This document shows, one piece after another, positions 1 through 64,000 of a stretch of DNA of 64,000 nt. Within the stretch, counting starts at the first letter, position 1. Each line of letters opens with the position of its first letter. The translations under genes were made by a program, and so were the position numbers. The stretch is from Escherichia phage vB_EcoM-fFiEco06. The stretch lies in the sequence record NC_054914.1; one strand, written 5' to 3'. The notes beneath the pieces are model-generated. The model was not told the DNA's origin and made no database searches. It saw only the letters and a list, made by a program, of their open reading frames with translations.

Positions 1-600
1 TCAAACTTAGTAGATTTAACACCAGAAGAGCACTATGTAGCTCATCAACTTTTAGTAAAAATTTATCCTTCTGAACCAAAATTAGTCTATGCTGCTAACA
101 TGATGACAGTTTCCACGAAATACGCTAAACGCAACAATAAAACTTTCGGTTGGATTCGTCGTAAACTCTGGGAAATAGAAAAGAACAAAGAATTCTCCCA
201 GGAGACACGAAAGAAAATGTCTGATGCAGTAGCTAATAAAGCAAGACTAACTTGTCCTCATTGCGGTAAGTCTGGATTAAGCGGGAATATGAATCGTTGG
301 CATTTTGATAACTGTCCAAATCACCCTAATCCTAAAGTTAGACCACCAATGTCTAAAGAACACAGAAATAATATCTCAAACGGGCTTAAAGCAATCGTTC
401 TTGAAGAAACATCCTGCGAATTCTGCGGAATGATAGGCAAGAAATGCGTTATCGCAGCGCATAGAAATTTCTGCAAGAAAAATCCAAATGGACGCAAGAA
501 AACTGAAAAGACTGGTACTTGCGTCCATTGTGGTAAAGTTACCACTTTCGGAAATTTATCAAGATGGCATAATGATAACTGTAAATATAAACCTAGCTAA
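1..600 (+). CDS. Homing-endonuclease-like protein, C-terminal DNA-binding region (5' end lies outside window)
   Basis: Frame 1 is open from position 1. Three repeats of CxxCGK...RWH(F/N)DNC zinc-finger-like motifs and two NUMOD3-like S-x-E-x-R-x-x-(M/I)S segments. Opposite strand to all neighbours and convergent with gene 46. Confidence 0.4.
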   Translation, partial: SNLVDLTPEEHYVAHQLLVKIYPSEPKLVYAANMMTVSTKYAKRNNKTFGWIRRKLWEIEKNKEFSQETRKKMSDAVANKARLTCPHCGKSGLSGNMNRWHFDNCPNHPNPKVRPPMSKEHRNNISNGLKAIVLEETSCEFCGMIGKKCVIAAHRNFCKKNPNGRKKTEKTGTCVHCGKVTTFGNLSRWHNDNCKYKPS

Positions 601-2281
601 TCTTAGCTAAACTAAATCTACCAACTTTTTCCATTTGAATATGCTGACCATATTCTTGTGGGTCATGGTCTTTATGCGAAATTATGAAGAAGTTGGTATC
701 CTTCAAACCATCTAAAATTTTAGCTACATTTTTAATACCTTCAGCATCAAATGCACCGTCATACACTTCATCAAGAAATAAACAACTTATTTTAACACCT
801 GAAACTTTTTCAGCAATATCACGCCAAGTAAATAAAAGAGCAATATCAATTCGTGCTTTTTCACCTTGACTGAATGAAGCATAACTAAAATCTTCGCGAC
901 CACGGGATTTAATTGTCTCATTAAATTCTTCATCTAATGTAAACACATAATCCGCTTCCATTATTTTAAGATAATGGTTAATCTGCTTATTAAATAATGG
1001 AATGTACTTTTTAATAATAGCACCTTTAATACCAGAATCTTTGAGCATATCAGTCAAAATTCCTCGGTGGTATTTTTCCATTACTAAATTAGTTTTTGTC
1101 TTAACAATTTTATCAAGTTCTTCTTGAAGCAGTGCTATTTCATCAGCATGGTCAATAAACTCAGAAGATGCTTTTTCTATAGCCGCTTTAACCTTTTTAG
1201 CTTTATCTACTGCTGCGATCAGAGATTGCTTTTTATTGCGAATATCATTTGCTAACGACTGTTGGGTTTTAATATTATCTCGGTATTCATCAACAAGAAC
1301 TTTTAAATTATCACGATGTGTTGAAAGCTGTTCAAACGAATGCGTACATTCAGAAACTTTATCTTTAATTTTAGAAACAACTTTATCACCGGAACTCAAT
1401 TGTGACAAACAGGTTGGACATAATCCACCTTCGTGATACATATTAATGACTTTATTATACGAGTCAATTTTTGATTTAATTAAAACTGCTTCTTGACCGA
1501 TTTTATTAAATGCATCAGTCGGGTCTTCATCTAAAACAATATTAACTAATCTTTCATTAGCTTCTTCTATTTCCGATTTTAGCGTTCTAGCTTCTTTTGC
1601 CAAATCATCATACATATTTTGCAGACGAGTAAGATTGTCACCCGTTAATTTTTTCTGGCGTTCAACGTTATCATTATATATTTTAATTTGTTGGATAATA
1701 CTATCTTTTTTAACGTCAAGCACTTGGTTTTGTGAATTTAATTCACGTATTAGTGCTTTATTAAGCTTATCCATTTCAGCTAATGTTCCTACCTCAAGCA
1801 GGTCTTCCACAAGCTTTCTTCGCGCAGGGGTCGACAAACCCATGAAAGGGGTATACCCTGCTGTACCAAGGACAACAATCTGCTTGAAACTGGCATATGA
1901 CATTCCGATAAGCTGTTCAAATTCTGCTTGGAAATCTTTACTGCTGGCAGATTCATTAAGACGTGTACCGTTAACGGTGATTTCAAAAACGTTCGGTTTT
2001 TGTCCTCTTTTGATATAGTACTTTTTCTCATCATATTCCATCCACAGTTCAACTAAAAGTTCTTTCTTATTTGTGCTGTTTATTAATTGACCTTTCTTTA
2101 CATCACGAAATGGCTTGCCAAAAAGCCCAAATGTGATGGCTTCTAGCATAGTAGACTTACCACCGCCATTTCGTCCAGTAATAAGAGTTTTTTGAACCTT
2201 ATCTAATTGAATGTCAATAGGATTTCCACCTACTGACATTATATTTTGATACCTAACTCGGTTTAGTTTAAAATTCTTCAC
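593..2281 (-). CDS. 46: Recombination endonuclease subunit gp46 (Rad50/SbcC-like ATPase)
   Basis: 562 aa; Walker A GRNGGGKST; long coiled-coil with CPTC zinc hook; synteny with gp47. Confidence 0.9.
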   Translation of the reverse strand: MKNFKLNRVRYQNIMSVGGNPIDIQLDKVQKTLITGRNGGGKSTMLEAITFGLFGKPFRDVKKGQLINSTNKKELLVELWMEYDEKKYYIKRGQKPNVFEITVNGTRLNESASSKDFQAEFEQLIGMSYASFKQIVVLGTAGYTPFMGLSTPARRKLVEDLLEVGTLAEMDKLNKALIRELNSQNQVLDVKKDSIIQQIKIYNDNVERQKKLTGDNLTRLQNMYDDLAKEARTLKSEIEEANERLVNIVLDEDPTDAFNKIGQEAVLIKSKIDSYNKVINMYHEGGLCPTCLSQLSSGDKVVSKIKDKVSECTHSFEQLSTHRDNLKVLVDEYRDNIKTQQSLANDIRNKKQSLIAAVDKAKKVKAAIEKASSEFIDHADEIALLQEELDKIVKTKTNLVMEKYHRGILTDMLKDSGIKGAIIKKYIPLFNKQINHYLKIMEADYVFTLDEEFNETIKSRGREDFSYASFSQGEKARIDIALLFTWRDIAEKVSGVKISCLFLDEVYDGAFDAEGIKNVAKILDGLKDTNFFIISHKDHDPQEYGQHIQMEKVGRFSLAKIS

Positions 2282-2541
2282 AAAAGATTCCTTTTAATGT
2301 ATCTTTTAGACCATTCTATCATATCATCATAATCTAAAAAGTATTCATCAAATTCAGCCATGCAAACAACGCCTTGTGCTGTTTTTGATGTAATATAAAT
2401 TATTCCAACATATCTAGAATCTTCTTCGGTGTAATCAATATTTGCTATGAATTCATCATTAATGTCAAATGTCGAAAACTTCACAGTATGCATCCTTAAT
2501 ACAAGATACGGCCATATCTCGTAATGATTTAGGTGTGTCAT
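2278..2541 (-). CDS. Hypothetical protein (46.1 position)
   Basis: 87 aa ORF between 46 and 47, overlapping the gene 46 start. Confidence 0.5.
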   Translation of the reverse strand: MTHLNHYEIWPYLVLRMHTVKFSTFDINDEFIANIDYTEEDSRYVGIIYITSKTAQGVVCMAEFDEYFLDYDDMIEWSKRYIKRNLL

Positions 2542-2728
2542 TATCTAAAATGTTGAAGTTAAAGGATACAGCCCAGTCAGTGCAGACCGTAACCTTTTTA
2601 ATACAATTATCTTCAACCTCTAGCGGTTCAAACCAATATTCAATAATTTCTTTATGCCCAATATCATCTTTTACTTCGCATTCAAAATGCTGACTCATCA
2701 TAACATTTTTAAATTCATCAAAAGTCAT
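2465..2728 (-). CDS. Hypothetical protein (46.2 position)
   Basis: 87 aa ORF; start overlaps the gene 47 stop. Overlaps the previous ORF, so the true start is probably internal. Confidence 0.45.
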   Translation of the reverse strand: MTFDEFKNVMMSQHFECEVKDDIGHKEIIEYWFEPLEVEDNCIKKVTVCTDWAVSFNFNILDNDTPKSLRDMAVSCIKDAYCEVFDI

Positions 2729-3744
2729 TGTGTTGCCTCTACATATAGCTGATTTGCATATTGAATAAGTGCTTCACGGTCAGAATCAGTGATGTCTGGA
2801 ATTGCATTAATATACTCTTCCATTAATGTCTGAAGCGATTGGACTTCAACTTCTTCACTGTCATCTGACTCGACAGAGTTATCAATCTTTGACACAACTC
2901 GTAATGAATGCACAACTTTCTCTAGTTCAGATTCAAACTTCGTCAGATTTTTGTCTACTTCAGTTACTATAACACGTACTGATAGATTTGTAAAATCTTT
3001 ATAGTCAATTTTTCCTTTAAATGGATAATGAATTCTACGATGCCAGGTAGTATTGTTTGGAATAAATTCCATTCGTTCTGTTTCTGTATCAAACATCCAG
3101 AACCCGCGAGGGTCATTCTCGTCACCTGCAGTTAGTGTCCATGGTGTCCCAATATATCTGACGTTAGCAGCCTCAGAGATAGTATGGAAGTGACCAGACC
3201 ACACTTCTTTATAAGTCTTAAGGAAATCAGGTTCAAGACCATGAGATTTCATTCCTTTATAAAAATAAAATCCATTCAGTTCCCAGTGACCAACACAAAA
3301 AGAAGCAGATGAAGTTTTGATGTGTTCAAGAATTTCACCAGTATTTTCTTCACACATCCAAGGAATTAAATCAATCAAACATCCGTCAAAATCTACTGTA
3401 GTAGGCTTATCATACACTTTAACATTAGGATATTTAGCCAAAAGCTCAGTAGAGGCATTTGGATGCATTACATTTTTATAGTGGAGATCGTGATTTCCTA
3501 CAATAGTGTGTAATGTAATTCCAGCATCATCAAGCGTTTGAACTATTTCACGGGCAAACTCCATAGTTTTATGTGTGATCGCTTTTCGCACATCAAAAAT
3601 ATCACCGTATTGAATCCAGGTAGTAATTCCATTTTTCTTAGAATATTCTATTGCTTGTTTAATTCCATCAATTTGAATACCGCGAATCCACTCATCATCA
3701 GCTTTAACGCCTAAATGCCAATCACCTAAATTTAAAATTTTCAT
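2725..3744 (-). CDS. 47: Recombination nuclease subunit gp47 (Mre11/SbcD-like phosphoesterase)
   Basis: 339 aa; calcineurin-like motifs GDWH, GNHD, GHxH. Confidence 0.9.
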   Translation of the reverse strand: MKILNLGDWHLGVKADDEWIRGIQIDGIKQAIEYSKKNGITTWIQYGDIFDVRKAITHKTMEFAREIVQTLDDAGITLHTIVGNHDLHYKNVMHPNASTELLAKYPNVKVYDKPTTVDFDGCLIDLIPWMCEENTGEILEHIKTSSASFCVGHWELNGFYFYKGMKSHGLEPDFLKTYKEVWSGHFHTISEAANVRYIGTPWTLTAGDENDPRGFWMFDTETERMEFIPNNTTWHRRIHYPFKGKIDYKDFTNLSVRVIVTEVDKNLTKFESELEKVVHSLRVVSKIDNSVESDDSEEVEVQSLQTLMEEYINAIPDITDSDREALIQYANQLYVEATQ

Positions 3745-3904
3745 ATATCAAGAACCGTCATTGAAATGCAAAATAAAATTATTGAAATAAACCCATCTGG
3801 TGTGCTAAAGAAACCAATCCAGCATGCTCTAGTGAATAGATAAAATGCAAGAAAAAGTATCACATATCCAAAAAATATCATTATATCAAACTCCGTATAA
3901 AGCT

Positions 3905-3922
3905 AAAGGGCCGAAGCCCTTT
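3905..3922 (-). terminator. UUCG-tetraloop hairpin downstream of a-gt (terminator or RNA stability element)
   Basis: AAAGGGC-UUCG-GCCCUUU on the minus-strand transcript, overlapping the a-gt stop; weak U-tract. Confidence 0.45.
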
Positions 3923-5123
3923 ATTTTGTAATAATGTCAAACTGTTCTTTAAAGCAGAAGCTTGAATCTTGATGCTGATACAAAAATTCATATGCTTTTT
4001 CTCGCTCACGGTCATAAAGAGCTCGGTCAGATGACAGTTCTTTAATACGTTCAAACGTTGATTCCATATCATTTTCATCAAACCAAATGATACCGCTATC
4101 ATGCGAGGTCAAAGGAGTATTATCAACACGGAATTTTAAATTTTCGCCAGTAGATTTCCAAAATACCGGAATTGTTCCACATGCACCAAGCTCGAGATGA
4201 GTATATTCTAAAGAACGTTGCAGATATTTTTTATCCAACTTACTCAACTGATAACCAAATCCGGATTTACTCATGCGTTCAAGCATTTCGCTATTTACAT
4301 AACGGTCAAGAATTTGCGTTGGCAAATTAGGAGCAATTTTAATTTGGTCTACTTGATGAAGACGATAATACTCGTATGGAATTCCTTTTTCTTTAATAGG
4401 AATGAACGCTGGAGAACGTTCCAGACCTTCCATAATAGTACTTAGTCCTGCAGGTTTAAGATGTTTTTCATGAAAATCAAACATCTGATAAAAACCTTTC
4501 CATGTAGTCGTACGACCAATCCAACGGTTGATATTCATGTTAATTTCAGAAACATCTTTCCAGTAGGTTGACCGAACCTTCGCAATATCCATAGGAGGCT
4601 GAAAGTTATATACTGTCGGTGCTTCTTCAATATCATCAAACAGAGAAACAGTTTCTGGATACCATTCTTTCATCAGAACTTTATTAAAATCACCATTATC
4701 AGAATGACTAAAAATAACATCAGCTCGACGAACAGTTTCTTCTAATCCCAAATTTCGACGCAAAGAAAGAGAAGAATGGTCATGTTGATAAACTACAACA
4801 CGAACAGAAGGTTTAATGTTATCAATAATTTTTTTATAGTTATTAATAGTGTCTTCTTCAACCGAAGTAGCAGGAACTGAATTGATAATTAGAATATCAC
4901 AATCATTTACCAGCTTAAGTGTTTTATCATATTCTTTTGCCAATAAAACCGGAATTGAAAATGATTTATAATCATGCGCGCAATTACGAGTAAATGATTT
5001 ATCTTTAGCATAAACCAAAGTTACTTCATGACCATTTTTAATAAACCAATCACGTTGCTCGAGTGAGAATTTTGTTACACCACAACCTTCAAGACCTCGA
5101 GCCATAAAAATACATACTTTCAT
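3921..5123 (-). CDS. a-gt: DNA alpha-glucosyltransferase
   Basis: 400 aa; near-identical to T4 alpha-gt as recalled (N-terminus FMARGLEGCGVTKFSLEQRDWFIKNGHEV). Confidence 0.88.
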   Translation of the reverse strand: MKVCIFMARGLEGCGVTKFSLEQRDWFIKNGHEVTLVYAKDKSFTRNCAHDYKSFSIPVLLAKEYDKTLKLVNDCDILIINSVPATSVEEDTINNYKKIIDNIKPSVRVVVYQHDHSSLSLRRNLGLEETVRRADVIFSHSDNGDFNKVLMKEWYPETVSLFDDIEEAPTVYNFQPPMDIAKVRSTYWKDVSEINMNINRWIGRTTTWKGFYQMFDFHEKHLKPAGLSTIMEGLERSPAFIPIKEKGIPYEYYRLHQVDQIKIAPNLPTQILDRYVNSEMLERMSKSGFGYQLSKLDKKYLQRSLEYTHLELGACGTIPVFWKSTGENLKFRVDNTPLTSHDSGIIWFDENDMESTFERIKELSSDRALYDREREKAYEFLYQHQDSSFCFKEQFDIITK

Positions 5124-5149
5124 TTAATATCCTCTTTGTTTTGGTTTAT

Positions 5150-5193
5150 TTTACCAAAAATTTATAAAGCAATATAGGAGCCGAAGCTCCTAT
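5150..5193 (-). terminator. Rho-independent terminator (UUCG hairpin plus U-tract)
   Basis: AUAGGAGC-UUCG-GCUCCUAU followed by UUGCUUUAUAAAUUUUUGG. Confidence 0.6.
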
Positions 5194-5381
5194 CCACATA
5201 ATACGCCATACAGAGGCTCGTTAGAACTTTTAAATTTTATGCGCTTATATTTTATAGTTCCTTCTGCTTTAGCTTTATCATGAGACTCTTTAAAGCGTCT
5301 CATCATTTCCTCTTGAGAGGAACGAATTTTATTATAATCTATTTCAGAAGTCTGGTGTTCATCTTTCATAACTGCCACCAT
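5190..5381 (-). CDS. Hypothetical small protein
   Basis: 63 aa ORF in the a-gt to 55 interval. Confidence 0.35.
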   Translation of the reverse strand: MVAVMKDEHQTSEIDYNKIRSSQEEMMRRFKESHDKAKAEGTIKYKRIKFKSSNEPLYGVLCG

Positions 5382-5572
5382 TTTTTGACTTGATAAGAAT
5401 CAACCCACACTTTCATATTGGGGTCTGCTCTTACAATAGGAGGATTAACTTCTTTAATTGAACTATCATGGTATTCTTTTTCAGAAATTTTCACACAAAG
5501 ATGACCATTCAAAGATTCAGTAAATCCTGCATTAATTTTAAGACGCTTGAATTTTACGTGTGTAAGCATCAA
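5366..5572 (-). CDS. Hypothetical small protein
   Basis: 68 aa ORF co-oriented with neighbours. Confidence 0.35.
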   Translation of the reverse strand: MMLTHVKFKRLKINAGFTESLNGHLCVKISEKEYHDSSIKEVNPPIVRADPNMKVWVDSYQVKKWWQL

Positions 5573-5855
5573 TCATATCCTCAATCTGCGATCTAGTAGT
5601 CTTCCAAAGAATACTGATGAGTTCATCGTTATATGGCTGTTTCAGAATATCCCGACTTTTCTTGATAGCATATTCGTATTGAGCAAAATTATTGTTTTCA
5701 GCTGCGATCTGAGCGTGCTTATAAAGACGATTCAGTTCGCGTTTGTTTTTAGACAATAACTTATTTGCTTTTCTTTCTGCTTCAAGACGGTTCTTTTCTT
5801 CAATAGAAGAAATAAGCTTTTCCACTTCATCATTAATTTCGGGTTTATCAGTCAT
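5538..5855 (-). CDS. Hypothetical protein, helical/coiled-coil
   Basis: 105 aa, charged helical sequence. Confidence 0.45.
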   Translation of the reverse strand: MTDKPEINDEVEKLISSIEEKNRLEAERKANKLLSKNKRELNRLYKHAQIAAENNNFAQYEYAIKKSRDILKQPYNDELISILWKTTRSQIEDMIDAYTRKIQAS

Positions 5856-5856
5856 A

Positions 5857-6075
5857 TTATTTCTCTAATATAAAATAAAAATCATCATCTGTTAAATGAT
5901 ACCTGTAATTTAATTCTACACCATTAGATTTAAAAGCGGTATCATACGGATTTTCTGGATCAATATCAATGTCAAGAGCTAAAACTTCCCTGAGATACAT
6001 TTTAAGTAAATAGGGAATAGCTTCAACTTCAGGTATTTCTTCCAAGAATCCGGAGAGGTTAATCGTTAGCCTCAT
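5857..6075 (-). CDS. Hypothetical small protein
   Basis: 72 aa ORF immediately upstream of gene 55. Confidence 0.4.
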
Positions 6076-6616
6076 ATAAAAAATCCAAACTAGGAGAATC
6101 GTCTACAACACTTTTCTTTTCAGCCCCCGGTGTTCTATAGGTCGATTCTTCGTAATGCGTCATTTTATCGTAGATGTCTTGAATAAAAGTTTCATCTACT
6201 AACGCAACCATATCGTCGTCACGGCTGTCATAGACATTGTGAACGAAGTAACTGTATTTCTTTGCAACTTCCTTACGTTCTTTTTTAATACGTTGGACGA
6301 ATGCATTAAAACAAGCTTGAGTTATATATGCATGCGGGTTTTTATATTTCGTTTCATCAAAATTGTGAAGCCCCTTAATAGAAGCTTCTATACCATCTGC
6401 AATCATTTCTTGTTTCCAAGACTGGGTGTATCCTGAAAAGTTGAAACGTTTAGATAAGCCTTCTGCAATAAGCATAATGGCTAATCCGATAGTATCATTC
6501 TGACGAACTACTTTATTTGGGTCTTTATTATTTGCTAATTCTGTTTTCCAATCAATAATAGCTTGTAAAAGCTCTTTATTGTTTACGTAATTATATTTAG
6601 GCTTAGTTTCTGACAT
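6059..6616 (-). CDS. 55: Late-transcription sigma factor gp55
   Basis: Matches T4 gp55 ([23 protein letters not shown]...); start taken at the Met giving 185 aa. Confidence 0.88.
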
Positions 6617-6694
6617 TTTCACCTCTTAGCTCAATTCATAGATCTATTATATCATAATATTTGAAGATCTATCTTAAAGCATAGAGGATATCAG

Positions 6695-6964
6695 TTATCT
6701 AAGTAAACAGTATGCTTGGAACACTTTTTCCATCATCTTTTTAAATTCATGAATATCTATGTAATGACTAGTTAAATCAGCATGATATAAAAAGTCTAAA
6801 AACTTTTCATGTGTACTAACATATTCACTTTCATTTAATTCAGAAACATGGCTTTCCCAATATCCAACACCAGTCTTATTTGGGAAAAATGAAATTTTCA
6901 TGTATTTGTCAACATAGAAAATGCCATAATTTTCAATAGTAATAGAAATATTAATAAATTTCAT
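6695..6964 (-). CDS. Hypothetical protein
   Basis: 89 aa ORF in the 55 to nrdH interval. Confidence 0.4.
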   Translation of the reverse strand: MKFINISITIENYGIFYVDKYMKISFFPNKTGVGYWESHVSELNESEYVSTHEKFLDFLYHADLTSHYIDIHEFKKMMEKVFQAYCLLR

Positions 6965-7176
6965 ACATTCATCAACTTAGCCGCTTCAAGAGCTGCATCT
7001 AGTGAATCAAATTGATCAACATATTCAATCAATTCGCCGTAATTAGCATATAACCACCATTGGCTAAATTCATACTCAAGGATGAATCCGTTTCCTTCAA
7101 TTTGAGTTAAACCAATGCCATTTGTATTTACTTCATACCCAGCAAGACGTAAATCGTTAATAAGAGCTTCGTTCAT
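6961..7176 (-). CDS. Hypothetical small acidic protein
   Basis: 71 aa; start/stop coupled to neighbours. Confidence 0.4.
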   Translation of the reverse strand: MNEALINDLRLAGYEVNTNGIGLTQIEGNGFILEYEFSQWWLYANYGELIEYVDQFDSLDAALEAAKLMNV

Positions 7177-7178
7177 AA

Positions 7179-7505
7179 TTATACCTTAGTAATTTTCAGG
7201 TCTACAAATTTTTTCTTGCGTTGATTTTTCATGCGACGAATAGTTTTATCGGAAATTTCATGCTTTTGATAAGCTTTAGATTCTACACCAAAAGCTTTAA
7301 CATCAAATTCTGACAAGATATATTGAACCAACAATTCACGGACAGTATTGCGTCCAATCTTCTGATCATTCTGTTTCATCGTCTGATGAAGCTCTTTTTC
7401 CCATTTATCCAAAATTTGAGGAGTTACAATATCGCCTTTTTCTAGCAAAGAAACTACTTTATCATATGCGTAAGAATTAATGACGTTTTTAATTTGAATA
7501 GTCAT
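7179..7505 (-). CDS. Hypothetical protein
   Basis: 108 aa, basic C-terminus; follows the terminator at 7530-7559. Confidence 0.45.
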   Translation of the reverse strand: MTIQIKNVINSYAYDKVVSLLEKGDIVTPQILDKWEKELHQTMKQNDQKIGRNTVRELLVQYILSEFDVKAFGVESKAYQKHEISDKTIRRMKNQRKKKFVDLKITKV

Positions 7506-7529
7506 ACATTATCCTCAATTACGTTAAAA

Positions 7530-7559
7530 TTTTATTATCCAAAAAGGGCCGAAGCCCTT
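7530..7559 (-). terminator. Rho-independent terminator (UUCG hairpin plus U-tract)
   Basis: AAGGGC-UUCG-GCCCUU followed by UUUUUGG. Confidence 0.65.
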
Positions 7560-7758
7560 AGCTAAACTTTTTGGCACCCTTCCAGCCTTCGTACATCATT
7601 GCGACTGACAATGACAAAGCTCCTTCACATGCTGCATACTTATTATTCCAGAACCAATTTAGAAAAACTTCATCCTCAATACCATTGTGTTTCATGTTCT
7701 GGAAAAATTTGGCGCGTTCTTCAGCAATTCGCTGCGATAATTTAGATTCAGGATTCAT
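7558..7758 (-). CDS. Hypothetical small protein
   Basis: 66 aa ORF. Confidence 0.35.
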   Translation of the reverse strand: MNPESKLSQRIAEERAKFFQNMKHNGIEDEVFLNWFWNNKYAACEGALSLSVAMMYEGWKGAKKFS

Positions 7759-7974
7759 TTAAATTTCCCAATTGCCATTTTCATCAATAAATTTAATCCA
7801 GTCATTTACTGACCACTTAGTTGTATCGCCTTTTGGAGTAACATTTAAAGTATATAACCCCTGCTTAAAAAGCATTCGTTTGATATTCATATTTTCCTCA
7901 GCTATAACGATAACACTCGTTTGATTTACGTTTAGCAACTCGTTGAGAAGTATTATAATCAAAATCATCGTCAA
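7759..7974 (-). CDS. Hypothetical small protein
   Basis: 71 aa ORF. Confidence 0.3.
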   Translation of the reverse strand: MTMILIIILLNELLNVNQTSVIVIAEENMNIKRMLFKQGLYTLNVTPKGDTTKWSVNDWIKFIDENGNWEI

Positions 7975-8230
7975 TGTAAACTGATTTTTTCAACTTTCTT
8001 ACTTCACCGCGTAATTGACGATTTAACTCATCTTTAACTTCTGAATCAATACCTTTCATTCTACGCCATTTATCTGAGCGAAAAATGTTTTCAACCATAT
8101 CTTTATGACTTACACCATCAGGAGCTTTACGCTTTCCGAAATAGTCATAATCACGAACTTTCAAGTCTTTACGACGATACGTTTTACCCATGGAGTTTAA
8201 TTTCCTTAGCAACTGAACTAAATGCAGCAC
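7898..8230 (-). CDS. Hypothetical basic protein (start probably internal)
   Basis: 110 aa ORF overlapping the downstream ORF. Confidence 0.35.
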   Translation of the reverse strand: MLHLVQLLRKLNSMGKTYRRKDLKVRDYDYFGKRKAPDGVSHKDMVENIFRSDKWRRMKGIDSEVKDELNRQLRGEVRKLKKSVYIDDDFDYNTSQRVAKRKSNECYRYS

Positions 8231-8366
8231 GATCGCAAATCATGCGTTTATGTAACTTGAGTATAATATAGCAAACTTCAAAACTATTTACATGAGTAAC
8301 ACGAACAGCATTACCATTAATGAGATAATACTGTCCCTTTTTAATTTCTTTATCAACCATAACCAT
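8184..8366 (-). CDS. Hypothetical small protein
   Basis: 60 aa; early promoter lies just upstream (8393-8426). Confidence 0.35.
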   Translation of the reverse strand: MVMVDKEIKKGQYYLINGNAVRVTHVNSFEVCYIILKLHKRMICDRAAFSSVAKEIKLHG

Positions 8367-8392
8367 ATCAATTCCTCAAAGGCAATTCATAT

Positions 8393-8426
8393 GTTAATAA
8401 TACCACAGTTTGAGCTCGTTGTAAAC
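8393..8426 (-). promoter_or_regulatory. T4-type early promoter (-35 GTTTAC, -10 TATTAT)
   Basis: Minus-strand GTTTAC, 18-nt spacer, TGGTATTAT; A/T-rich upstream region. Confidence 0.5.
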
Positions 8427-8524
8427 AACTTTGTGAAAATTATTTTAGGGAATGATAAGAAGGGAACGATAGCTTAGAATGGTAATATACAGAATGTGAG
8501 AAAGAAGGACCCAGAGGGCCCGTC

Positions 8525-8848
8525 TTAGTCTTCTATGATATCTCTATCATATCCAAGTGAAATGAGAGTTTCTTTGAAATGTTTAATGTTCTTTTGTCTA
8601 GAATCATTAATGAAAATGACTGGATAACGAATGTTAAGAGATGTGAATCCAGCGCGTTTAGCAAGAGATACAATCAGTGGACGATCATACTCAATCTTAC
8701 CGTTATTTGTAAGAACTTTATAGAAAGTAAAAGGAGCATTGAGCTCCTTTAGAAGTTTTGTAACTGATTGACATCCAGGACAACGACCTACTTCTTCGGG
8801 GATGCCATAGATTTCAATCTTATTCTTTAAGTTCGAGTTTTGTTCCAC
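8525..8848 (-). CDS. nrdH: Glutaredoxin-like protein NrdH
   Basis: Thioredoxin-fold active site CPGCQ; position between 55 and nrdG. Start placed at an in-frame GTG preceded by AGGA, because the longer ORF overlaps the upstream gene. Confidence 0.6.
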   Translation of the reverse strand: MEQNSNLKNKIEIYGIPEEVGRCPGCQSVTKLLKELNAPFTFYKVLTNNGKIEYDRPLIVSLAKRAGFTSLNIRYPVIFINDSRQKNIKHFKETLISLGYDRDIIED

Positions 8849-9131
8849 GAGAAATAATTCCTTGATAAGCCCAGTATGGCGGGTTAACAGAATCCTCACC
8901 AGAGTTTTCTTCAGGAAAATAAACCTGGATAACAAATCCAGATGCATCAAAGGTAAAATAAACCGTAGGCAGTTCACCTAACAATTCGGCACGAGCATTA
9001 ATTTCTTCGAGATCTCGTTCACGTCCAGCCCAAAAACTAGGATTTAGACTACATTCGTAAAAATAATAGTCATTACCGAACATATCAAAACCCTTCCAAC
9101 TCTCTACCACATACCGCTCAAAACTAATCAT
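8820..9131 (-). CDS. Hypothetical protein
   Basis: 103 aa ORF. Confidence 0.4.
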   Translation of the reverse strand: MISFERYVVESWKGFDMFGNDYYFYECSLNPSFWAGRERDLEEINARAELLGELPTVYFTFDASGFVIQVYFPEENSGEDSVNPPYWAYQGIISRGTKLELKE

Positions 9132-9133
9132 AA

Positions 9134-9349
9134 TTAAGCCTTTTTATCAAGAACAGAATTCAGCTTGTTAGTAATTTTATCCAGACGCTCATTGAACTCG
9201 CTAGAAGATAAACCCTTTTCTGGAGAAATCAAACTAATCACGAAAAATATAGCAATAAAAGGAATAAGGAAAATAGCTCCAACTGCCATAAACAGAAAGA
9301 ATGTTACAGTTGTAAGAAAATCAGCTAAACCTTTACGAAATTTATACAT
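9134..9349 (-). CDS. Small membrane protein
   Basis: 71 aa with a hydrophobic stretch (FFLFMAVGAIFLIPFIAIFFVISL). Confidence 0.4.
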   Translation of the reverse strand: MYKFRKGLADFLTTVTFFLFMAVGAIFLIPFIAIFFVISLISPEKGLSSSEFNERLDKITNKLNSVLDKKA

Positions 9350-9464
9350 ATTTTACCCTTAATTGATTAACCAAGCATTGATAAGCACTAAACTATACTG
9401 CGAATAAAATTCTGGACCAAAATGAAAAATCATATCATTTATAGTATCCATAATGTAATTCAAT

Positions 9465-9935
9465 TTAATCATGTGTCCACACCCCATCGGTATTTGACCA
9501 AAGCCGCTGATTATCTGATCCTCTCCACAGCTTTTTGGTCGGAAGATTTTTCTCATACTTCCCATCAATAATAACATCAACATATTTAAGCATTTCTAGT
9601 TGTTTAATATCTTCAAACTTATATCCTGTCCACAACCAAATGCTTTTATTTGGATAAAGATTTTTTACTGTTTGAACAATGCAATGAATAACATCTCGAT
9701 TATCAGGATAGAGAGGGTCTCCTCCAGTTATAGTTAATCCTTCTATATAATCATTATTCAAACATTCAATTAATTGTTCTAGTGTTTCACCAGTGAATGG
9801 AATACCATTTCTAGCATTCCATGTTGATTTATTATAACACCCTTCGCATTTATGCAAACAACCTGTAACGAAAAGAACGACCCTGCAACCAGGGCCATTC
9901 ACAAAATCGCAAGGATAAAATCTATCATAATTCAT
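9465..9935 (-). CDS. nrdG: Anaerobic ribonucleotide reductase activating protein (radical SAM)
   Basis: 156 aa; CxxxCxxC cluster (CLHKCEGC). Confidence 0.9.
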   Translation of the reverse strand: MNYDRFYPCDFVNGPGCRVVLFVTGCLHKCEGCYNKSTWNARNGIPFTGETLEQLIECLNNDYIEGLTITGGDPLYPDNRDVIHCIVQTVKNLYPNKSIWLWTGYKFEDIKQLEMLKYVDVIIDGKYEKNLPTKKLWRGSDNQRLWSNTDGVWTHD

Positions 9936-11749
9936 TGATGCTTAACCCTATGCATGATTTCTTTATTTTTGCCGAGATTAAATCCGCGTTCGTTCGGATT
10001 TCCCAAATAACCACATGTTCTTCTTATTGTATTCATCTTTTTAGGATCAGTTTCTCCACAAATAGAACAAACAAATCCGTTTTCAGTAGGAGTCATTTCA
10101 TGGGTACTTCTGCATGTAAAACATTTATCCACTGGCATATTAACACCAAAATAATCTAAATGTTGTGCAGCATAATCCCATACGGCCTCAAGACCTTTCA
10201 AGTTATTTTTCATATCAGGAAGTTCAACATAAGAAATGTGACCACCTGTCGCAATGAAATGATATGGCGCTTCACGAGAAATCTTTTCAAACGGAGTAAT
10301 ATTTTCTTCTACTGAGACATGGAAACTGTTAGTGTACCAGCCTTTATCGGTAACATCTTTTACGCTTCCATATTTTTCTGTATCGAGTTTACAGAAGCGA
10401 TAACAAAGGTTTTCAGCAGGAGTCGAATATAAACTAAAAGCAAATCCGGTTCTTTCAGTCCACTGTTTAAGATGAGCATTCATTTTAGTTAAAATTTCTC
10501 GTCCAATATCACGACCGACAAGAATATTCAATTCGTGAATACCAATGTATCCTAAAGACACTGAACTTCTACCGTTTTTAAATAACTCAATTATATCGTC
10601 ATCAGGTTTAAGACGAACCCCAAATGCACCTTCTTGGTAAAGAATAGGAGCAACAGTAGCTTTAACTCCTTTTAAGGAACTAATTCTACACATCAAAGCT
10701 TCAAAACATAAATCCATTCGTTCATTGAACAATTCAACAAATTTCTGTTCATTGAACTGTGTTCCAATATAAGAATCTAACGCGATGCGAGGAAGATTCA
10801 GTGTTACAACACCAAGATTATTACGTCCATCAAGAATTTCATTACCAGTCGAATCTTTCCATACGCCCAAGAAACTACGGCAACCCATTGGAGAAACAGG
10901 AACAGATGAACCAGTGATAGCTTTATTGTTCTTAGCTGAAATAATATCAGGATACATCCTTTTGCTTGCACACTCTAGAGCAAGCTGCTTAATATCATAG
11001 TTCGGATCGTCTTTATAAAGATTAACACCTTCTTCAACGAACATAACAAGCTTAGGGAAAATAGGAGTTATTCCATCACGACCAAGACCTTTAATACGAT
11101 TTTTCAGAATTGCTTTCTGAATCATTCGTTCAGTCCAGTCAGTTCCTGTACCAAATGTAATTGTTACAAAAGGTGTTTGTCCGTTTGAACTAAAGAGAGT
11201 ATTTACTTCATATTCATAAGCTTGGAATGCATCGTATACATCTTTTTCTGTTTTAGATTGAGCATAATTCAACGCATCAGCGATTTGCCATTTTTCTGCA
11301 TCCTCAATATGTTTTGCATAGGTGCGTTTAACATAAGGAGAAAGTACTTTATCGACATTAGCAAATGTAGTTCCGCCATATTGGTGAGAAGCAACCTGTG
11401 CAGTAATTTGTGCCATAATTGCAGTAGCAACACCGATTGATTTAGGAGTTTCAATCTGTGCATTACCAAGCTTAAATCCGTTCTCAAGCATTCCTTTTAA
11501 ATCTACTAAACAACAATTAGTAAATGGAAGAGCAGGGGAATAATCAATATCGTGGAAATGGATAATTCCGCTTTCATGCGCTTTCATAATAAAAGACGGG
11601 ACCATATTTTTGGCAATGTGTTTAGACACAATACCAGCCATAAGGTCCCGTTGAGTTGGAAAAACACGAGAATCTTTATTAGCATTCTCGTTTAAAAGGT
11701 CTTTATTAGTTTTATGAATCAATCCTTCAATTTCTTTTTCAATTGTCAT
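9932..11749 (-). CDS. nrdD: Anaerobic ribonucleoside-triphosphate reductase (glycyl radical enzyme), uninterrupted
   Basis: 605 aa continuous ORF; C-terminal zinc ribbon CFTC...CSIC and glycyl-radical region RRTCGYLG. Confidence 0.92.
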   Translation of the reverse strand: MTIEKEIEGLIHKTNKDLLNENANKDSRVFPTQRDLMAGIVSKHIAKNMVPSFIMKAHESGIIHFHDIDYSPALPFTNCCLVDLKGMLENGFKLGNAQIETPKSIGVATAIMAQITAQVASHQYGGTTFANVDKVLSPYVKRTYAKHIEDAEKWQIADALNYAQSKTEKDVYDAFQAYEYEVNTLFSSNGQTPFVTITFGTGTDWTERMIQKAILKNRIKGLGRDGITPIFPKLVMFVEEGVNLYKDDPNYDIKQLALECASKRMYPDIISAKNNKAITGSSVPVSPMGCRSFLGVWKDSTGNEILDGRNNLGVVTLNLPRIALDSYIGTQFNEQKFVELFNERMDLCFEALMCRISSLKGVKATVAPILYQEGAFGVRLKPDDDIIELFKNGRSSVSLGYIGIHELNILVGRDIGREILTKMNAHLKQWTERTGFAFSLYSTPAENLCYRFCKLDTEKYGSVKDVTDKGWYTNSFHVSVEENITPFEKISREAPYHFIATGGHISYVELPDMKNNLKGLEAVWDYAAQHLDYFGVNMPVDKCFTCRSTHEMTPTENGFVCSICGETDPKKMNTIRRTCGYLGNPNERGFNLGKNKEIMHRVKHQ

Positions 11750-12219
11750 TTTAAACTCTTTCTAAGCTGCTTCTTAAATGAAGCTATTAACTGTGTTTTG
11801 GTGTCAGATTCATTATATTCAAATCCTCTTTGAAGCATCTCGGCCATCATTTCCTCTTTTCCTAAACGAGAAAATTCCTTTGATTTATCTCCAACAAAGT
11901 TAGGGTGAATATTATTTTGGGTGTAATCGGATTTTAAATAAGTAAGTAAATTTTCTAACCATTCAAGATAATCAACACCTTGTCCCTTTAAGCCAGAACG
12001 ATTAAATTTATGCTTCATTTGACCTTCTGCAGCATTGCAGAGATTACAAAGCAATCCACGTATCTTTCCTGCTTTTGGTCCATTTAATTCATGGTCATGG
12101 TCGAGGTGATTAGCTTGAACATCAGGATTTAGTTCTCGTTGGCAAATTAAGCATTTACCGTTTTGTGCATTATAAAATTTTTGTTTTTCTTCTTTGTATA
12201 ATTTGCCAGTCAATAACAT
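11746..12219 (-). CDS. 49: Endonuclease VII (Holliday junction resolvase)
   Basis: 157 aa; CLICQ...HLDHDHELNG...CNLCN zinc/H-N-H motif. Confidence 0.9.
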   Translation of the reverse strand: MLLTGKLYKEEKQKFYNAQNGKCLICQRELNPDVQANHLDHDHELNGPKAGKIRGLLCNLCNAAEGQMKHKFNRSGLKGQGVDYLEWLENLLTYLKSDYTQNNIHPNFVGDKSKEFSRLGKEEMMAEMLQRGFEYNESDTKTQLIASFKKQLRKSLK

Positions 12220-12225
12220 AATAAA

Positions 12226-12250
12226 ACCCTTACCTTAAATAGATAAGGGT
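12226..12250 (-). promoter_or_regulatory. Hairpin sequestering the gene 49 ribosome-binding site
   Basis: Inverted repeat ACCCTTA ... TAAGGGT ends about 6 nt before the gene 49 AUG; the 3' arm contains AAGGG. Confidence 0.45.
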
Positions 12251-12260
12251 ATTTATTATT

Positions 12261-12316
12261 TTTAAGTATTGTAAAACATTCGATGCAATCGTTTATACTG
12301 TCGAATCATCTTTTTA
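12261..12316. repeat. Direct repeat copy 1 (about 55 bp)
   Basis: TTTAAGTATTGTAAAACATTCGATGCAATCGTTTATACTGTCGAATC, about 85% identical to the copy at 12474-12530. Confidence 0.6.
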
Positions 12317-12438
12317 GTAGGACGAGAATAGGTTCCTACGCAAGTGGTCATATGAGGGTCCGTAGAATGTCCTTTAATAAAAAGTTTCCAAACCTTACCG
12401 CCATTTAACTTTTCAGTATAAACCAATTCGGTTTTCAT
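12262..12438 (-). CDS. Small ORF (58 aa) sharing its C-terminus with the downstream-encoded 167 aa protein
   Basis: Hand translation MKTELVYTEKLNGG...IRQYKRLHRMFYNT; the last 14 aa and 3' flank repeat those of ORF 12475..12978. Confidence 0.3.
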   Translation of the reverse strand: MKTELVYTEKLNGGKVWKLFIKGHSTDPHMTTCVGTYSRPTKKMIRQYKRLHRMFYNT

Positions 12439-12473
12439 TAAAATGTCCTGTCAGAAAAAGAATTTTGAGTTTT

Positions 12474-12530
12474 TTCAAGTATTGTAAAACATTTGATGCA
12501 ATCGCTTATATTGCCGAATCTTTTGGTCAG
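12474..12530. repeat. Direct repeat copy 2 (about 55 bp)
   Basis: TTCAAGTATTGTAAAACATTTGATGCAATCGCTTATATTGCCGAATC; covers the 3' end of ORF 12475..12978. Confidence 0.6.
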
Positions 12531-12978
12531 AAAAAGAAATTTGAGTTTCAAGCCATTCAATGTACTCTGCGGCAGCTTGCATCAGGTTACCTTCATAGCC
12601 ATCGTTATTTTCTTGCGCAGCTAATTTAGCTAATGCGTATGAAATACGTTCACCTTGAAAAGCGGCTTTAGGCTTCTGAACATCTTGGCTAGTTCTCTCT
12701 ACAACTTCTTCAATTTCGCCATTTTCAACGGATTCAGTATTCCACAAACACCAGTATGTAATTGGCTTATCATAGATGTTAATAATCTTTCCGTCGGAAA
12801 GTTCAATTTCAATAATTCCAGTATCAGGTTCTATATCATCTTCGCATTCTTTTGCAAGTTCACGAACTTTAAAGACAGTACCTGCACTAAGTTCCGGCCA
12901 GTAATTACATAGCCCTGTATCAACACGATTAATTCTAAACCACTTATCTACTGTAATCATGTCCCATCTCCATATCAA
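12475..12978 (-). CDS. pin: Hypothetical protein, possible Lon protease inhibitor PinA homolog
   Basis: Position immediately upstream of gene 49 as in T4; the second Met would give 161 aa. Identity not verified. Confidence 0.4.
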   Translation of the reverse strand: MIWRWDMITVDKWFRINRVDTGLCNYWPELSAGTVFKVRELAKECEDDIEPDTGIIEIELSDGKIINIYDKPITYWCLWNTESVENGEIEEVVERTSQDVQKPKAAFQGERISYALAKLAAQENNDGYEGNLMQAAAEYIEWLETQISFSDQKIRQYKRLHQMFYNT

Positions 12979-13255
12979 TTAAGTCATTTATCGTTGGTTC
13001 ATTATATACTGTTTCTTCATCAGTGTAAACCGGTTCTTCCGGCTCTGGCTCTACAGTTTCCCATCTAGCCGCCCACCAAGGTTTAACCCCGAAGCTTATT
13101 AAGTTCTTCATAATCAATCCAGGATTCTAATCCTGATGGCAAATCAGATTCAATTTCCCAAAGAAGCTCTTCAATTTTCTGAAGACGATCTAGTTCTTCG
13201 GCTGGAATAGTAACCATTGACGGAGCTCGTGATACATTAATATCGTAAATCATAT

Positions 13256-13471
13256 TTACCCCAATTTAACCATACAATCGCCGTATTTCCACTTAGAAAT
13301 AGACTTTTCACCATTAGAATAATAAACTTCGAGTTTAGCACGATTATTTTTAATTTGAATAACCTTGGCTGTCATCAAAGTTCCATACCCATAATAAACT
13401 GCAACTTCATCACCTACATATACCGCGCTTCCGCGGTAATCATGAATATAGTCAGTTCCTTCAAGCATCAT
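13256..13471 (-). CDS. Hypothetical small protein
   Basis: 71 aa ORF directly downstream of nrdC. Confidence 0.45.
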   Translation of the reverse strand: MMLEGTDYIHDYRGSAVYVGDEVAVYYGYGTLMTAKVIQIKNNRAKLEVYYSNGEKSISKWKYGDCMVKLG

Positions 13472-13731
13472 TTAAAATATTCTCGCAGTTGGTCAAATCC
13501 ACCAATATGACTTCCATCAGGAGCAAATACCTGGGGCATTGTCAAGCCGATTTGAGTATCACGACCTAGTTTAGTCAGAAGCTCAGCAATTTTCTCATCA
13601 TCAAAAACACCTTTTTCCGGCATAATGTTGATAAATTCAAACGGCTGTTTCTTCACGGTCAAAAGACGTTTTGCATTATCGCAATACACACATTTATGAA
13701 TGTTGCTATCATAACCATATACTTTAAACAT
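13468..13731 (-). CDS. nrdC: Thioredoxin (glutaredoxin-like) NrdC
   Basis: 87 aa; CVYC active site; matches T4 thioredoxin as recalled. Confidence 0.9.
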   Translation of the reverse strand: MFKVYGYDSNIHKCVYCDNAKRLLTVKKQPFEFINIMPEKGVFDDEKIAELLTKLGRDTQIGLTMPQVFAPDGSHIGGFDQLREYFK

Positions 13732-13732
13732 A

Positions 13733-13975
13733 TTATTCCTTAATTCCTAGTACTTGTTTAAAAGTCTCGTCGTAATCAAGACTTTGGCCCGTTTGTTCTT
13801 TATGTTTGTATATAATATCACTTACTTCTGATAGCATATTTTTATATGAACGAGTTAAAGCAGATTTAAGCACGCTGTATCTATCAGGAAATTTACCATG
13901 TTCATTATAATAAGCTATTGCTAATTCACGGACTGCCTTTTCAGCAGCCTCCATATATTCTTTACGCTTGGTCAT
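13733..13975 (-). CDS. Hypothetical protein
   Basis: 80 aa. Confidence 0.45.
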
Positions 13976-13977
13976 TT

Positions 13978-14367
13978 TTAATCCAAAATATTATTAGGCA
14001 TTGGTTGAACACTCACAAGTTCTTTAAAGAACTCAGTAGAGTCAGGCAATTTAACCATTTCCGGAGCATGCTTACTGAATTTATGTTTACATTGACGGCA
14101 TTTATATTCAAGCTCTGGTTTACGCCAGTTAATCAATTGAACTTGTTCAGTTCCACATTCAGGGCAATTAGGAACGTTTTTAGAAGCCCTTTCACGTCGT
14201 TCAACCATAGCCATAATAGCATCCCATGCTGGAGGTTTAAAATCTAAATCGTCGCAGCCGTGAATCTTTCCACGCATTTCCATATCATCTTCCTCACCAG
14301 CCATAATAATTTTAATTAAACTGGAATTACTTGAAGCTGCAATGTCTTCTAATAGACGCTTTTTCAT
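13978..14367 (-). CDS. Zinc-ribbon protein
   Basis: 129 aa; CPECG...CRQC pair. Confidence 0.5.
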
Positions 14368-15293
14368 TTCAATACCTCAATAGCATTACGTAAACCATTT
14401 GCTTTTGCATTAAGAGCTTTTAACAATTTGGTGTGTTCTGCAATTTGGGCTTCAACTTCAATCAAACGAGCATTGAGATATTCGCGTTCTTCACTCAGAT
14501 TATCAGCCTTTTCTGCTTTAGGTTCTTTTACAACTTGCTTATATGTATTAGGGTTCTTCAGTTTAATTAGAATGCGTGAACTGTACAGCATTGAATCATT
14601 ATCTTCGGTTTCGTCATACATTTCCACTACGTCCATCATCTCCACCATCGTGCAGAGTTTATAAGACAACGAACGAATAATTTTGTTGTGCTTATTAATT
14701 TCTCTAGCTGTCATGGTGCCGAGATTACGTGAGTAATAATAAGGAACCTGGATATTAATTAATACTGATGAACCACCTGGCTTGTGTGTTACTTCATCAG
14801 CAATAACCCAATCCTTAACATGAACTGTATTTGTACGGTCATCGCCCGCGGTAAATAGTTTACGAGCATGCTTAAAAAGCATATTCACTTGGTCATTGAA
14901 TTGACAAGCGAATTTATCAGCAAATTTAGTTTCGGGAATGGTAGATAACCAATCAGCCAAATGGGTCTTTTTAACATCGTTAACAATAGTAAATTCAACC
15001 AAATCGGTTATAGATGTCGCAGTTTTAATGAATCTCGGCTTCATAAAGTTTTTAATGTTATCGCGAGCTACAGTAGAAGATAACATACGAGAACGTTTAA
15101 ACCATTCAAGTAAATTGCCTAACGAATGAGAATAAGCGTTCTGAGTATCTTTACAGATATGATTTTCCTGGCCAACATACTGAAGGAAATCACGAAGAAT
15201 ATTATTGATTACTGCTCTGTGTCCTATCTGATAATCACGATGTTTAGTAATAAGACTGTCAAAATAATCAATATAATGTTTACGAGTTTTCAT
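14364..15293 (-). CDS. Paralog family member A: globular N-domain plus C-terminal coiled coil
   Basis: 309 aa; last 45 aa heptad-like ([42 protein letters not shown]). Confidence 0.5.
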   Translation of the reverse strand: MKTRKHYIDYFDSLITKHRDYQIGHRAVINNILRDFLQYVGQENHICKDTQNAYSHSLGNLLEWFKRSRMLSSTVARDNIKNFMKPRFIKTATSITDLVEFTIVNDVKKTHLADWLSTIPETKFADKFACQFNDQVNMLFKHARKLFTAGDDRTNTVHVKDWVIADEVTHKPGGSSVLINIQVPYYYSRNLGTMTAREINKHNKIIRSLSYKLCTMVEMMDVVEMYDETEDNDSMLYSSRILIKLKNPNTYKQVVKEPKAEKADNLSEEREYLNARLIEVEAQIAEHTKLLKALNAKANGLRNAIEVLK

Positions 15294-15347
15294 GTTCTTC
15301 TCACTTGGTTAATGGTTTATACTCCGAGCCATCCTTGGCTTTAAATT

Positions 15348-16349
15348 TTACTTAATTAACTGTAAAGCTTGTTCAAGACGATCCAGGCGATTAACAGATT
15401 CTTCCCAAATCCTTTTAGCCTGCTCATATTCTTTCTGTGCTTTATTAGAAATTTCTAGAACTTCTTTATAAGCTTTTTCTAATGCAATAACTTCTGGACG
15501 AATTTCTACCGATTCAGGTGAATCATCAAGATTATCCATTAGTTCCTCAAGGGTAGTTTCTTCTTTAGGGGTATTCACAATTTCTTCACATTTTTGTTGA
15601 TAAATTTCTTTATTAGTAGGTGAGTACGCGCACTTTACTTCACGAAGACTAACTACAATTTTATATCCTTCCCAACCGCATATATTCTTAAAAGGATAAG
15701 TATGAATATTTTCTACCGTTTCCATACAAAGTAATGCAGTCTCTAACTGACGAGTTGTATCACTAGCAATTGAGAAAAATTTATTAATGTTCTTTTGATT
15801 AGCTTCTGGTGTAAAAAATTCATAATTCACAAAAATAGCTGCTTTATTTTTATCAAGTTCATATTCTTTTATGATAATCATATCAGAAGCCAAAGGATGA
15901 ATTTGACGATAATCGCCATAACATAATTTAGAAGCTGATTTTAGAATTTGCTTCTTGAAAAGTCTAAAATTACTAATCCAACGACGAGTAAAAATATTCT
16001 CAGGGTCTTCTTTATTATTAAGATGATAAGAATTAACATCACCGAACCAACTGTATCCTACTACATCTTTGGTTCGTTTAATTTCTTTCCCAAAATTACT
16101 AAGAATATCTTGATTAACTAAATATGAAAGAAGACGAGACCCTTTAAAGGTTTCCTTAATATCATCTTTATCTACACGACTAGAAATTTTATGAACTTCA
16201 TGAATAAATTTGCTGGAAGAAACAATACTTGCATCAGTATTGTTGAGCCACTGATTGATAATAGAAAGAACACTATTCTGACTAGACATAGGTTTAACTT
16301 TATCATCAATAACGCTATTGAATGATTTGATATATTCGTTACGAGTCAT
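15348..16349 (-). CDS. Paralog family member B: globular N-domain plus C-terminal coiled coil
   Basis: Start moved to Met11 (GAGGAGA RBS) because the early promoter at 16376-16407 overlaps the longer ORF start; coiled-coil tail. Confidence 0.5.
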   Translation of the reverse strand: MTRNEYIKSFNSVIDDKVKPMSSQNSVLSIINQWLNNTDASIVSSSKFIHEVHKISSRVDKDDIKETFKGSRLLSYLVNQDILSNFGKEIKRTKDVVGYSWFGDVNSYHLNNKEDPENIFTRRWISNFRLFKKQILKSASKLCYGDYRQIHPLASDMIIIKEYELDKNKAAIFVNYEFFTPEANQKNINKFFSIASDTTRQLETALLCMETVENIHTYPFKNICGWEGYKIVVSLREVKCAYSPTNKEIYQQKCEEIVNTPKEETTLEELMDNLDDSPESVEIRPEVIALEKAYKEVLEISNKAQKEYEQAKRIWEESVNRLDRLEQALQLIK

Positions 16350-16375
16350 ATTAATCTCCTCAGTAGAAAGTAAGA

Positions 16376-16407
16376 ACATTATACCACATCCTTGTGGTAA
16401 AGTAAAC
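16376..16407 (-). promoter_or_regulatory. T4-type early promoter (-35 GTTTAC, extended -10 TGGTATAAT)
   Basis: Minus strand GTTTAC...TGTGGTATAATG. Confidence 0.55.
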
Positions 16408-17426
16408 TAGTTCAGCGCATTTAGTGCATTGTTCAATTTAGAACGTTGCTTCGTGAGATTTTTGACTTTTTCTTGAGCTTTTTCTAGCATCTTTTCAGCT
16501 TCTAGCACTTCATTAGTTGCTTTAACGAGTTCATCATCTACTGCCTTGATAGACTTCTCAATCGCATCCGCGTGCCATTTTTCAACAGGTTTAAGACTCG
16601 GATTTTCAATAGGAAGAAAATTCACTTTATTGAATTTCCATGCATCTTTATTACCTGAGCTATACATCCAAAATTTAGGATCGTTTGATGAGCAATTAGA
16701 TAAATTTAAGTTATCTTGCACTTCCTGCTTTTTCTCTTGCGGGACTTCATCCTTTCTCAAAAAATCGTATTTAAATGAAACGATCATATCAAGTTCATAC
16801 GTTGTTGTATGTTCCCAATTTCGCTCAAAATGAGGTAAAATCTTAGACTGAACAGCGGCAACAACATCCATATACTTAAATGCTTCTGTCAACTGTGATT
16901 TAAGGCATTCACAAATTGAAAGAGAATTTTTTGTATTAGGTTTAAAGCTAATTCGTGCAGTTCTATTATTTTCTTTTAATGGTCTTACTTCCATCTGAAG
17001 AGTATAACCATCAAATTTCAGGTTCTTTAAGTTAATGTCAGAACCTTTTAATCGACTAGCCGTCGACAAAATTTGCTTTAATTGTTTACGGAATAGAGCA
17101 ATAAATCTCCATTCAAGACGGTAATGATTTGGATTAAAAAATCCTGTTGATAAATCAACCTTACTCTGACCAACGCCTTGAACAAATAGAGGATTTTTAT
17201 AATCAATAGTTTTACAGAAATCGGTGAGCTGTTCGCGAGCAGTCATTTGCGTAATATATCCAGCTTTATCAAAATGTCGCAGCCATTCACTGCTATTCAT
17301 ATACTTAAAGTGAATGGAACTATTAACTCTATCAGGGTCTAAATTATTTTGGCACAAAAATGTCATAACATCACGAGTATAACTGGCATTACGAACCATA
17401 TCTTCAATTTGAGAACGAGTTTTCAT
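16407..17426 (-). CDS. Paralog family member C: globular N-domain plus C-terminal coiled coil
   Basis: 339 aa; N-terminus MKTR... like member A; coiled-coil tail. Confidence 0.5.
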   Translation of the reverse strand: MKTRSQIEDMVRNASYTRDVMTFLCQNNLDPDRVNSSIHFKYMNSSEWLRHFDKAGYITQMTAREQLTDFCKTIDYKNPLFVQGVGQSKVDLSTGFFNPNHYRLEWRFIALFRKQLKQILSTASRLKGSDINLKNLKFDGYTLQMEVRPLKENNRTARISFKPNTKNSLSICECLKSQLTEAFKYMDVVAAVQSKILPHFERNWEHTTTYELDMIVSFKYDFLRKDEVPQEKKQEVQDNLNLSNCSSNDPKFWMYSSGNKDAWKFNKVNFLPIENPSLKPVEKWHADAIEKSIKAVDDELVKATNEVLEAEKMLEKAQEKVKNLTKQRSKLNNALNALN

Positions 17427-17434
17427 GGTGTTCC

Positions 17435-18337
17435 TTAAAATTTAAGTAAATCAACGATTTTAATTAATTTTTCACGCTCAGATTTAGCTTTACTACTCAA
17501 TCCAGATAGTCTGAAAATTTCATCATCATATTGCTGAATAGAAATATTTAGCTCTTCAATCTGCTTATTAAAATAAGCAATTTGTTCAGAATGTTTTTCA
17601 TTACTGCGAACTGGTACAGGTTTTGTAGGTAATTTAGATGAACTGGATTCATTCGGGCGATAAATTAAAATACAACTTGAACCAATCGGACATTTAGCAC
17701 CAGATGAATATTCTAATGTTCCAGCTTCTTTTAAAACTTCAAAAGCTAAACAGAGATGATGCCCCATATTGACATAATCTGTAGAGTGAGCTCTGATGTA
17801 ATAATCATCTCCACGAGTACTAAATTTAAAGCATTTAAGGTCTTCTGTATTATTGGTCTTAAAAATCATTTGTTTATCTAGACCTTTAGCTAATCGAGCG
17901 CCTAATGCTAATAATCGTCGTTGATTTTCCCACAAATCCACAATCATTTGGTCAAATGATAATTTCGGCATTAGTCGACCATAAAGGTCATATCCTTTAT
18001 TATAATTGCGAAGGATTTCACTCGCATTAATACGAGACAACGCTCCAATTTTATTAAGGGCTTTCATGATGCGATTAGATAAACCCATTCCAGATCCGTT
18101 TGTTCGTTGCAAATGTTTATCTAATCCAAACCCAATATCAACTTTAAATTTATCTAAAATTTCAGCATGAACATCTCTGTCAATAACATTCAAATCCAAA
18201 GTTGGGTTAAATCTATGAAAAAATTTATCTGGCTCTCCACGACGAAGTACAGTCCATTCATTTAATTTTTTATTAACTAAAGATTTAATTACTGCATTGA
18301 CATTATTAATTACTACTGACATATTTTTCTCACTCAA
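17435..18337 (-). CDS. Paralog family member D: globular N-domain plus C-terminal coiled coil
   Basis: 300 aa; coiled-coil tail. Confidence 0.5.
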   Translation of the reverse strand: MSEKNMSVVINNVNAVIKSLVNKKLNEWTVLRRGEPDKFFHRFNPTLDLNVIDRDVHAEILDKFKVDIGFGLDKHLQRTNGSGMGLSNRIMKALNKIGALSRINASEILRNYNKGYDLYGRLMPKLSFDQMIVDLWENQRRLLALGARLAKGLDKQMIFKTNNTEDLKCFKFSTRGDDYYIRAHSTDYVNMGHHLCLAFEVLKEAGTLEYSSGAKCPIGSSCILIYRPNESSSSKLPTKPVPVRSNEKHSEQIAYFNKQIEELNISIQQYDDEIFRLSGLSSKAKSEREKLIKIVDLLKF

Positions 18338-18738
18338 TTTTCAATTTTACTAAATACACAGAATATGATGGAAAAGACTATATAAGCACCGCATACAGAT
18401 TGAACTAATACCATTCCAAAGAACCAAACAATATTATCAAACAATGTCTGTTTTACGTCGAAAGGACGTAAACTTACAGTAATATTATCGCCTTTTTCTA
18501 TTGATGAATACATCTCTGGTGAAATATATTCACTAAATCTATAACCGTCTTTGAGTTCATATACGGCAATAAACGATAAACTAGACCCCTTTCCTTGAGT
18601 TCCTGTAAGGGTATTAACTACAGTAACATCATAATCTTTATAATGCATATAATCATTAATTGCATAATAACCATATGCAACTACTACACATAAACAACAT
18701 ATCAATAAATTCAATCTTTTAATTATCAACTGTTTCAT
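18334..18738 (-). CDS. Membrane protein
   Basis: 134 aa; hydrophobic segments at both N- and C-termini. Confidence 0.5.
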   Translation of the reverse strand: MKQLIIKRLNLLICCLCVVVAYGYYAINDYMHYKDYDVTVVNTLTGTQGKGSSLSFIAVYELKDGYRFSEYISPEMYSSIEKGDNITVSLRPFDVKQTLFDNIVWFFGMVLVQSVCGAYIVFSIIFCVFSKIEN

Positions 18739-18765
18739 AATAATCTCAATTAAAAGGGCTTAGAA

Positions 18766-18797
18766 CCATTATACCATCCTTGGTATAAAGCGGTTAT
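18766..18797 (-). promoter_or_regulatory. Early promoter candidate (extended -10 TGGTATAAT, weak -35)
   Basis: Minus strand GGATGGTATAATGG. Confidence 0.4.
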
Positions 18798-19321
18798 GCG
18801 AGTACCGTCTTTAACCGTTCTTCAAACTTCCGAAGAGTATTTTGGCGTTCAGCTCTTTGCTTTTTGTAAGTTTCAATACGCTCTGAAATGAGAGTGTATC
18901 GTTCATTTACTGATTCTTTCATAAAATCAGGAATTTCACGAGAAGCTTTAATCTCGTCAAATTTATCAATAACTGCTTGCTCTTCAGCAATTAAGTTATC
19001 ATACATCAAAATATCTTTCTTGATGAACTCAATATCTTCTTGAGTTACACGAGATAATTTAGATGCTTTATCCTTTTTGTACTGTTCGTTAGTATCACGA
19101 GACCAGTGTAATGTACGATTTTTATTCGTATTCTTGTAAATTTCTACAATACCAATCTCATCGATAATAACGATCCAATTCCAACGAGATTTGTAAATTT
19201 GTCCTCCGTCAACCGTGATTTCACCTCCGATTGAGATGTCATTAAAGAACTTGCTTTGTGCTTCAGATTTAAATTTACCATCGTTGTAATTTACCAGGTT
19301 GAAAATATCTTTAGCGTTCAT
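18794..19321 (-). CDS. Hypothetical protein
   Basis: 175 aa; GGAGGA RBS and early promoter upstream. Confidence 0.5.
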   Translation of the reverse strand: MNAKDIFNLVNYNDGKFKSEAQSKFFNDISIGGEITVDGGQIYKSRWNWIVIIDEIGIVEIYKNTNKNRTLHWSRDTNEQYKKDKASKLSRVTQEDIEFIKKDILMYDNLIAEEQAVIDKFDEIKASREIPDFMKESVNERYTLISERIETYKKQRAERQNTLRKFEERLKTVLA

Positions 19322-19346
19322 TTTGTGTTCCTCCGTAGTTGATAGT

Positions 19347-19379
19347 TGTATAGTACCACAGAGGAACAGTCTTGTAAAC
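19347..19379 (-). promoter_or_regulatory. T4-type early promoter
   Basis: Minus strand GTTTACAAGACTGTTCCTCTGTGGTACTATAC, followed by GGAGGA RBS. Confidence 0.55.
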
Positions 19380-19381
19380 CA

Positions 19382-19696
19382 CTAAAAGAAACTTCTTTCA
19401 CAATTTTTTCCACTGAACCATGCGCTTACCGCTTTCTTAGTCTCAGGAGCAGTGTTATCCATAAACCATTCAAAGGCAGCCTTTTTATGATTCTGGAGGG
19501 CTTCTCGGGCTTTAATCTGCTCACGGTCTATTAACACTAACATATGAGCCTTTCTTGTCACCATGGGCTTCTTATGATTTTTTGAATACTCCCAGTCATT
19601 TGTCCATCGCATTGTCGTTGCGAACTTAAATACTGCTTCTTTAATTTTAGTTTCGTAAATTTCACGAGCCTTTGAGTATAACATCATTACCTCCAT
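19382..19696 (-). CDS. Hypothetical protein
   Basis: 104 aa. Confidence 0.4.
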   Translation of the reverse strand: MEVMMLYSKAREIYETKIKEAVFKFATTMRWTNDWEYSKNHKKPMVTRKAHMLVLIDREQIKAREALQNHKKAAFEWFMDNTAPETKKAVSAWFSGKNCERSFF

Positions 19697-19786
19697 TCAC
19701 CAGTTTAATTCTAGTCATCTTTTTAATGGCAGTCCATATAATCTATTTCTGAACTGCCTTTTTGTCATAGAAGTCCTCTTATGAAT

Positions 19787-20773
19787 TTATTTCAGAAGAG
19801 TAACCTCAGCGATTTCTTCCCAACCGTTTTTGTCGGTCATAATAAAGTCAGCAAGATAAAGAGCAGTACGCAGTGAAACATTGCGTAAACGATTAACATT
19901 AACTTTCATCCATGATAATGCTTTATAAGTTTCTTCATCAGAAAGACCGCGCTTTTGCATCATGTCGGTTGAAAGAATAACATCTTCAACCCTGACCATA
20001 ATTTCTTCATTAGTGTGAACACCCAAATCTAAATAAACTGAGCGGGACACTAATGCTTGTAAATGTGGAGCAAGTTTAGTACCACGGTCTAATTCGCGGT
20101 CAATATCAACGTTTGTGATAAAAACAATCGTTCCTTTAAATTCAAACTCACGCTCAATGCCTTTTTCTTCTAAGTAAGAAGATGCAGTGCTCCAGCAGAC
20201 TTTACGGGTCTCTCCAGTGTCCAGAGCAGCTTTCAGAAGATTAAGAATGTCCATATCAGAGAAAACATCCACATCATCAATCAAAAGGACAGAATTCTCT
20301 TCACGATTATTCCAAAGTTGTTCATAAAGACCGATACCGGAGATTTTACCGTTAATGCTTTTATATTCAATGTATCCATTATCATTTGCTTTATTCAAAG
20401 CTTTATCTAAAGAATACGTTTTACCAATACCCGCCGCACCAGAGATAATTAATGAACGAATGTTTCCGTTAATAATACCATTCGTCATCATTCCCATAAC
20501 ATTAAATCTTTTATTAATGCGGGTTTTCATATCTTCATATGATTCTTTAACTTCTTCAACTTTTACACCATCATATGAAATGTCTGATTTGTAAACCCAA
20601 ACACCGCGACGCTTACCGTCAATTTCAACAAAAACTTTACCATCTCCTTGTGCATCTACCGGAGCATTATCTGGGAACCATTCACCTAAGAGCTCAAAAG
20701 TTCCAGAGATTTCTTTACCGAAGTAGATACCCTTATTGATAGTTACAGTTTTCATTTTATTCTCCAATCTCAC
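19787..20773 (-). CDS. P-loop ATPase (AAA-like) with N-terminal extra domain
   Basis: 328 aa; Walker A GAAGIGKT, Walker B VLLIDDVD. Confidence 0.6.
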   Translation of the reverse strand: MRLENKMKTVTINKGIYFGKEISGTFELLGEWFPDNAPVDAQGDGKVFVEIDGKRRGVWVYKSDISYDGVKVEEVKESYEDMKTRINKRFNVMGMMTNGIINGNIRSLIISGAAGIGKTYSLDKALNKANDNGYIEYKSINGKISGIGLYEQLWNNREENSVLLIDDVDVFSDMDILNLLKAALDTGETRKVCWSTASSYLEEKGIEREFEFKGTIVFITNVDIDRELDRGTKLAPHLQALVSRSVYLDLGVHTNEEIMVRVEDVILSTDMMQKRGLSDEETYKALSWMKVNVNRLRNVSLRTALYLADFIMTDKNGWEEIAEVTLLK

Positions 20774-20789
20774 ATTTGTTTTGATAGGG

Positions 20790-20821
20790 TAATAGTATCA
20801 CACTACTACCCTTCTGTAAAC
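20790..20821 (-). promoter_or_regulatory. T4-type early promoter
   Basis: Minus strand GTTTACAGAAGGGTAGTAGTGTGATACTATTACCCT. Confidence 0.55.
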
Positions 20822-20824
20822 AAT

Positions 20825-21088
20825 TTATTTTAACGTTCGCCAAATTTTTACTGCTTCACGGCGAGATACTTCTACAGCTCCAAGTTCTACAGCTTTTTGG
20901 CGTCGGCGAGCGTGTAAGTCATAATGTTTAATGCGTTTATCTTGAAACCAAGAACGTTTCATTCCTATTGCTTCTGCCATTTCATGAAGCTCTTCAATAT
21001 CTCCATCAGTGAACATATGACAATTTTTAGTTGGATGACCGCGAAGTTTCCATCCATGATTCATTAAAACATCTACGTAAACTGTCAT
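20825..21088 (-). CDS. Small conserved protein (resembles a bacterial DUF4031-type domain)
   Basis: 87 aa; HMFTDG...EELHEMAEAIGMKRSWFQ...HYDL motif. Family assignment from memory. Confidence 0.4.
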   Translation of the reverse strand: MTVYVDVLMNHGWKLRGHPTKNCHMFTDGDIEELHEMAEAIGMKRSWFQDKRIKHYDLHARRRQKAVELGAVEVSRREAVKIWRTLK

Positions 21089-21303
21089 TGATTCTTCTCC
21101 AAATAAGTTTCGATAATTTTCTGAGCGAGATAAACTGCATTATCTTCAGTTGCATCTTCTAAGAAACTTTCAAAACACTCTGAAATTTCTTCTGTATCAA
21201 TCAACTTTTTTACTTCAATTGGTGTAATTTTCATTTTGTTTTTCCGTTTAAGTGTTTGTTTTGATAGTTGTATAGTACCATAAAGCTTTATGCTTGTAAA
21301 CAA
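21085..21303 (-). CDS. Hypothetical small protein
   Basis: 72 aa; the 5' end overlaps a predicted promoter, so the start may be internal. Confidence 0.35.
   Translation of the reverse strand: MFTSIKLYGTIQLSKQTLKRKNKMKITPIEVKKLIDTEEISECFESFLEDATEDNAVYLAQKIIETYLEKNQ
21270..21301 (-). promoter_or_regulatory. T4-type early promoter
   Basis: Minus strand GTTTACAAGCATAAAGCTTTATGGTACTATAC; adjacent to the terminator at 21318-21349. Confidence 0.55.
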
Positions 21304-21317
21304 TTTTGTGAAAAATT

Positions 21318-21349
21318 TTTGAAATAAAAAAGGGAGCCCGAAGGCTCCC
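21318..21349 (-). terminator. Rho-independent terminator
   Basis: GGGAGCC-UUCG-GGCUCCC followed by UUUUUUAUUU on the minus strand. Confidence 0.7.
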
Positions 21350-21351
21350 TA

Positions 21352-22365
21352 TCATTTATAATAACTTCGGTGGTTTTCAAGATAAACCCTCTCAAGGAAG
21401 TCATCCCAAAAACCCATGTCTACTTTTTGCTGCATACCGTTCTTAGAAGCTTCAGTAGATGCTGCTTCTACTTGATCGACCACATCTTCCAAAAACTCTT
21501 GAACCGTTTTAAATGGATGTTTACCCAACTTCACGTCGAGAATAAATGGAGCATCTTGGAGTGGATAAACCAAGTCACCAGTTTTGTAAATTTCCAATAG
21601 TTGGAGTCCACCACGGCAAGCATGACTCAGAGCTTTCCAGTCAATACCTTCATTGGCTTCGGCCTTACGAGCACGTTCACCGTATTCAGCATCTAATTTG
21701 TTCAGTGACTGCTTAAGCTCAATAAGAGAAAGCGTTGTCTGATATTTACGACCCAACACTGTGTAGAACGTCTGTGGGCCTGTTTTCTCATGATTATGGA
21801 ACACCCATTCACAGAATTCGTTTTCTGGAAGACGATGCTTAATATCTTCAACTTTAGTACGACGCTGCTTAATAGAACCATCTTCTTGGTAATCAACCCA
21901 TTGCTCAGGGATTTGATTAACTACTTTCAATACATCACGTAATGCAGCCAAACGAGAACCCTTAACGCCGTATTTAGAAGCTTGCTTACGGACATATCCT
22001 AAATAGGATTTCATGTTAGTCGTATAAAAACGAGAACGGTTGTCTTGAATAAACTTCCACACATCAGGCAAATCAGATTTAACCACTAGTTCAGGTGGAG
22101 TGTGAAGCATATCTAACGCTACAGTTTCACCATCTGCTGCTAATTTAAAGAAATATTTAAGACTGTATAGTTCATGGTCAATATCATCTTTAGTGTTTTT
22201 AGATGATGTGTTGTTAGTGTTTTTACTCATGTGCTCTTTAACATTTCCGATAAGAATATCACGAGCAGGAGGAACAAAGATTTCTTTAAAATCTACATCA
22301 GATTCTGGGGTAGAAGTTCCATAAAGATGACTACCAAAATAGCTTTTCATTACTGTTTTCATCAT
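21352..22365 (-). CDS. Nucleotidyltransferase-fold protein (Pol-beta superfamily-like)
   Basis: 337 aa; N-terminal GSHLYGTSTPESDVD matches the hG[GS]x(9-13)DxD pattern. Confidence 0.5.
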   Translation of the reverse strand: MMKTVMKSYFGSHLYGTSTPESDVDFKEIFVPPARDILIGNVKEHMSKNTNNTSSKNTKDDIDHELYSLKYFFKLAADGETVALDMLHTPPELVVKSDLPDVWKFIQDNRSRFYTTNMKSYLGYVRKQASKYGVKGSRLAALRDVLKVVNQIPEQWVDYQEDGSIKQRRTKVEDIKHRLPENEFCEWVFHNHEKTGPQTFYTVLGRKYQTTLSLIELKQSLNKLDAEYGERARKAEANEGIDWKALSHACRGGLQLLEIYKTGDLVYPLQDAPFILDVKLGKHPFKTVQEFLEDVVDQVEAASTEASKNGMQQKVDMGFWDDFLERVYLENHRSYYK

Positions 22366-22823
22366 TCAGCCTTATATTCAATAACAGGACATACTTTAGC
22401 TTTACGAGCTTTTAAAAATTCAACGATAATCGATTTCTTGGGTTGAATAGGAGGTAAACCTTTATACGCCCTATCAATATTTTCTACGTGTAAAGCATAA
22501 TCCTTTTTCCATTTATAATCTTTATATTTTTCACGCAGTTGTGCAGGAATAACAAATGAACCGATAATAAGTAAAACAAGCAAAATGGCAAGTATAAATG
22601 CTGATGGAATAAGAGTCCATAAACTACCAAAAATAAGCCATTTCTGTATGATTTCTGCGCAGATGATAGTTAGACCTACGAGTATAGTACATCCGAAAAA
22701 AGAAACGAAAAATGTAGGGATAACAATAGACCAAAAGTATGCGCACAGCGTCTTAGGTCGTTGCCATTCATCGTTAAACAATTTGAATAATTTATAGTGC
22801 CAAGAGTTTTCATTAATAATCAT
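22362..22823 (-). CDS. Membrane protein
   Basis: 153 aa with 2-3 hydrophobic helices. Confidence 0.5.
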   Translation of the reverse strand: MIINENSWHYKLFKLFNDEWQRPKTLCAYFWSIVIPTFFVSFFGCTILVGLTIICAEIIQKWLIFGSLWTLIPSAFILAILLVLLIIGSFVIPAQLREKYKDYKWKKDYALHVENIDRAYKGLPPIQPKKSIIVEFLKARKAKVCPVIEYKAE

Positions 22824-22825
22824 AA

Positions 22826-23347
22826 TTATCCTTTCATTGAAGGTGTAACAGTTGTTAAATACTTAATCATAGCTTCAGCTTCTGATTTTGATAATGAAAT
22901 TTCTTCATTGTTTTGACGAATAGAAATAAAATCCGGATGACGGTCACCACCAGCTTTTAAAACACACATATAAGTATCAGTTTCATCTTCAATATCTGAA
23001 ATGATTGAAGCAGTTCCACATGAATGCGGTTTTTGATAAATCAATACAGCTTTTCTTCCGCCATTTGACTGTTCATAAACTTTTAATACATCAAACAAAT
23101 CACTTCTTTTATCAATAGCTAAAATGTTATTTTCATCTTCAATGTTAAATCCTTCGGATACTTCATAAAGTGTCACCCATAAATCGCCAATATCAATAAC
23201 AGCGTTCACTTTTCCATGACTTTCAAGAGCATGACAAATTTTCTTGATTTCGTCATAACTCATTTTAATAATATCATCTCCTTGAATAAGAAAGATGTCA
23301 TTTTTAAATTCAACACGAATTAAACCACTTCCACTTGAAATAAACAT
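22826..23347 (-). CDS. Hypothetical protein, paralog of 23354..23911
   Basis: 173 aa; C-terminal SKSEAEAMIKYLTTVTPSM resembles TKDEAIALKTYLDSVIPTM of the neighbour. Confidence 0.5.
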   Translation of the reverse strand: MFISSGSGLIRVEFKNDIFLIQGDDIIKMSYDEIKKICHALESHGKVNAVIDIGDLWVTLYEVSEGFNIEDENNILAIDKRSDLFDVLKVYEQSNGGRKAVLIYQKPHSCGTASIISDIEDETDTYMCVLKAGGDRHPDFISIRQNNEEISLSKSEAEAMIKYLTTVTPSMKG

Positions 23348-23353
23348 ATTTCC

Positions 23354-23911
23354 TCACTTTGAAATCATAGTTGGAATGACAGAATCGAGATAAGTCTTTA
23401 GCGCAATAGCTTCGTCTTTGGTAAATGTGACAATATACGATCGAAAATCATCAATTTGACGAATAGTTAAGACATCACCATCTTCATAGCATTTTGATAC
23501 GTTTAAAACAGTTTCATCATTCTGATTGCAAGCGTTAGTAATAATAGCATTGCAATTTTTGAGCCATTTTAAACTATGTTTTCTTTCATTAGAATAATAA
23601 AAATATTTAATCTTATCTATAAAACTATCCCAATGGATAACTGATAAACACATTGACTCACTTTTAATATTAAATCCTGGGCATGAAGAATAAAAATGAA
23701 TTTTGTGCTCATCATTGATGCTTACTATTTTATCAGTATAAGGATATTCAATTTGGGTTAAATGAATGATTTCACTAGGCGTAAAATATAGCATATCGTC
23801 TTCTTGTGTCAAACGATACATATTATTTACTTTTTCTATAGCTAATTCACCAAAAAGCGGACTAACTTCTAATACTAATCGTTTCATATTGATTCTCTTC
23901 GACTCACCCAC
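23354..23911 (-). CDS. Hypothetical protein, paralog of 22826..23347
   Basis: 185 aa; GTG start. Confidence 0.5.
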   Translation of the reverse strand: MGESKRINMKRLVLEVSPLFGELAIEKVNNMYRLTQEDDMLYFTPSEIIHLTQIEYPYTDKIVSINDEHKIHFYSSCPGFNIKSESMCLSVIHWDSFIDKIKYFYYSNERKHSLKWLKNCNAIITNACNQNDETVLNVSKCYEDGDVLTIRQIDDFRSYIVTFTKDEAIALKTYLDSVIPTMISK

Positions 23912-23913
23912 AA

Positions 23914-24018
23914 TTACATACTCCTTTGAATAATATCAATAATGTTGTTCACCAGATTATAAGTAAACATTGGATAATTATATTGAATCATCACATACAC
24001 AACAAACAAAACTTTCAT
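23914..24018 (-). CDS. Small hydrophobic peptide (about 34 aa)
   Basis: Hand-found ORF MKVLFVVYVMIQYNYPMF... preceded by AAGGAG and the promoter at 24036-24076. Confidence 0.3.
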   Translation of the reverse strand: MKVLFVVYVMIQYNYPMFTYNLVNNIIDIIQRSM

Positions 24019-24035
24019 TCTCTTCTCCTTGGCAG

Positions 24036-24076
24036 TTGACAAGATTACTATATCATAATCTTGTCAACTTGTAAAC
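24036..24076 (-). promoter_or_regulatory. Early promoter candidate within a 12-bp perfect inverted repeat
   Basis: GTTGACAAGATT...AATCTTGTCAAC palindrome; minus-strand GTTTACA upstream. Confidence 0.4.
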
Positions 24077-24241
24077 CATTAAATGACGTTTTCAATAAAA
24101 TTCTGAAGCTTTGTGTGAGCATCAACCATGATTTTCATTTCTTCTTTGGCGAAAGCTGTACCTCTTTCCCGAGAAGAACACTCATAGTCAGAAACTGCAT
24201 TAGCATATTCTTCAATTAGTTTCATTAAAAACATCTGCTTT

Positions 24242-24436
24242 TCAGTTTTCATTGTTCCACCTAATCATTTCAAGATATTGAACTAACTTAGCTTTAGATT
24301 TATCCAAATCCTTTTTAGCTGCTTCTATACCATCGTATGAATATCCTTCACAATGCTCAACTGCTAATTGATATGAATCTATTTCAATATCACGTGCTAA
24401 TTTAATGATTTTTTCAAACTGTTCGCGTGTTAGCAT
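24242..24436 (-). CDS. Hypothetical small protein
   Basis: 64 aa. Confidence 0.4.
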   Translation of the reverse strand: MLTREQFEKIIKLARDIEIDSYQLAVEHCEGYSYDGIEAAKKDLDKSKAKLVQYLEMIRWNNEN

Positions 24437-24438
24437 AC

Positions 24439-24678
24439 TTACACTCTCGTATTATGATCGATAATTTCATCAAGAAACATATCTAACGCTTCTATAGCAT
24501 TATCAACTTTAGCTTCAAGTTCTTCAGCGCCTTTATTTGCAATGCCTGCCGAAAACCAAGCAAAGTCACTAAGTTCCTCATCTGCTTTGCGAATTAAAGC
24601 TACCAATTCTTTAATTTTATCTGCTTGTTCAATGCTAGTCATTATTCCACCACATATGAAAGAGAGAATATTGCACAC
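24439..24678 (-). CDS. Hypothetical small acidic protein
   Basis: 79 aa. Confidence 0.4.
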
Positions 24679-24830
24679 GCCATATGAGTTGCAGCTTCAT
24701 CACACATATCATAACGTTTCTTAAGAAGTTCTACAAGTTCTTCACTAGTAACTTCATCCATGTCGACGAAAAAATCACCATTAATGATGACGTAGATATT
24801 TCCTTCTTGATTAAGTGCTTCAATTTTCAT
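24642..24830 (-). CDS. Hypothetical small protein
   Basis: Start moved to Met16 (RBS AAAGAGGAGAA), downstream of the promoter at 24855-24888. Confidence 0.4.
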
Positions 24831-24854
24831 GATGTTCTCCTCTTTATCCGATAG

Positions 24855-24888
24855 TTGTATAGTATCACAGCTCAAACGGAAAGTAAAC
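24855..24888 (-). promoter_or_regulatory. T4-type early promoter
   Basis: Minus strand GTTTAC...GTGATACTATAC; adjacent to the terminator at 24895-24920. Confidence 0.5.
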
Positions 24889-24894
24889 CGGTAA

Positions 24895-24920
24895 AATGAA
24901 AAAAGTCTCCCGAAGGAGAC
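24895..24920 (-). terminator. Rho-independent terminator
   Basis: GUCUCC-UUCG-GGAGAC followed by UUUUUUCAUUUU. Confidence 0.65.
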
Positions 24921-24925
24921 TAATG

Positions 24926-25312
24926 TTATTCGAGGGAAAGAAGATACTTACTCTGGTAAAACATTCCAGTAATATCATCTATCGTGCTTTGAATGGCTGG
25001 AGGCATTTCTTTATAAATGCTGTTAGATTGGTCTAGTATGCGATCAATCATTTTAATTGTGTCGGTAGGAAGTTTACTGGCATCTGGAATTGAAGGCGTG
25101 TATTTTCTACCAGAATACCCCAAATATTGCTCACCAAATTTATCAATCAAATCTGGCAATTCGGAGAAAATAAAATCGTATGCTTTGTGTCTAGCATAAC
25201 TTTTAGTTTCAAAATGCGCAGAATGAAAATAAGCTTGTGCAGCCATTAATAAACCTAAGTATTCATCTGCCTTTGAAGGTTTTCCACTTTGTGAAAAGTC
25301 GCTGAATTTCAT
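24926..25312 (-). CDS. Hypothetical protein (rI.1 position)
   Basis: 128 aa, directly downstream of rI. Confidence 0.45.
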
Positions 25313-25602
25313 TCAGTCTCCAATTTAATGTTCATAATTCTAGCGTATGATTGTGCCATCTCCGCGCCTCGTTCTATACATTCAAAATCAGAAGAGCACG
25401 GGTCATTTTTATAGGTCGTTCTCATAAAACTATAGAACTGTTCAGATGATTCTACGCTTTTATTTTCAAAAAGCATATAAACATGTCTAATACCAGATTC
25501 CATAAATTTATCAAAATGAGGATCGACATTCGCTTCAATCGATGGAGATAAAACAAATGACAATCCTAGCATGGCAAATAGTGCCGTTGCTTTTAAGGCC
25601 AT
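25309..25602 (-). CDS. rI: Lysis inhibition regulator RI (antiholin)
   Basis: 97 aa; N-terminal signal-anchor MALKATALFAMLGLSFVLSPSIEA; matches T4 RI as recalled. Confidence 0.85.
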   Translation of the reverse strand: MALKATALFAMLGLSFVLSPSIEANVDPHFDKFMESGIRHVYMLFENKSVESSEQFYSFMRTTYKNDPCSSDFECIERGAEMAQSYARIMNIKLETE

Positions 25603-25614
25603 AAAGGCCTCCTA

Positions 25615-25827
25615 TCATTTTTGTCCTGTATTTACTTTATGCCGATGCACGGCCTTAACTTTATCAAGGTATTTTTCAAAATTTCGCAATCTAGTATAGT
25701 CTGCCGGAGATTGATTGAGTGATACTTCTCGACGCAAAGCTGAAATGATATTTCCAACTTCCCTACGAATTTCATCTAATTGAAGCACAGTAAGATTGCG
25801 AAGTTGCTTTTCAGTTAATTGTAGCAT
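25615..25827 (-). CDS. Hypothetical small protein
   Basis: 70 aa between tk and rI. Confidence 0.4.
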
Positions 25828-25869
25828 ATATACCCCTTTAGTTAGATAAACCTATTTATAACTTTTGCA

Positions 25870-26451
25870 CTAACCGAGCTTTTTAGTTAATTCATTCCAA
25901 TGTTTTCTACACAAAGAAACATAAATTTCATCACCAATACAGATTTGATTACCTTCTTTAACTGGTGTTCCATCTTCCATTAATCGAGCTGTCATAATCG
26001 CTTTTTTACCACAATGACAAACTGCTTTTAATTCAATAAGTTTATCTGCAATCGCTAAAAGTTCTTTAGAACCTTCAAATAATTTTCCAGCGAAATCAGT
26101 CCTTAATCCATAAGCCATAACAGGAACATTATATGTATCAACAATTCGACTTAATTGATGCACTTGTTCAGTTTTTAAAAACTGAGCTTCATCTACAAAT
26201 ACGCAATGAATATCTTTTTGTGCTTCAGCCCATTTATAGAACTCGAAAATATCCATATCATCTGTAATAATATTCGCTTCCTGTTTAATTCCAATGCGAG
26301 AAACAACTTCACAGACAGAATCGCGAGTATCAATAGCAGGCTTAAGAACTAATACACTCATTCCACGTTCTTTATAATTATGTGCAGCAGTCAAAAGAGA
26401 AGCAGATTTTCCAGCATTCATTGCTGCATAAGTAAAAATTAAACTCGCCAT
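25870..26451 (-). CDS. tk: Thymidine kinase
   Basis: 193 aa; P-loop AMNAGKS and C-terminal CHCGKKA...C zinc motif. Confidence 0.92.
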   Translation of the reverse strand: MASLIFTYAAMNAGKSASLLTAAHNYKERGMSVLVLKPAIDTRDSVCEVVSRIGIKQEANIITDDMDIFEFYKWAEAQKDIHCVFVDEAQFLKTEQVHQLSRIVDTYNVPVMAYGLRTDFAGKLFEGSKELLAIADKLIELKAVCHCGKKAIMTARLMEDGTPVKEGNQICIGDEIYVSLCRKHWNELTKKLG

Positions 26452-26460
26452 ATCACCTTC

Positions 26461-26646
26461 TTAAAGCGTATTCACATAAGCTATTAATTCGTTTTCTTTC
26501 TTATCAAACCGATCAGCAAATTCTTCCTGCTGTTCTGGAGATAGCGGGCCGTATTCATCATAAAAGGTGTTTGCTTCTGTATGCTCATCTAGAAGTTCAT
26601 GGATAAGCTCAAACAATTTATCTTTTTGTTCTTTACTCAGACTCAT
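26461..26646 (-). CDS. Hypothetical small acidic protein (tk.1 position)
   Basis: 61 aa. Confidence 0.45.
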   Translation of the reverse strand: MSLSKEQKDKLFELIHELLDEHTEANTFYDEYGPLSPEQQEEFADRFDKKENELIAYVNTL

Positions 26647-26816
26647 ATATTAATTTCCAGGAGTTTTAAAATAATTCGCTTTTGCTTAAATATTTCCATA
26701 GTTAAATGACCAGTATCTTTTTGACCGATTCCAATGGCAAAACCTTTATTGACAGCGAGTTCAATTAAATTATCAAGCTCACGTAACACTTCATACTGTA
26801 ACTCAAAACTATTCAT
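26643..26816 (-). CDS. Small ORF (about 57 aa)
   Basis: Hand-found ORF MNSFELQYEVLRELDNLIEL...; ATGA start/stop overlaps with both neighbours. Confidence 0.3.
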   Translation of the reverse strand: MNSFELQYEVLRELDNLIELAVNKGFAIGIGQKDTGHLTMEIFKQKRIILKLLEINI

Positions 26817-27025
26817 TTCGGTTTACCTTCTTTAACGAAATCTGGATAAGGATAAAATCCCGAATAAAATCCTTCACCTTTATGATTGATGCATCCTTTA
26901 TTAGAACAATAGCACCAATAATCGAAATCACAAGCCATTTCATCGTTGCATAAAGCAAAAACAACTGGCCATTTACACTTTTCACAATGGGCATTTTTAA
27001 GAATACTAGTTTGGCTCATAACCAT
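26813..27025 (-). CDS. Cys-rich small protein (probable zinc binding)
   Basis: 70 aa with CEKCK...C...CDFDYWCYC...C. Confidence 0.45.
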   Translation of the reverse strand: MVMSQTSILKNAHCEKCKWPVVFALCNDEMACDFDYWCYCSNKGCINHKGEGFYSGFYPYPDFVKEGKPK

Positions 27026-27243
27026 GTAACCTTTAAGCAGTATTCTTCTACATGCTGTTTACGACCTTTCTTATCAATAAAGGTATATTCAACGAATGTT
27101 CCAATGTAGTCTTTATCTACATCATGCGGACTATTAATTGGACATTTAGTACGGCAAATGCGTTCCCATTGACGAATAATTACTGCCTTATTCTTTGGGT
27201 CATATGGATGTGGATAATGTATATTCATAATAACGGTTCCCAA
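27016..27243 (-). CDS. Hypothetical small protein
   Basis: 75 aa. Confidence 0.4.
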   Translation of the reverse strand: MGTVIMNIHYPHPYDPKNKAVIIRQWERICRTKCPINSPHDVDKDYIGTFVEYTFIDKKGRKQHVEEYCLKVTWL

Positions 27244-27692
27244 TCAACAATCACAATTTCTAATTTAGAGGAATATGTATCTAAAATCCCCTCAATAATA
27301 TCCCAGTTCCCTTTACCTATGCCTGCACCAATCCTAGGCATATAGATTGTAGGTTTAATCAGTTTATTTTCACCAAACTCATTTAATTCTAACATACAAT
27401 TCATTAAAGCGGAATACTCAAAATTTGGCCCTGGTTGAAATTGAGTATAAAGGTTGAAGCAATACGCTTTATGAGTCCTAAAGTATTTTTCATAGACTGA
27501 GTAAGAACCGAGTTTAGTTACATCACCCCATTCAGTCTGTAATTTATCAGCTTCCAAAATTTTAGGGAAAGCTTTGGTTAATTGACCCGCTACGCCTGAA
27601 CCCATAGTATGAAAACAATTGCATCCATGCGCAATATTTTTACCTTCAGCGAAAAGGGCGACAATATCGCCCTTGATATATTTTACAATCAT
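27225..27692 (-). CDS. Macro-domain protein (ADP-ribose binding/processing)
   Basis: 155 aa; GDIVALFAEGKNIAHGCNCFHTMGSGVAGQL matches macro-domain glycine-rich motifs. Confidence 0.65.
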   Translation of the reverse strand: MIVKYIKGDIVALFAEGKNIAHGCNCFHTMGSGVAGQLTKAFPKILEADKLQTEWGDVTKLGSYSVYEKYFRTHKAYCFNLYTQFQPGPNFEYSALMNCMLELNEFGENKLIKPTIYMPRIGAGIGKGNWDIIEGILDTYSSKLEIVIVDWEPLL

Positions 27693-28030
27693 CTAGTACT
27701 CAATCCTCGATTATAAGAATCTACCAAACGGTCAACCATTGAATGACAAGCGGCTTTATCTTTCTCCTCCGCAACTGAACATTCTAAGGTATTCCACTTT
27801 TTAGCATATCGTTTTAATAATGTATCGTTTTTGTATCTGCTTGATTTATCTCTTTCTCCGTCTTTATATGCATATATTAATTTCTGCGCAAATTCAGCTT
27901 GGCATGCTTTATTTTTCCCACAATAATCTGCCGCAGTGCGATTTACATATTCTCTAATTTCAGTATATGATGTATCTGCTAACGCAGAAAATGAAATTAA
28001 TCCTATACATAAAACCAAAATTTTAGTCAT
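27689..28030 (-). CDS. vs: Secreted/periplasmic small protein (vs position)
   Basis: 113 aa with N-terminal signal peptide; position between the macro-domain gene and vs.1 as in T4. Confidence 0.4.
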   Translation of the reverse strand: MTKILVLCIGLISFSALADTSYTEIREYVNRTAADYCGKNKACQAEFAQKLIYAYKDGERDKSSRYKNDTLLKRYAKKWNTLECSVAEEKDKAACHSMVDRLVDSYNRGLSTR

Positions 28031-28568
28031 TTACTATTTCCAAAAGTTTATTATTTTTAAGGTAATTAGCCTTTTCTAGGACTTCAGAAGCATATTTAGA
28101 ACCTGCTTTAACATTCCATCCCGAATTATAAGATGATATTGCTTTTCTTATATCGCCCTTATGTATATTTAACCAATAAGAAAGTTCAATGTACGCCCAG
28201 GAAGCTGAATTGGATCGTTTATTCAACATTCTTTTTATTTCAGCATCGGTCATATTATAACCAAGTTCCTTAACTCTTGCTCGCATAGTAGGCAAATAAT
28301 TTTGGAACATTCCATAAGCGTGATGCTTTGGTTTAGATTTTAAATTAACTCCGCCAGAGCTTTCTTGCCATAAAATGGCTGCCATTATATGGCCTAATCC
28401 GCTCTTGTGGATGTTTTTGTGTGTTTTATATTTTCCATCCTTAGAAAATTGTTCCCCGAATTGATACGCGTAACGCATGTTATCGAGTTGGACATTACTG
28501 AAAGTATGCTCGGAGCTATGTGCCATCATTGAAATGGCCAATAGACCAGCGAGTAGTGCTTTTCTCAT
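28023..28568 (-). CDS. Secreted protein, possible lytic-transglycosylase-like (vs.1 position)
   Basis: 181 aa with signal peptide MRKALLAGLLAISMMAHS. Confidence 0.45.
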   Translation of the reverse strand: MRKALLAGLLAISMMAHSSEHTFSNVQLDNMRYAYQFGEQFSKDGKYKTHKNIHKSGLGHIMAAILWQESSGGVNLKSKPKHHAYGMFQNYLPTMRARVKELGYNMTDAEIKRMLNKRSNSASWAYIELSYWLNIHKGDIRKAISSYNSGWNVKAGSKYASEVLEKANYLKNNKLLEIVND

Positions 28569-28575
28569 GCTTACC

Positions 28576-29037
28576 TCATTGAGTTTTAATTACTGCTTTA
28601 GAAGCCTTTCCTGGTAAACGACGACTGTTGATAATTGCCATCCTGCATTGAAGTGACGGGTTTTTGAACTTCTCATTAGGCTTACAAACCGTAAATCCAA
28701 GCCAAAGATTTCCATCTGTGATTTCTAAACGTCCAGGACGATATTCAACCCCATCAATAAAATCCTCGTCAATGTCAGGACGCGGAGGCATACTCAGGAA
28801 TTCATTAACTTCTAAAACATGGTCTTTTATTTTATGGAATAATTCAAAAACATATGTCTCATCAATCTCCCGTTGAATTGCACGATCAAGAAGATGTTGA
28901 GAATATTTTAGATGAAACGATGAGACTCCTGCTGCTTTTGATGCCTCACGAATCTCATTGTTAATTTGACGAAACTCCGACTCAAAATGACGACGAAGCT
29001 TATTTCGACGGATAAAAACTTCTGTATTGATAGTCAT
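28576..29037 (-). CDS. regB: Endoribonuclease RegB
   Basis: 153 aa; position and sequence match T4 RegB as recalled. Confidence 0.85.
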   Translation of the reverse strand: MTINTEVFIRRNKLRRHFESEFRQINNEIREASKAAGVSSFHLKYSQHLLDRAIQREIDETYVFELFHKIKDHVLEVNEFLSMPPRPDIDEDFIDGVEYRPGRLEITDGNLWLGFTVCKPNEKFKNPSLQCRMAIINSRRLPGKASKAVIKTQ

Positions 29038-29063
29038 GTTGTTCTCCTCTTAACTGATAGAAA

Positions 29064-29094
29064 AATTATACCACAGTCAAGAGGAAAAGTAAAC
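29064..29094 (-). promoter_or_regulatory. T4-type early promoter upstream of regB
   Basis: Minus strand GTTTAC, 18-nt spacer, TGTGGTATAATT. Confidence 0.6.
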
Positions 29095-29096
29095 AG

Positions 29097-29375
29097 TTAT
29101 TCTTTAAATCTAATCAATTTATTCATAGACTTTGAAACTTCTGCACGAACCTCATGTAGATTTTTGAGCTGTTCAAGACGCTGCGTATAGTAAGCAATTT
29201 CATCTTCTTCGAGACAGTCCTGTGAATCTTCTTTAAGATACCGTGCATAGTCCTGGAAAGCGTTACGGACTACTTCCTGGAAGTCATCAAGACTTTGAAT
29301 TTTCTTAGGAGCAGCAGACACACGACGAGGGGCAGTATAATACTCATAACCAAACCCTGCGCTTAATTGAGCCAT
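29097..29375 (-). CDS. Hypothetical protein (vs.3 position)
   Basis: Start set at the internal Met that abuts the upstream gene's stop. Confidence 0.35.
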
Positions 29376-29641
29376 TAGTATTTTTCCTCTGGTTGGAACA
29401 CAGCACGACAAGCCCACATACTGGCTTCTTTGAGTTTCGTTTTAGCAATAGCTAACTGATCGAGGCTTTCAGCATAATTCTTCGCGAGTTCAAAGTCTTC
29501 GCAATTATCTAGTGCTTCCCAGAATTCATCATATAAAGCATCAAAGATAAGTCCTAAACGAACTTCAGCGTCTTTAATAGCATTTACTTTACCGATTTTT
29601 TCGTCGGTATGTGGCTTATAACCTTTAATATCTTCAATCAT
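29375..29641 (-). CDS. vs.4: Acb2-like protein (vs.4 position); candidate cyclic-oligonucleotide sponge
   Basis: Helical, about 88 aa from [12 protein letters not shown]...; fourth gene after regB. Sequence identity not verified. Confidence 0.45.
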
Positions 29642-29855
29642 ATTTGACTTCCTCACCAGTACATAAATCGTATTCAACTAAACGAATAGGTTCATGAATG
29701 CCATATCCCTGAACAGAAATTTCTGTCGTAGGATAAATTCCACTAATATCACCCATATTCCACGCTTCATTAAATTGATGTTCGCCTGAATTACTAAACC
29801 ATTCTGCGAAAGCATTTAACACATCTTTAGAACCTTCAATAATTATCTTTGCCAT
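29634..29855 (-). CDS. Hypothetical small protein (vs.5 position)
   Basis: 73 aa. Confidence 0.4.
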   Translation of the reverse strand: MAKIIIEGSKDVLNAFAEWFSNSGEHQFNEAWNMGDISGIYPTTEISVQGYGIHEPIRLVEYDLCTGEEVKYD

Positions 29856-30217
29856 TACAAGCTCTCAGTAAAGGTACGAGCGATAACGTCGCGCTGCTGT
29901 TCCGGAGTCAGAGAGTTAAAGCGAACTGCATAACCGGATACACGGATGGTCAGCTGCGGATATTTTTCCGGATGCTTAACTGCATCTTCCAGAGTTTCAC
30001 GACGCAGAACGTTAACGTTCAGGTGTTGACCACCTTCAATTTTAACTGTAGGCTGTGTCTCAATTTCAATTTCACGGGCATGCAAACCATAGAAAATTTC
30101 TGGGTCTACAAAAGAGTCCTCTTTAAAGGTTTTAGAGACAATAATTCGTGCTTGAATACCATCTTCAAAATAAATAGTACCTTTATGTGTGCCTTCAAGA
30201 ATTTGATATGCTTTCAT
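29855..30217 (-). CDS. Autonomous glycyl radical cofactor (GrcA/YfiD-like)
   Basis: 120 aa; C-terminal glycyl-radical motif [29 protein letters not shown]; the 3' half is about 50% GC. Confidence 0.8.
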
Positions 30218-30223
30218 ATAACC

Positions 30224-30604
30224 TCAATTAGAAAATAAATTTATCCAAGATTGTTCTTTAATTAAAAATGGCTCAGAATCATATGCCATTAAACTCTGTG
30301 TGATTAGTCCTTTAAAAGGCCCATCAATAAATTCCATGGTAAAATATGGAATTTTATTCATTAGCCGTGCATTAGGAGCCGTGCACAAAACTCTGCATCC
30401 TTTGAATACGCCTTTTTGTAATTTGTATTGCTTGGGATAAAATTCGCTCAAAATGTTATTTTTTGCCAAAATTTCAAAATGATTCACCAATTTATTTTTA
30501 ATAGTTTTTGGCGAAAAATAAAGATATTCGAAAAGCTGAGTGTCTGTCATCATTGCATTCCGATTACGAAAAACTGTGGACGAGTAATACCACCAATGCA
30601 ACAT
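30224..30604 (-). CDS. Hypothetical protein (vs.7 position)
   Basis: 126 aa. Confidence 0.4.
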   Translation of the reverse strand: MLHWWYYSSTVFRNRNAMMTDTQLFEYLYFSPKTIKNKLVNHFEILAKNNILSEFYPKQYKLQKGVFKGCRVLCTAPNARLMNKIPYFTMEFIDGPFKGLITQSLMAYDSEPFLIKEQSWINLFSN

Positions 30605-31137
30605 TTAATATTACAGCAGCAGTGTACAGTGTCAATATGGACACTATAAATCTTATCCATATCAGGAGATTTGACAGGCTCATCAATTATATACAAAATT
30701 CGCGAAAGCGATAAACCTCTGAACTTGCTTCCTTTATTACCAATAAAACTGCGTACAGAATCAGTAAATAAACGAAAACGTATATCATCATTAGAATAAC
30801 GTGAAAATTCCTTTTTAATGTTATTTGCAGAAATTTTAGCGTAAGCTGAAGTATTAGAAAGAACAATAACTGTTCCGCCATCATACAACCAATTAGCAGC
30901 AAAGTTAGTCACAGCAATTGATTTACCAGATTGACGTCCACCGTCTAGTCGAAGTGTGCAATACTGTTTAAGTAAGTCTTCAAATGGCGGGATATATTCG
31001 TTTTTACAAATTTCTTCTACTCTAGCATCAGAATGGTGTGTAAAAGCATTCATCAGGGATAGATAAGGACCAGTTAAAAATGTTCTCATTTTGTTCTCTC
31101 TAGGTTTGGGCCATTCCATGGCGCATGAATTGTCCAT
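30550..31137 (-). CDS. Small P-loop NTPase (vs.8 position)
   Basis: Walker A GGRQSGKS and Walker B-like ILYIIDEP; the true start may be Met17 near 31089. Confidence 0.5.
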   Translation of the reverse strand: MDNSCAMEWPKPRENKMRTFLTGPYLSLMNAFTHHSDARVEEICKNEYIPPFEDLLKQYCTLRLDGGRQSGKSIAVTNFAANWLYDGGTVIVLSNTSAYAKISANNIKKEFSRYSNDDIRFRLFTDSVRSFIGNKGSKFRGLSLSRILYIIDEPVKSPDMDKIYSVHIDTVHCCCNIKCCIGGITRPQFFVIGMQ

Positions 31138-31234
31138 TTCTGTATTTACCCATTACCGCACTTGGGCTCGACCTTATTACAGGTTGGCGGGAATCCCTCA
31201 CAGAATCATGAGGTCCAGGTTATTCCCATGTTAT

Positions 31235-31651
31235 TTAAATGTAAATATTTTTGCCGTAATACTTATACCAGTGTGGCTTCATTAAAATTTTTTCATCGAG
31301 TCGTTGTTGACTCAACTTAATAGCTGATTTACATGGATTATAATCATTTTTCCATTCTACTGGAATATCGCTGATGTCAGGAACTTCAGTATCTTTTATA
31401 CTGAACCCGCGTTTTAAGCATTCCGTTATAATGTCCGATTGACGCTTTCGCAAAAATTCTAACTTATCGTAAAAGAAAGTAACATGACCAGAACCTAAAA
31501 TAAATTTAGAAGATATTTTAAAATCTTTAACGCGCTTACCGTTTGCCACATGCTTACGAACTATACCAAAAACACGCGGCAATTCACGGTATTCTGCGAT
31601 TAAATGTTGATCAGCAAGTTCAGATACTAAAGTCAAATTAATACGAGTCAT
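31235..31651 (-). CDS. denV: Endonuclease V (pyrimidine dimer DNA glycosylase)
   Basis: 138 aa; [17 protein letters not shown]...[10 protein letters not shown]. Confidence 0.92.
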
Positions 31652-31673
31652 TTTATCCCTCCAAGTAACTGTG

Positions 31674-31706
31674 AATATACTATCACAATTCTAGGAGAAA
31701 GTAAAC
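31674..31706 (-). promoter_or_regulatory. T4-type early promoter upstream of denV
   Basis: Minus strand GTTTACTTTCTCCTAGAATTGTGATAGTATATT. Confidence 0.55.
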
Positions 31707-31710
31707 AACT

Positions 31711-32241
<531 letters not shown>

Positions 32242-32697
32242 TTAAAAGAGGCTGTTCATTATTCGGTAAAGTGAAGGACCCATCACATATTGCCACTGAG
32301 TACGAGGAATAAGAGCAAAAGCATCCATCTCTGGAATCATAACGCCATCTTTATTTTCAAAATAAGACTCGCAATGGCAATTTCTAAACATCTCATGCTC
32401 TACTGGAATCGTATAATAAAATAACTGTAAGTCTTTATTACTAGAATATTTAAATACACCTAAGTCTTCTAGAAGGTCTGGATTATAATCGATAAAACCA
32501 GTCTCTTCTGAGCATTCTCTTTTTGCAGCTTCCAGTGCATTCAAATCAGAACTTTCTACACGCCCCTTTGGAATATCCCAGCGATGTGCAATCATTCCAG
32601 GTTTACGAGAACCGGTAACTCGTCCCATAAATAAATCTTTATCTTCTGTCATAAAGATAATACCAGCTGATAATGTTTTCATTTTAATTTCCTGCAT
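32242..32697 (-). CDS. nudE: Nudix hydrolase
   Basis: 151 aa; Nudix box GRVESSDLNALEAAKRECSEETGF. Confidence 0.8.
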   Translation of the reverse strand: MQEIKMKTLSAGIIFMTEDKDLFMGRVTGSRKPGMIAHRWDIPKGRVESSDLNALEAAKRECSEETGFIDYNPDLLEDLGVFKYSSNKDLQLFYYTIPVEHEMFRNCHCESYFENKDGVMIPEMDAFALIPRTQWQYVMGPSLYRIMNSLF

Positions 32698-33167
32698 TCA
32701 GTGATAAAGTTATTTAAATTTTGAGTATATTTCTTTTCATCAAAAATCTTTTGTTGTCTGCGTAAACGCCATGGCATTTCAATGAACATACGCCATATTC
32801 CTGATAATACTGCTGCTGTAAAAATATTAACAAGTATAGTTAAAAGAACCCAATCTCCTATTCTGTCCATTGGATTTTTTATAAAAAAGTAAAATACGAA
32901 CGATGATATAGGAAGACTAATGATATACCACAGAAGAACCTTCTTATCTGTGAACCAATCAGCATTCGTTAACTTAGCGCGACCGTTTTGAATACATACG
33001 AACTTATCATCTGTTACAGTAAATGGCTTAGCTGCTTGATATCCCATTCTAAACTCCCTAATCAACAAATTTTTCATATCTTCGGAACAACCATTCCAGT
33101 CAACTCTATCAACTGAAATGCCATCATCCCCATCATCTAAATCATACCAGCGAGTTTTTAAAATCAT
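32679..33167 (-). CDS. Membrane protein, paralog group (C-terminal CRK motif)
   Basis: 162 aa; two hydrophobic helices; ends FITECRKLK. Confidence 0.5.
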   Translation of the reverse strand: MILKTRWYDLDDGDDGISVDRVDWNGCSEDMKNLLIREFRMGYQAAKPFTVTDDKFVCIQNGRAKLTNADWFTDKKVLLWYIISLPISSFVFYFFIKNPMDRIGDWVLLTILVNIFTAAVLSGIWRMFIEMPWRLRRQQKIFDEKKYTQNLNNFITECRKLK

Positions 33168-33526
33168 TTAATTTTCCTACAATCACTCACAAACTCTTTC
33201 ATTGACTCATTTTCAATATAAGACATGTAGCTATTATATTCTTTTAATTGTATTTTGTAATCCTTTTTTCTTTGCCAATTTATTTTAAAATTATCATAAT
33301 GAAAATATAACATGGTACCAAAGAATGAAAATAATGAAATCGCTATAGTAAAACGAAGTTCACTCCAAACCTCTGTTATAATTACTGTGCCGTCGATATT
33401 TAAAATAAAACAGTCAATTAACAATCCAATAAGACTACCCGCAAGAGCTGTAAATACTGATACAGCAAGAATTAATAGTGCCTCAGGAAACGAATATTTG
33501 ACTTTATTTAGTTTTGGCTTTTGCAT
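33164..33526 (-). CDS. Membrane protein, paralog group (C-terminal CRK motif)
   Basis: 120 aa; hydrophobic helices; ends FVSDCRKIK. Confidence 0.5.
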   Translation of the reverse strand: MQKPKLNKVKYSFPEALLILAVSVFTALAGSLIGLLIDCFILNIDGTVIITEVWSELRFTIAISLFSFFGTMLYFHYDNFKINWQRKKDYKIQLKEYNSYMSYIENESMKEFVSDCRKIK

Positions 33527-33921
33527 CGTGATTCCTTAACAAATTTCATAATTTCATCAAATTCATACATATCTAGCTTAAGCTGGTGTTCCTTTTTAAT
33601 CTTTTTACACTGAGCTTTCCAATCACGTACACGTTTACGATAATGTCTTCCTTGATACCAGTATCCTACCCAATTTACGGGTACTAATAAAAGTGGAACT
33701 ATTAATGGAAGAATTAGCATTAACACAAGTATTTCGCCAGAATCAATATCAGTCATAACATCTAAAACACCTCCAATAATCAATAGAATTACAAATGATA
33801 TGAGTATAACAGGACCTATTAACACATCAGTAGAAATTATCTGACGCTTTGGTTCATACTTCACAGGTTTACTTGGAAGGTATAGTGATGGTTTTGACAT
33901 ATTCTCTACATTCCTTAACAA
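33508..33921 (-). CDS. Membrane protein, paralog group
   Basis: 137 aa; hydrophobic helices; ends KFVKESRCKSQN. Confidence 0.5.
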   Translation of the reverse strand: MLRNVENMSKPSLYLPSKPVKYEPKRQIISTDVLIGPVILISFVILLIIGGVLDVMTDIDSGEILVLMLILPLIVPLLLVPVNWVGYWYQGRHYRKRVRDWKAQCKKIKKEHQLKLDMYEFDEIMKFVKESRCKSQN

Positions 33922-34483
33922 ATTTTTCTAGTAATAAATCACTTTCAAAATTGGGATTTTCTACAAATTTATCAAAAAGATCATCAACAATAGTTAAGAT
34001 ATTCTTTTTACTAAGAATACGTTTATTTTCATGCTTCGTTTCAGAATCAACTATAAGAGTAAAGAAATATTTCTTGCCCTGAAATTTTACAGTAGTATCA
34101 ATATAAAATAAATTTGACTTTTGTAAATTACGTTTAAACCATGCGTCACTTAAACTATAAACACCGAGATAATCAAAATCGTCGTTTAAATAACAAACCG
34201 TCCATTCAGGAGAAATGAAATCAGTAAATTCAACATCAAAATCACACGTCAATGAATGAATTGATTCAATACTGTTAATGAGTATTCCAGGACGTATTAA
34301 AGACTTTTTACCTCTAGAAAATCTTCCGGAAAGGCTTTCATCAGTTTCATATGAAGACCCCCAATAGTAATTACGTCCTTCTGCCATGCGTTTAAGAGCA
34401 TTTAGTAATTGGTCTGGAACATCAACCTGTCTTTGGAACTCTTCAAACATTGAATTGAAATCACTTTGCATTTTCATTTTCAT
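33869..34483 (-). CDS. Hypothetical protein
   Basis: 204 aa; preceded by a UUCG hairpin and a GGAG RBS. Confidence 0.5.
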   Translation of the reverse strand: MKMKMQSDFNSMFEEFQRQVDVPDQLLNALKRMAEGRNYYWGSSYETDESLSGRFSRGKKSLIRPGILINSIESIHSLTCDFDVEFTDFISPEWTVCYLNDDFDYLGVYSLSDAWFKRNLQKSNLFYIDTTVKFQGKKYFFTLIVDSETKHENKRILSKKNILTIVDDLFDKFVENPNFESDLLLEKFVKECREYVKTITIPSK

Positions 34484-34502
34484 TCCTATTTACTCCAAGT
34501 AT

Positions 34503-34520
34503 AAGGGGCCGAAGCCCCTT
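34503..34520 (-). terminator. Intercistronic UUCG hairpin (no U-tract; RNA stability/processing element)
   Basis: AAGGGGC-UUCG-GCCCCUU between a stop codon and the next RBS. Confidence 0.4.
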
Positions 34521-34524
34521 ATCA

Positions 34525-35118
34525 TTATTTCAGAGAATTAATGTATTCCTGAACATCGGCAGAGGTAGTTTCAACCCCAGAAATATTACCGTTAAAGGTT
34601 TCAACTCGAGCAAGGGTATCTTCAATATCAACCTTAGTCAGTGCTGCAATTTCAACTACATCATCAGCAGTACTAATTCCAAGGGCATTCGCTGCACGAG
34701 TTTCACGGATATATTCCAATTTAACCGCAAGTTCTTGACGAGCATCATCTAACTCAACTACTTTCTTGGCGATTTCAATTCGCATTTCAGCATAACCGTC
34801 AGCCTTAGTAGTCAACTGCTCAGCTGTTCGACGATATAGTAAACCGAGTTTAGCATGCATTGTTACATCTTGGCCTTCGGAAAGAAGTTTACGAATTTCA
34901 CGCTCTTTTGATTCGGCCTGTCGATTCTTTTCGATAACAAGTTCACGAATACGTTTTTCTTCGTTAATAGATTTAACAGAAGCAGTTTTTAGATCTTTAA
35001 TTTTATCAAGTAGTTTTGCTGCTGCAGCAGTATACTGTTCTTCGACAGATAGATTTTTAGCCATAGCAGAACCAAGTTTAGTGCGAATAAACTCAACAAT
35101 TTTCTTCAGTGTGTTCAT
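34525..35118 (-). CDS. Coiled-coil protein (PspA-like heptad character)
   Basis: 197 aa, largely helical charged repeats. Confidence 0.45.
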
Positions 35119-35407
35119 AGTATTTCCTTAGGTTAATTGAGATTTAAAATCCATGAGAGTATTATACTCCGGATAGTTTGTAAACTATTTCAACATCGCC
35201 TTTTGCTGCTTTATAACCTTCAGCCCAAGATACAACCGAGTTTTTATCCGAAGATTCAAATTCTGGCATTGGGCTTTCGCCAATGTTCACGCAGTATGTT
35301 TCTTCATTTTCGTCGAACCAAATAATTAAAGTAGTCATTTATTTCTCCGTTTTCTGTATTTGTTTTGATAAGTCTATAATAACACCGTCCTTGGCGTTTG
35401 TACACAA

Positions 35408-35683
35408 TTATTTCATATTATTGAAATATTCTTCTGCGATTTCATCGTTATCATGGTAAACTTTAGAAGACAGTTTAACATAACCTTCAGCAGTGAACAT
35501 GTTAATCACAACCTTTACAGTATACCACTGACCATCTTCATTACCCATTACTGCATAGGTTTCAAACATCGGATGGTCAGGACCGATAACTTTAATATCA
35601 TTCACTGTACGACCGAAATCTTCTGAAACACATTTCATAAAGAAGTTGAACAGTTCGCCGTAATTATCCATTTCATTCTCCAA
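35408..35683 (-). CDS. Hypothetical protein
   Basis: 91 aa; early promoter at 35711-35743. Confidence 0.45.
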   Translation of the reverse strand: MENEMDNYGELFNFFMKCVSEDFGRTVNDIKVIGPDHPMFETYAVMGNEDGQWYTVKVVINMFTAEGYVKLSSKVYHDNDEIAEEYFNNMK

Positions 35684-35710
35684 GTTGTTTTTGTATCAGT
35701 AGTTGATAGT

Positions 35711-35743
35711 TGTATAGTACCATGGAAGAACAGGGATGTAAAC
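35711..35743 (-). promoter_or_regulatory. T4-type early promoter
   Basis: Minus strand GTTTACATCCCTGTTCTTCCATGGTACTATAC. Confidence 0.55.
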
Positions 35744-35870
35744 AGTTTTGTGAAAAAATTTTTTAAAAAGTTTTAGGGAATTCTAGGGCAGGGAGGGGCA
35801 ATTAAAAGATAGGATAATATATTATAAAGGGTAGAAACTAAATGATGTCTAGAGAGGCCCGGAAAGGCCT

Positions 35871-35906
35871 AGATACCAAAAAGCCCCAACCTTTTGGTCG
35901 GGGCTA
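35871..35906 (-). terminator. Rho-independent terminator (copy 1 of duplicated terminator)
   Basis: AGCCCCGACC-AAAAG-GUUGGGGCU followed by UUUUUGG; downstream of ORF 35913..36386. Confidence 0.7.
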
Positions 35907-35912
35907 AGAATG

Positions 35913-36386
35913 TTATTTGATTTGTTTAGCAGACCAAATGCGGTCTTTAATAATTTTTTGGATGTCTTCAACATACTCAAGAGAGTGAACATGTGGGTTA
36001 TCTTTGAAACTATAAGCACGAGCTAGCTTTTGGCCTTCAGTTTTGATTACTAAAAGCTCTTTAAGGATAGCTTCATATTTGGAGATAATTCCTTTAACAA
36101 TATTTTTCTCTTGTGTGACTTTAGGATCTGCTTTAGGAGCAGGTTTACCTGAAGCCTTTGCAAAAGCAGCTCCAGTAGCAACTAAACTTTTCCAAGCCAT
36201 ACTAACTGCATTCCCTGTAAATCCTTCGGCTTTCATATCACGAGCAAATTGGAATCGTGATTCATCGGAAGCATCTTTATAGGAATATTTACCCGCGGCA
36301 ATGGCAGCTTTTGCAACAGCTTGAATTTCAGTGCTAGATGCTTCATTTAACACCGCTTCATTTAAAAATTGAGTATATGATTTCAT
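35913..36386 (-). CDS. Internal-protein-like late gene (capsid-targeting N-terminus)
   Basis: 157 aa Ala/Lys-rich; N-terminus MKSYTQFLNE resembles the T4 capsid-targeting sequence MKTYQEFIAE; TATAAATA late promoter upstream. Confidence 0.5.
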   Translation of the reverse strand: MKSYTQFLNEAVLNEASSTEIQAVAKAAIAAGKYSYKDASDESRFQFARDMKAEGFTGNAVSMAWKSLVATGAAFAKASGKPAPKADPKVTQEKNIVKGIISKYEAILKELLVIKTEGQKLARAYSFKDNPHVHSLEYVEDIQKIIKDRIWSAKQIK

Positions 36387-36422
36387 CTTATTTCCTGTTT
36401 TAATTCGGGGTTTTAATATACT

Positions 36423-36430
36423 TATTTATA
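36423..36430 (-). promoter_or_regulatory. Late promoter TATAAATA upstream of the internal-protein-like gene
   Basis: Minus strand AGTATAAATAAG about 37 nt upstream of the ATG at 36386. Confidence 0.6.
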
Positions 36431-36460
36431 CTAAAAAGCCCCAACCTTTCGGTCGGGGCT
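36431..36460 (-). terminator. Rho-independent terminator (copy 2) ending the tRNA/stable-RNA transcription unit
   Basis: AGCCCCGACC-GAAAG-GUUGGGGCU followed by UUUUUAG; about 30 nt shared with copy 1. Confidence 0.7.
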
Positions 36461-36776
36461 AAGCCTTGCGGCAACCTTGTCGGGGTTCCACCTGCTAAGG
36501 CAAGTGTTTGTACGAAACGCCGGGATTCGAACCCGGTTATTAAGCAGTTGACGCTACTCAATATTTTTAAAAGGCCATATCTCGACCATATCCGAACGTT
36601 CCGTCAAAAACGCTACTCGGCTTACGGCAAAGATATTTCCTCGAATCGATAATTCGGTGCGCCGTTTCTGCTGTGATATAAGGGGACATTAACAAAACAT
36701 AAAGATTTATTAATACCAGTCCTTAAACAGGGAACATCAGTCCGACGACTTGCCGGTAGCGACCCGGCTTCTTGTC
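36461..36776 (-). ncRNA. Stable RNA region (T4 species 1/2, rnaC/rnaD-like)
   Basis: Non-coding stretch between tRNA-Arg and the terminator, containing a tRNA-like T-arm (GGGTTCGAATCCCGG); position as for the T4 stable RNAs. Confidence 0.4.
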
Positions 36777-36852
36777 TGGTCGAGGCAGTAGGGATCGAAC
36801 CTACGACCCAGGACTTAGAAGGTCCTTGCTCTTCCTTCTGAGCTATGCCTCG
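36777..36852 (-). tRNA. tRNA-Arg (anticodon UCU)
   Basis: Hand-folded cloverleaf: acceptor CGAGGCA/UGCCUCG, anticodon loop CUUCUAA, T-arm GGTTCGATCC, encoded CCA. Confidence 0.8.
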
Positions 36853-36856
36853 TATT

Positions 36857-36931
36857 TGGCGGACGTGATAGGATTCGAACCTATAACCAATCGCTTAACA
36901 GGCGATCGCTCTGCCATTGAGCTACACATCC
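36857..36931 (-). tRNA. tRNA-Asn (anticodon GUU)
   Basis: Acceptor GGATGTG/CACGTCC, anticodon stem ATCGC/GCGAT with loop CTGTTAA, T-loop TTCGAAT, CCA. Confidence 0.7.
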
Positions 36932-36935
36932 AAAT

Positions 36936-37022
36936 TGGTGGGGAGTGGTGGAGTCGAACCACCCGAGTCGCAATGACAATGAATTTACAGTCCACACCGC
37001 TACCTCTACGGGATAACTCCCC
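36936..37022 (-). tRNA. tRNA-Tyr (anticodon GUA), long variable arm
   Basis: 87 nt; acceptor GGGGAGT/ACTCCCC, anticodon loop CTGTAAA, T-arm GGTGGTTCGACTCCACC, CCA. Confidence 0.65.
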
Positions 37023-37031
37023 AAATTAATT

Positions 37032-37106
37032 TGGTGGCCCTGGGTGGAATTGAACCACCATCTGGCGATTATGAGTCGCTTGCTTGAACCTTCCAGCTAC
37101 AGGGCC
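37032..37106 (-). tRNA. tRNA-Ile/Met (anticodon CAU)
   Basis: Acceptor GGCCCTG/CAGGGCC, anticodon loop CTCATAA, CCA. Confidence 0.75.
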
Positions 37107-37107
37107 T

Positions 37108-37183
37108 TGGTGCTGATTGACGGAATCGAACCGCCGACCTTCTCATTACAAGTGAGTTGCTCTACCTACTGAGCTAAATCAGC
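37108..37183 (-). tRNA. tRNA-Thr (anticodon UGU)
   Basis: Acceptor GCTGATT/AATCAGC, anticodon loop CTTGTAA, T-arm GGTTCGATTCC, CCA. Confidence 0.8.
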
Positions 37184-37188
37184 AAAAC

Positions 37189-37278
37189 TGGCGGAGGCGA
37201 TAGGATTTGAACCTATGAGTCGCCGGAGCGACTGCCGGTTTTCAAGACCGGTGCATTAAACCACTCTGCCACGCCTCC
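37189..37278 (-). tRNA. tRNA-Ser (anticodon UGA), long variable arm
   Basis: 90 nt; acceptor GGAGGCG/CGCCTCC, anticodon loop CTTGAAA. Confidence 0.8.
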
Positions 37279-37280
37279 AG

Positions 37281-37354
37281 TCTCCGTGGCAGGATTTGAA
37301 CCTACGACATTCTGCTCCCAAAGCAGACGCTCTACCAAACTGAGCTACACGGAG
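37281..37354 (-). tRNA. tRNA-Pro (anticodon UGG), CCA not encoded
   Basis: Acceptor CTCCGTG/CACGGAG, anticodon loop TTTGGGA; separated from tRNA-Ser by 2 nt. Confidence 0.8.
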
Positions 37355-37364
37355 TAAATTAAAT

Positions 37365-37438
<74 letters not shown>

Positions 37439-37443
37439 AAATT

Positions 37444-37530
37444 TGGTGCGAGAAGTGGGACTCGAACCCACAAGGAAATCATTCCGCAGCATTTTAAGTG
37501 CTGTGCCTTTACCAATTTGGCCATTCTCGC
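37444..37530 (-). tRNA. tRNA-Leu (anticodon UAA), long variable arm
   Basis: 87 nt; matches T4 tRNA-Leu as recalled (GCGAGAATGGTCAAATTGG...). Confidence 0.85.
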
Positions 37531-37531
37531 G

Positions 37532-37604
37532 CTGGGAATAAAGGACTCGAACCTTTGCATCCTGGAATCAAAATCCAGTGCCTTACCAACTTGGCTAATT
37601 CCCA
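37532..37604 (-). tRNA. tRNA-Gln (anticodon UUG), CCA not encoded
   Basis: TGGGAATTAGCCAAGTTGGTAAGGCACTGGATTTTGATTCCAGG...; abuts tRNA-Leu with a 1-nt spacer. Confidence 0.85.
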
Positions 37605-37701
37605 ATTATTAACAAAGGCTCTTAAGCAAGAACCCTTGATGATAGAGGGTATTAATCAGTGCGATATGAGTTAATAATAACAAATAATTCTTAAAGCATA
37701 T

Positions 37702-37989
37702 TTACCATTTATAATAATACATATTTACGATGCATTCAAGACCCAAAGGATTCTTGAAAATATCATATTCAAGAGGACCTTTTTCTGTTTCAATAAAGAA
37801 ATCAAAATTTACTGTATTAAATTTACGTTCTTCCTTCACTAATTTAACTTGAGAAGATGAACGGTCAATGTAAACCTTTTCAACTTCAAAACATGTTAAA
37901 ATGCCATAATCATCAATCAAAGCTTTAGCCGCGTCTTGATCATATTTATATCCATTTTCAATGGATGATACTTTCGCATAAAGAATCAT
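37702..37989 (-). CDS. Hypothetical protein
   Basis: 95 aa. Confidence 0.4.
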   Translation of the reverse strand: MILYAKVSSIENGYKYDQDAAKALIDDYGILTCFEVEKVYIDRSSSQVKLVKEERKFNTVNFDFFIETEKGPLEYDIFKNPLGLECIVNMYYYKW

Positions 37990-37991
37990 TA

Positions 37992-38390
37992 TCAGCCTTC
38001 ATCAACAATAGTGTGAGTATTAGCATTTACGATTTGCCACCAATCAAAGCGATTAGAATCCATCGGTTTGTTTTCATTTTCTTTGATAATGTCACGGAGT
38101 TCATCTTCAGAGAATGCTTTAGCAATTAAATCGGTATACCCACCACGGGGATAATAATTATCACCTGCAAACAAAAGGAAATTTACCTTCCCGGAAGCAA
38201 CATATGCTTCCTTAGGATACTTGTTTCCTGCGTGGTCAACCACTTCAATATAACGGTAAGGAATATCGGTTCTTTCAACCCATTGCCATGCCGCCGCAGG
38301 GGAATCGAAAGCATCTACACCTAAACGATTATCTTCATCTTTAGACGGATTATTTTCGTAATCCGCATATACATAATATTCAACGTTCAT
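37992..38390 (-). CDS. Hypothetical protein
   Basis: 132 aa. Confidence 0.45.
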   Translation of the reverse strand: MNVEYYVYADYENNPSKDEDNRLGVDAFDSPAAAWQWVERTDIPYRYIEVVDHAGNKYPKEAYVASGKVNFLLFAGDNYYPRGGYTDLIAKAFSEDELRDIIKENENKPMDSNRFDWWQIVNANTHTIVDEG

Positions 38391-38575
38391 TATTCACCTT
38401 TAGAAATTTTATCCATAACAATAGCAATTAAACCAATTAAAAATGCTACTACAAGTGAAAAAACATTTTCTGCCGTAGTCAATAATCCGCATATAAATCC
38501 AACAAACATTGAAAAACTGAAAGCGGAAGCAGAAATTGCAATAGCAACATTTCGAATTAATTCACAACGTTTCAT
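38390..38575 (-). CDS. Small membrane protein
   Basis: 61 aa, two hydrophobic helices; own early promoter. Confidence 0.4.
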   Translation of the reverse strand: MKRCELIRNVAIAISASAFSFSMFVGFICGLLTTAENVFSLVVAFLIGLIAIVMDKISKGE

Positions 38576-38600
38576 TTTATTCTCCTCAGTAGTAGATAGG

Positions 38601-38633
38601 GTAATAGTATCACTACCCTATCTAAAAGTAAAC
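38601..38633 (-). promoter_or_regulatory. T4-type early promoter with 9-bp inverted repeat around the -10
   Basis: GATAGGGTA ... TACCCTATC flanks the -10 ATACTATTA. Confidence 0.55.
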
Positions 38634-38867
38634 TTATTTTTTACGAAAAATTGATTTATTTTCTGCTGCCCATTTTTCAATAACTGCAGCAGGACCAGTA
38701 ACAACAATTTTATCACCGTAATCTTCTGCGGCGAGTTGACCGAAATTATCTAATGCATCACGAAGAACTCCATGAGGCATTTCACCCATTTTATCTTTCT
38801 TGCCAGTGTAAATAAACTCAACTTTTACATCAGCAGTTTCAGCAATAAATTCTTGGTAAGTTTTCAT
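38634..38867 (-). CDS. Internal protein (ip-like) with canonical capsid-targeting sequence
   Basis: Start taken at the second Met: MKTYQEFIAE matches the T4 capsid-targeting sequence as recalled; own early promoter. Confidence 0.55.
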   Translation of the reverse strand: MKTYQEFIAETADVKVEFIYTGKKDKMGEMPHGVLRDALDNFGQLAAEDYGDKIVVTGPAAVIEKWAAENKSIFRKK

Positions 38868-38898
38868 TTTGATTTCCATTTGGTTTTGTTTTGATAGG

Positions 38899-38931
38899 GT
38901 AATAGTATCACAACTAAAACCCTATGTAAAC
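38899..38931 (-). promoter_or_regulatory. T4-type early promoter with inverted repeat around the -10
   Basis: ATAGGGT ... ACCCTAT flanks the -10; drives the ip-like gene at 38634-38867. Confidence 0.55.
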
Positions 38932-38943
38932 AACTTTGTGAAA

Positions 38944-39201
38944 TTATTTTAAATCTTCTAATCGTTTCTTCATCTTAGAGCCATTTTTAGCAATTTCTCC
39001 TGCATCGGAGCATAATGCTAAAAGTGCTTTAACTTTAGTTTGGTCTCCTTTAAAAGATGAAGGATCGACCGCAGCAGCAAGTTCTTTAATACGAGAGAAA
39101 AGACGCTCAGCTTCAGCTAAAGCCATTCCAAGCTTTACTTCCATACCGTGGGAAGATTCAGTGATAGTAGTTTTTGTAGCAAACTCTTTGAAAGTTTTCA
39201 T
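38944..39201 (-). CDS. Internal protein (ip-like) with capsid-targeting-like N-terminus
   Basis: 85 aa; MKTFKEFATKTTITE with an I-x-E cleavage-type motif; own early promoter. Confidence 0.5.
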   Translation of the reverse strand: MKTFKEFATKTTITESSHGMEVKLGMALAEAERLFSRIKELAAAVDPSSFKGDQTKVKALLALCSDAGEIAKNGSKMKKRLEDLK

Positions 39202-39229
39202 TTTTATTTTCCTAATTAATTTTGATGAG

Positions 39230-39262
39230 GTAATAGTATCACTACCTCATCAGTATGTAAAC
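39230..39262 (-). promoter_or_regulatory. T4-type early promoter with 9-bp inverted repeat around the -10
   Basis: GATGAGGTA ... TACCTCATC flanks the -10; compensatory changes relative to 38601-38633. Confidence 0.55.
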
Positions 39263-39274
39263 AACTTTGTGAAA

Positions 39275-39959
<685 letters not shown>

Positions 39960-39960
<1 letters not shown>

Positions 39961-40685
39961 TATAGTACCTTTAGTGTATTTTTAATTTTAGAAAAAAGTT
40001 CTTCAAGAGAACCATCGTTTGTAATTACTAAATCGCCATCACGAATTGGCAATCCAGCTTCTGTAATATGTGTATCATTGGATTTTTGACCAGGACGAAC
40101 TACATGAATTACTGTAGCACCCATCGCCCTAGCCGCATCCATTTCATGATCTTGACGGGTATCAGGAACGATATAATAATCATAACCTGAGTTAAATTTA
40201 TCAAGATAATCTAAAGCAAATAATTTTACCCAGTACATGCGGTCGAAGTTATTAACAATCAAATCCGTACCTAGGGCTTGCATCAGACGACGGACTGACC
40301 ATTGATCTTCAATATTATTTATAACGTCAATAATCTTGTTAAATGCTACGGAATTAACTGATTCTTGTCCTTCGTCATCAAAAACAAACACACCTTTAAT
40401 TGGGCTTTTACCATTAAGATAGCAAAATGCTTGTTCCATAATCGTGATTACTTCTAATTTAGTTAGATTTAAATTAGTCTCACGATCATAGTCAATTCCT
40501 TCAAACTCTTTACGAGTTAAGCAAGGATAGTCGGTATTTGCAGCAAATACTCCCCATGCATAAGCCAATGCATCCTTAATAGGACCAGCAAGTTGGTATT
40601 TAACTGCAGAATAATTGCTCATGATAAAATCAGCAGTAGTATCTTTTCCACTACGCTTTACACCGCTTAAAAAGATTAGTTTCAT
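39960..40685 (-). CDS. 1: Deoxynucleoside monophosphate kinase gp1
   Basis: 241 aa; P-loop GVKRSGKDT. Confidence 0.92.
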
Positions 40686-40734
40686 ATGTTTCTCCTCAAA
40701 TTTAGTTAAGATTATAACACATGAAACTGAAGCA

Positions 40735-41265
40735 TTAAACTTCCGCTATAATTTTTCCATCTTTTTCTACTTGAAAATACGTATAAGGAATCGTTGCTGT
40801 ACATACTAAAGCCGGGTCTGAATCTTCTGTGTAGCTAAATTCTACTTCAGATAGGTCAGAAACCCAAGGCTTATAAAAATTTATTGACATCACGATTTCA
40901 GTTTTGCTATTATCTAAAATGTAAAGCGTAATGTATTCAGGACCTGTTTTTTGGGCAGTATTTTCACCTGTAAGATAGTTGCTAGTTCCTAGCATCCATT
41001 CATACATTCCTATCCATGACTTAAGTTCTTCATCAACTATAAATCTCACGATGAGTGGATCGTACTCAAATGTAGCACCTGGACGTTGTGCTCGGCCCAG
41101 TCCAAACGGCCCAGTCACGGTATCAGTAACAGGTATTCTAATTCCTGGAATAGGAACTGACTGAGCATTTAAAGTAAAAGCAGATGTAGTATTACTATGT
41201 GGTATTGATACTACAAAGTTAGTTGTATTTGCTTGGTTAAAAATTTGTTGCAGTGCTTGCGACAT
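40735..41265 (-). CDS. 3: Tail completion / sheath stabiliser gp3
   Basis: Position between genes 1 and 2; an internal Met gives 176 aa (the ORF track extends to 41346). Confidence 0.65.
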   Translation of the reverse strand: MSQALQQIFNQANTTNFVVSIPHSNTTSAFTLNAQSVPIPGIRIPVTDTVTGPFGLGRAQRPGATFEYDPLIVRFIVDEELKSWIGMYEWMLGTSNYLTGENTAQKTGPEYITLYILDNSKTEIVMSINFYKPWVSDLSEVEFSYTEDSDPALVCTATIPYTYFQVEKDGKIIAEV

Positions 41266-41371
41266 ATATTCCTCATAATGCTTTATAACTGTTGGTGGTA
41301 TAATGGGTCTAAGTCCCTTCCATTCAATTCCATTTAGAACAAACAACAGAAAAGAATGGAAGATAATAGAA

Positions 41372-42196
41372 TTAGATATTTGACCAGACTTTGTTTGCAG
41401 AGAAACGTTTTCCTTTTGAAACGAACTGCTGAAGTGGCATTAACACAACGTTCGCCCAGTCTTTCGGGGCGATTTCAACAAGGCTACCCATAATATTACC
41501 AGGTATATATGCCTTAATCATTTGGTCTGCACCCCTAAATCCTTTCACTTGACTCCAATCAATTTTTAATTTCGTTTTATTAGTAATAGTAGGTGTATTT
41601 GCATATTGCTTTAAAAGCTCTTCTAGAAACTGTTGACGAGCTTTAGGTGGAATATAGTGCAAGTTCAATCCGTACATTAAATTATGCTTACCTAAACCAA
41701 GGTAAATTATCAAAGGAAATTTATCCCAGTAAGGAAGAGTTTCCTTGTGTTTAGCATCATAAGCAAAAGCATATATTCGTCCCGGCTGCGGGCGAACAAC
41801 TTTATGTCCTTTTACTTGCTTAATAGTTTCAGCAAACCACTTTCTGGTTTTATTATTAATTGCTGCGCCTTCATTACGAATTTTATCGCGCAATGTTTGT
41901 CTGAATGAATTTATCATAAGCAGTTGTCTTTCTTGCTTATTGAGTTTATTCATTGGTTTTGATTCAAGCTTTTGAATCTTTTCAGCCGTTTTAATTCCTG
42001 AAGCATATTTTGACATTGCTGAAGTAAACGTAGAGTATTTGATTCCTCTTTCTTCAGCAAATTGCTTTCCTGTCATTCCTTTTGCTTTGGCCTTTTTATA
42101 TTCAAGACCTATCTGAATCCATTTCTTTTCGTTTAATGATTGCTTAACCTTTGGAACTTGGGGAGTGCTTTCATTAATTATTTGAAAAATAGCCAT
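41372..42196 (-). CDS. 2: DNA end protector gp2
   Basis: 274 aa, basic; synteny. Confidence 0.8.
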
Positions 42197-42648
42197 TATG
42201 CCCCCTTAAAGCCAAGAGCTCGTAATCCATCTTCTGTCAGAATTCTAAATTTTATTCCACGCTTTTCAGCTAAAGCTTGCGCTGCTTTCCATTTGTCGGT
42301 ATTAACAGAATATGTATAAATTTCATTCATAAATCTTTTCTTCGCTGCGGTTGTTAGATGTGCTGGTTTAACTGGTGGTTGTGTTTCTTTTTTAGGTTTT
42401 ATTTCAATAAAAAATTCTTGTCCAGAAGAATCTTTCATCCAAATATCCATGAAGTATCTACGTTTTTTCCCTTCTGCATTACAAAAATAAGGAATTACTG
42501 CTGTTTCACTACCCCATGCAATAATTTCTGGATTTTTATCTAACCATTCAAAAAAGAATTTTTCCCAATTTGATCTATACGTAATTTTTTTAGGGTCACC
42601 TCTATACTTTGATATATTTTTAGGAACCCATTTTCCAGAATATGCCAT
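42196..42648 (-). CDS. 4: Head completion protein gp4
   Basis: 150 aa; synteny. Confidence 0.8.
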
Positions 42649-42659
42649 TGGATTCTCCT

Positions 42660-42667
42660 TATAAATA
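42660..42667 (+). promoter_or_regulatory. Late promoter TATAAATA for gene 53
   Basis: Plus strand TATAAATA about 29 nt upstream of the gene 53 ATG. Confidence 0.65.
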
Positions 42668-42674
42668 GATAATA

Positions 42675-42682
42675 TATTTATA
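42675..42682 (-). promoter_or_regulatory. Late promoter TATAAATA for gene 4 (overlapping, divergent)
   Basis: Plus-strand TATTTATA reads TATAAATA on the minus strand, upstream of the gene 4 start at 42648. Confidence 0.5.
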
Positions 42683-42695
42683 AACAGGAGGGCCC

Positions 42696-43286
42696 ATGCT
42701 CTTTACATTTTTTGATCCGATTGAATATGCGGCCAAAACGGTGAATAAAAACGCGCCGACTATTCCTATGACAGATATTTTTAGAAACTATAAAGACTAT
42801 TTTAAACGCGCTCTTGCGGGATACCGCTTACGTACTTATTATATCAAAGGTTCACCACGCCCGGAAGAATTAGCAAATACTATATATGGAAATCCACAGT
42901 TGTATTGGGTTTTATTGATGTGTAATGATAATTATGACCCGTATTATGGATGGATTACTTCACAAGAAGCAGCTTATCAAGCATCTATACAAAAATACAA
43001 AAATGTAGGTGGAGACCAAATAGTATATCATGTGAATGAGAACGGTGAAAAATTTTATAATTTAATATCATACGATGATAATCCATATGTTTGGTATGAT
43101 AAAGGTGATAAAGCTAGAAAATATCCTCAATATGAAGGAGCACTTGCTGCTGTTAATACGTATGAAGATGCTGTTCTTGAAAATGAAAAACTTCGTCAAA
43201 TAAAAATAATAGCAAAATCAGACATTAATTCATTTATGAACGACCTTATACGTATAATGGAGAAATCTTATGGAAATGATAAGTAA
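42696..43286 (+). CDS. 53: Baseplate wedge protein gp53
   Basis: 196 aa; first plus-strand late gene; TATAAATA late promoter upstream. Confidence 0.85.
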   Translation: MLFTFFDPIEYAAKTVNKNAPTIPMTDIFRNYKDYFKRALAGYRLRTYYIKGSPRPEELANTIYGNPQLYWVLLMCNDNYDPYYGWITSQEAAYQASIQKYKNVGGDQIVYHVNENGEKFYNLISYDDNPYVWYDKGDKARKYPQYEGALAAVNTYEDAVLENEKLRQIKIIAKSDINSFMNDLIRIMEKSYGNDK

Positions 43287-44997
43287 TAACCTTAATTGGT
43301 TTGTTGGTGTTGTTGAAGATAGAATGGACCCATTAAAATTAGGTCGTGTTCGTGTTCGTGTGGTTGGTCTGCATCCACCTCAAAGAGCACAAGGCGATGT
43401 AATGGGTATTCCAACTGAAAAATTACCATGGATGTCAGTTATTCAACCTATAACTTCTGCAGCAATGTCTGGAATTGGAGGTTCTGTTACTGGACCGGTA
43501 GAAGGAACTAGAGTTTATGGTCATTTTTTAGACAAATGGAAAACTAACGGAATTGTCCTTGGCACGTATGGTGGAATAGTTCGCGAAAAACCGAATAGAC
43601 TTGAAGGATTTTCTGACCCAACTGGGCAATATCCTAGACGTTTAGGAAATGATACTAATGTATTAAACCAAGGCGGAGAAGTAGGATATGATTCGTCTTC
43701 TAACATTATCCAAGATAGTAACTTAGACACTGCAATAAATCCCGATGATAGACCACTATCAGAGATTCCAACCGATGATAATCCAAATATGTCAATGGCT
43801 GACATGCTTCGCCGTGATGAAGGATTAAGACTAAAAGTTTATTGGGATACTGAAGGATATCCGACAATTGGTATTGGTCATCTTATCATGAAGCAGCCAG
43901 TTCGTGATATGGCTCAAATTAATAAAGTTTTATCAAAACAAGTTGGTCGTGAAATTACTGGAAACCCAGGTTCTATTACGATGGAAGAGGCGACGACTTT
44001 ATTTGAACGTGATTTGGCTGATATGCAACGGGACATTAAATCACATTCTAAAGTAGGACCAGTCTGGCAAGCTGTCAACCGTTCTCGTCAAATGGCGTTA
44101 GAAAATATGGCATTTCAAATGGGTGTTGGCGGTGTAGCTAAATTTAACACAATGTTAACTGCTATGTTAGCCGGAGATTGGGAAAAAGCATATAAAGCCG
44201 GTCGTGATTCATTGTGGTATCAACAAACAAAAGGCCGTGCATCCCGTGTTACCATGATTATTCTTACGGGGAATTTGGAATCATATGGTGTTGAAGTGAA
44301 AACCCCAGCTAGGTCTCTATCAGCAATGGCTGCTACTGTAGCTAAATCTTCTGACCCGGCTGACCCTCCTATTCCAAATGACTCGAGAATTTTATTCAAA
44401 GAACCAGTTTCTTCATATAAAGGTGAATATCCTTATGTGCATACAATGGAAACTGAAAGCGGACATATTCAGGAATTTGATGATACTCCTGGGCAAGAAC
44501 GATACAGATTAGTTCATCCGACTGGAACTTATGAAGAAGTATCACCGTCAGGAAGAAGAACAAGAAAAACTGTCGATAATTTGTATGATATAACCAACGC
44601 TGATGGTAATTTTTTGGTAGCCGGTGATAAAAAGACTAACGTCGGTGGATCAGAAATTTATTACAACATGGATAATCGTCTTCACCAAATAGATGGAAGC
44701 AATACAATATTTGTACGTGGCGATGAAACTAAGACAGTTGAAGGCAATGGAACTATCCTAGTTAAAGGTAATGTTACTATTGTAGTTGAAGGTAATGCTG
44801 ACATTACAGTTAAAGGAGATGCTACCACTTTAGTTGAAGGAAATCAAACTAACACAGTAAATGGAAATCTTTCTTGGAAAGTTGCTGGGACAGTTGATTG
44901 GGACGTTGGTGGTGATTGGACAGAAAAAATGGCATCTATGAGTTCTATTTCATCTGGTCAATACACAATTGATGGATCGAGGATTGACATTGGCTAA
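43270..44997 (+). CDS. 5: Baseplate hub and tail lysozyme gp5
   Basis: 575 aa; lysozyme domain (DMLRRDEGLRLKVYWDTEGYPTIGIGHLI) and C-terminal VxG beta-helix repeats. Confidence 0.92.
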   Translation: MEMISNNLNWFVGVVEDRMDPLKLGRVRVRVVGLHPPQRAQGDVMGIPTEKLPWMSVIQPITSAAMSGIGGSVTGPVEGTRVYGHFLDKWKTNGIVLGTYGGIVREKPNRLEGFSDPTGQYPRRLGNDTNVLNQGGEVGYDSSSNIIQDSNLDTAINPDDRPLSEIPTDDNPNMSMADMLRRDEGLRLKVYWDTEGYPTIGIGHLIMKQPVRDMAQINKVLSKQVGREITGNPGSITMEEATTLFERDLADMQRDIKSHSKVGPVWQAVNRSRQMALENMAFQMGVGGVAKFNTMLTAMLAGDWEKAYKAGRDSLWYQQTKGRASRVTMIILTGNLESYGVEVKTPARSLSAMAATVAKSSDPADPPIPNDSRILFKEPVSSYKGEYPYVHTMETESGHIQEFDDTPGQERYRLVHPTGTYEEVSPSGRRTRKTVDNLYDITNADGNFLVAGDKKTNVGGSEIYYNMDNRLHQIDGSNTIFVRGDETKTVEGNGTILVKGNVTIVVEGNADITVKGDATTLVEGNQTNTVNGNLSWKVAGTVDWDVGGDWTEKMASMSSISSGQYTIDGSRIDIG

Positions 44998-45526
44998 TAT
45001 ACTTCCAATGAGCGCTGATTTAGGAGAATCCATGGAAGGTTCTTCTATCGACGTCACCTTTACCGCTCAATTAGAAACAGGTGAAACGTTAGTATCTATA
45101 AATATAACTAGTTACGAAGAAACTCCTGGGGTTTTAGTAGAAGAAAATCGCTTATACGGAACATATGAATCTGTGTTTGGATTTGGAAATGACGCGTTGA
45201 AATATCGTTTAGGCGATGAATTTAAAACTGCTGCTTCATGGGAAGAACTTCCTACTGATTCTGATACTCAGTTGTATTTATGGAAAGCTCCTCAAAACCT
45301 CCAGAAGACATTCACTTACGAAGTAACATTAATATATGACTACCAAGAACAAAGTGAATCTGGAGGTTCTGGCAGTAATTCTAGGTCATCTTCTGATACT
45401 ACTGAACCGACAGATCCTCCTGCTCCAGTAAGAAAAACTCTCGTTAAAAATTATACTAAAACTATAGTTGGAAATTGGAGTCGTTGGGCTAATAAATTAA
45501 GAAGCTATGTGTATGAGAGGTCATAG
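44969..45526 (+). CDS. 5.1: Hypothetical late protein (5.1 position)
   Basis: 185 aa between genes 5 and 5.4. Confidence 0.5.
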
Positions 45527-45820
45527 ATGTCAGGATTAAGTTATGATAAATGTGTTACTGCTGGTCATGAAGCATGGCCTCCAACAGTTGTGAATGCTAC
45601 ACAAAGTAAAGTATTCACTGGAGGAATTGCTGTTCTCGTAGCAGGTGATCCAATTACAGAACATACAGAAATTAAAAAGCCATATGAAACACATGGCGGA
45701 GTGACACAACCCAGAACTTCTAAGGTATATGTCACTGGAAAGAAAGCTGTTCAAATGGCTGATCCAATATCATGCGGTGATACTGTGGCTCAGGCATCAT
45801 CTAAAGTATTCATTAAATAG
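45527..45820 (+). CDS. 5.4: PAAR-repeat spike tip protein gp5.4
   Basis: 97 aa; position after gene 5. Confidence 0.8.
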
Positions 45821-45828
45821 GATTTAAA

Positions 45829-47811
45829 ATGGCAAATACCCCTGTAAATTATCAATTAACAAGAACAGCAAATGCTATTCCCGAGATATTCGTCGGGGGT
45901 ACGTTTGCTGAAATAAAACAAAACCTCATTGAATGGCTTAATGGCCAAAATGAATTTTTGGATTATGATTTTGAAGGCTCAAGATTAAACGTTCTGTGTG
46001 ACCTTTTAGCTTATAATACATTGTACATTCAACAGTTTGGTAATGCTGCTGTGTATGAAAGCTTTATGCGTACTGCTAACTTACGAAGTTCAGTTGTTCA
46101 AGCTGCACAAGATAACGGATATTTACCTACTTCAAAATCCGCTGCGCAGACCGAAATTATGTTAACATGCACCGACGCATTGAATAGGAATTACATTACT
46201 ATTCCTCGCGGAACTCGCTTTTTAGCATATGCAAAAGATACTTCTGTTAATCCATATAACTTCGTTTCTACCGAAGACGTTATTGCTATTCGTGATAAAA
46301 ATAACCAATATTTTCCGCGTTTAAAATTGGCCCAGGGACGTATAGTAAGAACTGAAATCATTTATGATAAATTAACACCTATTATCATTTATGATAAAAA
46401 TATTGATAGAAACCAGGTTAAATTATACGTTGATGGAGCAGAATGGATTAACTGGACAAGAAAGTCAATGGTTCATGCTGGTTCTACATCGACAATTTAC
46501 TACATGCGTGAAACTATTGATGGAAATACTGAATTCTATTTTGGTGAAGGTGAAATTTCTGTTAATGCTTCTGAAGGAGCTTTGACCGCTAATTATATCG
46601 GAGGTCTTAAACCTACTCAGAACTCTACGATTGTTATTGAGTACATCAGTACTAATGGTGCTGACGCGAACGGAGCAGTCGGATTTTCATACGCAGATAC
46701 ATTAACAAATATAACTGTCATCAATATTAATGAAAATCCAAACGATGACCCAGATTTTGTTGGGGCAGATGGCGGCGGTGATCCAGAAGATATTGAGCGT
46801 ATCCGCGAATTGGGTACTATTAAACGCGAAACCCAGCAACGCTGCGTAACTGCGACTGACTATGATACATTCGTTTCAGAGAGATTTGGTTCTATTATTC
46901 AAGCAGTTCAGACTTTCACTGATTCTACTAAACCTGGTTATGCATTTATTGCTGCTAAACCTAAATCAGGTCTGTATTTAACTACTGTACAGCGTGAAGA
47001 TATTAAAAATTATCTCAAAGACTATAATTTAGCTCCTATTACGCCATCAATTATTTCTCCTAATTATCTTTTTATTAAGACTAATTTAAAAGTCACATAT
47101 GCTTTAAATAAGCTGCAAGAATCCGAACAGTGGCTCGAAGGTCAAATAATTGATAAAATTGATCGTTATTATACCGAAGACGTAGAAATTTTTAATTCAT
47201 CTTTCGCTAAATCTAAGATGTTGACATATGTAGATGATGCAGATCATTCTATCATTGGCTCATCAGCGACAATTCAAATTGTTCGTGAAGTACAAAACTT
47301 CTATAAAACGCCTGAAGCAGGTATTAAATACAATAATCAAATAAAAGATCGTTCTATGGAATCTAATACGTTTTCATTTAATTCTGGACGAAAGGTTGTA
47401 AATCCTGATACTGGTTTAGAAGAAGATGTATTATATGACGTTCGCATAGTATCAACAGACCGAGATTCTAAAGGAATTGGTAAAGTTATTATTGGTCCAT
47501 TTGCTTCTGGCGATGTTACAGAAAATGAAAACATTCAGCCATATACAGGCAACGATTTTAACAAATTAGCAAATTCTGATGGACGCGACAAATACTATGT
47601 TATCGGTGAAATAAATTATCCAGCTGATGTGATTTATTGGAATATCGCTAAAATTAATTTAACATCTGAAAAATTTGAAGTTCAGACCATCGAATTATAT
47701 TCTGACCCAACCGATGATGTTATCTTTACTCGCGACGGTTCACTGATTGTATTTGAAAATGACTTACGTCCACAATACTTAACTATCGATTTGGAGCCTA
47801 TATCACAATGA
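45829..47811 (+). CDS. 6: Baseplate wedge protein gp6
   Basis: 660 aa; synteny. Confidence 0.88.
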   Translation: MANTPVNYQLTRTANAIPEIFVGGTFAEIKQNLIEWLNGQNEFLDYDFEGSRLNVLCDLLAYNTLYIQQFGNAAVYESFMRTANLRSSVVQAAQDNGYLPTSKSAAQTEIMLTCTDALNRNYITIPRGTRFLAYAKDTSVNPYNFVSTEDVIAIRDKNNQYFPRLKLAQGRIVRTEIIYDKLTPIIIYDKNIDRNQVKLYVDGAEWINWTRKSMVHAGSTSTIYYMRETIDGNTEFYFGEGEISVNASEGALTANYIGGLKPTQNSTIVIEYISTNGADANGAVGFSYADTLTNITVININENPNDDPDFVGADGGGDPEDIERIRELGTIKRETQQRCVTATDYDTFVSERFGSIIQAVQTFTDSTKPGYAFIAAKPKSGLYLTTVQREDIKNYLKDYNLAPITPSIISPNYLFIKTNLKVTYALNKLQESEQWLEGQIIDKIDRYYTEDVEIFNSSFAKSKMLTYVDDADHSIIGSSATIQIVREVQNFYKTPEAGIKYNNQIKDRSMESNTFSFNSGRKVVNPDTGLEEDVLYDVRIVSTDRDSKGIGKVIIGPFASGDVTENENIQPYTGNDFNKLANSDGRDKYYVIGEINYPADVIYWNIAKINLTSEKFEVQTIELYSDPTDDVIFTRDGSLIVFENDLRPQYLTIDLEPISQ

Positions 47812-50800
47812 CAGTAAAAGCACCTTCAGTCACTAGTCTCAGAATTTCCAAGTTATCCGCAAATCAGGTGCAAGTACGCTGGGATGACGTTGGTGCTAAT
47901 TTCTACTATTTTGTAGAAATCGCTGAGACAAAAACGAACTCGGGGGAAAATCTCCCGAGTAATCAATACAGATGGATTAACTTAGGATATACTGCAAATA
48001 ACAGCTTCTTTTTTGATGATGCTGACCCATTGACATCATACATTATCAGAGTAGCTACAGCTGCGCAAGATTTTGAGCAGTCTGATTGGATTTATACCGA
48101 AGAGTTTGAAACTTTTGCTACAAATGCTTATACATTTCAAAACATGATTGAAATGCAATTAGCCAATAAATTCATTCAGGAAAAATTTACTCTTAATAAT
48201 TCTGATTATGTTAATTTTAACAATGACACTATAATGGCTGCATTGATGAATGAATCATTTCAATTCAGCCCATCGTATGTTGATGTTTCATCAATAAGTA
48301 ATTTTATTATTGGTGAAAATGAGTATCATGAAATACAAGGTTCTATTCAGCAAGTATGTAAGGATATTAACCGAGTTTATTTGATGGAATCAGAAGGAAT
48401 TCTATATCTTTTTGAGCGCTATCAACCTGTAGTTAAAGTATCCAATGATAAAGGACAAACCTGGAAAGCCGTAAAGCTCTTCAATGACCGTGTAGGATAT
48501 CCTTTATCTAAGACAGTATATTACCAATCTGCGAACACAACATACGTTCTAGGATACGACAAGATTTTCTATGGCCGTAAATCGACTGACGTTAGATGGT
48601 CAGCAGATGATGTCAGATTCAGTTCGCAGGATATAACATTTGCTAAACTTGGCGACCAGTTACATTTAGGATTTGATGTAGAAATCTTTGGTACTTATGC
48701 GACTTTACCAGCGAATGTATATCGTATAGCTGAAGCCATTACTTGTACGGATGATTATATCTATGTTGTTGCCAGAGATAAAGTTAGATATATAAAAACG
48801 AGCAATGCACCTATAGATTCTGATCCATTATCTCCAACATATTCGGAAAGGCTATTTGAACCTGATACAATGACTATAACTGGAAATCCTAAAGCAGTAT
48901 GCTATAAAATGGATTCTATTGGTGATAAAGTTTTTGCTCTTATTATCGGTGAAGTTGAAACATTAAATGCTAATCCTAGAACGTCAAAAATAATTGATTC
49001 TACTGATAAAGGAATATATGTTTTAAATCATGACACAAAAACGTGGAAAAGAGTTTTTGGCAACACTGAAGAAGAAAGAAGACGTATTCAACCTGGGTAT
49101 GCGAATATGTCAACTGATGGTAAATTAGTTTCTCTATCTTCGAGTAATTTTAAATTTTTAAATGATAACGTTGTTAATGACCCTGAAACTGTAGCAAAAT
49201 ATCAGTTAATCGGTGCCGTTAAATATGAATTTCCTCGTGAATGGTTAGCTGATAAGCATTATCATATGATGGCATTTATAGCAGATGAAAAGTCTGATTG
49301 GGAAACTTTTACGCCTCAGCCAATGAAATACTATGCAGAACCATTCTTTAACTGGTCTAAAAAGTCTAATACACGGTGCTGGATAAACAACTCTAATAGA
49401 GCTGTAGTAGTTTATGCTGATTTAAAATACACTAAAGTTATAGAAAATATTCCGGAAACATCACCAGATAGATTAGTTCATGAATACTGGGATGATGGTG
49501 ATTGTACGATAGTAATGCCAAATGTTAAATTCACGGGATTTAAAAAATATGCGTCTGGGATGCTTTTTTATAAATCTTCTGGTGAAATAATTTCTTATTA
49601 TGATTTTAACTATCGTGTGAGAGATACAGTAGAAATTATTTGGAAGCCGACTGGAGTATTTTTAAAAGCATTTTTACAAAACCAAGAGCATGAGACTCCT
49701 TGGTCGCCAGAAGAAGAGCATGGATTAGCTGACCCTGATTTAAGACCATTAATTGGCACAATGATGCCTGATTCTTATTTGTTGCAGGATTCGAATTTTG
49801 AGGCATTTTGTGAAGCATATATTCAATATCTTTCTGACGGATACGGAACTCAGTATAATAATTTACGAAATTTAATTCGTAATCAGTATCCACGAGAAGA
49901 GCATGCGTGGGAATATTTGTGGTCAGAGATATATAAAAGAAACATTTATTTAAATGCTGACAAACGTGATGCTGTTGCAAGATTTTTTGAATCACGTAGT
50001 TATGATTTTTATTCTACTAAAGGAATTGAAGCATCATACAAATTTCTTTTTAAAGTTCTTTATAATGAAGAAGTTGAAATTGAAATTGAATCTGGAGCTG
50101 GTACTGAATATGATATAATCGTTCAATCTGATTCTTTGACTGAGGATTTAGTAGGACAAACGATTTATACAGCTACAGGAAGATGTAATGTTACTTATAT
50201 AGAAAGAAGTTATTCTAATGGTAAATTGCAATGGACCGTGACTATACATAATCTTTTGGGGCGTTTAATAGCAGGGCAAGAAGTTAAAGCAGAAAGACTC
50301 CCTAGTTTTGAAGGCGAAATTATTCGTGGAGTTAAAGGAAAGGATTTGCTTCAAAACAATATAGACTATATTAATAGAAGTAGATCATACTATGTAATGA
50401 AAATTAAATCCAATTTACCTTCTTCCCGCTGGAAATCTGACGTTATTCGTTTTGTTCATCCAGTAGGATTTGGATTTATAGCAATTACCCTTTTAACGAT
50501 GTTTATTAATGTTGGTTTAACTCTTAAACATACAGAGACTATAATTAATAAATACAAAAACTATAAATGGGATTCTGGATTGCCTACTGAATATGCTGAT
50601 AGAGTAGCTAAATTAACTCCAACCGGTGAAATTGAGTATGATTCAGTAACAGGCGAAGCAATTTATGAGCCTGGCCCAATGGCTGGTGTAGAATATCCTC
50701 TTCCTGATGACTATAATGCTGAAAATAATAATTCAATATTTCAAGGTCAATTGCCGTCTGAACGACGTAAATTAATGAGTCCCCTATTTGATGCTTCTGG

Positions 50801-50906
50801 AACAACATTTGCGCAATTTAGGGATTTAGTTAATAAACGTCTAAAAGATAATATAGGAAATCCAAGAGACCCTGAAAATCCAACACAGGTTAAAATAGAT
50901 GAATGA
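47808..50906 (+). CDS. 7: Baseplate wedge initiator gp7
   Basis: 1032 aa; synteny. Confidence 0.88.
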   Translation: MTVKAPSVTSLRISKLSANQVQVRWDDVGANFYYFVEIAETKTNSGENLPSNQYRWINLGYTANNSFFFDDADPLTSYIIRVATAAQDFEQSDWIYTEEFETFATNAYTFQNMIEMQLANKFIQEKFTLNNSDYVNFNNDTIMAALMNESFQFSPSYVDVSSISNFIIGENEYHEIQGSIQQVCKDINRVYLMESEGILYLFERYQPVVKVSNDKGQTWKAVKLFNDRVGYPLSKTVYYQSANTTYVLGYDKIFYGRKSTDVRWSADDVRFSSQDITFAKLGDQLHLGFDVEIFGTYATLPANVYRIAEAITCTDDYIYVVARDKVRYIKTSNAPIDSDPLSPTYSERLFEPDTMTITGNPKAVCYKMDSIGDKVFALIIGEVETLNANPRTSKIIDSTDKGIYVLNHDTKTWKRVFGNTEEERRRIQPGYANMSTDGKLVSLSSSNFKFLNDNVVNDPETVAKYQLIGAVKYEFPREWLADKHYHMMAFIADEKSDWETFTPQPMKYYAEPFFNWSKKSNTRCWINNSNRAVVVYADLKYTKVIENIPETSPDRLVHEYWDDGDCTIVMPNVKFTGFKKYASGMLFYKSSGEIISYYDFNYRVRDTVEIIWKPTGVFLKAFLQNQEHETPWSPEEEHGLADPDLRPLIGTMMPDSYLLQDSNFEAFCEAYIQYLSDGYGTQYNNLRNLIRNQYPREEHAWEYLWSEIYKRNIYLNADKRDAVARFFESRSYDFYSTKGIEASYKFLFKVLYNEEVEIEIESGAGTEYDIIVQSDSLTEDLVGQTIYTATGRCNVTYIERSYSNGKLQWTVTIHNLLGRLIAGQEVKAERLPSFEGEIIRGVKGKDLLQNNIDYINRSRSYYVMKIKSNLPSSRWKSDVIRFVHPVGFGFIAITLLTMFINVGLTLKHTETIINKYKNYKWDSGLPTEYADRVAKLTPTGEIEYDSVTGEAIYEPGPMAGVEYPLPDDYNAENNNSIFQGQLPSERRKLMSPLFDASGTTFAQFRDLVNKRLKDNIGNPRDPENPTQVKIDE

Positions 50907-51903
50907 TTCAAGTGTTATCTATCGTGCGATAGTTACTTCAAAATTTAGAACAGAAAAAATGCTGAATTTTTATAATTCAATTGGAAGTGGTCCGGATAAA
51001 AACACTATCTTTATCACATTTGGAAGATCAGAACCGTGGTCATCAAATGAAAATGAGGTGGGCTTTGCCCCACCTTATCCAACCGATTCTGTATTAGGCG
51101 TAACTGACATGTGGACGCATATGATGGGAACAGTAAAAGTTCTTCCATCAATGCTTGATGCTGTTATTCCTCGCAGAGATTGGGGAGATACTAGATATCC
51201 GGATCCATACACATTTAGAATTAACGATATTGTAGTGTGTAACTCAGCTCCTTACAACGCTACTGAATCAGGCGCAGGCTGGTTAGTATATCGTTGTTTA
51301 GATGTTCCTGATACTGGAATGTGTTCAATCGCATCTTTAACTGATAAGGATGAATGCCTTAAATTAGGCGGAAAATGGACACCTTCTGTTAGGTCAATGA
51401 CTCCTCCTGAAGGTCGAGGAGATGCTGAAGGAACAATTGAACCTGGGGACGGGTATGTATGGGAATATCTTTTTGAGATTCCACCCGATGTATCTATAAA
51501 TAGATGCACGAATGAATATATCGTAGTTCCTTGGCCTGAGGAATTAAAAGAAGACCCGACTAGATGGGGATATGAAGATAATCTCACTTGGCAGCAAGAT
51601 GATTTTGGATTAATTTACCGGGTTAAGGCAAATACTATCCGTTTTAAAGCATATTTAGATTCAGTTTATTTTCCTGATGCTGCATTGCCAGGAAATAAAG
51701 GATTTAGACAAATATCAATAATCACGAATCCTCTTGAAGCTAAAGCTCATCCAAATGACCCAAACGTTAAAGCTGAAAAGGATTATTATGACCCAGAAGA
51801 TTTAATGAGGCATTCGGGCGAAATGATTTATATGGAAAATAGGCCACCTATTATTATGGCAATGGATCAAACAGAAGAAATCAATATTCTGTTTACATTT
51901 TAA
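50899..51903 (+). CDS. 8: Baseplate wedge protein gp8
   Basis: 334 aa; synteny. Confidence 0.88.
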   Translation: MNDSSVIYRAIVTSKFRTEKMLNFYNSIGSGPDKNTIFITFGRSEPWSSNENEVGFAPPYPTDSVLGVTDMWTHMMGTVKVLPSMLDAVIPRRDWGDTRYPDPYTFRINDIVVCNSAPYNATESGAGWLVYRCLDVPDTGMCSIASLTDKDECLKLGGKWTPSVRSMTPPEGRGDAEGTIEPGDGYVWEYLFEIPPDVSINRCTNEYIVVPWPEELKEDPTRWGYEDNLTWQQDDFGLIYRVKANTIRFKAYLDSVYFPDAALPGNKGFRQISIITNPLEAKAHPNDPNVKAEKDYYDPEDLMRHSGEMIYMENRPPIIMAMDQTEEINILFTF

Positions 51904-51908
51904 ATTAA

Positions 51909-51933
51909 GGGAGCCCATGGGCTCCCTTTTTTC
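51909..51933 (+). terminator. Rho-independent terminator after gene 8
   Basis: GGGAGCCCAUGGGCUCCC followed by UUUUUUC on the plus strand. Confidence 0.7.
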
Positions 51934-51935
51934 TT

Positions 51936-51943
51936 TATAAATA
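51936..51943 (+). promoter_or_regulatory. Late promoter TATAAATA for gene 9
   Basis: TTTATAAATATT immediately after the gene 8 terminator. Confidence 0.65.
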
Positions 51944-51967
51944 TTATAAACTCATAAGGAAACCGCT

Positions 51968-52834
51968 ATGTTCATTCAAGAACCAAAGAAATTGATTGAT
52001 ACCGGCGAAATTGGTAACGCTTCTACTGGTGATATCTTATTCGACGGTGGTAATAAAATTAATAGTGATTTTAACGCAATTTATAATGCGTTTGGCGATC
52101 AGCGTAAAATGGCAGTAGCAAATGGCACTGGAGCAGATGGTCAAATTATCCATGCTACTGGGTATTATCAAAAACACTCTATTACAGAGTACGCAACTCC
52201 AGTGAAAGTTGGCACTAGACATGATATTGATACCTCTACTGTAGGTGTTAAAGTTATTATTGAAAGAGGCGAACTCGGCGATTGTGTTGAATTCATTAAC
52301 TCTAATGGATCAATATCAGTTACTAATCCTTTAACAATTCAAGCTATTGATTCAATTAAAGGTGTTTCAGGTAATTTAGTAGTAACTAGCCCATATAGTA
52401 AAGTAACTTTACGCTGTATTTCATCTGATAATTCTACATCGGTTTGGAATTATTCTATTGAAAGTATGTTTGGACAAAAGGAATCACCAGCTGAAGGTAC
52501 ATGGAATATTTCTACATCCGGATCAGTTGATATTCCACTATTTCATCGCACTGAATACAATATGGCTAAATTGCTAGTTACGTGCCAATCAGTAGATGGA
52601 AGAAAAATTAAAACAGCAGAAATAAATATTCTTGTGGATACTGTTAATTCAGAAGTTATTTCTTCTGAGTATGCTGTCATGAGAGTTGGAAATGAAACAG
52701 AAGAAGACGAGATTGCTAATATTGCATTTAGTATTAAAACCAACTATGTAACGGCGACTATAAGTTCTTCTACCGTTGGCATGAGAGCAGCAGTTAAAGT
52801 TATCGCTACGCAGAAAATCGGGGTGGCTCAATAA
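51968..52834 (+). CDS. 9: Baseplate wedge / long-tail-fibre socket protein gp9
   Basis: 288 aa; terminator plus late promoter upstream. Confidence 0.88.
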   Translation: MFIQEPKKLIDTGEIGNASTGDILFDGGNKINSDFNAIYNAFGDQRKMAVANGTGADGQIIHATGYYQKHSITEYATPVKVGTRHDIDTSTVGVKVIIERGELGDCVEFINSNGSISVTNPLTIQAIDSIKGVSGNLVVTSPYSKVTLRCISSDNSTSVWNYSIESMFGQKESPAEGTWNISTSGSVDIPLFHRTEYNMAKLLVTCQSVDGRKIKTAEINILVDTVNSEVISSEYAVMRVGNETEEDEIANIAFSIKTNYVTATISSSTVGMRAAVKVIATQKIGVAQ

Positions 52835-54639
52835 TGAAACAAAATATTAATATCGGTAATGTTGTTGATGATGGTACCGGTGACTACCTGCGTAAAGGTG
52901 GTATAAAAATAAATGAAAACTTTGATGAACTTTATTATGAACTTGGCGATGGAGATGTTCCATATTCAGCCGGTGCCTGGAAAACTTATAATGCTTCATC
53001 TGGTCAAACATTAAAAGCTAAGTGGGGAAAATCATACGCTATTAATACCTCTTCTGGAAGAGTAACTTTACAACTTCCTAAAGGAACTGTTAATGATTAT
53101 AATAAAGTAATTAGAGCTAGGGATGTATTTGCAACATGGAACATTAATCCAGTTACTTTAGTAGCTGCTTCTGGAGATACAATTAAAGGGTCGTCATCAT
53201 CGGTTGAAATTAATACTCAATTTAGTGATTTAGAGCTCGTTTATTGCGCTCCAGGACGTTGGGAGTATGTCAAAAACAAACAAATTGACAAAATTATTAG
53301 TTCAGATATTAGTAATGTAGCACGTAAAGAATTTTTAGTCGAAGTTCAAGGACAAACGGACTTTTTAGATGTTTTCCGCGGAACTAGCTATAATGTTAAT
53401 AACATCCGAGTAAAACACCGTGGTAATGAATTATATTACGGCGATGTATTTAGTGAAAACAGTGACTTTGGCTCTCCTGGGGAAAATGAAGGAGAATTGA
53501 TTCCTCTTGATGGATTTAATATTAGGTTAAGACAGCCTTGTAATATTGGTGACACTGTTCAAATTGAAACATTTATGGATGGTATATCACAATGGAGAAG
53601 TTCATATACAAGACGCCAAATAAAAGTATTAGATTCAAAATTAACGTCAAAAACTTCTTTAGAAGGAAGTATTTACGTTACTGATTTATCAACAATGAAA
53701 TCAATTCCATTCTCTGCATTTGGATTAATTCCTGGAGAACCTATTAATCCTAATTCTCTTGAAGTTCGTTTTAATGGAATTTTACAACAACAAGCTGGAA
53801 CAGCAGGATATCCTCTGTTTTTGTGTGAAGGTGCTAACTCAGATACGCAAGCAGGATGTATATCTCTTGGTGGTGAATGGAAAGAATCGAACACAGATTA
53901 TTCTATAGAATATGAAGATGGAAAACCTGTCAGTCTTTTATTTGATAGAAAATTTGAATCAGGTGATATAATCGTTATAACATGGTTTAATAATGATTTA
54001 GGAACTCTTTTAGAAAAAGATGACATTATTGAATTAACTGATGACCGTTATGTTAGTAAAGGATCATCTACCGAAGTTACTGGTGATGTAGCCTTAACAG
54101 ATTTTGATAAAATCGGTTGGCCAAATGTTGAAAAAGTTGATTCTTATACTAGAACGTATAATTCAATATCATCTATTTTCGATAGCATTTATCCTGTAGG
54201 TTCAATTTATGAAAATGCTATAAATCCAAATAATCCGGTGACTTATATGGGATTTGGTTCATGGAAATTATTTGGTAAAGGACAAGTTTTAGTAGGATGG
54301 AATGATGATGTTACGGATCCAAACTTTGCTTTAAACAATAATGATTTAGATTCTAGCGGAAATCCTTCACATACTGCCGGTGGAACAGTTGGAACAACAT
54401 CGGTGACACTTGAGAACGCAAATCTTCCTGCGACTAAAACTGATGAAAAAGTTTTAATTGAAGATGAAAACGGATCAGTTATTATTGGAGGTTGTCAATA
54501 TGACCCAGACGAAACTGGTCCTATATATACAAAATATCGTGAAGACTACGCAACAACAAACTCTTCACATACTCCTCCTACTAATATTAGTAATATTCAA
54601 CCGTCTATTACTGTATACCGTTGGATAAGGATTGCATAA
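52834..54639 (+). CDS. 10: Baseplate wedge protein gp10
   Basis: 601 aa; synteny. Confidence 0.88.
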
Positions 54640-55298
54640 TGAGTTTACTTAATAATAAAGCGGGAGTTATTTCCCGCTTAGCAGATTTTCTTGGTTTTAG
54701 AACTAAGAAAAATGATATTTCGGTTATGAATAATCAGCCAGTAGGCGCTGTAACAATTTCACAAATAGCAAAAGGTTTTTATGACCCGAATGTAGAATCT
54801 GCTATCAATGATGTTAGAAATATGGCAGAGCAACCGGTTGGAGCTGTATTAGTTAATATAAGCGGCGTATCTCCTACTGGCGTGCAACAAACCGACTATT
54901 GGTCATTTGAAGGAACTGTTACTGATACTTCAGTCAAATCAGGTGACCCAGTTATTGTTAACATGTTTGGTATTCCAGTTAAAGCTACTAATGGAATGAC
55001 TTCAATTGAATTTACTAGTGCCGTTAGAATAGCTCTACAGGAAATGGTTGTAAAATTTATTGCAATTGATTCATTTGAAGACCATCCTACCATAGGAAAT
55101 AAAATACAAGTTAAGTATTTAGATAACCAAGAACATATCTTAGAACAATACTCTGATAAAGGAATTACTTTCAAACAGGAAATAATTTCTCCTTCTAAAC
55201 CTGGGTATGGAACTTGGCAATTATTAGGTGCGCAAACTGTTACGCTAGATAGTCACACACAACCTACAGTATTTTATTATTTTGAGAGAGTAGCATGA
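54639..55298 (+). CDS. 11: Baseplate wedge protein gp11 (short-tail-fibre interface)
   Basis: Start taken at the Met overlapping the gene 10 stop (TAATG), giving 219 aa. Confidence 0.85.
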
Positions 55299-56845
55299 GT
55301 AACAATACATATCAGCACGTATCAAATGAATCAAAATATGTTAAATTCGATCCTACTGGATCGAATTTTCCTGGCACTGTTACGACAGTACAGTCTGCAT
55401 TATCAAAAATAAGTAATATCGGCGTAAATGGTATTCCTGATGCAACTATGGAAGTTAAAGGAATAGCAATGATTGCGTCAGAGCAAGAGGTTTTAGATGG
55501 AACTAATAATTCTAAAATCGTTACACCAGCTACATTAGCAACAAGATTATTGTATCCAAATGCTACTGAAACTAAATATGGTTTAACGCGTTATTCAACA
55601 AATGAAGAAACATTAAAAGGCTCAGATAATAATTCATCAATAACACCACAAAAACTGAAATACCACACTGACGATGTGTTCAAAAATAGATATTCGTCTG
55701 AGTCATCAAACGGGGTTATTAAAATATCATCTACACCTGCAGCTTTGGCTGGAGTTGATGATACTACTGCGATGACTCCGCTAAAAACCCAAAAACTTGC
55801 AATAAAATTAATTTCGCAAATAGCTCCTTCAGAAGACACTGCAACAGAATCGGTGAGAGGAGTAGTTCAATTATCTACTGTTGCACAAATTCGTCAAGGA
55901 ACTCTCCGCGAAGGATATGCAATTTCCCCGTATACCTTTATGAATTCTGTTGCAACACATGAATATAAGGGTGTTATACGCCTAGGAACGCAGACTGAAA
56001 TTAATAATAATTTGGGTGGTGTTGCAGTAACAGGTGAAACACTAAATGGTCGAGGAGCTACCGGTTCTATGCGTGGAGTAGTTAAATTAACGACGCAAGC
56101 CGGTATTGCCCCTGAAGGTGATAGCTCTGGAGCATTAGCATGGAACGCAGATGTAATTAATACTCGTGGTGGACAAACTATTAATGGTTCTTTAAATTTA
56201 GACCATCTTACAGCAAATGGAATTTGGTCACGCGGTGGAATGTGGAAAAATGGCGATCAACCTGTTGCCACTGAAAGATATGCGTCCGAACGAGTTCCGG
56301 TTGGAACTATTATGATGTTTGCGGGTGATTCAGCACCTCCAGGTTGGATTATGTGTCATGGTGGAACCGTGTCAGGTGACCAATTTCCTGATTATAGAAA
56401 CGTAGTTGGAACAAGATTTGGTGGCGATTGGAATAATCCTGGCGTTCCTGATATGCGGGGTCTTTTCGTCAGAGGAGCCGGCACAGGCGGTCATATTTTA
56501 AATCAACGTGGACAAGATGGCTATGGAAAGGATAGACTGGGCGTAGGATGTGACGGAATGCATGTTGGTGGTGTTCAGGCACAACAAATGTCATACCATA
56601 AACATGCTGGTGGTTGGGGTGAATATAACAGAAGTGAAGGCCCATTTGGCGCGTCAGTTTATCAAGGATATCTTGGAACTAGAAAATATTCCGACTGGGA
56701 TAATGCTTCATACTTCACTAATGATGGATTTGAATTAGGTGGACCGAGAGATGCTCATGGTACACTTAATCGTGAAGGATTAATTGGTTATGAAACTAGA
56801 CCATGGAATATATCATTAAACTATATTATTAAAGTTCATTACTAA
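55295..56845 (+). CDS. 12: Short tail fibre gp12
   Basis: 516 aa; synteny. Confidence 0.88.
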
Positions 56846-56854
56846 GGATTACAA

Positions 56855-58312
56855 ATGATTGAATTAAAAGAGTTACCTTTTGTTGATAGCGTTCCTGACG
56901 AAGGTCAGGAACGTATTTCATGGATTAAAAATGGTGAAGAAATATTAGGAGCTAGTACTAAGTATGGAAATGATGGATCAATGAATAGACCAATTGTTTC
57001 CGTGTTTAAAAACGTCGAAGTTCTTGATGAAAATGTGGGAATTCTTAAAACTGCCATTGAAACATCACAGAAAGATATTAAAACAATTCAAGGAGTTTTA
57101 GATGTATCAGGAGATATAGAAGCACTATCGCAGATCAGTGTTAATAAAAATGACATATCGAATTTAAAGACACTTACCAGTGAACACACTGATATATTAA
57201 CTGGAACTAATAATACAGTTGACAAAATTATTGCTGATATAGGTCCATTTAATGATGAAGAAAACTCTGTTTATAGAACAATTAGAAATGATTTATTGTG
57301 GATTAAACAGGAATTAGGACAATATTCTGGCCAAGACATTAACGGTCTTCCTGTTGTTGGTAATGCTAGCACAGGAATGAAACACAGAATAATAACAAAT
57401 AGTACATTATTATCTTCACAGGGCATTCGTTTAAGCGAATTAGAAAATAAATTTACTGAATCTGACGTAGGATCATTAACTGTTGAAGTTGGTAAATTAC
57501 GTGATGAACTTGGTAATAAACCAGTAGATTTTGGGCCAAATATTTATAATAGATTAAACACCATAGATGATAAACAAACTTTAATAATTTCTGATATAGC
57601 AGAAATTAAATCTTCTATTGGATACCCAGAAAATGTTTCTATAATAACAGAAATTAATAATAACAAAAGTAGCATTGAAGCTATTAATAATGAATTAAAT
57701 CAGAGTGAAGGTGTTAAACAGCGCTTAACGGCTATTGAAACTTCTATAGGTTCAGATGATATTCCTTCTAGTATTAAAGGAAAAATTAAAAATCACACAA
57801 CTTCTATTGAGTCTTTAAACGGAATTGTTGGTGAAAACACTTCGTCTGGTTTAAGAGCGAATGTTTCGTGGTTAAATCAAATTGTTGGAACTGACTCCAG
57901 CGGAGGACAACCGTCTCCTTCTGGATCTCTATTAAATAAAGTTTCAGTGCTTGAAGGAGAAGTTTCAGTTTTAAACAATAATGTTCAAAATATACAAGTT
58001 GAAATAGGAAATAATAGAACAGGAATTAAAGGTCAAGTTATTGAACTTACTTCACTTATAAATGGAAATAATCCTGACGGATCAACTGTTGAAGAACGAG
58101 GATTAACTAATTCTATAAAAACGAATGAAACCAACATTGCGGCAGTCACACATGAAGTAAATACAGCTAAAGACAATATATCCTCTTTACAGAGCAGCGT
58201 TCAAGCTCTACAAGAAGCAGGTTATATTCCTGAAGCTCCAAAAGATGGCCAAGCTTACGTTCGTAAAGACGGCGAATGGGTACTACTTTCTACCTTTTTA
58301 TCACCAGCATAA
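56855..58312 (+). CDS. wac: Fibritin (whisker antigen control)
   Basis: 485 aa coiled coil ending in foldon [27 protein letters not shown]. Confidence 0.9.
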
Positions 58313-58315
58313 CAT

Positions 58316-58331
58316 GGGGCCGCAAGGCCCC
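58316..58331 (+). terminator. Hairpin after wac (weak terminator or RNA stability element)
   Basis: GGGGCC-GCAA-GGCCCC immediately after the wac stop; no strong U-tract. Confidence 0.4.
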
Positions 58332-58343
58332 AAAGGATTTTAA

Positions 58344-60045
<1,702 letters not shown>

Positions 60046-60086
60046 TAAATATTATAAACTAATTAAAGCCCAGATTAGGAGAAATC

Positions 60087-63227
<3,141 letters not shown>

Positions 63228-63255
63228 TATTAAAGCATATTAAAGAGGATTAAAA

Positions 63256-64000
63256 ATGACTTTATTATCTCCGGGCATTGAGCTCAAAGAAACTACGGTT
63301 CAAAGCACCGTGGTTAATAACTCTACTGGTACAGCAGCTTTGGCCGGTAAATTCCAGTGGGGTCCTGCTTTTCAGATTAAACAGGTTACAAACGAAGTAG
63401 ATTTAGTTAATACTTTTGGTCAACCTACAGCTGAAACTGCTGACTATTTTATGTCTGCGATGAATTTCTTGCAGTACGGAAATGACTTACGAGTAGTTCG
63501 TGCTGTTGATAGAGATACCGCTAAAAACTCATCGCCAATTGCTGGTAATATTGAATACACAATTTCTACCCCAGGTAGTAACTATGCGGTTGGAGATAAA
63601 ATCACGGTCAAATATGTTTCAGATGATATTGAAACTGAAGGTAAAATTACTGAAGTAGACGCAGATGGAAAAATTAAGAAAATTAATATTCCTACTGCAA
63701 AAATTATCGCTAAAGCGAAAGAAGTCGGTGAATATCCGGAATTAGGTTCTAACTGGACTGCGGAAATTTCTTCGTCTTCCTCTGGTTTAGCTGCAGTAAT
63801 AACTCTTGGAAAAATTATTACTGATTCTGGTATTTTATTAGCTGAAATTGAAAATGCTGAAGCTGCTATGACAGCAGTTGATTTTCAGGCAAATCTTGAA
63901 AAATATGGAATTCCAGGAGTAGTAGCTCTCTATCCAGGCGAATTAGGCGATAAAATTGAAATTGAAATCGTATCTAAAGCTGACTATGCGAAAGGCGCTT
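63256..64000 (+). CDS. 18: Tail sheath protein gp18 (N-terminal part; continues beyond window)
   Basis: ORF opens with MTLLSPGIELKETTVQSTVVNNSTG; TATAAATA late promoter at 63220-63227. Confidence 0.88.
   Translation, partial: MTLLSPGIELKETTVQSTVVNNSTGTAALAGKFQWGPAFQIKQVTNEVDLVNTFGQPTAETADYFMSAMNFLQYGNDLRVVRAVDRDTAKNSSPIAGNIEYTISTPGSNYAVGDKITVKYVSDDIETEGKITEVDADGKIKKINIPTAKIIAKAKEVGEYPELGSNWTAEISSSSSGLAAVITLGKIITDSGILLAEIENAEAAMTAVDFQANLEKYGIPGVVALYPGELGDKIEIEIVSKADYAKGA

Follow-up and report, generated by a model that had tools for sequence, protein, structure and literature searches.

Genes e.2, e.3 and e.4 of phage T4 (UniProt Y06M, Y06N and Y06O) have been catalogued on the T4 map for decades, and both PHROGs and Pfam keep their products as separate families that carry no function label. 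Among T-even phages, Imm and Sp are comparable, both being small accessory proteins that are made early and located in the inner membrane or periplasm. T4 Imm, a protein of 83 aa, is also of the two-helix type and is not known to have a long cytoplasmic tail, and T4 Sp is periplasmic. In T4, the mRNA of e.2 to e.5 is early and all four proteins have been detected (PMC9697503), and knock-down of e.2 to e.5 by CRISPRi-ART was scored as 'Not Fit', indicating no fitness defect (PMC11879866). Full-text literature searches directed at e.2 to e.5 found no functional study, and only omics and screen tables were informative. The variable regions of T4-type phages also contain PeSLs, intergenic units of a promoter plus a terminator that are repeated at gene boundaries (PMC2839356; Comeau et al. 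2014, PMC4122927). We analysed the corresponding genes of Escherichia phage vB_EcoM-fFiEco06 within a window of 64,000 nucleotides (the whole stretch of DNA under analysis, NC_054914.1).

Organization of the e.5 to e.2 gene block

The window belongs to Tequatrovirus and was 100% identical, over the region searched, to phage vB_EcoM-fHoEco02. The DNA between positions 31200 and 35200 was 100% identical to record MG781191, in which the genes are annotated as E.2, E.3 and E.4. The original prediction of three tandem ORFs was borne out: three consecutive ORFs lie on the minus strand at 32679-33167 (162 aa), 33164-33526 (120 aa) and 33508-33900 or 33508-33921, and these are e.2, e.3 and e.4, early accessory genes of the T4 type. 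The finding as first written is not new, because the three genes have long been mapped in T4 and filed in Pfam and PHROGs. Their supposed location after the lysozyme and nudE genes should be reversed, since in the direction of transcription e.2 to e.4 sit upstream of nudE and e. T4 and the window share the gene order e.6-e.5-e.4-e.3-e.2-nudE-e and the annotation 'predicted membrane protein'; the DNA of the e.2-e.4 region is ~94% identical between them, and identity to the T4 proteins is 83% for e.3 and 89% for e.4. The T4 e.2 product is cut to 102 aa by loss of one nucleotide in an A-run, whereas e.2 of the window is of the full length of 162 aa. In addition, the window phage has no ipII or ipIII between e and denV, and other genes replace e.7.

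The e.2 protein, named 'E.2' in MG781191, matched PHROG 2203 over residues 1-160 (E = 3.3e-78); precomputed Pfam assignments place the identical protein of L030 and all close homologues in PF26896 (Phage_T4_Y06M). The e.3 protein, annotated as 'E.3', matched PHROG 2330 over residues 1-118 (E = 3.2e-58), and the e.4 protein, annotated as 'E.4', matched PHROG 2604 (E = 1.7e-70) and belongs to PF26873 (Phage_T4_Y06O, precomputed). As to distribution among relatives, orthologues of e.3 occur in Mosigvirus and Gaprivervirus; e.2 is missing from about 50 of ~500 Tequatrovirus records (about 10%) and is frameshifted in T4 as described above. For e.4, the start codon is most likely the ATG at 33900, giving 130 aa, and not the TTG at 33921 that would give the 137 aa first proposed. 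The record annotation (33508-33900) supports this ATG (33898-33900), as does the AAGGAA sequence located upstream of it at 33911-33916; residues 8-137 of the 137-aa form align with positions 1-130 of the PHROG 2604 profile, and the N-terminal residues M1, Y7, P9, S10, K11 and P12 are invariant across genera.

Immediately upstream lies e.5 (33869..34477, minus strand), which encodes a soluble protein of 202 aa (PHROG 2607; PF26876, Phage_T4_Y06P). The e.5, e.4, e.3 and e.2 genes and the downstream nudE gene form one tightly packed block, in which the last 32 nt of e.5 overlap the start of e.4, e.4 overlaps e.3 by 19 nt, and the e.3/e.2 and e.2/nudE pairs overlap as ATGA. Thus, e.4 is located between e.5 and e.3, e.3 between e.4 and e.2, and e.2 directly upstream of nudE in the e-to-tRNA region. 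The e.2 gene likewise adjoins nudE in L026 and L028, and one small ORF stands between the two in Dhakavirus IME341 (L005), L027 and L029. The labels 'sulfurtransferase', 'DNA primase' and 'host specificity protein', given to genes of the block or its neighbours in some records, had no profile support and were not adopted.

The claim of two hydrophobic helices per product held for all three proteins, with mean Kyte-Doolittle values of 2.08/1.85 for e.2, 2.29/1.32 for e.3 and 2.95/2.20 for e.4. As judged by hydropathy and an AF2 model, e.2 would consist of a small cytoplasmic N-terminal domain (residues 1-76), TM1 (residues 77-96, nt 32880-32939), TM2 (residues 106-129, nt 32781-32852) and a basic cytoplasmic helix with the last residues NNFITECRKLK. 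The AF2 model (pLDDT 74) contained helices at residues 69-96 and 105-160, the latter joining TM2 and the tail into a single helix, and Foldseek comparison of this model with viral structures yielded only orthologues and anonymous small membrane proteins. PDB searches with single proteins and with profiles found nothing, and an exhaustive HMMER search with e.2 among 1.84 billion representatives returned 16 proteins, which were orthologues, fragments or chimeras apart from a few repetitive, eukaryote-like sequences that we regard as spurious. From hydropathy and charge, e.3 is predicted to have a basic N-terminus, TM1 (residues 16-44, nt 33395-33481), TM2 (residues 59-77, nt 33296-33352) and a cytoplasmic tail of 43 residues ending with KEFVSDCRKIK. 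In e.4, TM1 (residues 26-46, nt 33763-33825) and TM2 (residues 57-81, nt 33658-33732) are followed by a highly basic tail of 49 residues, predicted to be cytoplasmic and ending with KFVKESRCKSQN. Only 9-14 residues are predicted for each periplasmic loop. These three proteins are likely two-helix hairpin proteins of the inner membrane with a predicted N-in/C-in topology, which fits the positive-inside charge distribution, the loop of e.2 being charge-neutral. No hydrophobic segment was detected in e.5 (19-residue Kyte-Doolittle maximum 0.87), for which AF2 prediction from the single sequence was unusable (pLDDT 38).

A C-terminal motif common to adjacent genes

The tails of e.2, e.3 and e.4 had been described as related through a terminal Cys-Arg-Lys motif. 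The relatedness proved to be beyond chance, but what is conserved at its core is F-[IV]-x-[ED]-C-[RK]. In six-frame translation of the rebuilt 167-kb genome (334,144 residues), the strict pattern F[IV]x[ED]C[RK] gave 3 matches against 0.67 expected, all on one strand, within 1.25 kb, and 3-11 residues before the stops of e.2, e.3 and e.5. The motif is therefore not confined to the three membrane proteins: the soluble e.5, overlooked in the original prediction, carries the strict form FVKECREY at its C-terminus (…LLLEKFVKECREYVKTITIPSK), and e.4 carries the degenerate form F-V-K-E-S-R. The strict motif was found at no other gene junction of the rebuilt genome. Among 922 window pieces, the best matches to an HMM of the tail made solely from e.3 orthologues were e.2 (E = 6.9e-4) and e.5 (E = 0.024), and with a profile of e.3 orthologues only, e.2, e.5 and e.4 were ranks 1, 2 and 3 among the non-self matches of about 470 genome pieces. 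By hhalign with shallow profile alignments (Neff 2-3), e.3 matched e.4 with 90.1% probability over 42 columns, from the end of TM2 onwards, and e.2 with 91.8% probability over 20 columns; the probability was 66.9% for e.5-e.2 and 32.6% for the weakest pair, e.4-e.2.

Helices were predicted in all three membrane proteins, and the raw pairwise scores among them were weak (z = 3.3, 3.0 and 1.2). Significant alignments among e.2, e.3 and e.4 were limited to the C-terminal 13-42 residues, and their membrane hairpins were never aligned in any pairwise or profile comparison. Of the paralogous family originally proposed, what stands is a shared C-terminal cytoplasmic module; paralogy of the whole proteins is not established, because the detectable similarity is confined to the tails.

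As read from the sequence of the window (all on the minus strand), the motif codons also provide the AAGGAA or AGGAAA that serves the next gene as Shine-Dalgarno sequence, so that the peptide and the ribosome-binding site share bases. The e.2 motif (TTT ATC ACT GAA TGC AGG for FITECR, 32691..32708) provides AGGAAA (32688-32693) for nudE, of which the ATG (32680-32682) overlaps the e.2 stop. The e.3 motif (TTT GTG AGT GAT TGT AGG for FVSDCR, 33176..33193) provides AGGAAA (33173-33178) for e.2, with its ATG at 33165-33167 overlapping the e.3 stop. The degenerate motif of e.4 (TTT GTT AAG GAA TCA CGA for FVKESR, 33526..33543) contains AAGGAA (33532-33537) for e.3, and the e.3 ATG (33524-33526) spans the e.4 codons CGA-TGC; therefore, the Cys of the e.4 tail shares bases with the e.3 start codon. 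The e.5 motif (TTT GTT AAG GAA TGT AGA for FVKECR, 33905..33922) includes the AAGGAA that precedes e.4, and the e.4 and e.5 tails share a 15-nt identity (AATTTGTTAAGGAAT).

Selection on the tails and rival explanations

Phage genes commonly meet at ATGA junctions with the Shine-Dalgarno sequence inside the upstream gene, and the same arrangement was observed at all four junctions of the block. The shared tail might then be a mere shadow of the Shine-Dalgarno sequence and start codon read in the upstream frame, on proteins otherwise unrelated. In agreement with such a shadow, every motif in the window contains or abuts AAGGAA or AGGAAA at 5-10 nt before the next ATG, the codon of the e.4 tail Cys shares bases with the e.3 ATG, 15 nt are identical between the tails of e.4 and e.5, and within Tequatrovirus pS was 0.07 in the e.5 tail overlapping e.4. 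Ordinary ATGA junctions, however, have no conserved peptide, whereas those of the block repeat the motif (three strict, that of e.4 degenerate), which is present nowhere else in the genome. RNA folding of the four junctions gave no shared or significant structure, and a conserved RNA element was rejected. Among 52 distinct tail DNAs, the motif residues were fixed while Arg was encoded by both CGN (CGC 5, CGA 7, CGT 6) and AGR (AGG 14, AGA 16) and Cys by both codons (TGC 16, TGT 26). The motif was also invariant in orthologues of 21-38% identity. Alignment of e.2 orthologues with 25-35% identity left only 19 invariant columns, F154, I155, C158 and R159 among them, and distant members end with FIKECRK, FIEECRK, FIKMCRNS, FIKGCRK or FIKGCRNGHN. 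In e.5, the tail supplies 8 of the only 19 columns of that protein that are invariant across genera (L183, F186, E189, C190, R191, E192, Y193 and K195). In the distant phage contig L028 and in the e.5 genes of Dhakavirus and Gaprivervirus type, the Shine-Dalgarno sequence lies outside the motif codons, after the motif or the stop, and F-[IV]-x-[EDM]-C-[RK] is kept. The dN/dS ratio was 0.07-0.15 in the cytoplasmic tails, where pS was normal (0.15-0.23), and 0.41-0.64 in the membrane hairpins. These observations altogether indicate that the motif is a module of the protein sequence, retained in four genera and in distant metagenomic relatives despite turnover of synonymous codons, and that selection preserves the cytoplasmic tails and not the membrane hairpins. 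The nucleotide shadow, largely refuted by the codon data, was thus dropped as the main explanation on codon and cross-genus grounds, and we consider it very unlikely. Nucleotide-level constraint from gene overlap and ribosome-binding sites also contributes within Tequatrovirus, because there variation in the tails is low at all codon positions.

The e.2, e.3 and e.4 genes may all have arisen from one two-helix ancestor by tandem duplication, with hairpins that have diverged beyond recognition. This origin, which is compatible with our preferred explanation, would agree with the identical architecture and order of parts in the three proteins and with the e.3-e.4 profile match that begins at the end of TM2. 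Intermediates point in the same direction: reciprocal phmmer searches linked L028_g2 with e.4 of VR7 (5e-4) and e.3 of VR7 with e.4 of Mosigvirus (7e-3), and in L028 two clear paralogues of e.3 stand in tandem (E = 2e-16), the tail of one being e.4-like. The tail repeats would also offer a ready mechanism for unequal crossing-over. The failure of the hairpins to align in any comparison argues against it, as do the restriction of e.2 matches to 13-20 tail residues and the extra N-terminal domain of this protein. The presence of this tail in the soluble e.5 shows that it can be attached to an unrelated body, and it may therefore have spread by recombination and not by duplication of whole genes. 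Full-length paralogy is possible, but we hold it doubtful. A role at the envelope, as in superinfection exclusion of the Imm or Sp kind, control of lysis timing or envelope-targeted counter-defence, was the function originally proposed for e.2 to e.4 and appears quite unlikely. It would be in keeping with their early transcription, with the small two-helix inner-membrane architecture known from Imm, with their accessory and variable gene content, and with the faster evolution of the hairpins and loops, which an arms race at the membrane could yield. The searches gave it no support. Scans of e.2 to e.5 against Pfam (a set without PF26896), NCBIfam and PADLOC returned sub-threshold noise only; at E up to 1 there was no match to any PADLOC defence model or to the exclusion and immunity families of Pfam, a set that holds models of the T4 exclusion and lysis proteins; and the e.3 profile aligned with Imm of this same phage at only 7.8% probability over 22 columns by hhalign. 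The short periplasmic loops and the cytoplasmic location predicted for the conserved residues also argue against action at the envelope, as do the presence of the motif in the soluble e.5, the frameshift of e.2 in T4 and its absence from other records, and the lack of a fitness effect upon knock-down, an assay that would miss exclusion of a second phage.

A putative docking helix and recombination between tails

The explanation that we prefer, and hold on balance to be probable, is that e.2 to e.4 are early hairpin proteins with a selected tail that is shared also by e.5, that recombination takes place at the repeat encoding this tail, and that the tail acts as a tethered docking helix. Early in infection, the hairpins would anchor the shared helix on the cytoplasmic side of the inner membrane, where its hydrophobic face (L/M-x-x-F-[IV]-x-x-C) could dock on a common partner, be it one another, e.5 or a host factor. 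The outcome may be a conditionally useful accessory function, dispensable in laboratory hosts. The tail probably is such a docking helix, as judged only from the conservation pattern and the helical periodicity. One common binding mode for all tails is not assured, because e.4 lacks the motif Cys and has instead an invariant Cys98 further upstream. In a bolder form, which we regard as unlikely, the F-[IV]-x-E-C-R helix would be a portable docking tag joining unrelated early proteins, with a coding sequence that doubles as a recombination site, and e.5 to e.2 would be a cassette array. Such a tag would recruit the three hairpin proteins, together with e.5 as a soluble protein, to a single partner at the inner membrane face, and the recombination site would preserve both reading frame and ribosome-binding site, allowing members of the cassette to be gained, lost or fused with the start/stop overlaps intact.

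The motif links four adjacent 'orphan' families; as an observation, this common tail module is new but modest. For genes scored as dispensable in genome-wide knock-down screens, the tail helix with its Cys provides a defined experimental handle; should the tails prove to dock on one common partner, its discovery would assign a function to four T4 genes together.

Recombination at the tails was seen in natural phages. In L009, e.2 is exactly deleted, the e.3 tail being fused with the last part of the e.2 tail and e.3 left coupled to nudE. Compared with L012, three phages (L011, L014 and L016) have an exact deletion of e.4 with a hybrid of the e.5 and e.4 tails at the junction. Natural phages have thus lost single genes by tail-to-tail recombination. 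Separately from these losses, P0143 carries an in-frame e.4::e.2 fusion, joined within the first membrane helices, by which e.3 was removed.

With respect to the known systems, Pfam and hhalign comparison found no sequence relationship of Imm and Sp to e.2-e.4, in which the conserved residues lie in a predicted cytoplasmic tail of 33-49 residues. The likeness to PeSLs concerns the short repeats at gene boundaries and the removal or exchange of single accessory genes by recombination between copies, as found for the losses of e.2 and e.4. A PeSL-type early sigma-70 promoter with a terminator stem-loop was not found at the block junctions, which have no intergenic space; promoter-like sites were not enriched in the block (24 found against 22.3 expected), and no terminator-like hairpin was detected on its coding strand. 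PeSLs are intergenic, whereas the repeat of the e block is 10-18 nt of coding sequence comprising the C-terminal peptide motif and the ribosome-binding site of the next gene; therefore, its exchanges keep the reading frames and the overlapping starts and stops. Recombination between tails represents a second example, in coding sequence, of the reshuffling of T-even variable regions.

Identity and predicted membrane topology of e.2, e.3 and e.4

By megablast, the window segment 31200-35200 was matched at 100% by Escherichia phage vB_EcoM-fHoEco02 (MG781191, Tequatrovirus) and at 90-99% by T4-like phages by the hundreds. The MG781191 annotation places E.2 (32679-33167), E.3 (33164-33526) and E.4 (33508-33900) on the minus strand, flanked by E.5/E.6 on one side and nudE/lysozyme e/denV on the other. 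Profile matches assigned e.2, e.3 and e.4 to three separate families, PHROG 2203 ("membrane protein"), 2330 and 2604, respectively. Precomputed Pfam assignments were Phage_T4_Y06M (PF26896) for e.2, Phage_T4_Y06O (PF26873) for e.4 and Phage_T4_Y06P (PF26876) for e.5, with no family for e.3. Annotation and family assignments together identify the three, at sequence level, as long-known T4 genes for "conserved hypothetical, predicted membrane protein". Upstream of 31200, the window carries 10 extra bases relative to MG781191 (window position 1 is record 32001; 31200 is 63190), and may therefore derive from a near-identical relative or another assembly. Several NCBI records label e.3 or e.4 homologues "sulfurtransferase", and one labels e.3 "DNA primase"; these look like propagated annotation errors, because NCBIfam gave zero matches for e.3 and sub-threshold, unrelated ones only for e.4. 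Homologues of e.6 are named "host specificity protein" in NCBI records.

All three predicted ORFs were present in the window as proposed, except for the start of e.4. The TTG start of the proposed 137-aa form is without a ribosome-binding site, and the annotated start, the PHROG alignment and cross-genus conservation of the N-terminal residues M1, Y7, P9, S10, K11 and P12 all favour ATG at 33900 (130 aa). The claim of two hydrophobic helices per product held in the hydropathy analysis, which detected two stretches each in e.2 (residues 77-96 and 106-129), e.3 (16-44 and 59-77) and e.4 (26-46 and 57-81). As the N- and C-terminal segments are rich in Lys and Arg and the connecting loops are short (9-14 residues) and acidic or neutral, N-in/C-in hairpins are predicted for all three. 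The AlphaFold2 model of e.2 (nine input sequences, pLDDT 74) has a small N-terminal domain of alpha/beta type, followed by one helix at 69-96 and a second, continuous one at 105-160, so that in this model the tail would extend TM2 into the cytoplasm. The periplasmic loop of e.3 is polymorphic among Tequatrovirus phages (NI-DGTV vs NIRSNVSGII, window about 33386-33394), an insertion of four residues distinguishing the 124-aa from the 120-aa form.

A C-terminal motif shared with e.5

Raw pairwise Smith-Waterman scores were weak, with z = 3.3 for e.2-e.3, 3.0 for e.3-e.4 and 1.2 for e.2-e.4. For the motif, the statistics are strong. In its strict form, F[IV]x[ED]C[RK], it was found at three places in the six-frame translation of the window, the tails of e.2, e.3 and e.5, the last being a soluble 202-aa protein. 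The count stayed at 3 over a 167-kb genome rebuilt by joining the window to the remainder of MG781191 (334,144 six-frame residues), against 0.67 expected at any position. Among 922 pieces, a 17-column tail HMM built solely from e.3 orthologues gave its best matches outside e.3 itself to e.2 (E = 6.9e-4) and e.5 (E = 0.024). When the e.3 profile was compared by hhalign with every one of the 470 genome pieces that reach 70 aa or more, e.2, e.5 and e.4 ranked 1, 2 and 3, all aligning at the last 13 residues. Cross-genus profile pairs gave probabilities of 91.8% for e.3-e.2 (20 columns), 90.1% for e.3-e.4 (42 columns), 66.9% for e.5-e.2 (22 columns) and only 32.6% for e.4-e.2. The membrane hairpins of e.2, e.3 and e.4 were aligned in none of these comparisons. 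What the data support is therefore a C-terminal cytoplasmic module common to e.2 to e.5; the same support does not extend to paralogy of the whole proteins. The original observation was largely correct, but incomplete: the start of e.4 was wrong, the motif required redefinition, e.4 carries a relaxed form (FVKESR), and the fourth member, e.5, had been missed.

At the DNA level, each tail overlaps with the signals that start translation of the following gene. The e.2 end (TGC AGG AAA TTA AAA TGA) includes AGGAAA as Shine-Dalgarno sequence for nudE and an ATGA overlap, and the e.3 end (TGT AGG AAA ATT AAA TGA) serves e.2 in the same arrangement. AAGGAA is followed by the e.3 ATG, sharing bases with the e.4 Cys codon, at the e.4 end (AAG GAA TCA CGA TGC), and by the e.4 ATG at the e.5 end (AAG GAA TGT AGA GAA TAT G). 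The start of nudE itself is ambiguous, either ATG at 32697 (151 aa, T4 annotation) within the e.2 codons for E-C-R, or ATG at 32682 (146 aa, MG781191 annotation), overlapping the e.2 stop as ATGA with AGGAAA upstream.

This overlap first suggested that the motif is a by-product of the next gene's start signals, but the comparative data argue otherwise. The peptide is kept in Mosigvirus, Gaprivervirus and Dhakavirus orthologues (e.g. NFIKECRK, TFIKECKS, SFIEECRK, QFIMECREY). Orthologues of e.2 with 31-38% identity, collected by exhaustive HMMER search, end in FIKECRK, FIEECRK, FIKMCRNS, FIKGCRK or FIKGCRNGHN, and the e.2 alignment has just 19 invariant columns, F154, I155, C158 and R159 among them; for e.5 orthologues of 21-24% identity, 8 of 19 invariant columns lie within the tail. 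Among 52 distinct tail DNAs, Arg is encoded by CGC, CGA, CGT, AGG or AGA, and Cys by TGC or TGT. In metagenomic contig L028 and in Dhakavirus- and Gaprivervirus-type e.5 genes (TTT ATT GCT GAA TGT CGC), the motif is present although the Shine-Dalgarno sequences come after the motif or stop codon. Across 14 Tequatrovirus sequences, dN/dS was 0.07-0.15 for the C-terminal cytoplasmic segments, with ordinary pS (0.15-0.23), and 0.41-0.64 for the hairpins. Comparison of the junction RNAs revealed no common structure. By these observations, the motif is selected as protein; in this phage, it also carries the downstream ribosome-binding site.

Possible roles of the tail module

Profile libraries, solved structures and fold search gave no functional lead for e.2 to e.5. 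In T4, the mRNAs of all four are classed as early and all four proteins were detected, those of e.4 and e.5 being classed as early, that of e.2 as middle and that of e.3 as late (PMC9697503 supplements). Knock-down of each by dCas13d was scored "Not Fit", that is, fitness on the laboratory host was undiminished (PMC11879866 supplement). Judged by conservation, the cytoplasmic helix is the likely working part, with the hairpin as its anchor. The spacing L/M-x-x-F-[IV]-x-x-C sets the hydrophobic residues and Cys on a single helix face, and e.2, e.3, e.4 and e.5 may have in common a putative membrane-tethered docking or oligomerisation helix. Superinfection exclusion, lysis timing or envelope-targeted counter-defence, as proposed originally for e.2 to e.4, is possible but gained no positive support; it is argued against by the tiny size of the periplasmic loops, the solubility of one family member (e.5) and the frequency of natural loss. 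The e.2-e.5 genes were already known. Within the reach of our searches, the common tail module and its part in the exact loss of genes had not been remarked on; they are of modest interest.

Recombination within the block and the surrounding variable region

In L028, nudE is preceded by four two-helix proteins in a row, of which two are clearly paralogous to one another and to e.3 (E = 2e-16), and one of this pair bears an e.4-like tail; via such intermediates, e.3-type and e.4-type proteins are linked by reciprocal phmmer (E = 5e-4 to 1e-2). The repeated tails are recombination sites. In L009 (IMG/VR contig, 167,948 bp), the e.3 tail switches to the e.2 tail inside the common TGCAGGAAA, with e.2 removed exactly and e.3 coupled to nudE. 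BLAST alignments to several Tequatrovirus genomes (H53-H56) end exactly at the e.3/e.2 tail junction, and e.2 was found in about 446 Tequatrovirus-level records vs about 500 for e.3 and e.4. At three comparison loci (L011, L014 and L016), e.4 is gone and e.5 closes with a tail that is part e.5, part e.4 (…KEVQNGAA, vs …KEVRNGTA of e.4 in L012). Phage vB_EcoM-UFV05 encodes an in-frame e.4(1-31)::e.2(88-162) fusion (P0143), with e.3 deleted. A second natural chimera, the 83-aa called protein P0205 (L025, ENA metagenome scaffold, 524 bp), has an unrelated soluble N-terminus ahead of the 23 C-terminal residues of e.2; it may have arisen as an artefact of assembly or gene calling, because translation of the contig does not yield this protein. 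In T4, e.2 is truncated to 102 aa (L002:2860-3330, NC_000866 67490-67960). Its A-run has five A, vs six in the window; the remainder of the gene, tail codons included, persists as "non-coding" DNA, and the annotated T4 nudE start (MQEIKM…) falls within the old e.2 tail.

Outside the window, Mosigvirus SA79RD (L003:2857-3651) and Gaprivervirus VR7 (L004:2851-4110) carry 3-5 tandem small soluble paralogues (65-101 aa) downstream of e.3, in place of Tequatrovirus e.2 and nudE. All of them terminate in G-W-V-S-S-S-x-x-C, with TAAGGAA after it. They are the second tandem family in this variable region whose C-terminal tail has a conserved Cys. The overlapping block from e.5 to nudE is bounded upstream by a GC-rich hairpin (34501-34522; coding strand, ATAAGGGGCTTCGGCCCCTTAT), which follows e.6 directly and precedes the ribosome-binding site of e.5. 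Two nearly identical strong terminator-like hairpins on the minus strand (36437-36460 and 35882-35905; AGCCCCGACC[G/A]AAAGGTTGGGGCT then a T-run) bracket a 157-aa ORF (35913-36386) without counterpart at the T4 e.7 position, an arrangement resembling PeSL-type cassettes that shuffle accessory genes. PeSL-mediated modular shuffling has been described for T4-type variable regions (PMC2839356), and tail-repeat recombination in the e.5-e.2 block is similar to it. Unlike PeSL shuffling, however, the repeat in this block is coding sequence, and leaves the reading frame as well as the overlap of starts and stops intact.

Follow-up and report, generated by a model that had tools for sequence, protein, structure and literature searches.

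The minus-strand gene at the e.8/rnaC site of this T4-like phage likely encodes a new family of T4-type internal protein, which would be made late, packaged, processed and injected, and whose most likely role is anti-restriction. In the window, by which we mean the whole 64-kb stretch of DNA analysed, the gene consists of an open reading frame (ORF) of 157 codons behind a T4-type late promoter, and it is bracketed by two copies of one terminator (Table 1). Its product belongs to phrog_2280, a family that carries no function label in PHROGs. The new element is the connection of phrog_2280 with a predicted capsid-targeting leader and predicted late expression; what we describe is a putative capsid-targeted family that occupies a third locus and has a regulatory design of its own, and not a new kind of system.

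A preliminary description of this DNA had called the ORF Ala/Lys-rich and the gene a self-contained cassette for an internal-protein-like product. The coordinates of the ORF and its composition (24 Ala, 21 Lys) were borne out. The character of the cassette was supported as well, since the leader residues and the late promoter are conserved in the family and T4 is without exactly one unit of 555 bp.

Table 1. Positions of the cassette, its neighbours and the internal-protein loci in the window
Feature	Position	Strand	Remark
157-aa coding sequence, phrog_2280 member	35913..36386	-	starts MKSYTQFLNEAVLNEASS
Predicted capsid-targeting propeptide MKSYTQFLNE/AVLNE/, codons 1-15	36342..36386	-	two L-N-E prohead-protease-type sites
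Shine-Dalgarno AGGAAA	36391..36396	-	4 nt upstream of ATG; AGGAAA in 5/5 aligned loci
T4-type late promoter TATAAATA	36423..36430	-	directly after terminator T run; begins 44 nt upstream of ATG
Upstream terminator repeat copy	36428..36463	-	hairpin 36460-36437 and T run
Downstream terminator repeat copy	35873..35908	-	hairpin 35905-35882 and T run; ends cassette
rnaD and rnaC stable-RNA genes	36461..36776	-	close alignment to T4 genes; downstream of tRNA-Arg (36777-36852)
e.8 homologue	35411..35671	-	99% identical to T4 e.8
Empty ipII/ipIII site	31652..31713	.	62-bp gap, denV (31241-31651) to e (31714-32205)
Classical ipI locus, two genes	38634..39201	-	each behind repeated early-promoter/stem-loop element, unlike cassette
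77-aa MKTYQEFIAE protein, ipI locus	38634-38867	-	listed ORF reaches 38879
Ip5-like 85-aa protein, ipI locus	38944-39201	-	

Gene context and design of the cassette

Over 1 kb, the region is 100% identical to vB_EcoM-fHoEco02 and other Tequatrovirus genomes. The gene order on the minus strand is that of T4, with vs.6-vs.8, denV, e, nudE, e.2-e.6, e.8, the stable RNAs and the tRNA cluster, trna.2-4, the ipI locus, 57B, 57A and gene 1, and the 157-aa ORF is placed between e.8 and the rnaC/rnaD/tRNA cluster. Ten tRNA genes are present in the window (36777-37604). A search against Rfam returned the tRNA genes and sub-threshold matches within the tRNA cluster, with no match to rnaC or rnaD in this region, and these two genes were therefore identified by their alignment to T4. 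Near e.8, positions 35742-35714 contain a promoter-like site whose homologue in phage ASO78A carries the annotation of a T4 early promoter. The window ends in gene 17 and does not include the prohead protease gene.

The two near-identical terminators reported in the preliminary description were recovered within a few bases of the positions given there. They form a 36-nt direct repeat, identical at 34 of 36 positions, whose copies lie 555 bp apart. Both hairpins consist of 10 pairs closed by a 4-nt loop (GAAA or AAAA) and are followed by a T run. Their predicted free energies are -20.3 and -20.5 kcal/mol, values that were not reached by any of 200 shuffled sequences. The repeat occurs in these two copies only in the 64-kb window, where none would be expected by chance. 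The GC content of the cassette (0.37-0.39) is unremarkable.

Between the upstream terminator and the gene, TATAAATA is the sole promoter-like site, and it is this octamer that had been proposed as a late promoter. It occurs 13 times in the window compared to 10.8 occurrences expected, and is thus not enriched. Since a lone match in AT-rich DNA proves little, we relied on conservation across phages instead. All 16 family genes compared, from 13 phages, carry a late promoter, which reads TATAAATA in 11 genes and AATAAATA or GATAAATA in the other 5, and which starts 34-48 nt upstream of the ATG. In the family genes that occupy the first position at the site, it is found directly behind the T run of the terminator. 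It is kept in Klebsiella Jiaodavirus despite a terminator of other sequence, and when five loci are aligned, the octamer does not vary, in contrast to the bases around it. The proposed promoter is thus upheld by its conservation, and the 157-aa gene would be transcribed late, at the time of prohead assembly.

The classical internal-protein loci of the window and of T4 are built differently. A repeated early promoter of the GTTTAC...TACTAT type and an overlapping AT-rich stem-loop are found before each gene, and TATAAATA is found near none of the classical ip genes of the window or T4. The cassette lies at neither of these loci and is without the early-promoter/stem-loop elements; its terminator repeat is GC-rich and its promoter is of the canonical late type. 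A near-identical phage has both genes of the ipI locus annotated as encoding internal head proteins. The position between denV and e, which had been described as empty of ipII and ipIII, is indeed reduced to a gap of 62 bp, and tblastn with T4 ipI, ipII and ipIII as queries gave zero matches anywhere in the window. Since ipII and ipIII are absent from the window phage, its set of injected proteins differs from that of T4.

The N-terminal leader and the encoded protein

Genetic analysis of IPIII assigned the targeting function of MKTYQEFIAE mainly to residues 4 and 7, and processing to residues 8 and 10 (PMC9026906). The first residues of the 157-aa protein, MKSYTQFLNE, include Y4 and F7 as well as L8 and E10. 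The resemblance to MKTYQEFIAE pointed out earlier held when the first 10 residues of the 626 Met-started ORF candidates in the window were scored with BLOSUM62: the 157-aa ORF reached 30 and was tied second, with one annotated internal-protein gene above it, and the next best score was 20 (mean -1.7, sd 7.1). A search with a leader pattern retained 3 of the 626 candidates, namely the 157-aa ORF and the two annotated internal-protein genes. With a slightly relaxed pattern, exactly ipI, ipII and ipIII were recovered in T4, and Ip4, ipI, Ip5 and the gene at the e.8/rnaC locus in RB14. This pattern finds all known ip genes in T4, RB14 and fD1, with one false positive over more than 1000 candidates.

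The L-x-E cleavage-type motifs mentioned in the preliminary description are located at residues 8-10, 13-15 and 108-110. The first two, L8-N9-E10 and L13-N14-E15, are each followed directly by Ala; the third could lead to further cleavage of the protein. The predicted mature form (residues 11-157 or 16-157) comprises 142-147 aa and has a pI of about 9.5 and 20 Lys.

Next to the rest of the protein, the leader is well conserved. Among 19 family members, which share 23-31% identity between subfamilies, conservation is highest in residues 1-10 (0.74 versus 0.48-0.59 elsewhere). M1 and F7 are two of four invariant columns, L8 is found in 89% and E10 in 84% of the members. In addition, the 205-aa gene of locus L009 and the 157-type gene of locus L010 were compared from the terminator stem onwards. 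Up to codon 16, an interval that takes in the promoter and the ribosome site, they differ by a single base, and right after ...VL(N/T)EA, where the predicted propeptide ends, they diverge sharply. This break marks a recombination junction at the leader. Because of the conserved segment 1-10 and the position of the break, the leader behaves as a separately constrained module. The same transfer of a 5' module between family members by recombination would also fit a late cytoplasmic protein, whose leader is a relic of recombination with ip genes and has no packaging function. Of the explanations considered, we regard this one as the least probable: a relic would decay, whereas the leader is the best conserved part of a family with about 25% identity and has kept residues 1, 7, 8 and 10, and a close relative of the protein was detected in virions.

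This relative is g140 of Yersinia phage fD1, which is identical to the 157-aa protein at 155 of 157 residues (98%). It is listed as particle-associated by LC-MS/MS, and the Ip4-type g129 and the ipI-type g146 of the same phage are marked in the same way (PMC8309999, Table S3). The g140 protein is thus made and co-purifies with virions. As the list of 113 proteins also names clearly non-structural ones (DenV, lysozyme e, NudE, e.5 and e.6), the detection of g140 is supportive of packaging, but weak and not specific. A literature search for virion proteomics of fPS-65/fPS-90 and fHe-Yen9-01 found none.

In the structure predicted with AlphaFold from an alignment of 19 sequences (pLDDT 79.2), confidence is low for the leader, which is followed by a small N-domain of three helices (18-30, 41-53 and 59-71). 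A disordered linker rich in Pro, Lys and Ala (residues 76-87) then leads into a long helical hairpin (88-124 and 134-154). Similarity to solved structures or to the folds of IPI-III was not found, and the predicted fold gives no functional lead. The coiled-coil-like hairpin, together with three L-x-E sites, of which one falls within the long C-terminal helix, would suit an accessory of prohead-core assembly or scaffolding that is degraded and expelled during maturation and so not injected; the likeness to scaffold proteins is, however, generic only. We consider such a role very unlikely, since the nearly identical g140 was detected in mature fD1 virions, T4 heads assemble normally without the gene, and the rapid evolution of the protein body would be unusual in an assembly factor.

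The internal-protein families had been named as the place to look for homologues, and here the leader matched and the body did not. Using BLASTP, we found no similarity between the body of the 157-aa protein and T4 IPI, IPII and IPIII or RB14 Ip4. This is the expected result, since internal proteins have only the leader in common. Pfam and PADLOC gave nothing above noise for the 157-aa protein. In a phmmer search against 1.8 billion representatives, all credible matches were relatives in T4-like phages. Four long Ig-repeat proteins (P0017-P0020) that share an 'AAGSYSYKAF' repeat were rejected, as their scores are inflated by the repeat and they are beta-rich in contrast to the all-helical query. 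A designer PPR protein returned by the PDB profile search was rejected too, because no single stretch was significant and the match is an artefact of repeats and low complexity.

The family phrog_2280 and its site in T4-like phages

The 157-aa protein matches the phrog_2280 profile over residues 1-157 (E = 2.3e-60). Two other proteins found at the same site, of 187 aa in RB14 and of 205 aa in JS98-type phages, match it over their full length (1.4e-53 and 5.8e-60, respectively). The bodies of these types have diverged strongly. BLASTP found no similarity between the 157-aa and 187-aa bodies, and the 157-aa and 205-aa bodies, after removal of the leader, gave a weak match (E = 1e-3). Comparison of the 187-aa group (ORF187) with the 205-aa group (ORF205) by hhalign yielded a probability of 95% over 169 columns. 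Intermediates exist as well: three proteins (P0009, P0010 and P0015), from Yersinia and Klebsiella phages and one further relative, join an N-domain of the 157 type (AGKYSYKD..SRFQFARDM) to a C-domain of the 205 type (TPDLY). Based on the phrog_2280 matches, the hhalign result and these mosaic intermediates, we rejected the idea that the 187-aa and 205-aa genes are unrelated cargos behind a common leader; they belong to one fast-diverging mosaic family. At the same loci, e.8 is 80-100% identical, and the family genes 76-82% within the 157 type and about 25% between types.

With tblastn, matches were obtained in 510 phage records for the 157-aa type, 165 for the 187-aa type and 139 for the 205-aa type. 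The host genera of these phages include Escherichia, Shigella, Yersinia, Klebsiella, Enterobacter, Serratia, Erwinia, Kosakonia and Cronobacter. Among the records listed, the gene is annotated as hypothetical or not at all, save for one bare 'Phage protein'.

An alignment of the interval between e.8 and rnaC with T4 showed near-identical flanks, between which T4 has a single terminator and no gene. The extra unit in the window consists of the late promoter, the ORF and the second terminator copy, and its length equals the 555-bp spacing of the repeat. The upstream copy is therefore the ordinary terminator of the tRNA/rnaD/rnaC unit, the single one that T4 has. The comparison across T-even genomes proposed in the preliminary description thus gave presence in the window of a 555-bp unit bounded by the repeated terminator, and an empty site in T4.

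The site was compared at 10 IMG/VR loci anchored on e.8 and in RB14, fD1, ASO78A and one Klebsiella phage. While T4 has nothing between e.8 and the stable RNA genes, the window, fD1 and ASO78A have the 157-aa type alone, and RB14 has the 187-aa type alone (RB14ncORF136c, MKTYAEFLTEAAK...). Both types occur in tandem at three loci (L006, L007 and L013). JS98-like phages contain either the 205-aa type (MKTYNEFLNESVLNEAG...) or a 154-157-aa type, plus an unrelated ORF for a predicted membrane protein of 184 aa, and in the Klebsiella Jiaodavirus a fragmented homologue was found downstream of the tRNA genes. In all loci inspected, from several T4-like genera, one or two phrog_2280 genes are found, always downstream of the tRNA cluster. 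The suggestion that the cassette is exchangeable stands in part: one or two units can be present at the site in other phages, but the alternatives are divergent members of phrog_2280 and not unrelated cargos.

In order to estimate how common each state is, we took an evenly spaced 60 of the 697 records that match the T4 junction and read the state from the listed spans. Eight records, including T4, RB3, F2 and BP32, show the empty T4 arrangement; about 22 with a span of about 912 bp have a single 157-aa unit, about 4 with a span of about 1040 bp have the 187-aa unit, and 3 have the tandem span of 1591 bp, the rest being partial junction matches. The empty T4 state is a minority. Given the rarity of the empty site and the presence of the family at this position in many genera, it is more probable that recombination between the terminator copies removed the unit from T4 than that the window phage acquired it.

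Predicted function and relation to known systems

The internal proteins of T-even phages are diverse defence proteins, with nothing but the capsid-targeting sequence in common (PMC3012670). GmrSD type IV restriction enzymes are inhibited by Ip1, Ip2 and Ip3, each of which acts on a different one (Silas et al. 2025, PMC12373910), and McrBC is inhibited by Bas37_0260, whose leader-bearing gene lies at the ipI locus (bioRxiv 10.1101/2025.11.20.689424). IPIII does not need its leader in order to act in the host cytoplasm (PMC9391042). All four capsid-targeted T-even proteins with known targets thus inhibit modification-dependent restriction enzymes and help to set the host range.

From the features described above, we infer packaging via the leader, cleavage, injection and an anti-restriction role of the 157-aa protein, in the following sequence. 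Late in infection, TATAAATA would drive, in dependence on gp55, a short monocistronic transcript with its 3' end at the second terminator copy. The capsid-targeting sequence MKSYTQFLNE would bring the protein into the scaffolding core of the prohead, where the prohead protease gp21 would cut after Glu10 and/or Glu15 (L-N-E/A) to give a mature N-terminus at Ala11 (AVLNEASSTEIQAVAK) or Ala16 (ASSTEIQAVAK). The basic, Lys/Ala-rich, all-helical protein of about 15.5-16 kDa would then stay inside the head and enter the next host together with the DNA. There it would most likely block a type IV (modification-dependent) nuclease ahead of all phage gene expression. A modification-dependent restriction enzyme is probably the target, by analogy with Ip1-3 and Bas37_0260. 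This assignment is based on the four characterised precedents, the rapid mosaic evolution of the family and its dispensability in T4.

A packaged internal protein might also have a general physical role, such as neutralizing the charge of the DNA or aiding its packing or ejection, without inhibiting any specific host defence. The high pI of the mature form (9.5), its 20 Lys in 142 residues and the Pro/Lys/Ala-rich linker would suit this role; in T4, solid-state NMR placed lysines of the internal proteins on the DNA phosphates (PMC3012670), and the constant position of the family in many genera fits a housekeeping function. We nevertheless think it rather unlikely, because the family diverges far faster than e.8 at the same loci (about 25% versus 80-100% identity) and is mosaic, because the gene is dispensable in T4, RB3 and others, and because all four capsid-targeted proteins tested are specific restriction inhibitors.

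For the preferred reading, a packaged anti-restriction protein, a more far-reaching version can be formulated, which we put forward as speculation. Here phrog_2280 would be a third, overlooked arsenal of injected effectors, missed since T4 lost its copy. Its swapping N- and C-terminal helical domains would act on a defence other than GmrSD and McrBC, or else the conserved N-domain would be the effector and the exchangeable C-terminal hairpin would determine specificity.

Like IPI, IPII, IPIII and the Ip4/Ip5-type proteins, the 157-aa protein has an MKTYQEFIAE-type leader with an L/I-x-E protease site behind it. It is a small, non-essential protein that varies in presence between close relatives and is encoded in a cassette bracketed by repeated regulatory sequence. 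It differs from all of these in that the cleavage motif is duplicated, and in that it carries an internal-protein label in no phage record inspected. Also in contrast to them, its cassette is located at a third site, e.8/rnaC, and not at the ipI or ipII/ipIII locus, and it uses GC-rich intrinsic terminators and a canonical late promoter where the classical loci have early-promoter/stem-loop elements. With Bas37_0260 it shares a leader and the lack of homology to IPI-III outside the leader, but Bas37_0260 comes from the classical ipI locus and has an experimentally established target. This recently recognised protein illustrates that restriction inhibitors can occur among new leader-bearing genes.

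A third locus for leader-bearing genes adds to the two Ip loci assumed in papers from 2010 and 2025; Silas et al. speak of 'the two Ip loci' (PMC12373910). In our literature search, outside which Repoila et al. 1994 lay, we found no mention of the e.8/rnaC site or of a phrog_2280-type family. Perhaps the family was overlooked because the model phage T4 has none. As a leader-bearing family in several hundred sequenced T4-like genomes, it is a ready candidate set of injected anti-defence proteins and suggests why wild T4-like phages may plate where T4 fails. It also allows a concrete correction of annotation in therapeutic phage genomes.

In its design, the cassette resembles the PeSL cassettes of RB49/phi1 and the 'morons' of lambdoid phages, in which repeated regulatory sequence flanks one gene that has a promoter and a terminator to itself (PMC2839356). 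As in PeSLs and morons, the repeats around the cassette can mediate insertion, deletion and shuffling while the neighbouring genes are left undisturbed. [quoted passage not shown] Moreover, the position of the cassette is fixed across genera, whereas PeSLs are scattered.

Leader form within the family

On inspection of its residues 8-16, the leader of the 157-aa protein looks as if a short segment had been duplicated in tandem within it (FLNEA / VLNEA), giving it two protease-type sites. Some other members of the family (phrog_2280) carry a single site, between MKSYAEFLTE and Q, and a shortened form, MKTYNEFLMTE followed by the site and A, is also found among them. These differences in site number and leader form imply that propeptide length varies within the family. 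In the annotation of Klebsiella phage KpV477 (Jiaodavirus), the family member appears as two short CDSs that overlap, kpv477_139 and kpv477_138, and its leader-bearing reading frame has only 78 aa. This may be due to decay of the gene or to a sequencing frameshift.

Coordinates of the features described, in the window or in the compared loci of other phages (L-numbers)
Feature	Location	Strand	Length	Family
157-aa protein gene	window 35913-36386	minus	157 aa	phrog_2280
58-aa ORF between e.6 and e.8	window 35162-35338	minus	58 aa	
Run of tRNA genes	window 36777-37604			
MKTYQEFIAE protein, ipI locus	within window 38634-39300	minus	77 aa	phrog_8111
Ip5-like protein, ipI locus	within window 38634-39300	minus	85 aa	phrog_3499
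184-aa ORF, JS98-like phages	L009 1636-2190; L010 2326-2880; L012 about 2220-2879		184 aa	phrog_2143
187-aa paralogue, 3' terminator/junction	L006 2770-2815; L003 (RB14) around 5060-5100			
KpV477 family member	L015 2841-3231			

Junctions and other occupants of the e.8/tRNA site

The terminator hairpin at the end of the 187-aa paralogue is a different one, CCCTATC-TAAA-TGATAGGG, followed by a T run. Both this paralogue and the 157-aa unit return to the common flank at the same junction, ...GCTTTTTGGTATCTAGGCC, which suggests that the crossover point is in the terminators, within their T run and G-rich 3' arm. JS98-like phages also have, at this e.8/tRNA junction, an unrelated ORF of 184 aa, with a hydrophobic N-terminus and belonging to a family of function unknown. 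Depending on the phage, this ORF is found on the upstream or the downstream side of the leader-bearing gene; in L009 and L011 a separate TATAAATA precedes it, 34 nt from its ATG.

Neighbouring intervals of the window

By tblastn, T4 e.7 has no match in the window. The interval between e.6 and e.8 contains a 58-aa ORF; for its positional counterpart in ASO78A, a near-identical phage, the annotation gives similarity to RB14ORF134. The difference from T4 is a further small indel in this stretch.

Ten tRNA genes form a single unbroken run, including those for Asn and Tyr and one with a CAT anticodon, annotated as tRNA-Ile in relatives. T4 has eight tRNAs, and its run is interrupted between tRNA-Arg and tRNA-Ile by the homing endonuclease gene segB, for which tblastn gave no match in the window.

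The ipI locus, a classical internal-protein site, holds two leader-bearing genes. [quoted passage not shown] In phage Bas37, the ipI locus is likewise reported to contain two genes, one of which encodes an McrBC inhibitor (bioRxiv 10.1101/2025.11.20.689424).

Follow-up and report, generated by a model that had tools for sequence, protein, structure and literature searches.

The T4 stable RNAs rnaD and rnaC in another Tequatrovirus: a predicted tRNA-shaped fold and a probable, co-varying loop-loop contact in rnaC

The window analysed here is a 64,000-nt stretch of Escherichia phage vB_EcoM-fFiEco06 (NC_054914.1), a T4-like phage (Tequatrovirus). Its minus strand carries ten tRNA genes between 37604 and 36777, identified with ARAGORN and Rfam; in the direction of transcription they are Gln, Leu, Gly, Pro, Ser, Thr, Met, Tyr, Asn and Arg. 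A sequence-only reading had placed a stable-RNA region of unknown function at 36461-36776, between tRNA-Arg and the terminator, and these limits proved to be exact, as tRNA-Arg occupies 36777-36852 and the terminator hairpin 36437-36460. The terminator is of the Rho-independent class, with 7 G-C pairs in a 10-bp stem followed by TTTTT where the transcription unit ends. Several Escherichia and Yersinia phage records match the interval at 100% identity. Public records label the region 'hypothetical protein', tRNA-OTHER or tRNA-Stop, or leave it blank. In the direction of transcription, the following features were assigned.

36777..36852, minus strand: tRNA-Arg(UCU), the final true tRNA of the ten-gene cluster (ARAGORN; Rfam tRNA, 65.8 bits)
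36656..36775, minus strand: rnaD, orthologue of T4 species 2, 120 nt (T4 annotation transferred by alignment; 84.2% identity)
36650..36655, minus strand: A/U-rich spacer GAAUUA separating rnaD from rnaC (alignment to T4); presumed processing site
36511..36649, minus strand: rnaC, orthologue of T4 species 1, 139 nt, predicted to be tRNA-shaped (98.6% identity; match to the covariance model R1)
36464..36510, minus strand: 3' trailer, 47 nt, starting with CAA, which completes the conserved tail U-A-C-A-A (alignment)
36489-36506, minus strand: trailer hairpin CACUUGC-CUUA-GCAGGUG (predicted fold)
36432..36463, minus strand: intrinsic terminator of the tRNA/stable-RNA operon, with its hairpin at 36460-36437 (10-bp stem, GAAA loop, U-run)

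rnaC thus lies on the same strand as the tRNA operon, 3' of tRNA-Arg and rnaD and 5' of the operon terminator. Both RNAs have been known since the 1970s. The T4 record NC_000866 annotates them as misc_RNA features, rnaC as T4s001 ('species 1', band C RNA) and rnaD as T4s002 ('small, stable RNA; species 2', band D RNA). The sequence-only reading had equated the interval with T4 species 1 and 2 by position, and base-for-base alignment to these features put the equation on firmer ground. rnaC is identical to T4 rnaC at 137 of its 139 bases over the full length. In rnaD, the 5' 47 nt and the 3' 25 nt are essentially identical to those of T4. The trailer and terminator, taken together, are 94.9% identical to the T4 sequence. 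The order tRNA-Arg, rnaD, 6-nt spacer, rnaC, trailer, terminator is shared, and the lengths agree closely (rnaD 120 nt versus 119 nt in T4, rnaC 139 nt in both). The two phages differ in the central hairpin of rnaD, in the upstream tRNAs (Met, Tyr and Asn here, Ile and segB in T4) and in a 556-bp gene cassette found 3' of the terminator in this phage. Collectively, these results indicate that the interval almost certainly encodes minus-strand orthologues of T4 rnaD and rnaC. The finding itself is the known T4 pair in another Tequatrovirus and is not novel.

In T4, RNAC and RNAD accumulate late in infection as judged by RNA-seq and Northern blot, and on the Northern blot rnaC is a discrete stable RNA of ~140 nt (PMC9697503). 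That the functions of the two species had never been established, as was stated at the outset, agrees with papers of 2010, 2022 and 2025 that still call the function unknown (PMC3014915, PMC9697503, PMC12685909). A literature search returned no functional study of rnaC or rnaD.

We then considered whether the interval holds a protein-coding gene, a tRNA gene or a catalogued RNA. The only open reading frames, of 42 and 53 aa, the latter starting with TTG, were rejected as coding sequences: in T4 itself or in homologues of other genera they contain stops, or the start codon is replaced by a stop. The interval had been called non-coding from the start, and this stands. Neither an ARAGORN call nor an Rfam match at gathering score was obtained for a tRNA within 36461-36776, and none of the curated families in Rfam 15, including YrlA, tmRNA, riboswitches and ribozymes, reached its gathering score within the interval. 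A permissive Rfam scan of the interval gave noise only, such as a 16.6-bit match to tRNA-Sec, for which the threshold is 47. The first reading had also noted a tRNA-like T-arm and no full cloverleaf. The T-arm is there and is canonical (36520-36536). The second part is right in that rnaC is not a tRNA, and falls short in that rnaC is predicted to fold into a four-arm, cloverleaf-like structure supported by covariation.

In some relatives, ARAGORN or the record annotation names the 3' 93-96 nt of rnaC tRNA-OTHER, tRNA-Stop or a 95-nt tRNA-Met. The corresponding 93-nt 'odd tRNA' fold, to which the 16.6-bit tRNA-Sec match also pointed, was examined and rejected; by our own reading of the sequences, Tegunavirus has lost the acceptor pairing of this fold and the type-B homologues are unable to form it. 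These odd-tRNA calls, and the many records that carry a 'hypothetical protein', are what speaks for decayed tRNA genes or small protein-coding genes at this locus. Against such an origin stand the 93-nt pairing that is not kept, the compensatory selection seen on features that are not tRNA-like, and the interrupted reading frames. We regard it as extremely improbable and as already largely refuted.

To describe the predicted fold of rnaC, its elements are listed from the outer stem inwards.

36642..36648, minus strand: 5' strand CGAUUCG of the acceptor-like stem, paired with CGUUUCG at 36513-36519 (7 pairs; rnaC 2-8 with 131-137)
36639-36641 with 36572-36574, minus strand: D-position closing helix AGG/CCU, 3 bp (CAC/GUG in Jiaodavirus)
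36575..36638, minus strand: long irregular arm at the D position, 64 nt (64-65 nt in all homologues)
36602..36607, minus strand: loop L1, UUGACG, 6 nt, at the tip of the long arm; predicted kissing partner of L2
36564..36571, minus strand: single-stranded linker UUUAAAAA (7-10 nt in the family; 3' side A-rich, 5' side variable)
36538..36563, minus strand: 10-bp arm at the anticodon position, 26 nt in every homologue (double changes at 10 of 10 pairs)
36548-36553, minus strand: loop L2, CGUCAA, 6 nt, on the 10-bp arm; complement of L1
36520..36536, minus strand: T-arm CCGGG, loop UUCGAAU, CCCGG (stem pairs co-vary; directly abuts the acceptor 3' strand)

Two of the 7 pairs of the acceptor-like stem are U.U in this phage and in T4-type copies. 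These positions become U-A and C-G in Tegunavirus and U-A and A-U in Jiaodavirus, and a third pair of the stem alternates between A-U and G-C. The length of the long arm is fixed although arms of 'type A' and 'type B' are unrelated in sequence. A single unpaired A separates the 10-bp arm from the T-stem. The T-loop carries the U-U-C-R-A consensus next to the acceptor stem, as in a tRNA acceptor/T-arm module, and this consensus is lost in one Kanagawavirus lineage (UGCAUGC); the altered loop would be unexpected if recognition of the T-loop were the functional core. At the 3' end, the tail reads U-N-C-A-A in the family. In this phage it is UACA, so that no NCCA end is encoded, and a true UCCA occurs only in the Marfa-type and Jiaodavirus copies. 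A likeness of the linker sequence CUUUUAA to a tRNA-Lys anticodon loop was set aside as chance, since its bases vary across the family and are partly paired in the 3-bp helix.

The minimum free energy of rnaC was -50.2 kcal/mol compared to -34.8 +/- 3.4 for shuffled sequences (z = -4.55; 0 of 200 shuffles), and the whole 352-nt stretch gave a folding z of -4.75. RNAalifold returned the same fold for 22 distinct rnaC sequences, with compensatory changes at 24 of 39 pairs. When the structure was held fixed on 32 distinct rnaC sequences, 94.6% of the cells were paired compared to 82.2% in column shuffles, none of 500 reaching the observed value, and sliding the partners by 1-3 columns reduced the paired cells to 36-48%. 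Both-side changes were present at 33 of the 47 proposed pairs. The 32-sequence alignment was fitted to the nested helices of the covariance model; an independent MAFFT alignment agreed with it. Structure conservation across relatives had been proposed as a check on the interval, and for rnaC its outcome is a fold kept by compensatory change over these 32 sequences. This suggests that rnaC is, very probably, a conserved, phage-specific RNA with four arms in the shape of a tRNA.

The loops of the two long arms are exact complements of each other, and all six positions were paired in 32 of 32 sequences. UUGACG/CGUCAA is the most common version, with UUGAUG/CAUCAA in Tegunavirus, UUGGCG/CGCCAA in the Marfa group and UUGCAG/CUGCAA in Jiaodavirus, this fourth version stemming from a locus in the phage records that the covariance model detected. 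The loops have thus co-varied in three independent lineages, at two of the six positions and always on both sides, although this amounts to only three events. Pair 47-104 is AU in 26 sequences, GC in 5 and CG in 1, and pair 48-103 is CG in 29, UA in 2 and AU in 1. As the pseudoknot lies outside the covariance model, the alignment is not biased towards loop-loop pairing. Scans of IMG/VR, metagenomes and bacterial genomes gave no loop variants beyond those of the first IMG/VR scan and the phage records. Complementarity kept by compensatory change places L1 and L2 in the kissing-loop class, and because they are exact complements that co-vary, we consider it likely, with good confidence, that they pair with each other over six base pairs. 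The literature searched, in which papers of 1975-1985 were outside the scope, contained no earlier description of a loop-loop contact in rnaC.

Such pairing would either lock two arms of one rnaC or join two molecules. By our own count from predicted folds, the lower part of the long arm provides ~20-24 stacked layers, and the apical stem (6), the kiss (6) and the 10-bp arm together provide 22. As the two halves have similar layer counts, it is conceivable on geometric grounds that one molecule closes on itself, and a closed architecture would also fit the strictly conserved lengths of both arms. Designed kissing-loop assemblies likewise use two 6-nt loops that are fully complementary and sit on rigid arms of fixed length, and rnaC might accordingly be an RNA that self-associates into dimers or rings, or else a ligand-binding RNA, an aptamer or a ribozyme. 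Watson et al. (1984) are reported to have described specific self-cleavage of the species 1 and 2 precursor. The layer counts tell against self-association in that they would allow one molecule to close on itself, and no ribozyme or riboswitch family was found at Rfam gathering score anywhere in the window or among the weak matches (E up to 10) over 35700-37700. We judge this group of readings improbable.

A second tertiary contact may link the D-position helix to the T-loop. Of the 32 sequences, 30 have a GG ahead of the 3' strand of this helix, at the position of G18-G19 in a tRNA D-loop. The two exceptions read CG and are exactly the Kanagawavirus copies that carry UGCAUGC instead of UUCGAAU as their T-loop (U55 to G). 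Such a co-change hints at a D-loop/T-loop elbow contact; it is a single event and is not relied on here.

Homologues of rnaC were collected from a phage collection, from IMG/VR pattern scans, from metagenomes and with R1, the covariance model built here, which scored 159.6 bits at 36508-36649 and found a single copy in the window. About 1000 phage records matched (807 + 53 + 138, some likely counted in several searches), the 807 being phage records that match the interval. Two pattern matches, L030 and L036, were rejected as homologues because they proved to be chance matches. T4-like phages of at least ten named genera have rnaC, nearly always within or beside tRNA clusters; the carriers are Tequatrovirus, Mosigvirus, Kanagawavirus, Karamvirus, Moonvirus, Kagamiyamavirus, Tegunavirus, Jiaodavirus, the Marfa-group phages and unclassified relatives. 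It lies between tRNA-Trp and tRNA-Gly in Karamvirus, between tRNA-Met and tRNA-Gly in Moonvirus and between tRNA-Phe and tRNA-Trp in Kagamiyamavirus, and in these three genera the spacers between rnaC and the tRNAs are 5-8 nt, as they are between tRNAs. In Mosigvirus LH01 and Kosakonia phage 305, several hundred bases, including a CDS, separate rnaC from the nearest tRNA. The structure of rnaC is kept across at least ten named genera while the neighbouring tRNA sets differ, which speaks for selection on a function.

No copy of rnaC was found in 185,579 bacterial and archaeal genomes. Among the phages, rnaC was not found in Dhakavirus JS10, where it has been precisely lost and rnaD and the trailer are present, and it was not detected in the tRNA regions searched in Muldoonvirus, Roskildevirus and Biquartavirus. 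On these grounds, rnaC is dispensable in some relatives.

For rnaD, 17 distinct sequences were collected from Tequatrovirus and Dhakavirus, of which 14 were aligned. The following elements were assigned.

36752..36768, minus strand: 5' hairpin with a 5-bp stem GCCGG/CCGGC and an invariant 7-nt loop GUCGCUA (closing pair co-varies A-U/G-C)
36675..36728, minus strand: long, irregular central hairpin (base co-varies; tip swapped wholesale among relatives, three types)
36657..36664, minus strand: 3' strand CGGCGCAC of a predicted 7-bp closing helix with GUCGUCG at 36743-36749 (one unpaired 3' base)

The first ~47 nt and the last ~25 nt were essentially invariant in the 14 aligned sequences. Covariation was seen at the foot of the central hairpin and at a single pair of the 5' hairpin, and nowhere else. 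The pairs of the closing helix never vary, and they are neither supported nor contradicted by covariation. On its own rnaD gave a folding z of -1.58, which is not significant, and the predicted fold is weakly supported. The 5' end of rnaD is two bases past the CCA of tRNA-Arg and its 3' end is six bases before rnaC. We read rnaD as a structured RNA spacer whose flanks are invariant and whose central hairpin can be exchanged. The invariant flanks, and the retention of rnaD in JS10 where rnaC is missing, suggest that it may also have a role of its own. When a T4-like phage was evolved on the semi-permissive host ECOR34, one rnaD SNP arose in 3 of 3 lines (PMC12685909); together with the late accumulation of both RNAs, we take this as a hint at a function.

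The flanks of rnaD are invariant in sequence, and not in structure alone, as a recognition sequence would be. A 2022 omics paper terms both RNAs 'small regulatory RNAs' (PMC9697503). Either observation would suit antisense small RNAs, with rnaC, rnaD or both base-pairing with phage or host transcripts. Against this, the duplexes predicted between rnaD, rnaC, the trailer and tRNA-Arg did not exceed those of shuffled sequences, and the only long conserved loops of rnaC would be consumed by pairing with each other. An antisense role is, in our estimate, quite improbable.

The best explanation overall, which we hold to be reasonably probable, is that rnaD and rnaC are orthologues of the T4 species, matured in the manner of tRNAs, and that rnaC is a tRNA look-alike. 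In the proposed pathway, rnaD and rnaC would be co-transcribed with the ten tRNAs in a transcript that ends at the 36437-36460 terminator. rnaC would be excised by tRNA-processing enzymes, with RNase P generating its 5' end and RNase E and exonucleases its 3' end. We infer this route because rnaC has the acceptor/T-arm module and a place among tRNAs with tRNA-like spacers. RNase P, the 3' trimming step, the CCA-adding enzyme, TrmA and TruB all recognise their substrates through an acceptor/T-arm module. Classical work on T4 reportedly attributed the maturation of rnaC to RNase P and RNase E. Processing of the tRNA type is, on balance, moderately probable. rnaD would be the structured piece left between the 3' end of tRNA-Arg and the 5' cut of rnaC, and it would resist decay through a 3' end that lies one base beyond a 7-bp helix.

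The main rival takes the same processing signals as the whole of the function. As a cis-acting processing and stability module, the fold would recruit RNase P and the 3' structure would shield the operon transcript, with species 1 and 2 as inert leftovers. Both RNAs are at the 3' end of the operon before the terminator in this phage and in T4, the ends of rnaD coincide with neighbouring processing sites, and rnaC is gone from JS10 with no visible replacement, all of which would agree with such a module. However, protection of a 3' end makes no sense where rnaC lies between tRNAs, as it does in Karamvirus, Moonvirus and Kagamiyamavirus. In addition, RNase P needs only an acceptor stem and a T-arm, yet the other arms, their lengths and their loops are kept by compensatory change. 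We consider a purely cis-acting module rather unlikely.

If rnaC is instead a tRNA look-alike, it might bind a protein that recognises the tRNA acceptor, T-arm or elbow, such as a host tRNA-directed nuclease or an enzyme of tRNA processing or modification, and it might occupy or divert such a protein late in infection. A decoy function of this kind is the mode of action we favour; it is suggested by the shape of the RNA, and we put it forward tentatively, as a possibility. Counting against it, rnaC is dispensable in some relatives, and T4 deletions that remove the whole tRNA region are said to grow on laboratory strains. A more specific version, which we think unlikely, would have rnaC as a phage-made tRNA decoy for a defence nuclease or a tRNA enzyme, with arms locked by the kissing loops so that nothing is left to cleave or decode; late in infection it would shield the pool of tRNAs or titrate the enzyme, and rnaD would tune its action in a host-specific way. 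In a more exotic variant, the complementary loops would join several rnaC molecules into a defined assembly.

Together, these results make an old open question experimentally approachable. New are the covariation-supported fold of rnaC across the family, the co-varying loop-loop contact, and the carriage of rnaC like a tRNA gene in the tRNA clusters of many T4-like enterobacterial phages. The rnaC family is absent from Rfam, and a curated model would mend the annotation of about a thousand phages. If the decoy function were true, it would add an RNA to the counter-measures that phages hold against tRNA-targeting defences.

rnaC shares with tRNA (RF00005) a 7-bp acceptor-type end stem, an abutting 5-bp T-stem with the loop UUCGAAU, a predicted four-arm topology, residence in a tRNA operon with tRNA-like spacers, and, in the manner of a D-loop, a GG preceding the 3' strand of the D-position helix. 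It differs in several respects. Instead of a 7-nt anticodon loop, it has a 6-nt loop on a 10-bp stem. A 64-nt hairpin takes the place of most of the D-loop. No base separates the acceptor helix from the D helix, an 8-nt linker stands in for base 26, the variable region is 1 nt, the tail is UACA, and both ARAGORN and Rfam miss it. Since it has no 7-nt anticodon loop and ends in UACA rather than NCCA, rnaC should be unable to decode and is very unlikely to be charged. To our knowledge, no identity set of an E. coli synthetase corresponds to its C1-G72 pair with U73, which, with the ACA tail, again makes charging unlikely. rnaC works like a tRNA but is not a member of the tRNA family, as the models fail and neither an anticodon loop nor CCA is present.

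The predicted contact between L1 and L2 can be compared with six-bp kissing complexes. In HIV TAR-TAR*, the lysine riboswitch L2-L3 and ColE1 RNA I-RNA II, all or nearly all bases of two hairpin loops take part in the pairing, as is predicted for L1 and L2. The resemblance is one of mechanism only, with no homology, and on the side of rnaC the contact is a prediction from sequence. Closer in overall design are YrlA (RF02553), the tRNA-like domain of tmRNA and the gammaherpesvirus TMER tRNAs, in which, as in rnaC, the acceptor and T-arm are kept and something else stands in for the decoding part. Their maturation depends on tRNA enzymes, and they probably work through tRNA-binding proteins. rnaC differs from them in having no Ro-binding stem, no mRNA-like domain and no downstream miRNA hairpins, and the weak matches to YrlA fall on true tRNAs only and not on rnaC. 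The resemblance of rnaC to other non-decoding tRNA mimics is one of principle only, and the predicted lock between the loops of its D- and anticodon-position arms is, among the mimics compared, specific to rnaC.

In Dhakavirus JS10 (locus L004 1501-1704), tRNA-Arg, rnaD, the trailer and the terminator are all retained, and what is missing is exactly the spacer and rnaC. Since JS10 keeps rnaD without rnaC, independent loss of the two stable-RNA genes is possible. The trailer (36464-36510) is kept even when rnaC is absent, and it carries a second copy of CCCCGAC, the motif from which the terminator stem builds its 5' half. This copy could, in principle, act as an alternative partner for the 3' half of that stem.

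Where rnaC is present, its T-loop can differ. In the Kanagawavirus Q7622-type lineage (loci L003 and L021) the loop reads UGCAUGC in place of UUCGAAU, and CG replaces GG just before the 3-bp helix. Judged from these sequences, the two changes are possibly compensatory within an elbow-like contact. In rnaD, very closely related phages carry the tip of the central hairpin (window 36675-36728) in three versions that share no sequence relationship. Because these unrelated tips sit between identical flanks, the sequence comparison suggests that the tip is a module swapped through recombination. A plus-strand site at window 36752-36768, made up of the rnaD 5' hairpin's complement with TTCTTGTCTG after it, scores as terminator-like; this site is probably incidental, since nearby plus-strand genes are absent.

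Both RNAs are obscured in public annotations. 'Hypothetical protein' CDSs are drawn over rnaC and rnaD in many phage records, and the 3' part of rnaC is mislabelled by ARAGORN and in public records as tRNA-OTHER, tRNA-Stop(tta) or a 95-nt tRNA-Met, as in the following related-phage loci:

L002 1697-1792, mislabelled 3' part of rnaC
L035 980-1073, mislabelled 3' part of rnaC
L033 8491-8585, mislabelled 3' part of rnaC

In Aeromonas phage B614, a 93-nt tRNA-like sequence (L054 610-702) is flanked by tRNA-Asn and tRNA-Lys. Its features are a 7-bp acceptor stem, an ACCA end, a T-arm, a long extra arm and a CUGUAAA loop; it has no annotation in the record and no ARAGORN call. It is no homologue of rnaC and may be a tRNA-Tyr-like gene.

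The operon terminator is present in two minus-strand copies (36460-36437 and 35905-35882), which differ solely in the loop. The features of this region are:

35882-36460, minus strand, duplicated terminator and possible intervening cassette
36423-36430, minus strand, late-promoter motif TATAAATA, between both terminator copies
35913-36386, minus strand, 157-aa ORF of unknown function (phrog_2280), between both terminator copies

The arrangement looks like a promoter-gene-terminator cassette acquired via recombination at the terminator. At the same place T4 has one terminator and lacks the 157-aa ORF, whereas the window phage has two terminators and the ORF. The tRNA cluster (window 36777-37604) comprises ten contiguous genes; compared with T4, it includes Met, Tyr and Asn besides most of the T4 set, whereas tRNA-Ile and the homing-endonuclease gene segB are missing.

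What the first reader, a model, noticed from the sequence alone, without database searches (positions are those of the whole stretch)
38581..39275. Two tandem ip-like genes with capsid-targeting N-termini, each behind its own early promoter carrying a covarying inverted repeat
ORF 38634..38867 starts with the canonical MKTYQEFIAE and ORF 38944..39201 with MKTFKEFATKTTITE. Each has its own GTTTAC/-10 early promoter. In these promoters the -10 is embedded in an inverted repeat whose arms differ between copies but stay complementary (GATAGGGTA/TACCCTATC at 38601-38633 versus GATGAGGTA/TACCTCATC at 39230-39262), which argues for selection on the stem. The ipI locus is known to be hypervariable among T-even phages and IPI* blocks GmrSD-type restriction, so these are candidates for injected anti-defence proteins of unknown specificity.
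Basis: partly seen in the sequence, partly recalled or inferred. Interest (0 to 1): 0.65.

Follow-up and report, generated by a model that had tools for sequence, protein, structure and literature searches.

The report
Known T-even internal-protein genes with promoter hairpins
This stretch holds two already-named "internal protein" genes (ip5, ip6) of a T4-like phage. Each follows an early promoter whose -10 box lies in the loop of a hairpin, an arrangement already published as "PeSL-like" cassettes, so the finding is real but ordinary.

Summary
The window is 100% identical to Escherichia phage vB_EcoM-fHoEco02, a Tequatrovirus. There the two ORFs, both on the minus strand, are annotated ip6 (38634-38867) and ip5 (38944-39201). 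They replace T4 ipI between 57B and trna.4. They share only the capsid-targeting leader with T4 IPI/IPII and belong to PHROG internal-protein families. Ip5 was named in 1994 (RB70, T2).

The inverted repeats are real and compensated. However, there are three promoter cassettes, not two. The repeat at 38593-38624 belongs to the trna.4 promoter, not to ip6. The ip6 promoter has a re-phased 7-bp stem.

In about 3 Mb of T4-like contigs, roughly 6-9% of GTTTAC-N18 early promoters carry a 9-13 bp repeat centred on the -10. The arm sequences are unrelated between promoters and the phase is fixed. Orthologous promoters show compensatory changes. Interior mismatches are mostly G·T on the sense strand, which suggests selection acts on the RNA.

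Early promoters with stem-loops overlapping the -10 were published as PeSLs (Arbiol 2010; Comeau 2014). The elements at the IP loci were called PeSL-like (Repoila 1994).

Verdict: already known. Ip5 and Ip6 targets remain untested. GmrSD-type inhibition is a reasonable guess.

The parts
39275..39733 (-). Gene 57B (annotated Acb1 in some records). It is the conserved left flank of the variable IP locus. Its stop codon lies 12 nt before the -35 of the ip5 promoter.
   Evidence: ORF list. Annotation of the identical record. T4 synteny. 'anti-CBASS protein Acb1' label in hit H20.
39223..39262 (-). Cassette A, the ip5 early promoter with hairpin. -35 GTTTAC at 39257-39262. 5' arm TGATGAGGTA at 39243-39252. 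Loop GTGATACTAT at 39233-39242, of which the -10 TACTAT is 39233-39238. 3' arm TACCTCATCA at 39223-39232. It is identical to the T4 ipI promoter.
   Evidence: RNA fold -17.4 kcal/mol, z = -4.0.
39208..39213 (-). Shine-Dalgarno sequence AGGAAA of ip5. It lies 9 nt downstream of the hairpin and is not sequestered by it.
   Evidence: Sequence. Fold.
38944..39201 (-). ip5, 85 aa. The capsid-targeting leader MKTFKEFATKTTITE spans 39157-39201 and ends in an I-x-E protease motif. The mature part is predicted to be a two-helix hairpin.
   Evidence: Model pLDDT 72. No informative fold match.
38894..38931 (-). Cassette B, the ip6 early promoter. -35 at 38926-38931 and -10 TACTAT at 38902-38907. It has a re-phased 7-bp stem: ATAGGGT (38919-38925) pairing with ACCCTAT (38894-38900), with an 18-nt loop. 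Its 5' half equals T4's ipI-trna.4 cassette.
   Evidence: RNA fold -18.4 kcal/mol, z = -3.4. A relative (L045) keeps this pairing through ATGGGGT/ACCTCAT: read by eye from the sequence printed, one pair changes on both sides and one becomes G·T.
38634..38867 (-). ip6, 77 aa. The capsid-targeting leader MKTYQEFIAE spans 38838-38867. The mature part is predicted to be a small beta-alpha-beta-beta-alpha-beta domain.
   Evidence: Model pLDDT 82. Only generic ferredoxin-like fold matches, E >= 0.07.
38593..38633 (-). Cassette C, the trna.4 early promoter with hairpin. -35 at 38628-38633, directly abutting the ip6 stop codon. 5' arm TAGATAGGGTA at 38614-38624. -10 at 38604-38609. 3' arm TACCCTATCTA at 38593-38603.
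   Evidence: RNA fold -19.8 kcal/mol, z = -3.8. Covariation among orthologues.
38390..38575 (-). trna.4, a 61-aa predicted membrane protein. It is the conserved right flank of the variable locus and the gene actually driven by cassette C.
24034..24076 (-). An independent example of the same architecture. This is the early promoter of the mobD.2 homologue, with a 13-14 bp perfect repeat (AGTTGACAAGATT/AATCTTGTCAACT) around the -10 TATAGT.
   Evidence: RNA fold -22.8 kcal/mol, z = -6.4. T4 has the same element at 57990.

Best explanation
The locus is the ipI-type hypervariable internal-protein locus of a T4-like phage. It carries two known cassette genes, ip5 and ip6, in place of T4 ipI.

Each gene is a self-contained module. 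It has an A/T-rich UP region, a T4-type early promoter (GTTTAC, 18 nt, TGnTACTAT), a Shine-Dalgarno sequence and an ORF. The ORF's first 10-15 codons encode the capsid-targeting sequence. That leader takes the protein into the prohead and is then removed by the prohead protease after I-x-E. The mature 67-70 aa proteins are expected to be injected with the DNA and to neutralise a host defence. By analogy with Ip1-3, the target is most likely a particular GmrSD-type type IV restriction enzyme. This role is inferred, not shown.

The inverted repeat uses the only two unconstrained parts of the promoter as its arms: the spacer (about -26 to -17) and the discriminator/start region (about -6 to +4). 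The extended -10 and the -10 form the loop.

A transcript started at the promoter begins inside the 3' arm, so it lacks the hairpin. A transcript reading through from the upstream gene contains a stable hairpin of -17 to -23 kcal/mol.

I propose the hairpin marks the 3' boundary of the upstream cistron. It would act as an attenuator or as a barrier to 3' exonucleases. This would insulate each small gene as its own expression unit. The conserved flanks and loop also provide the homology for recombinational swapping of ip cassettes.

This is the PeSL / PeSL-like logic of Arbiol 2010 and Repoila 1994.
For: Identity of the genes:
- 1501/1501 identity to MG781191, where ip5 and ip6 are annotated.
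- Full-length PHROG matches.
- Source names Ip5 and Ip6.
- Synteny with T4 57B-ipI-trna.4.
- Similarity to T4 IPs is limited to the capsid-targeting leader.

The stem is under selection:
- 24 of 265 distinct promoters have at least 9 of 10 positions paired, against 1.95 in chimeras that pair each 5' half with another promoter's 3' half.
- The signal exists only at one dyad phase: 16-18 promoters at shift 0, against 0-3 at every other shift.
- In an unselected set of 92 promoters the covariation score is 0.230, against 0.179 +/- 0.012 in shuffles (0 of 500 reach it) and 0.13-0.17 with the partner slid.
- At least 10 unrelated arm sequences share the same geometry.
- Orthologous trna.4 promoters carry GGGTA/TACCC, GGGTT/AACCC and GGGCT/AGCCC.

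Selection at the RNA level, on the sense strand:
- Interior mismatches are G·T 11 times and A·C or C·A twice (binomial p = 0.011).
- By my own comparison of close variants printed, three of four such events that can be polarised are A-to-G changes in the 5' arm, outside the open-complex bubble.
- The RNA folds have z-scores of -3.4 to -6.4.

Recombination role:
- The window's cassettes are mosaics of T4 cassettes.
- Hybrid promoters in relatives join one cassette's 5' arm to another's 3' arm across the loop.

Literature:
- PeSL stem-loops 'overlapping the -10 box', with terminator activity shown for one RB49/phi1 element; the T-even IP-locus elements are called analogues (PMC2839356).
- PeSLs in PST/T4 (PMC4122927).
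- Ip1-3 each inhibit a distinct GmrSD (PMC12373910).
Against: - No U-tract follows any of these hairpins, and the terminator scan finds none there. Classical intrinsic termination is therefore unlikely.
- No 3'-end mapping data for T-even phages were found.
- The repeat is dispensable. About 90% of early promoters lack it. Some orthologues have lost it, as in the MAKFN group.
- The G·T asymmetry rests on 13 events that are not all independent. A strand-biased mutation process could contribute to it.
- Terminator activity was shown only for a GC-rich RB49/phi1 stem, not for these AT-rich T-even stems.
- Packaging, processing and any anti-defence activity of Ip5 and Ip6 are inferred only. Their predicted folds gave no functional lead.
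Confidence: 0.7

Rival explanations
1. The repeat acts in the DNA. It would extrude as a cruciform or hairpin that presents the -10 as single strand or senses supercoiling, as in N4 virion-RNAP hairpin promoters. Alternatively it would form a structure-specific recombination hot spot, for example for endonuclease VII.
For: - The dyad axis is fixed precisely at -12/-11 relative to the promoter.
- Crossovers map to the loop in hybrid cassettes.
- In RB49 mini-circles the crossover was localised within the loop (PMC2839356).
Against: - The fixed phase is also explained simply by packing. The arms can only occupy the unconstrained spacer and the start region.
- Interior mismatches are G·T on the sense strand 11 times against 2 for A·C or C·A. 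That matters for RNA, not for a DNA cruciform, where both strands must pair.
- Other stem phases also occur: the T4 ipII and ipIII promoters and the GGTCTAT/ATAGACC class.
Confidence: 0.15
2. Complementarity is maintained without selection. It would arise by templated (quasipalindrome) strand-switch correction or by gene conversion between cassettes. The apparent covariation would then be a mutational by-product.
For: Quasipalindrome-templated mutation was first described in T4 (my own knowledge: Ripley 1982). The cassettes clearly recombine.
Against: - Templated correction yields perfect Watson-Crick pairs, not the observed excess of G·T.
- It cannot create at least 10 unrelated arm sequences that all sit in the same phase around the -10.
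- It does not explain the bimodal distribution of arm lengths: 191 promoters have at most 5 bp and 18 have 6-13 bp.
Confidence: 0.1
3. The repeat is an operator for a dimeric phage or host DNA-binding protein that shuts these early promoters off.
For: A palindrome overlapping the -10 is the classical geometry of an operator.
Against: The arm sequences are unrelated between promoters: AGTTGACAAGATT, TGATGAGGTA, GTGTAGGAGC, TGGTAGAAGAC, CCGGAAGT and others. No single sequence-specific protein could read them all. Only complementarity is conserved.
Confidence: 0.03

Closest known systems
T-even internal proteins Ip5 and Ip6 (Repoila et al. 1994, EMBO J 13:4181; annotated in T2, RB70, vB_EcoM-fHoEco02 and many others)
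   Same: These are the same genes. The window is 100% identical to the record that annotates ip5 and ip6. Ip5 is 99% identical to T2 Ip5 and 92% to RB70 Ip5. Both give full-length PHROG matches.
   Different: Nothing differs at the sequence level. Their function is still uncharacterised in the literature I could search.
T4 IPI / IPI* (Pfam PF11634), inhibitor of GmrSD from E. coli CT596
   Same: Same chromosomal slot between 57B and trna.4. An identical promoter/hairpin cassette lies upstream. The capsid-targeting leader is of the same type: MKTFKEF...TITE.
   Different: The mature domains are unrelated. Ip5 and Ip6 do not hit PF11634, whereas T4 IPI scores 7e-54 against it. BLASTP similarity stops at residue 22. 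The predicted folds are a helical hairpin and a small alpha/beta domain.
PeSL (promoter-early stem-loop) cassettes of RB49/phi1, PST/T4 and nt-1/KVP40 (Arbiol 2010, PMC2839356; Comeau 2014, PMC4122927)
   Same: A composite of an A/T-rich region, an early promoter, a stem-loop, a Shine-Dalgarno sequence and a start codon. It lies between small co-oriented genes in hyperplastic regions. The stem-loop commonly lies 'between the -35 and -10 or overlapping the -10'. G-T pairs are noted. The cassettes coincide with indel and replacement junctions.
   Different: Arbiol et al. themselves call the T-even IP-locus elements analogues, not homologues. They are built on the T4-type GTTTAC promoter and have AT-rich stems without polyG/polyC. 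Terminator activity has been shown only for an RB49/phi1 element. The fixed -12/-11 dyad phase, the frequency of about 6-9% and the sense-strand G·T bias are quantified here. I did not find them in the text I could read.
T4 hairpins that distinguish read-through from internally initiated transcripts (genes e, soc, 49, I-TevI). From my own knowledge: McPheeters 1986; Gott 1988.
   Same: A promoter lies inside a hairpin-forming region. Only the read-through RNA contains the full hairpin.
   Different: In those cases the hairpin sequesters the Shine-Dalgarno sequence and start codon, and the internal promoter is a late one. Here the Shine-Dalgarno sequence lies 4-12 nt outside the stem and the promoter is an early one.

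Membership tests
T-even internal (Ip) proteins | N-terminal capsid-targeting sequence of the type MKT(Y/F)(Q/K)EF... | tested here: met
   ip6 starts MKTYQEFIAE, which is 10/11 identical to T4 IPII. ip5 starts MKTFKEFATKTTITE, which aligns with the T4 IPI leader.
T-even internal (Ip) proteins | Prohead-protease (gp21) cleavage motif (L/I)-x-E at the end of the leader | tested here: met
   IAE at residues 8-10 of ip6 and ITE at residues 13-15 of ip5. The same ITE ends the 19-residue T4 IPI leader. The motif definition comes from my own knowledge. Actual cleavage was not tested.
T-even internal (Ip) proteins | Encoded in one of the two variable IP loci (57B-trna.4 or e-denV) | tested here: met
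   The genes lie between 57B and trna.4, exactly where T4 has ipI.
T-even internal (Ip) proteins | Sequence membership in a catalogued Ip family | tested here: met
   phrog_8111 at 1.2e-52 and phrog_3499 at 1.2e-49, both full length. Sources name them Ip5 and Ip6.
T-even internal (Ip) proteins | Packaged in the head, processed, and injected with the DNA | not testable with these tools
   Needs virion mass spectrometry or labelled-protein injection assays.
IPI* nuclease-inhibitor family (Pfam PF11634) | Mature domain homologous to IPI* | tested here: not met
   Neither ORF hits PF11634 at E <= 0.1, whereas the T4 IPI control scores 7.3e-54.
GmrSD / type IV restriction inhibitors (functional class of Ip1-3) | Restores plating on a host that carries a specific GmrSD | not testable with these tools
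   There is only the precedent of Ip1, Ip2 and Ip3 (PMC12373910).
PeSL / PeSL-like cassette | Early promoter with an A/T-rich upstream region, followed by a Shine-Dalgarno sequence and the start codon of a small gene | tested here: met
   Three cassettes with GTTTAC-N18-TGnTACTAT, each followed by a Shine-Dalgarno sequence and an ATG.
PeSL / PeSL-like cassette | Stable stem-loop within or adjacent to the promoter | tested here: met
   Perfect stems of 10-11 bp in cassettes A and C and 7 bp in cassette B. Folding energies -17.4 to -19.8 kcal/mol, with 0 of 200 shuffles folding as well.
PeSL / PeSL-like cassette | Repeated copies flank variable ORFs and coincide with mosaic junctions | tested here: met
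   Cassettes flank ip5 and ip6. They align as mosaics of the two T4 cassettes. Hybrid arms occur in relatives. At least 12 different leader-bearing ORF types sit behind such promoters.
PeSL / PeSL-like cassette | The stem-loop attenuates or terminates upstream transcription | not testable with these tools
   Shown only for phi1 PeSL211/210. Here no U-tract follows the stem.
PeSL sensu stricto (RB49/phi1 type) | Sigma-70 consensus TTGACA/TATAAT and polyG/polyC stems | tested here: not met
   The -35 is GTTTAC and the stems are AT-rich with mixed sequence. This agrees with Arbiol's 'analogs, not homologs'.
Rho-independent terminator | GC-rich stem immediately followed by a U-tract | tested here: not met
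   No terminator-like site was called at any of the three cassettes. The tails are A-rich: AAAAUUAAUU, CUACUGAGG, CAAAACAAAA.

The most novel reading that the evidence does not exclude
The hairpin centred on the -10 may be more than an incidental overlap of a terminator-like stem with a promoter. It may be a distinct, precisely phased class of T-even early promoter, with its dyad at -12/-11 and present in about 6-9% of GTTTAC-N18 promoters. Selection would act on the sense RNA. The cell or phage would then treat read-through transcripts (hairpin present) differently from self-initiated transcripts (hairpin absent), for example through processing or 3'-end stabilisation that makes every small anti-defence gene an autonomous unit. 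Separately, Ip5 and Ip6 may each disarm a still unidentified variant of GmrSD or another modification-dependent defence.
Probability: 0.3. Interest if true: 0.4.

Novelty: already known. Interest (0 to 1): 0.15.

Why it matters
Internal proteins are injected with the DNA and act against host defences at the very start of infection. Since 2025 all three T4 Ips are known to block different GmrSD enzymes. Every further Ip family, including Ip5 and Ip6 here, is therefore a ready candidate for a matching host defence.

The promoter/hairpin cassette is the unit that lets these genes be swapped between phages. Showing that its stem is conserved by compensatory change, apparently at the RNA level, supports the published PeSL idea for the T-even group. 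That idea still lacks experimental tests in T-even phages.

None of this changes current understanding. It only makes two simple experiments more clearly worthwhile.

Tried and rejected
- Pfam search: no family for either protein. They are not IPI_T4.
- Deep homology search: only 11 (Ip6) and 5 (Ip5) clusters, all from T4-like phages. No remote relatives.
- AlphaFold2 models followed by Foldseek against the PDB. Ip6 gives only generic ferredoxin-like matches (best E 0.07). Ip5 gives generic helical hairpins (best E 0.66). No functional lead.
- Rfam search of 38300-39400: only a chance snoRNA hit at E 0.35.
- Intrinsic-terminator reading: rejected, because there is no U-tract.
- Operator for a dimeric protein: rejected, because the arms are unrelated in sequence.
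- A suspected second ip locus at the promoter near 20821, whose downstream ORF contains the internal sequence MKT: rejected. The ORF is a 328-aa protein, not an Ip.
- Repoila 1994 could not be read; it is not held. No supplementary files are held for Comeau 2014. I therefore could not check whether the exact -10-in-loop geometry was drawn for the T-even IP loci.
- A literature search for T4 transcript 3'-end maps found nothing usable.
- The third IMG/VR scan (GTTTAC-N15-TGATATAGT) mostly returned contigs that do not look like T4-type phage contigs, judging by their names and lengths. It added little.
Full report
**What the sequence is**

Window 38300-39800 is 100% identical (1501/1501) to Escherichia phage vB_EcoM-fHoEco02 (MG781191), a Tequatrovirus. 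It is at least 99% identical to about 90 other records, and 189 of the 777 matching records hold at least 80% of the stretch.

All genes here are on the minus strand. The record annotates, in transcription order: 57A, 57B (window 39275-39733), ip5 (38944-39201), ip6 (38634-38867), trna.4 (38390-38575), trna.3, trna.2, and then a ten-tRNA cluster. T4 has the same order with a single gene, ipI, between 57B and trna.4. The finding therefore lies in the classical ipI-type variable locus.

**The proteins**

- ip6 begins MKTYQEFIAE. This is 10/11 identical to the start of T4 IPII and IPIII. Similarity stops there.
- ip5 begins MKTFKEFATKTTITE. This aligns with the T4 IPI leader MKTFKEFTSTTTPVSTITE. 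Similarity stops at residue 22.
- Both leaders end in I-x-E, the motif after which the prohead protease cuts. The motif definition comes from my own knowledge. The role of the capsid-targeting sequence is described in PMC3012670.
- Neither protein hits Pfam IPI_T4, while the T4 IPI control scores 7e-54.
- Both match PHROG internal-protein families over their whole length: phrog_8111 at 1.2e-52 and phrog_3499 at 1.2e-49.
- In the 5.8-billion-protein collection the families are small and confined to T4-like phages. Sources name them 'Ip6 putative internal head protein', 'Ip5 internal head protein' (phage T2) and 'Ip5' (RB70, Q38378). The RB70 entry fits the 1994 description of the IP loci by Repoila et al., a paper I could not read.
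- The AlphaFold models show a small beta-alpha-beta-beta-alpha-beta domain for Ip6 (pLDDT 82) and a two-helix hairpin for Ip5 (pLDDT 72). Neither has an informative PDB neighbour.
- A 2025 study showed that T4 Ip1, Ip2 and Ip3 each inhibit a different GmrSD enzyme. It notes that at least ten further Ips are uncharacterised (PMC12373910).

**The promoters: the observation corrected**

A scan for GTTTAC-N18-TAnnnT finds three promoters in the locus, not two.

- **Cassette A** (-35 at 39257-39262) drives ip5. Its arms are TGATGAGGTA/TACCTCATCA around the loop GTGATACTAT.
- **Cassette B** (-35 at 38926-38931) drives ip6. It has only a 7-bp stem, ATAGGGT/ACCCTAT, with the 5' arm moved next to the -35 and an 18-nt loop.
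- **Cassette C** (-35 at 38628-38633, abutting the ip6 stop codon) drives trna.4. Its arms are TAGATAGGGTA/TACCCTATCTA.

The two compensated differences are real: AG/CT in one cassette against GA/TC in the other.

Cassette A is identical to the T4 ipI promoter. The 5' half of cassette B equals the T4 ipI-trna.4 cassette. The 3' half of cassette C equals the T4 trna.4 leader. The locus is therefore a mosaic whose joints lie inside the cassettes.

**Is the repeat more than chance?**

In the whole window there are 15 perfect hairpins with a stem of at least 9 bp, against about 9 in Markov simulations. Three of them are centred on the -10 of an early promoter. The third is the mobD.2 promoter at 24034-24076, with 13-14 bp arms of unrelated sequence.

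I then sampled T4-like contigs from IMG/VR with patterns that do not require any repeat.

- Among 209 distinct promoters the perfect arm length around the -10 is bimodal: 191 have at most 5 bp and 18 have 6-13 bp.
- Scoring ten positions, 24 of 265 promoters have at least 9 paired. Chimeras that join each 5' half to another promoter's 3' half give 1.95.
- The signal appears at only one dyad position, between -12 and -11. There, 16 of 212 and then 18 of 546 promoters have at least 9 of 10 paired, against 0-3 at any other shift.
- On an unselected, gapless alignment of 92 promoters the covariation score is 0.230. Shuffles give 0.179 +/- 0.012 (0 of 500 reach the observed value), and sliding the partner gives 0.13-0.17.
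- The arms are unrelated between promoters: AGTTGACAAGATT, ACGTTCTGTAGA, TGGTGTAAGAT, TGGTAGAAGAC, GTGTAGGAGC, TGGTAGGAGC, CCGGAAGT and others.
- Orthologous trna.4 promoters carry GGGTA/TACCC, GGGTT/AACCC or GGGCT/AGCCC.
- Other stem phases also exist. These include the T4 ipII promoter (AGAATTGTGA/TCACAATTCT), the ipIII promoter (AATTGTGA/TCACAATT), and a GGTCTAT/ATAGACC class that covaries with AGGCTAT/ATAGCCT.
- The repeat is dispensable. About 90% of promoters lack it, and some orthologues have lost it.

**At what level does it act?**

Within well-formed stems the interior mismatches are G·T on the sense strand 11 times, and A·C or C·A twice (binomial p = 0.011). Transitions should give both kinds equally. 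By my own comparison of close variants, three of four events that can be polarised are A-to-G changes in the 5' arm.

This favours pairing in the sense RNA. The sample is small.

As RNA the four window elements fold at -17.4 to -22.8 kcal/mol, with z-scores of -3.4 to -6.4. With the start site about 7 nt after the -10 (an inference), the promoter's own transcript starts inside the 3' arm. Only read-through RNA from the upstream gene carries the hairpin.

The Shine-Dalgarno sequence lies 4-12 nt outside the stem, so translational masking is unlikely. No U-tract follows, and no terminator-like site is called.

The most economical reading is as follows. The hairpin is a boundary element for the upstream cistron, either an attenuator or a 3'-exonuclease barrier. 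It is squeezed into the only unconstrained parts of a promoter that itself overlaps the upstream stop codon. The invariant loop and flanks serve as recombination homology. Hybrid cassettes that join one 5' arm to another 3' arm show crossovers in the loop.

**Comparison with what is known**

Arbiol et al. 2010 defined PeSLs as an early promoter plus a stem-loop. [quoted passage not shown] They show G-T pairs, and they measured terminator-like activity for one element.

They also say that Repoila et al. 1994 had seen 'PeSL-like sequences' at the two T-even IP loci. They describe these as analogues built on T4 early promoters, with AT-rich stems of variable size. Comeau et al. 2014 extended PeSLs to PST/T4.

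The genes, the cassette architecture, its proposed dual function and its role in shuffling ip genes are therefore all published. What I add is quantification for the T-even type: the frequency, the fixed phase, the compensatory changes among orthologues and the G·T bias. I could not read Repoila 1994 or see the figures, so I cannot say how much of that was already shown.

**Verdict**

The feature is already known. Interest is low.

The remaining open points are experimental:
- what the T-even stem does to read-through RNA;
- which defences Ip5 and Ip6 neutralise.

Noticed in passing
window 24034-24076 (minus strand); T4 57948-57990: The early promoter of the 34-aa mobD.2 homologue has the longest repeat of this kind, 13-14 bp perfect (AGTTGACAAGATT/AATCTTGTCAACT) around the -10 TATAGT. 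It is conserved in T4. One relative (L109) carries a single G·T.
   Followed up: partly
window 39275-39733: Gene 57B, immediately upstream of the ip cassettes, is labelled 'anti-CBASS protein Acb1' in one closely related record (H20), and 'RNA ligase' or 'hypothetical' in others. The ip locus therefore sits next to another anti-defence gene.
   Followed up: no
window about 36400-37610 versus T4 70908-72530: The tRNA cluster differs from T4. The identical record annotates ten tRNAs here: Arg, Asn, Tyr, Met, Thr, Ser, Pro, Gly, Leu, Gln. No segB homing endonuclease and no rnaC/rnaD are annotated. T4 has eight tRNAs plus segB, rnaC and rnaD.
   Followed up: no
T4 (L114) ipII and ipIII promoters; window promoter with -35 at 31706: The promoters of the other IP locus also enclose their -10 in a repeat, but in a different phase that uses the extended -10 TGTGA as part of the 5' arm. 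T4 ipII has AGAATTGTGA/TCACAATTCT and T4 ipIII has AATTGTGA/TCACAATT. The window element is weakened to TGTGA/TCACA.
   Followed up: partly
loci L045, L077 (IMG/VR T4-like contigs): Hybrid cassettes join the trna.4-type 5' arm (AATAGGGTA) to the ipI-type 3' arm (TACCTCAT), which gives imperfect stems. They look like recombination products with the crossover inside the conserved loop GTGATACTAT.
   Followed up: partly
relatives in the list, e.g. GTTTACAACGGTCTATGGTAGTGATACTATAGACCTATC: A further phase class has a 3' arm that overlaps the last two bases of the -10: GGTCTAT/ATAGACC, covarying with AGGCTAT/ATAGCCT. It accounts for the secondary peak at shift -6 in the phase scan.
   Followed up: partly
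window 34501-34522, 51907-51928, 55343-55368, 56890-56913: Perfect 9-11 bp hairpins with 4-nt loops. An example is AAGGGAGCC-catg-GGCTCCCTT followed by TTTTCTTT, which looks like a true intrinsic terminator. They are unrelated to the promoter hairpins.
   Followed up: no
window 38868-38879: An in-frame ATG four codons upstream of the ip6 start (MEIK-MKTYQ...) overlaps the Shine-Dalgarno-like GGAAA. Some database entries (81-83 aa forms, P0001 and P0007) use such extended starts. The annotated MKTYQ start fits the leader consensus better.
   Followed up: partly

Follow-up and report, generated by a model that had tools for sequence, protein, structure and literature searches.

Late transcription in bacteriophage T4 starts from a simple promoter, the box of which lies at positions -13 to -6 (PMC1524935); it lacks a -35 element and has, downstream of the box, an A/T-rich stretch that melts (PMC1524935; PMC2988020). 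In the transcription bubble, gp55 binds the flipped non-template bases at -12, -9 and -8 (PMC7892883), while the gp45 clamp activates promoters of one polarity only, the polarity being set by the strand that carries the loading site (PMC2988020). Fifty T4 late sites have been listed, not all of which have been verified in vivo (PMC2988020). In the bidirectional promoters of Escherichia coli, steric competition becomes visible only at strong firing (PMC12825309). T4 also possesses hairpins that block the translation of long early transcripts and hold a late promoter within them, as described for e, soc, 49 and I-TevI (PMC3014915), and the same paradigm is documented for genes 25 and 26 (PMC2988022); in the case of gene e, the mRNA is early and the protein late (PMC9697503 Table S2).

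The window analysed here is a stretch of 64,000 nt from Escherichia phage vB_EcoM-fFiEco06 (NC_054914.1). It was identified by sequence search as that of a Tequatrovirus, the 1.2 kb at the site under study matching fHoEco02 and PYps11T at 100% identity, and hundreds of T4-like records at 95-99%. Gene 4 (minus strand, ATG at 42648) and gene 53 (plus strand, ATG at 42696) are separated by a 47-bp spacer, and the junction reads, from left to right, CAT-tggatt-CTCCT-TATAAATA-gataata-TATTTATA-aac-AGGAGGG-ccc-ATG; at its right end, TATTTATA is followed by aacAGGAGGgccc and then by the gene 53 ATG. It thus contains two exact TATAAATA boxes on opposite strands, 7 bp apart, the pair spanning 23 bp (Table 1). 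The spacer is base for base that of T4 (NC_000866/AF158101, 77338-77384; T4 coordinate = window coordinate + 34689), and the flanking genes are also the same. In the GenBank record of a close relative (MZ726795), both boxes are annotated as T4-late promoters with reference to the T4 genome review. Promoter features are absent from the T4 RefSeq and GenBank records, a full-text literature search returned nothing specific on the late promoters of genes 53 and 4, and the supplements of the paper that uses the 50 T4 late promoters do not list these sequences. The 4/53 pair is an ordinary feature of T4-like phages, already known and already catalogued; the additions made here are the breadth over which its crossed layout is conserved, a catalogue of three paired junctions and an argument based on packing.

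The product of gene 4 shares up to 100% identity with Tequatrovirus gp4 records and 98.7% with that of the T4 record MT984581. It also matches the Pfam TnsA-like endonuclease N-terminal domain (PF08722, E 1.7e-21), and the record of one relative names the protein head completion nuclease. Downstream of gene 53 lies gene 5, and on the other side genes 2, 3 and 1 are located beyond gene 4. On a crude ORF map, the 4/53 junction is the main switch from minus- to plus-strand genes in the 64-kb window, in which two other small switches were seen. The sequence-only reading, in which two opposed boxes within 25 bp were placed between a head-completion and a baseplate gene at the point where transcription changes strand, was borne out by the exact motif matches, by the PHROG and Pfam hits of the two genes and by the map.

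Table 1. Features of the 4/53 junction in the window, and the three paired late promoters of a T4-like genome
Feature	Position	Strand	Basis or layout
Gene 4, head completion/closure protein, 150 aa	42196..42648	-	PHROG head closure 1.8e-62
Shine-Dalgarno AGGAG of gene 4; abuts complement of gene 53 box	42655..42659	-	sequence
Imperfect inverted repeat CTCCT-TATAAATA, 7-nt loop, TATTTATA-aac-AGGAG	42655..42690	.	mirrored Shine-Dalgarno and box elements
Late promoter box TATAAATA (predicted), gene 53 (gene 5 downstream)	42660..42667	+	exact match; 28 nt to ATG
A/T-rich 7-bp spacer GATAATA, both predicted starts inside	42668..42674	.	sequence
Late promoter box TATAAATA (predicted), gene 4 (genes 2, 3 downstream)	42675..42682	-	exact match; 26 nt to ATG
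One-mismatch box TATAAACA, overlaps minus-strand box	42679..42686	+	motif scan
Shine-Dalgarno AGGAGGG of gene 53	42686..42692	+	sequence
Gene 53, baseplate wedge subunit, 196 aa	42696..43286	+	Pfam Phage_gp53 1.5e-101
4/53 pair			crossed, 7-bp spacer; 47-bp gap
inh (-)/segE (+) pair	L099:14021-14042 = T4 NC_000866 112021-112042		crossed; 49-bp gap
26 (-)/51 (+) pair	L099:18450-18461 = T4 116450-116461		overlapping back to back; 50-bp gap

The box is not enriched in the window, in which 13 exact 8-mers were found (10.8 expected) together with 216 one-mismatch matches (214 expected). Eight of the 13 exact sites are intergenic, though about 90% of the window is coding, and 7 of these 8 are located 13-36 nt upstream of a same-strand ATG. 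The complete Tequatrovirus genome of KNP1, about 7% of which is non-coding, gave a similar picture, with 24 of its 33 exact sites being intergenic and 21 sites lying 13-40 nt upstream of a same-strand ATG at a median of 26 nt. The raw count is unremarkable, and the placement of the boxes is non-random. At the 4/53 junction, the distances from box to ATG (28 nt for gene 53 and 26 nt for gene 4) correspond to the genome-wide norm (median 26, n=21). Given the intergenic base composition, the probability of finding both exact boxes in one 47-bp spacer by chance is about 2e-5, and shuffling of the spacer itself produced both boxes in 15 of 200,000 cases. The 7 bp downstream of the plus-strand box (GATAATA) and of the minus-strand box (TATTATC) are each 6/7 A/T, in agreement with the A/T-rich stretch of T4 late promoters. 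The one-mismatch box TATAAACA is probably not a working promoter, since transcripts from it would begin 3-4 nt upstream of the ATG and have no Shine-Dalgarno (SD) sequence in their leader; it was given no weight because matches of this kind occur at chance level.

Two other groups of exact boxes in the window were noted. One TATAAATA at 57541-57548 (minus strand) is antisense within the plus-strand ORF 56855-58312 and far from any minus-strand gene; it either arose by chance or marks a late start in antisense. Two tandem exact boxes at 32219-32226 and 32232-32239 (minus strand) are located upstream of ORF 31711-32205 (minus strand), the translation of which is T4 lysozyme (gene e), and they agree with what has been published for the leader hairpin of e, which holds two late promoters.

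A homologue of gp55 is encoded in the window at 6059-6622 on the minus strand (PHROG late sigma transcription factor, 3.7e-69). The gene 4 box is the sole canonical late box on the minus strand between 40324 and 42682, a region covering genes 4, 2 and 3, and the gene 53 box is the sole one on the plus strand between 42660 and 45096, covering genes 53 and 5; both operons are late and essential. In a published time course of T4, an isolate other than the phage of the window, genes 3, 4, 53 and 5 show late timing of the mRNA as well as of the protein (PMC9697503 Table S2). A sigma-70 consensus scan and a MotA-box search revealed no early or middle promoter near the junction, and Rfam gave no match over 42300-43100. 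In the same T4 dataset, the mRNA of gene 2 (41372-42196 of the window, minus strand) is classed as middle and those of its neighbours 4 and 3 as late (PMC9697503 Table S2); inside gene 4, no promoter consensus was seen that would explain the earlier onset of gene 2.

In every testable respect, the 4/53 pair corresponds to T4-type late promoters. We have high confidence that each box is functional as a late promoter, and the motif, the geometry, the conservation described below, the sole-box status and the published timing of the T4 late mRNAs together argue that each strand of the 47-bp gap probably carries a working late promoter of the gp55 type, the two being crossed between divergent late operons. 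The assignment of the boxes as late promoters by the sequence-only reading thus stands, on account of their exact match, their canonical distances to the ATG, their being the only box of each operon and the late T4 mRNAs. The minus-strand box would drive genes 4, 2 and 3 leftward, and rightward transcription from the plus-strand box would take in genes 53 and 5 and probably others.

When the boxes are set at -13 to -6, the plus-strand start is predicted at about 42672-42674 and the minus-strand start at about 42668-42670, so that the order from left to right is plus-strand box, predicted minus-strand start, predicted plus-strand start and minus-strand box, i.e. a crossed arrangement. Since the 7-bp spacer contains both predicted starts, each transcript would pass through the box of its partner, as had been expected when the two promoters were said to initiate through each other. 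The predicted RNAs diverge from starts a few bp apart and do not overlap, and each predicted leader of about 20 nt holds the complement of the partner box just upstream of its SD sequence. The regions predicted to be melted, about 42661-42675 for the plus-strand promoter and about 42667-42681 for the minus-strand promoter, do overlap. Because gp55 reads its box as unwound non-template DNA, the two open complexes would have to melt overlapping DNA, and only one orientation of polymerase could then be accommodated at a time on each DNA copy. Mutual exclusion of the two polymerases would be the result. The proposal that the two promoters could be coupled or interfere with each other is speculative, interference being plausible. 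Since the clamp works with one polarity, it may also be speculated that clamps of each orientation would serve one member of the pair.

The crossed arrangement may be understood from the space available. A T4 late promoter consists of no more than an 8-bp box with the start about 6 bp downstream, and the usual distance of about 26 nt from box to ATG leaves a leader of about 20 nt with its SD sequence; two such units arranged back to back take up about 68 bp. In a gap of 47 bp, boxes with standard leaders must pass each other; once they are crossed, both predicted starts land in the 7-bp spacer and each leader comes to contain the complement of the partner box. We infer that the crossing is a consequence of packing and not a selected regulatory device, with the exclusion of one polymerase by the other arising as a side effect.

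In KNP1, only three pairs of opposite-strand boxes were found within 70 bp of each other when A or T was allowed at -13. Going by the annotation of T4 and a crude ORF map, we take them to mark the three divergent late-late junctions 4/53, inh/segE and 26/51, and the gaps at all three are 47-50 bp. The inh/segE pair consists of TATAAATA on the plus strand, a 6-bp spacer and the complement of AATAAATA for the minus-strand promoter. At 26/51, the two boxes share TATA within a 12-bp palindrome, TATTTATAAATA, and are 17 and 21 nt from their ATG codons; this is an alternative packing of two late promoters. As two promoters are accommodated in 50 bp at 26/51 with their boxes uncrossed, packing does not make crossing obligatory, and the strong retention of the crossed form at the gp4 junction could reflect selection beyond compactness.

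Of 500 Tequatrovirus records, 489 carry the 66-bp junction (42640-42705) with 100% identity, whereas over the 1.2 kb around it only 119 of 502 close records reach an identity of at least 99%; judged by these identities, the junction is more conserved than the adjacent genes. Crossed pairs of exact or near-exact boxes also occupy this junction in Mosigvirus, Moonvirus, Dhakavirus, Lazarusvirus (with Acinetobacter hosts), Bragavirus (with Proteus hosts), a Klebsiella phage and Krischvirus, with the spacer sequence differing in these groups but the layout being kept. In distant genera, the gp4-directed box is on the far side and the baseplate-directed box abuts the gp4 SD sequence. Variant boxes include AATAAATA in Moonvirus and GATAAATA in Krischvirus, and the juxtaposition TATTTATA-AGGAG(G) is also present in Mosigvirus, Dhakavirus and Klebsiella phage Roth68.

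An IMG/VR scan with gp4 alignment gave 80 loci at 42-72% identity, which were pooled with the named phages. A pair was called crossed when its cores were at a plausible distance from both start codons, with 6-nt margins and a shuffle control. By this definition, the crossed TAAATA/TATTTA core pair was present in 50 of the 81 loci with a divergent neighbour, compared with 0.4% in shuffled spacers, and the back-to-back layout in only 3 loci. The pooled loci have a median gap of 47 bp and a spacer of 1-31 bp between the cores. Retention of the crossed layout down to about 42% gp4 identity was not found stated in the accessible literature. At the gp4 junctions of the KVP40-like Vibrio phage K575 (L013:1133-1200) and the Aeromonas Angelvirus AsFcp_2 (L015:1138-1191), the motifs are arranged back to back as TATTTAG/CTAAATA. 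CTAAATA is the late motif reported for Aeromonas phage Aeh1 (PMC1524935). In AsFcp_2 the two motifs abut as TATTTAGCTAAATA, and the gap in K575 is 68 bp, the size needed for two uncrossed units.

Folding in silico suggested that RNA crossing the junction on either strand can form a hairpin over the SD sequence of the downstream gene through box/box and SD/anti-SD pairing, with energies of -14.6 kcal/mol for RNA of the gene 4 sense and -16.6 kcal/mol for RNA of the gene 53 sense. The late transcript of gene 4, the predicted start of which is in the loop, is without the 5' arm and folds at only -1.4 kcal/mol; the probability that the gene 4 SD sequence is paired is 0.79 in the read-through RNA versus 0.33 in the late transcript. 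In each of the 8 genera compared, pairing of the SD sequence was higher in the read-through RNA than in the late transcript, and in 7 of the 8, 7% or less of the shuffled-5'-arm controls reached the observed pairing. Read-through RNA of the inh/segE junction likewise gave SD-pairing hairpins (-14.5 and -10.7 kcal/mol). The palindrome was also considered as a transcription terminator, which was rejected because no U-run follows the stem on either strand, and as a protein operator, which was rejected because the repeat is fully explained by the mirrored promoter and SD elements. A separate hairpin, GGAGGGC/GCUCUUU (-6.6 kcal/mol), is predicted in the gene 53 late leader at 42687-42704 (plus strand), where it pairs the SD sequence and spans the AUG; it might damp gene 53 translation. 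This hairpin was flagged as terminator-like by a consensus scan.

It is conceivable, though doubtful, that the palindrome acts in addition as a translational gate, with read-through RNA hiding its ribosome-binding site and late RNA that starts beyond the 5' arm being translated. The difference in energy between the folds, the excess of SD pairing across the genera over most shuffled controls, and the precedents of e, soc, 49 and I-TevI (PMC3014915) and of genes 25 and 26 (PMC2988022) are all in favour of such a role, as is the T4 record, which places repEA and repEB on the minus strand upstream of gene 4 with no terminator-like site between them and gene 4. However, such pairing follows of itself from the mirrored arrangement of the SD, box and start-codon elements, and the stability of the folds relative to their composition is weakly distinguished (z = -0.94 for the gene 4 sense, -2.06 for the gene 53 sense). 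A role for the hairpin is made doubtful by the late onset of T4 gene 4 mRNA, unlike that of gene e, since little read-through RNA then seems available to silence. No sigma-70-type or MotA-type promoter was detected on the minus strand in the approximately 2 kb upstream of gene 4, and no plus-strand late box is present upstream of gene 53 anywhere in the window. In Mosigvirus, moreover, the anti-SD sequence is 19 nt from the box and the helix is broken.

Somewhat less likely still is that the crossed overlap was itself selected as a regulatory device, in which exclusive binding would balance or anticorrelate the expression of head-completion and baseplate genes, or would partition the gp45 clamps by orientation; in the latter variant, one of the two operons would fire whichever way a clamp faces. 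The crossed form has been kept in very distant relatives while the sequence and length of the spacer drifted, which is consistent with this proposal, and steric competition is real at strongly firing bidirectional promoters (PMC12825309). Yet other layouts work equally well, namely the T4 26/51 palindrome and the back-to-back TATTTAG/CTAAATA motifs of the KVP40-like and Angelvirus phages, and a core spacing ranging from 1 to 31 bp argues against precise mechanistic coupling. A broader proposal, in which the crossed pair would be an ancient selected module of the T4 superfamily, combining a two-way DNA switch set by the facing of the gp45 clamp with an RNA hairpin silencing read-through translation, appears about equally unlikely. 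That only one of the motifs is a promoter, the other being chance or hitch-hiking A/T-rich sequence, is very improbable even though the listed T4 late sites are not all verified (PMC2988020), in view of the low joint chance of about 2e-5, the canonical distance of both boxes from their genes, the conservation of the boxes as a pair across genera, the status of each as the sole canonical box of a late structural operon and the late onset of both flanking mRNAs in T4.

With two tightly packed late promoters as the preferred explanation, the pair would have the routine task in T4 biology of launching the 4-2-3 head/tail-completion operon leftward and the 53-5 baseplate genes rightward. Of modest value as a natural test bed, it has two perfect gp55 promoters, open complexes predicted to overlap and an activator, the sliding clamp, that possesses polarity, and it is suited to asking directly whether late gene dosage is shaped by steric competition or by the orientation of the clamp.

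The closest described counterpart is the pair of T4 late promoters at the same 4/53 junction (about 77349-77371 of NC_000866), the window being from a different Tequatrovirus isolate. Within T4, the inh/segE pair resembles 4/53 in being crossed with one box per strand, while 26/51 differs in that its starts flank the boxes, those predicted at 4/53 lying between them. The bidirectional promoters of E. coli with a shared pseudo-symmetric -10 element (Warman, Grainger and colleagues; PMC12825309) have in common with the 4/53 pair a short, symmetric, A/T-rich sequence, divergent transcription and, as we infer for 4/53, exclusive binding. They differ in that the 4/53 pair has two separate 8-bp boxes 7 bp apart, which are read by gp55 rather than sigma-70 and have no -35 element. 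Furthermore, starts in the E. coli type are beside or within one shared element, whereas those predicted here are between two boxes, which places 4/53 outside that type; the T4 26/51 pair does fit the shared-element form. Finally, the 4/53 palindrome is like the T4 hairpins of e, soc, 49 and I-TevI in its predicted SD pairing and in having a late start in the loop, but its stem is composed of two promoters and two SD sequences in mirrored order, and the mRNA of gene 4 is late whereas that of gene e is early.
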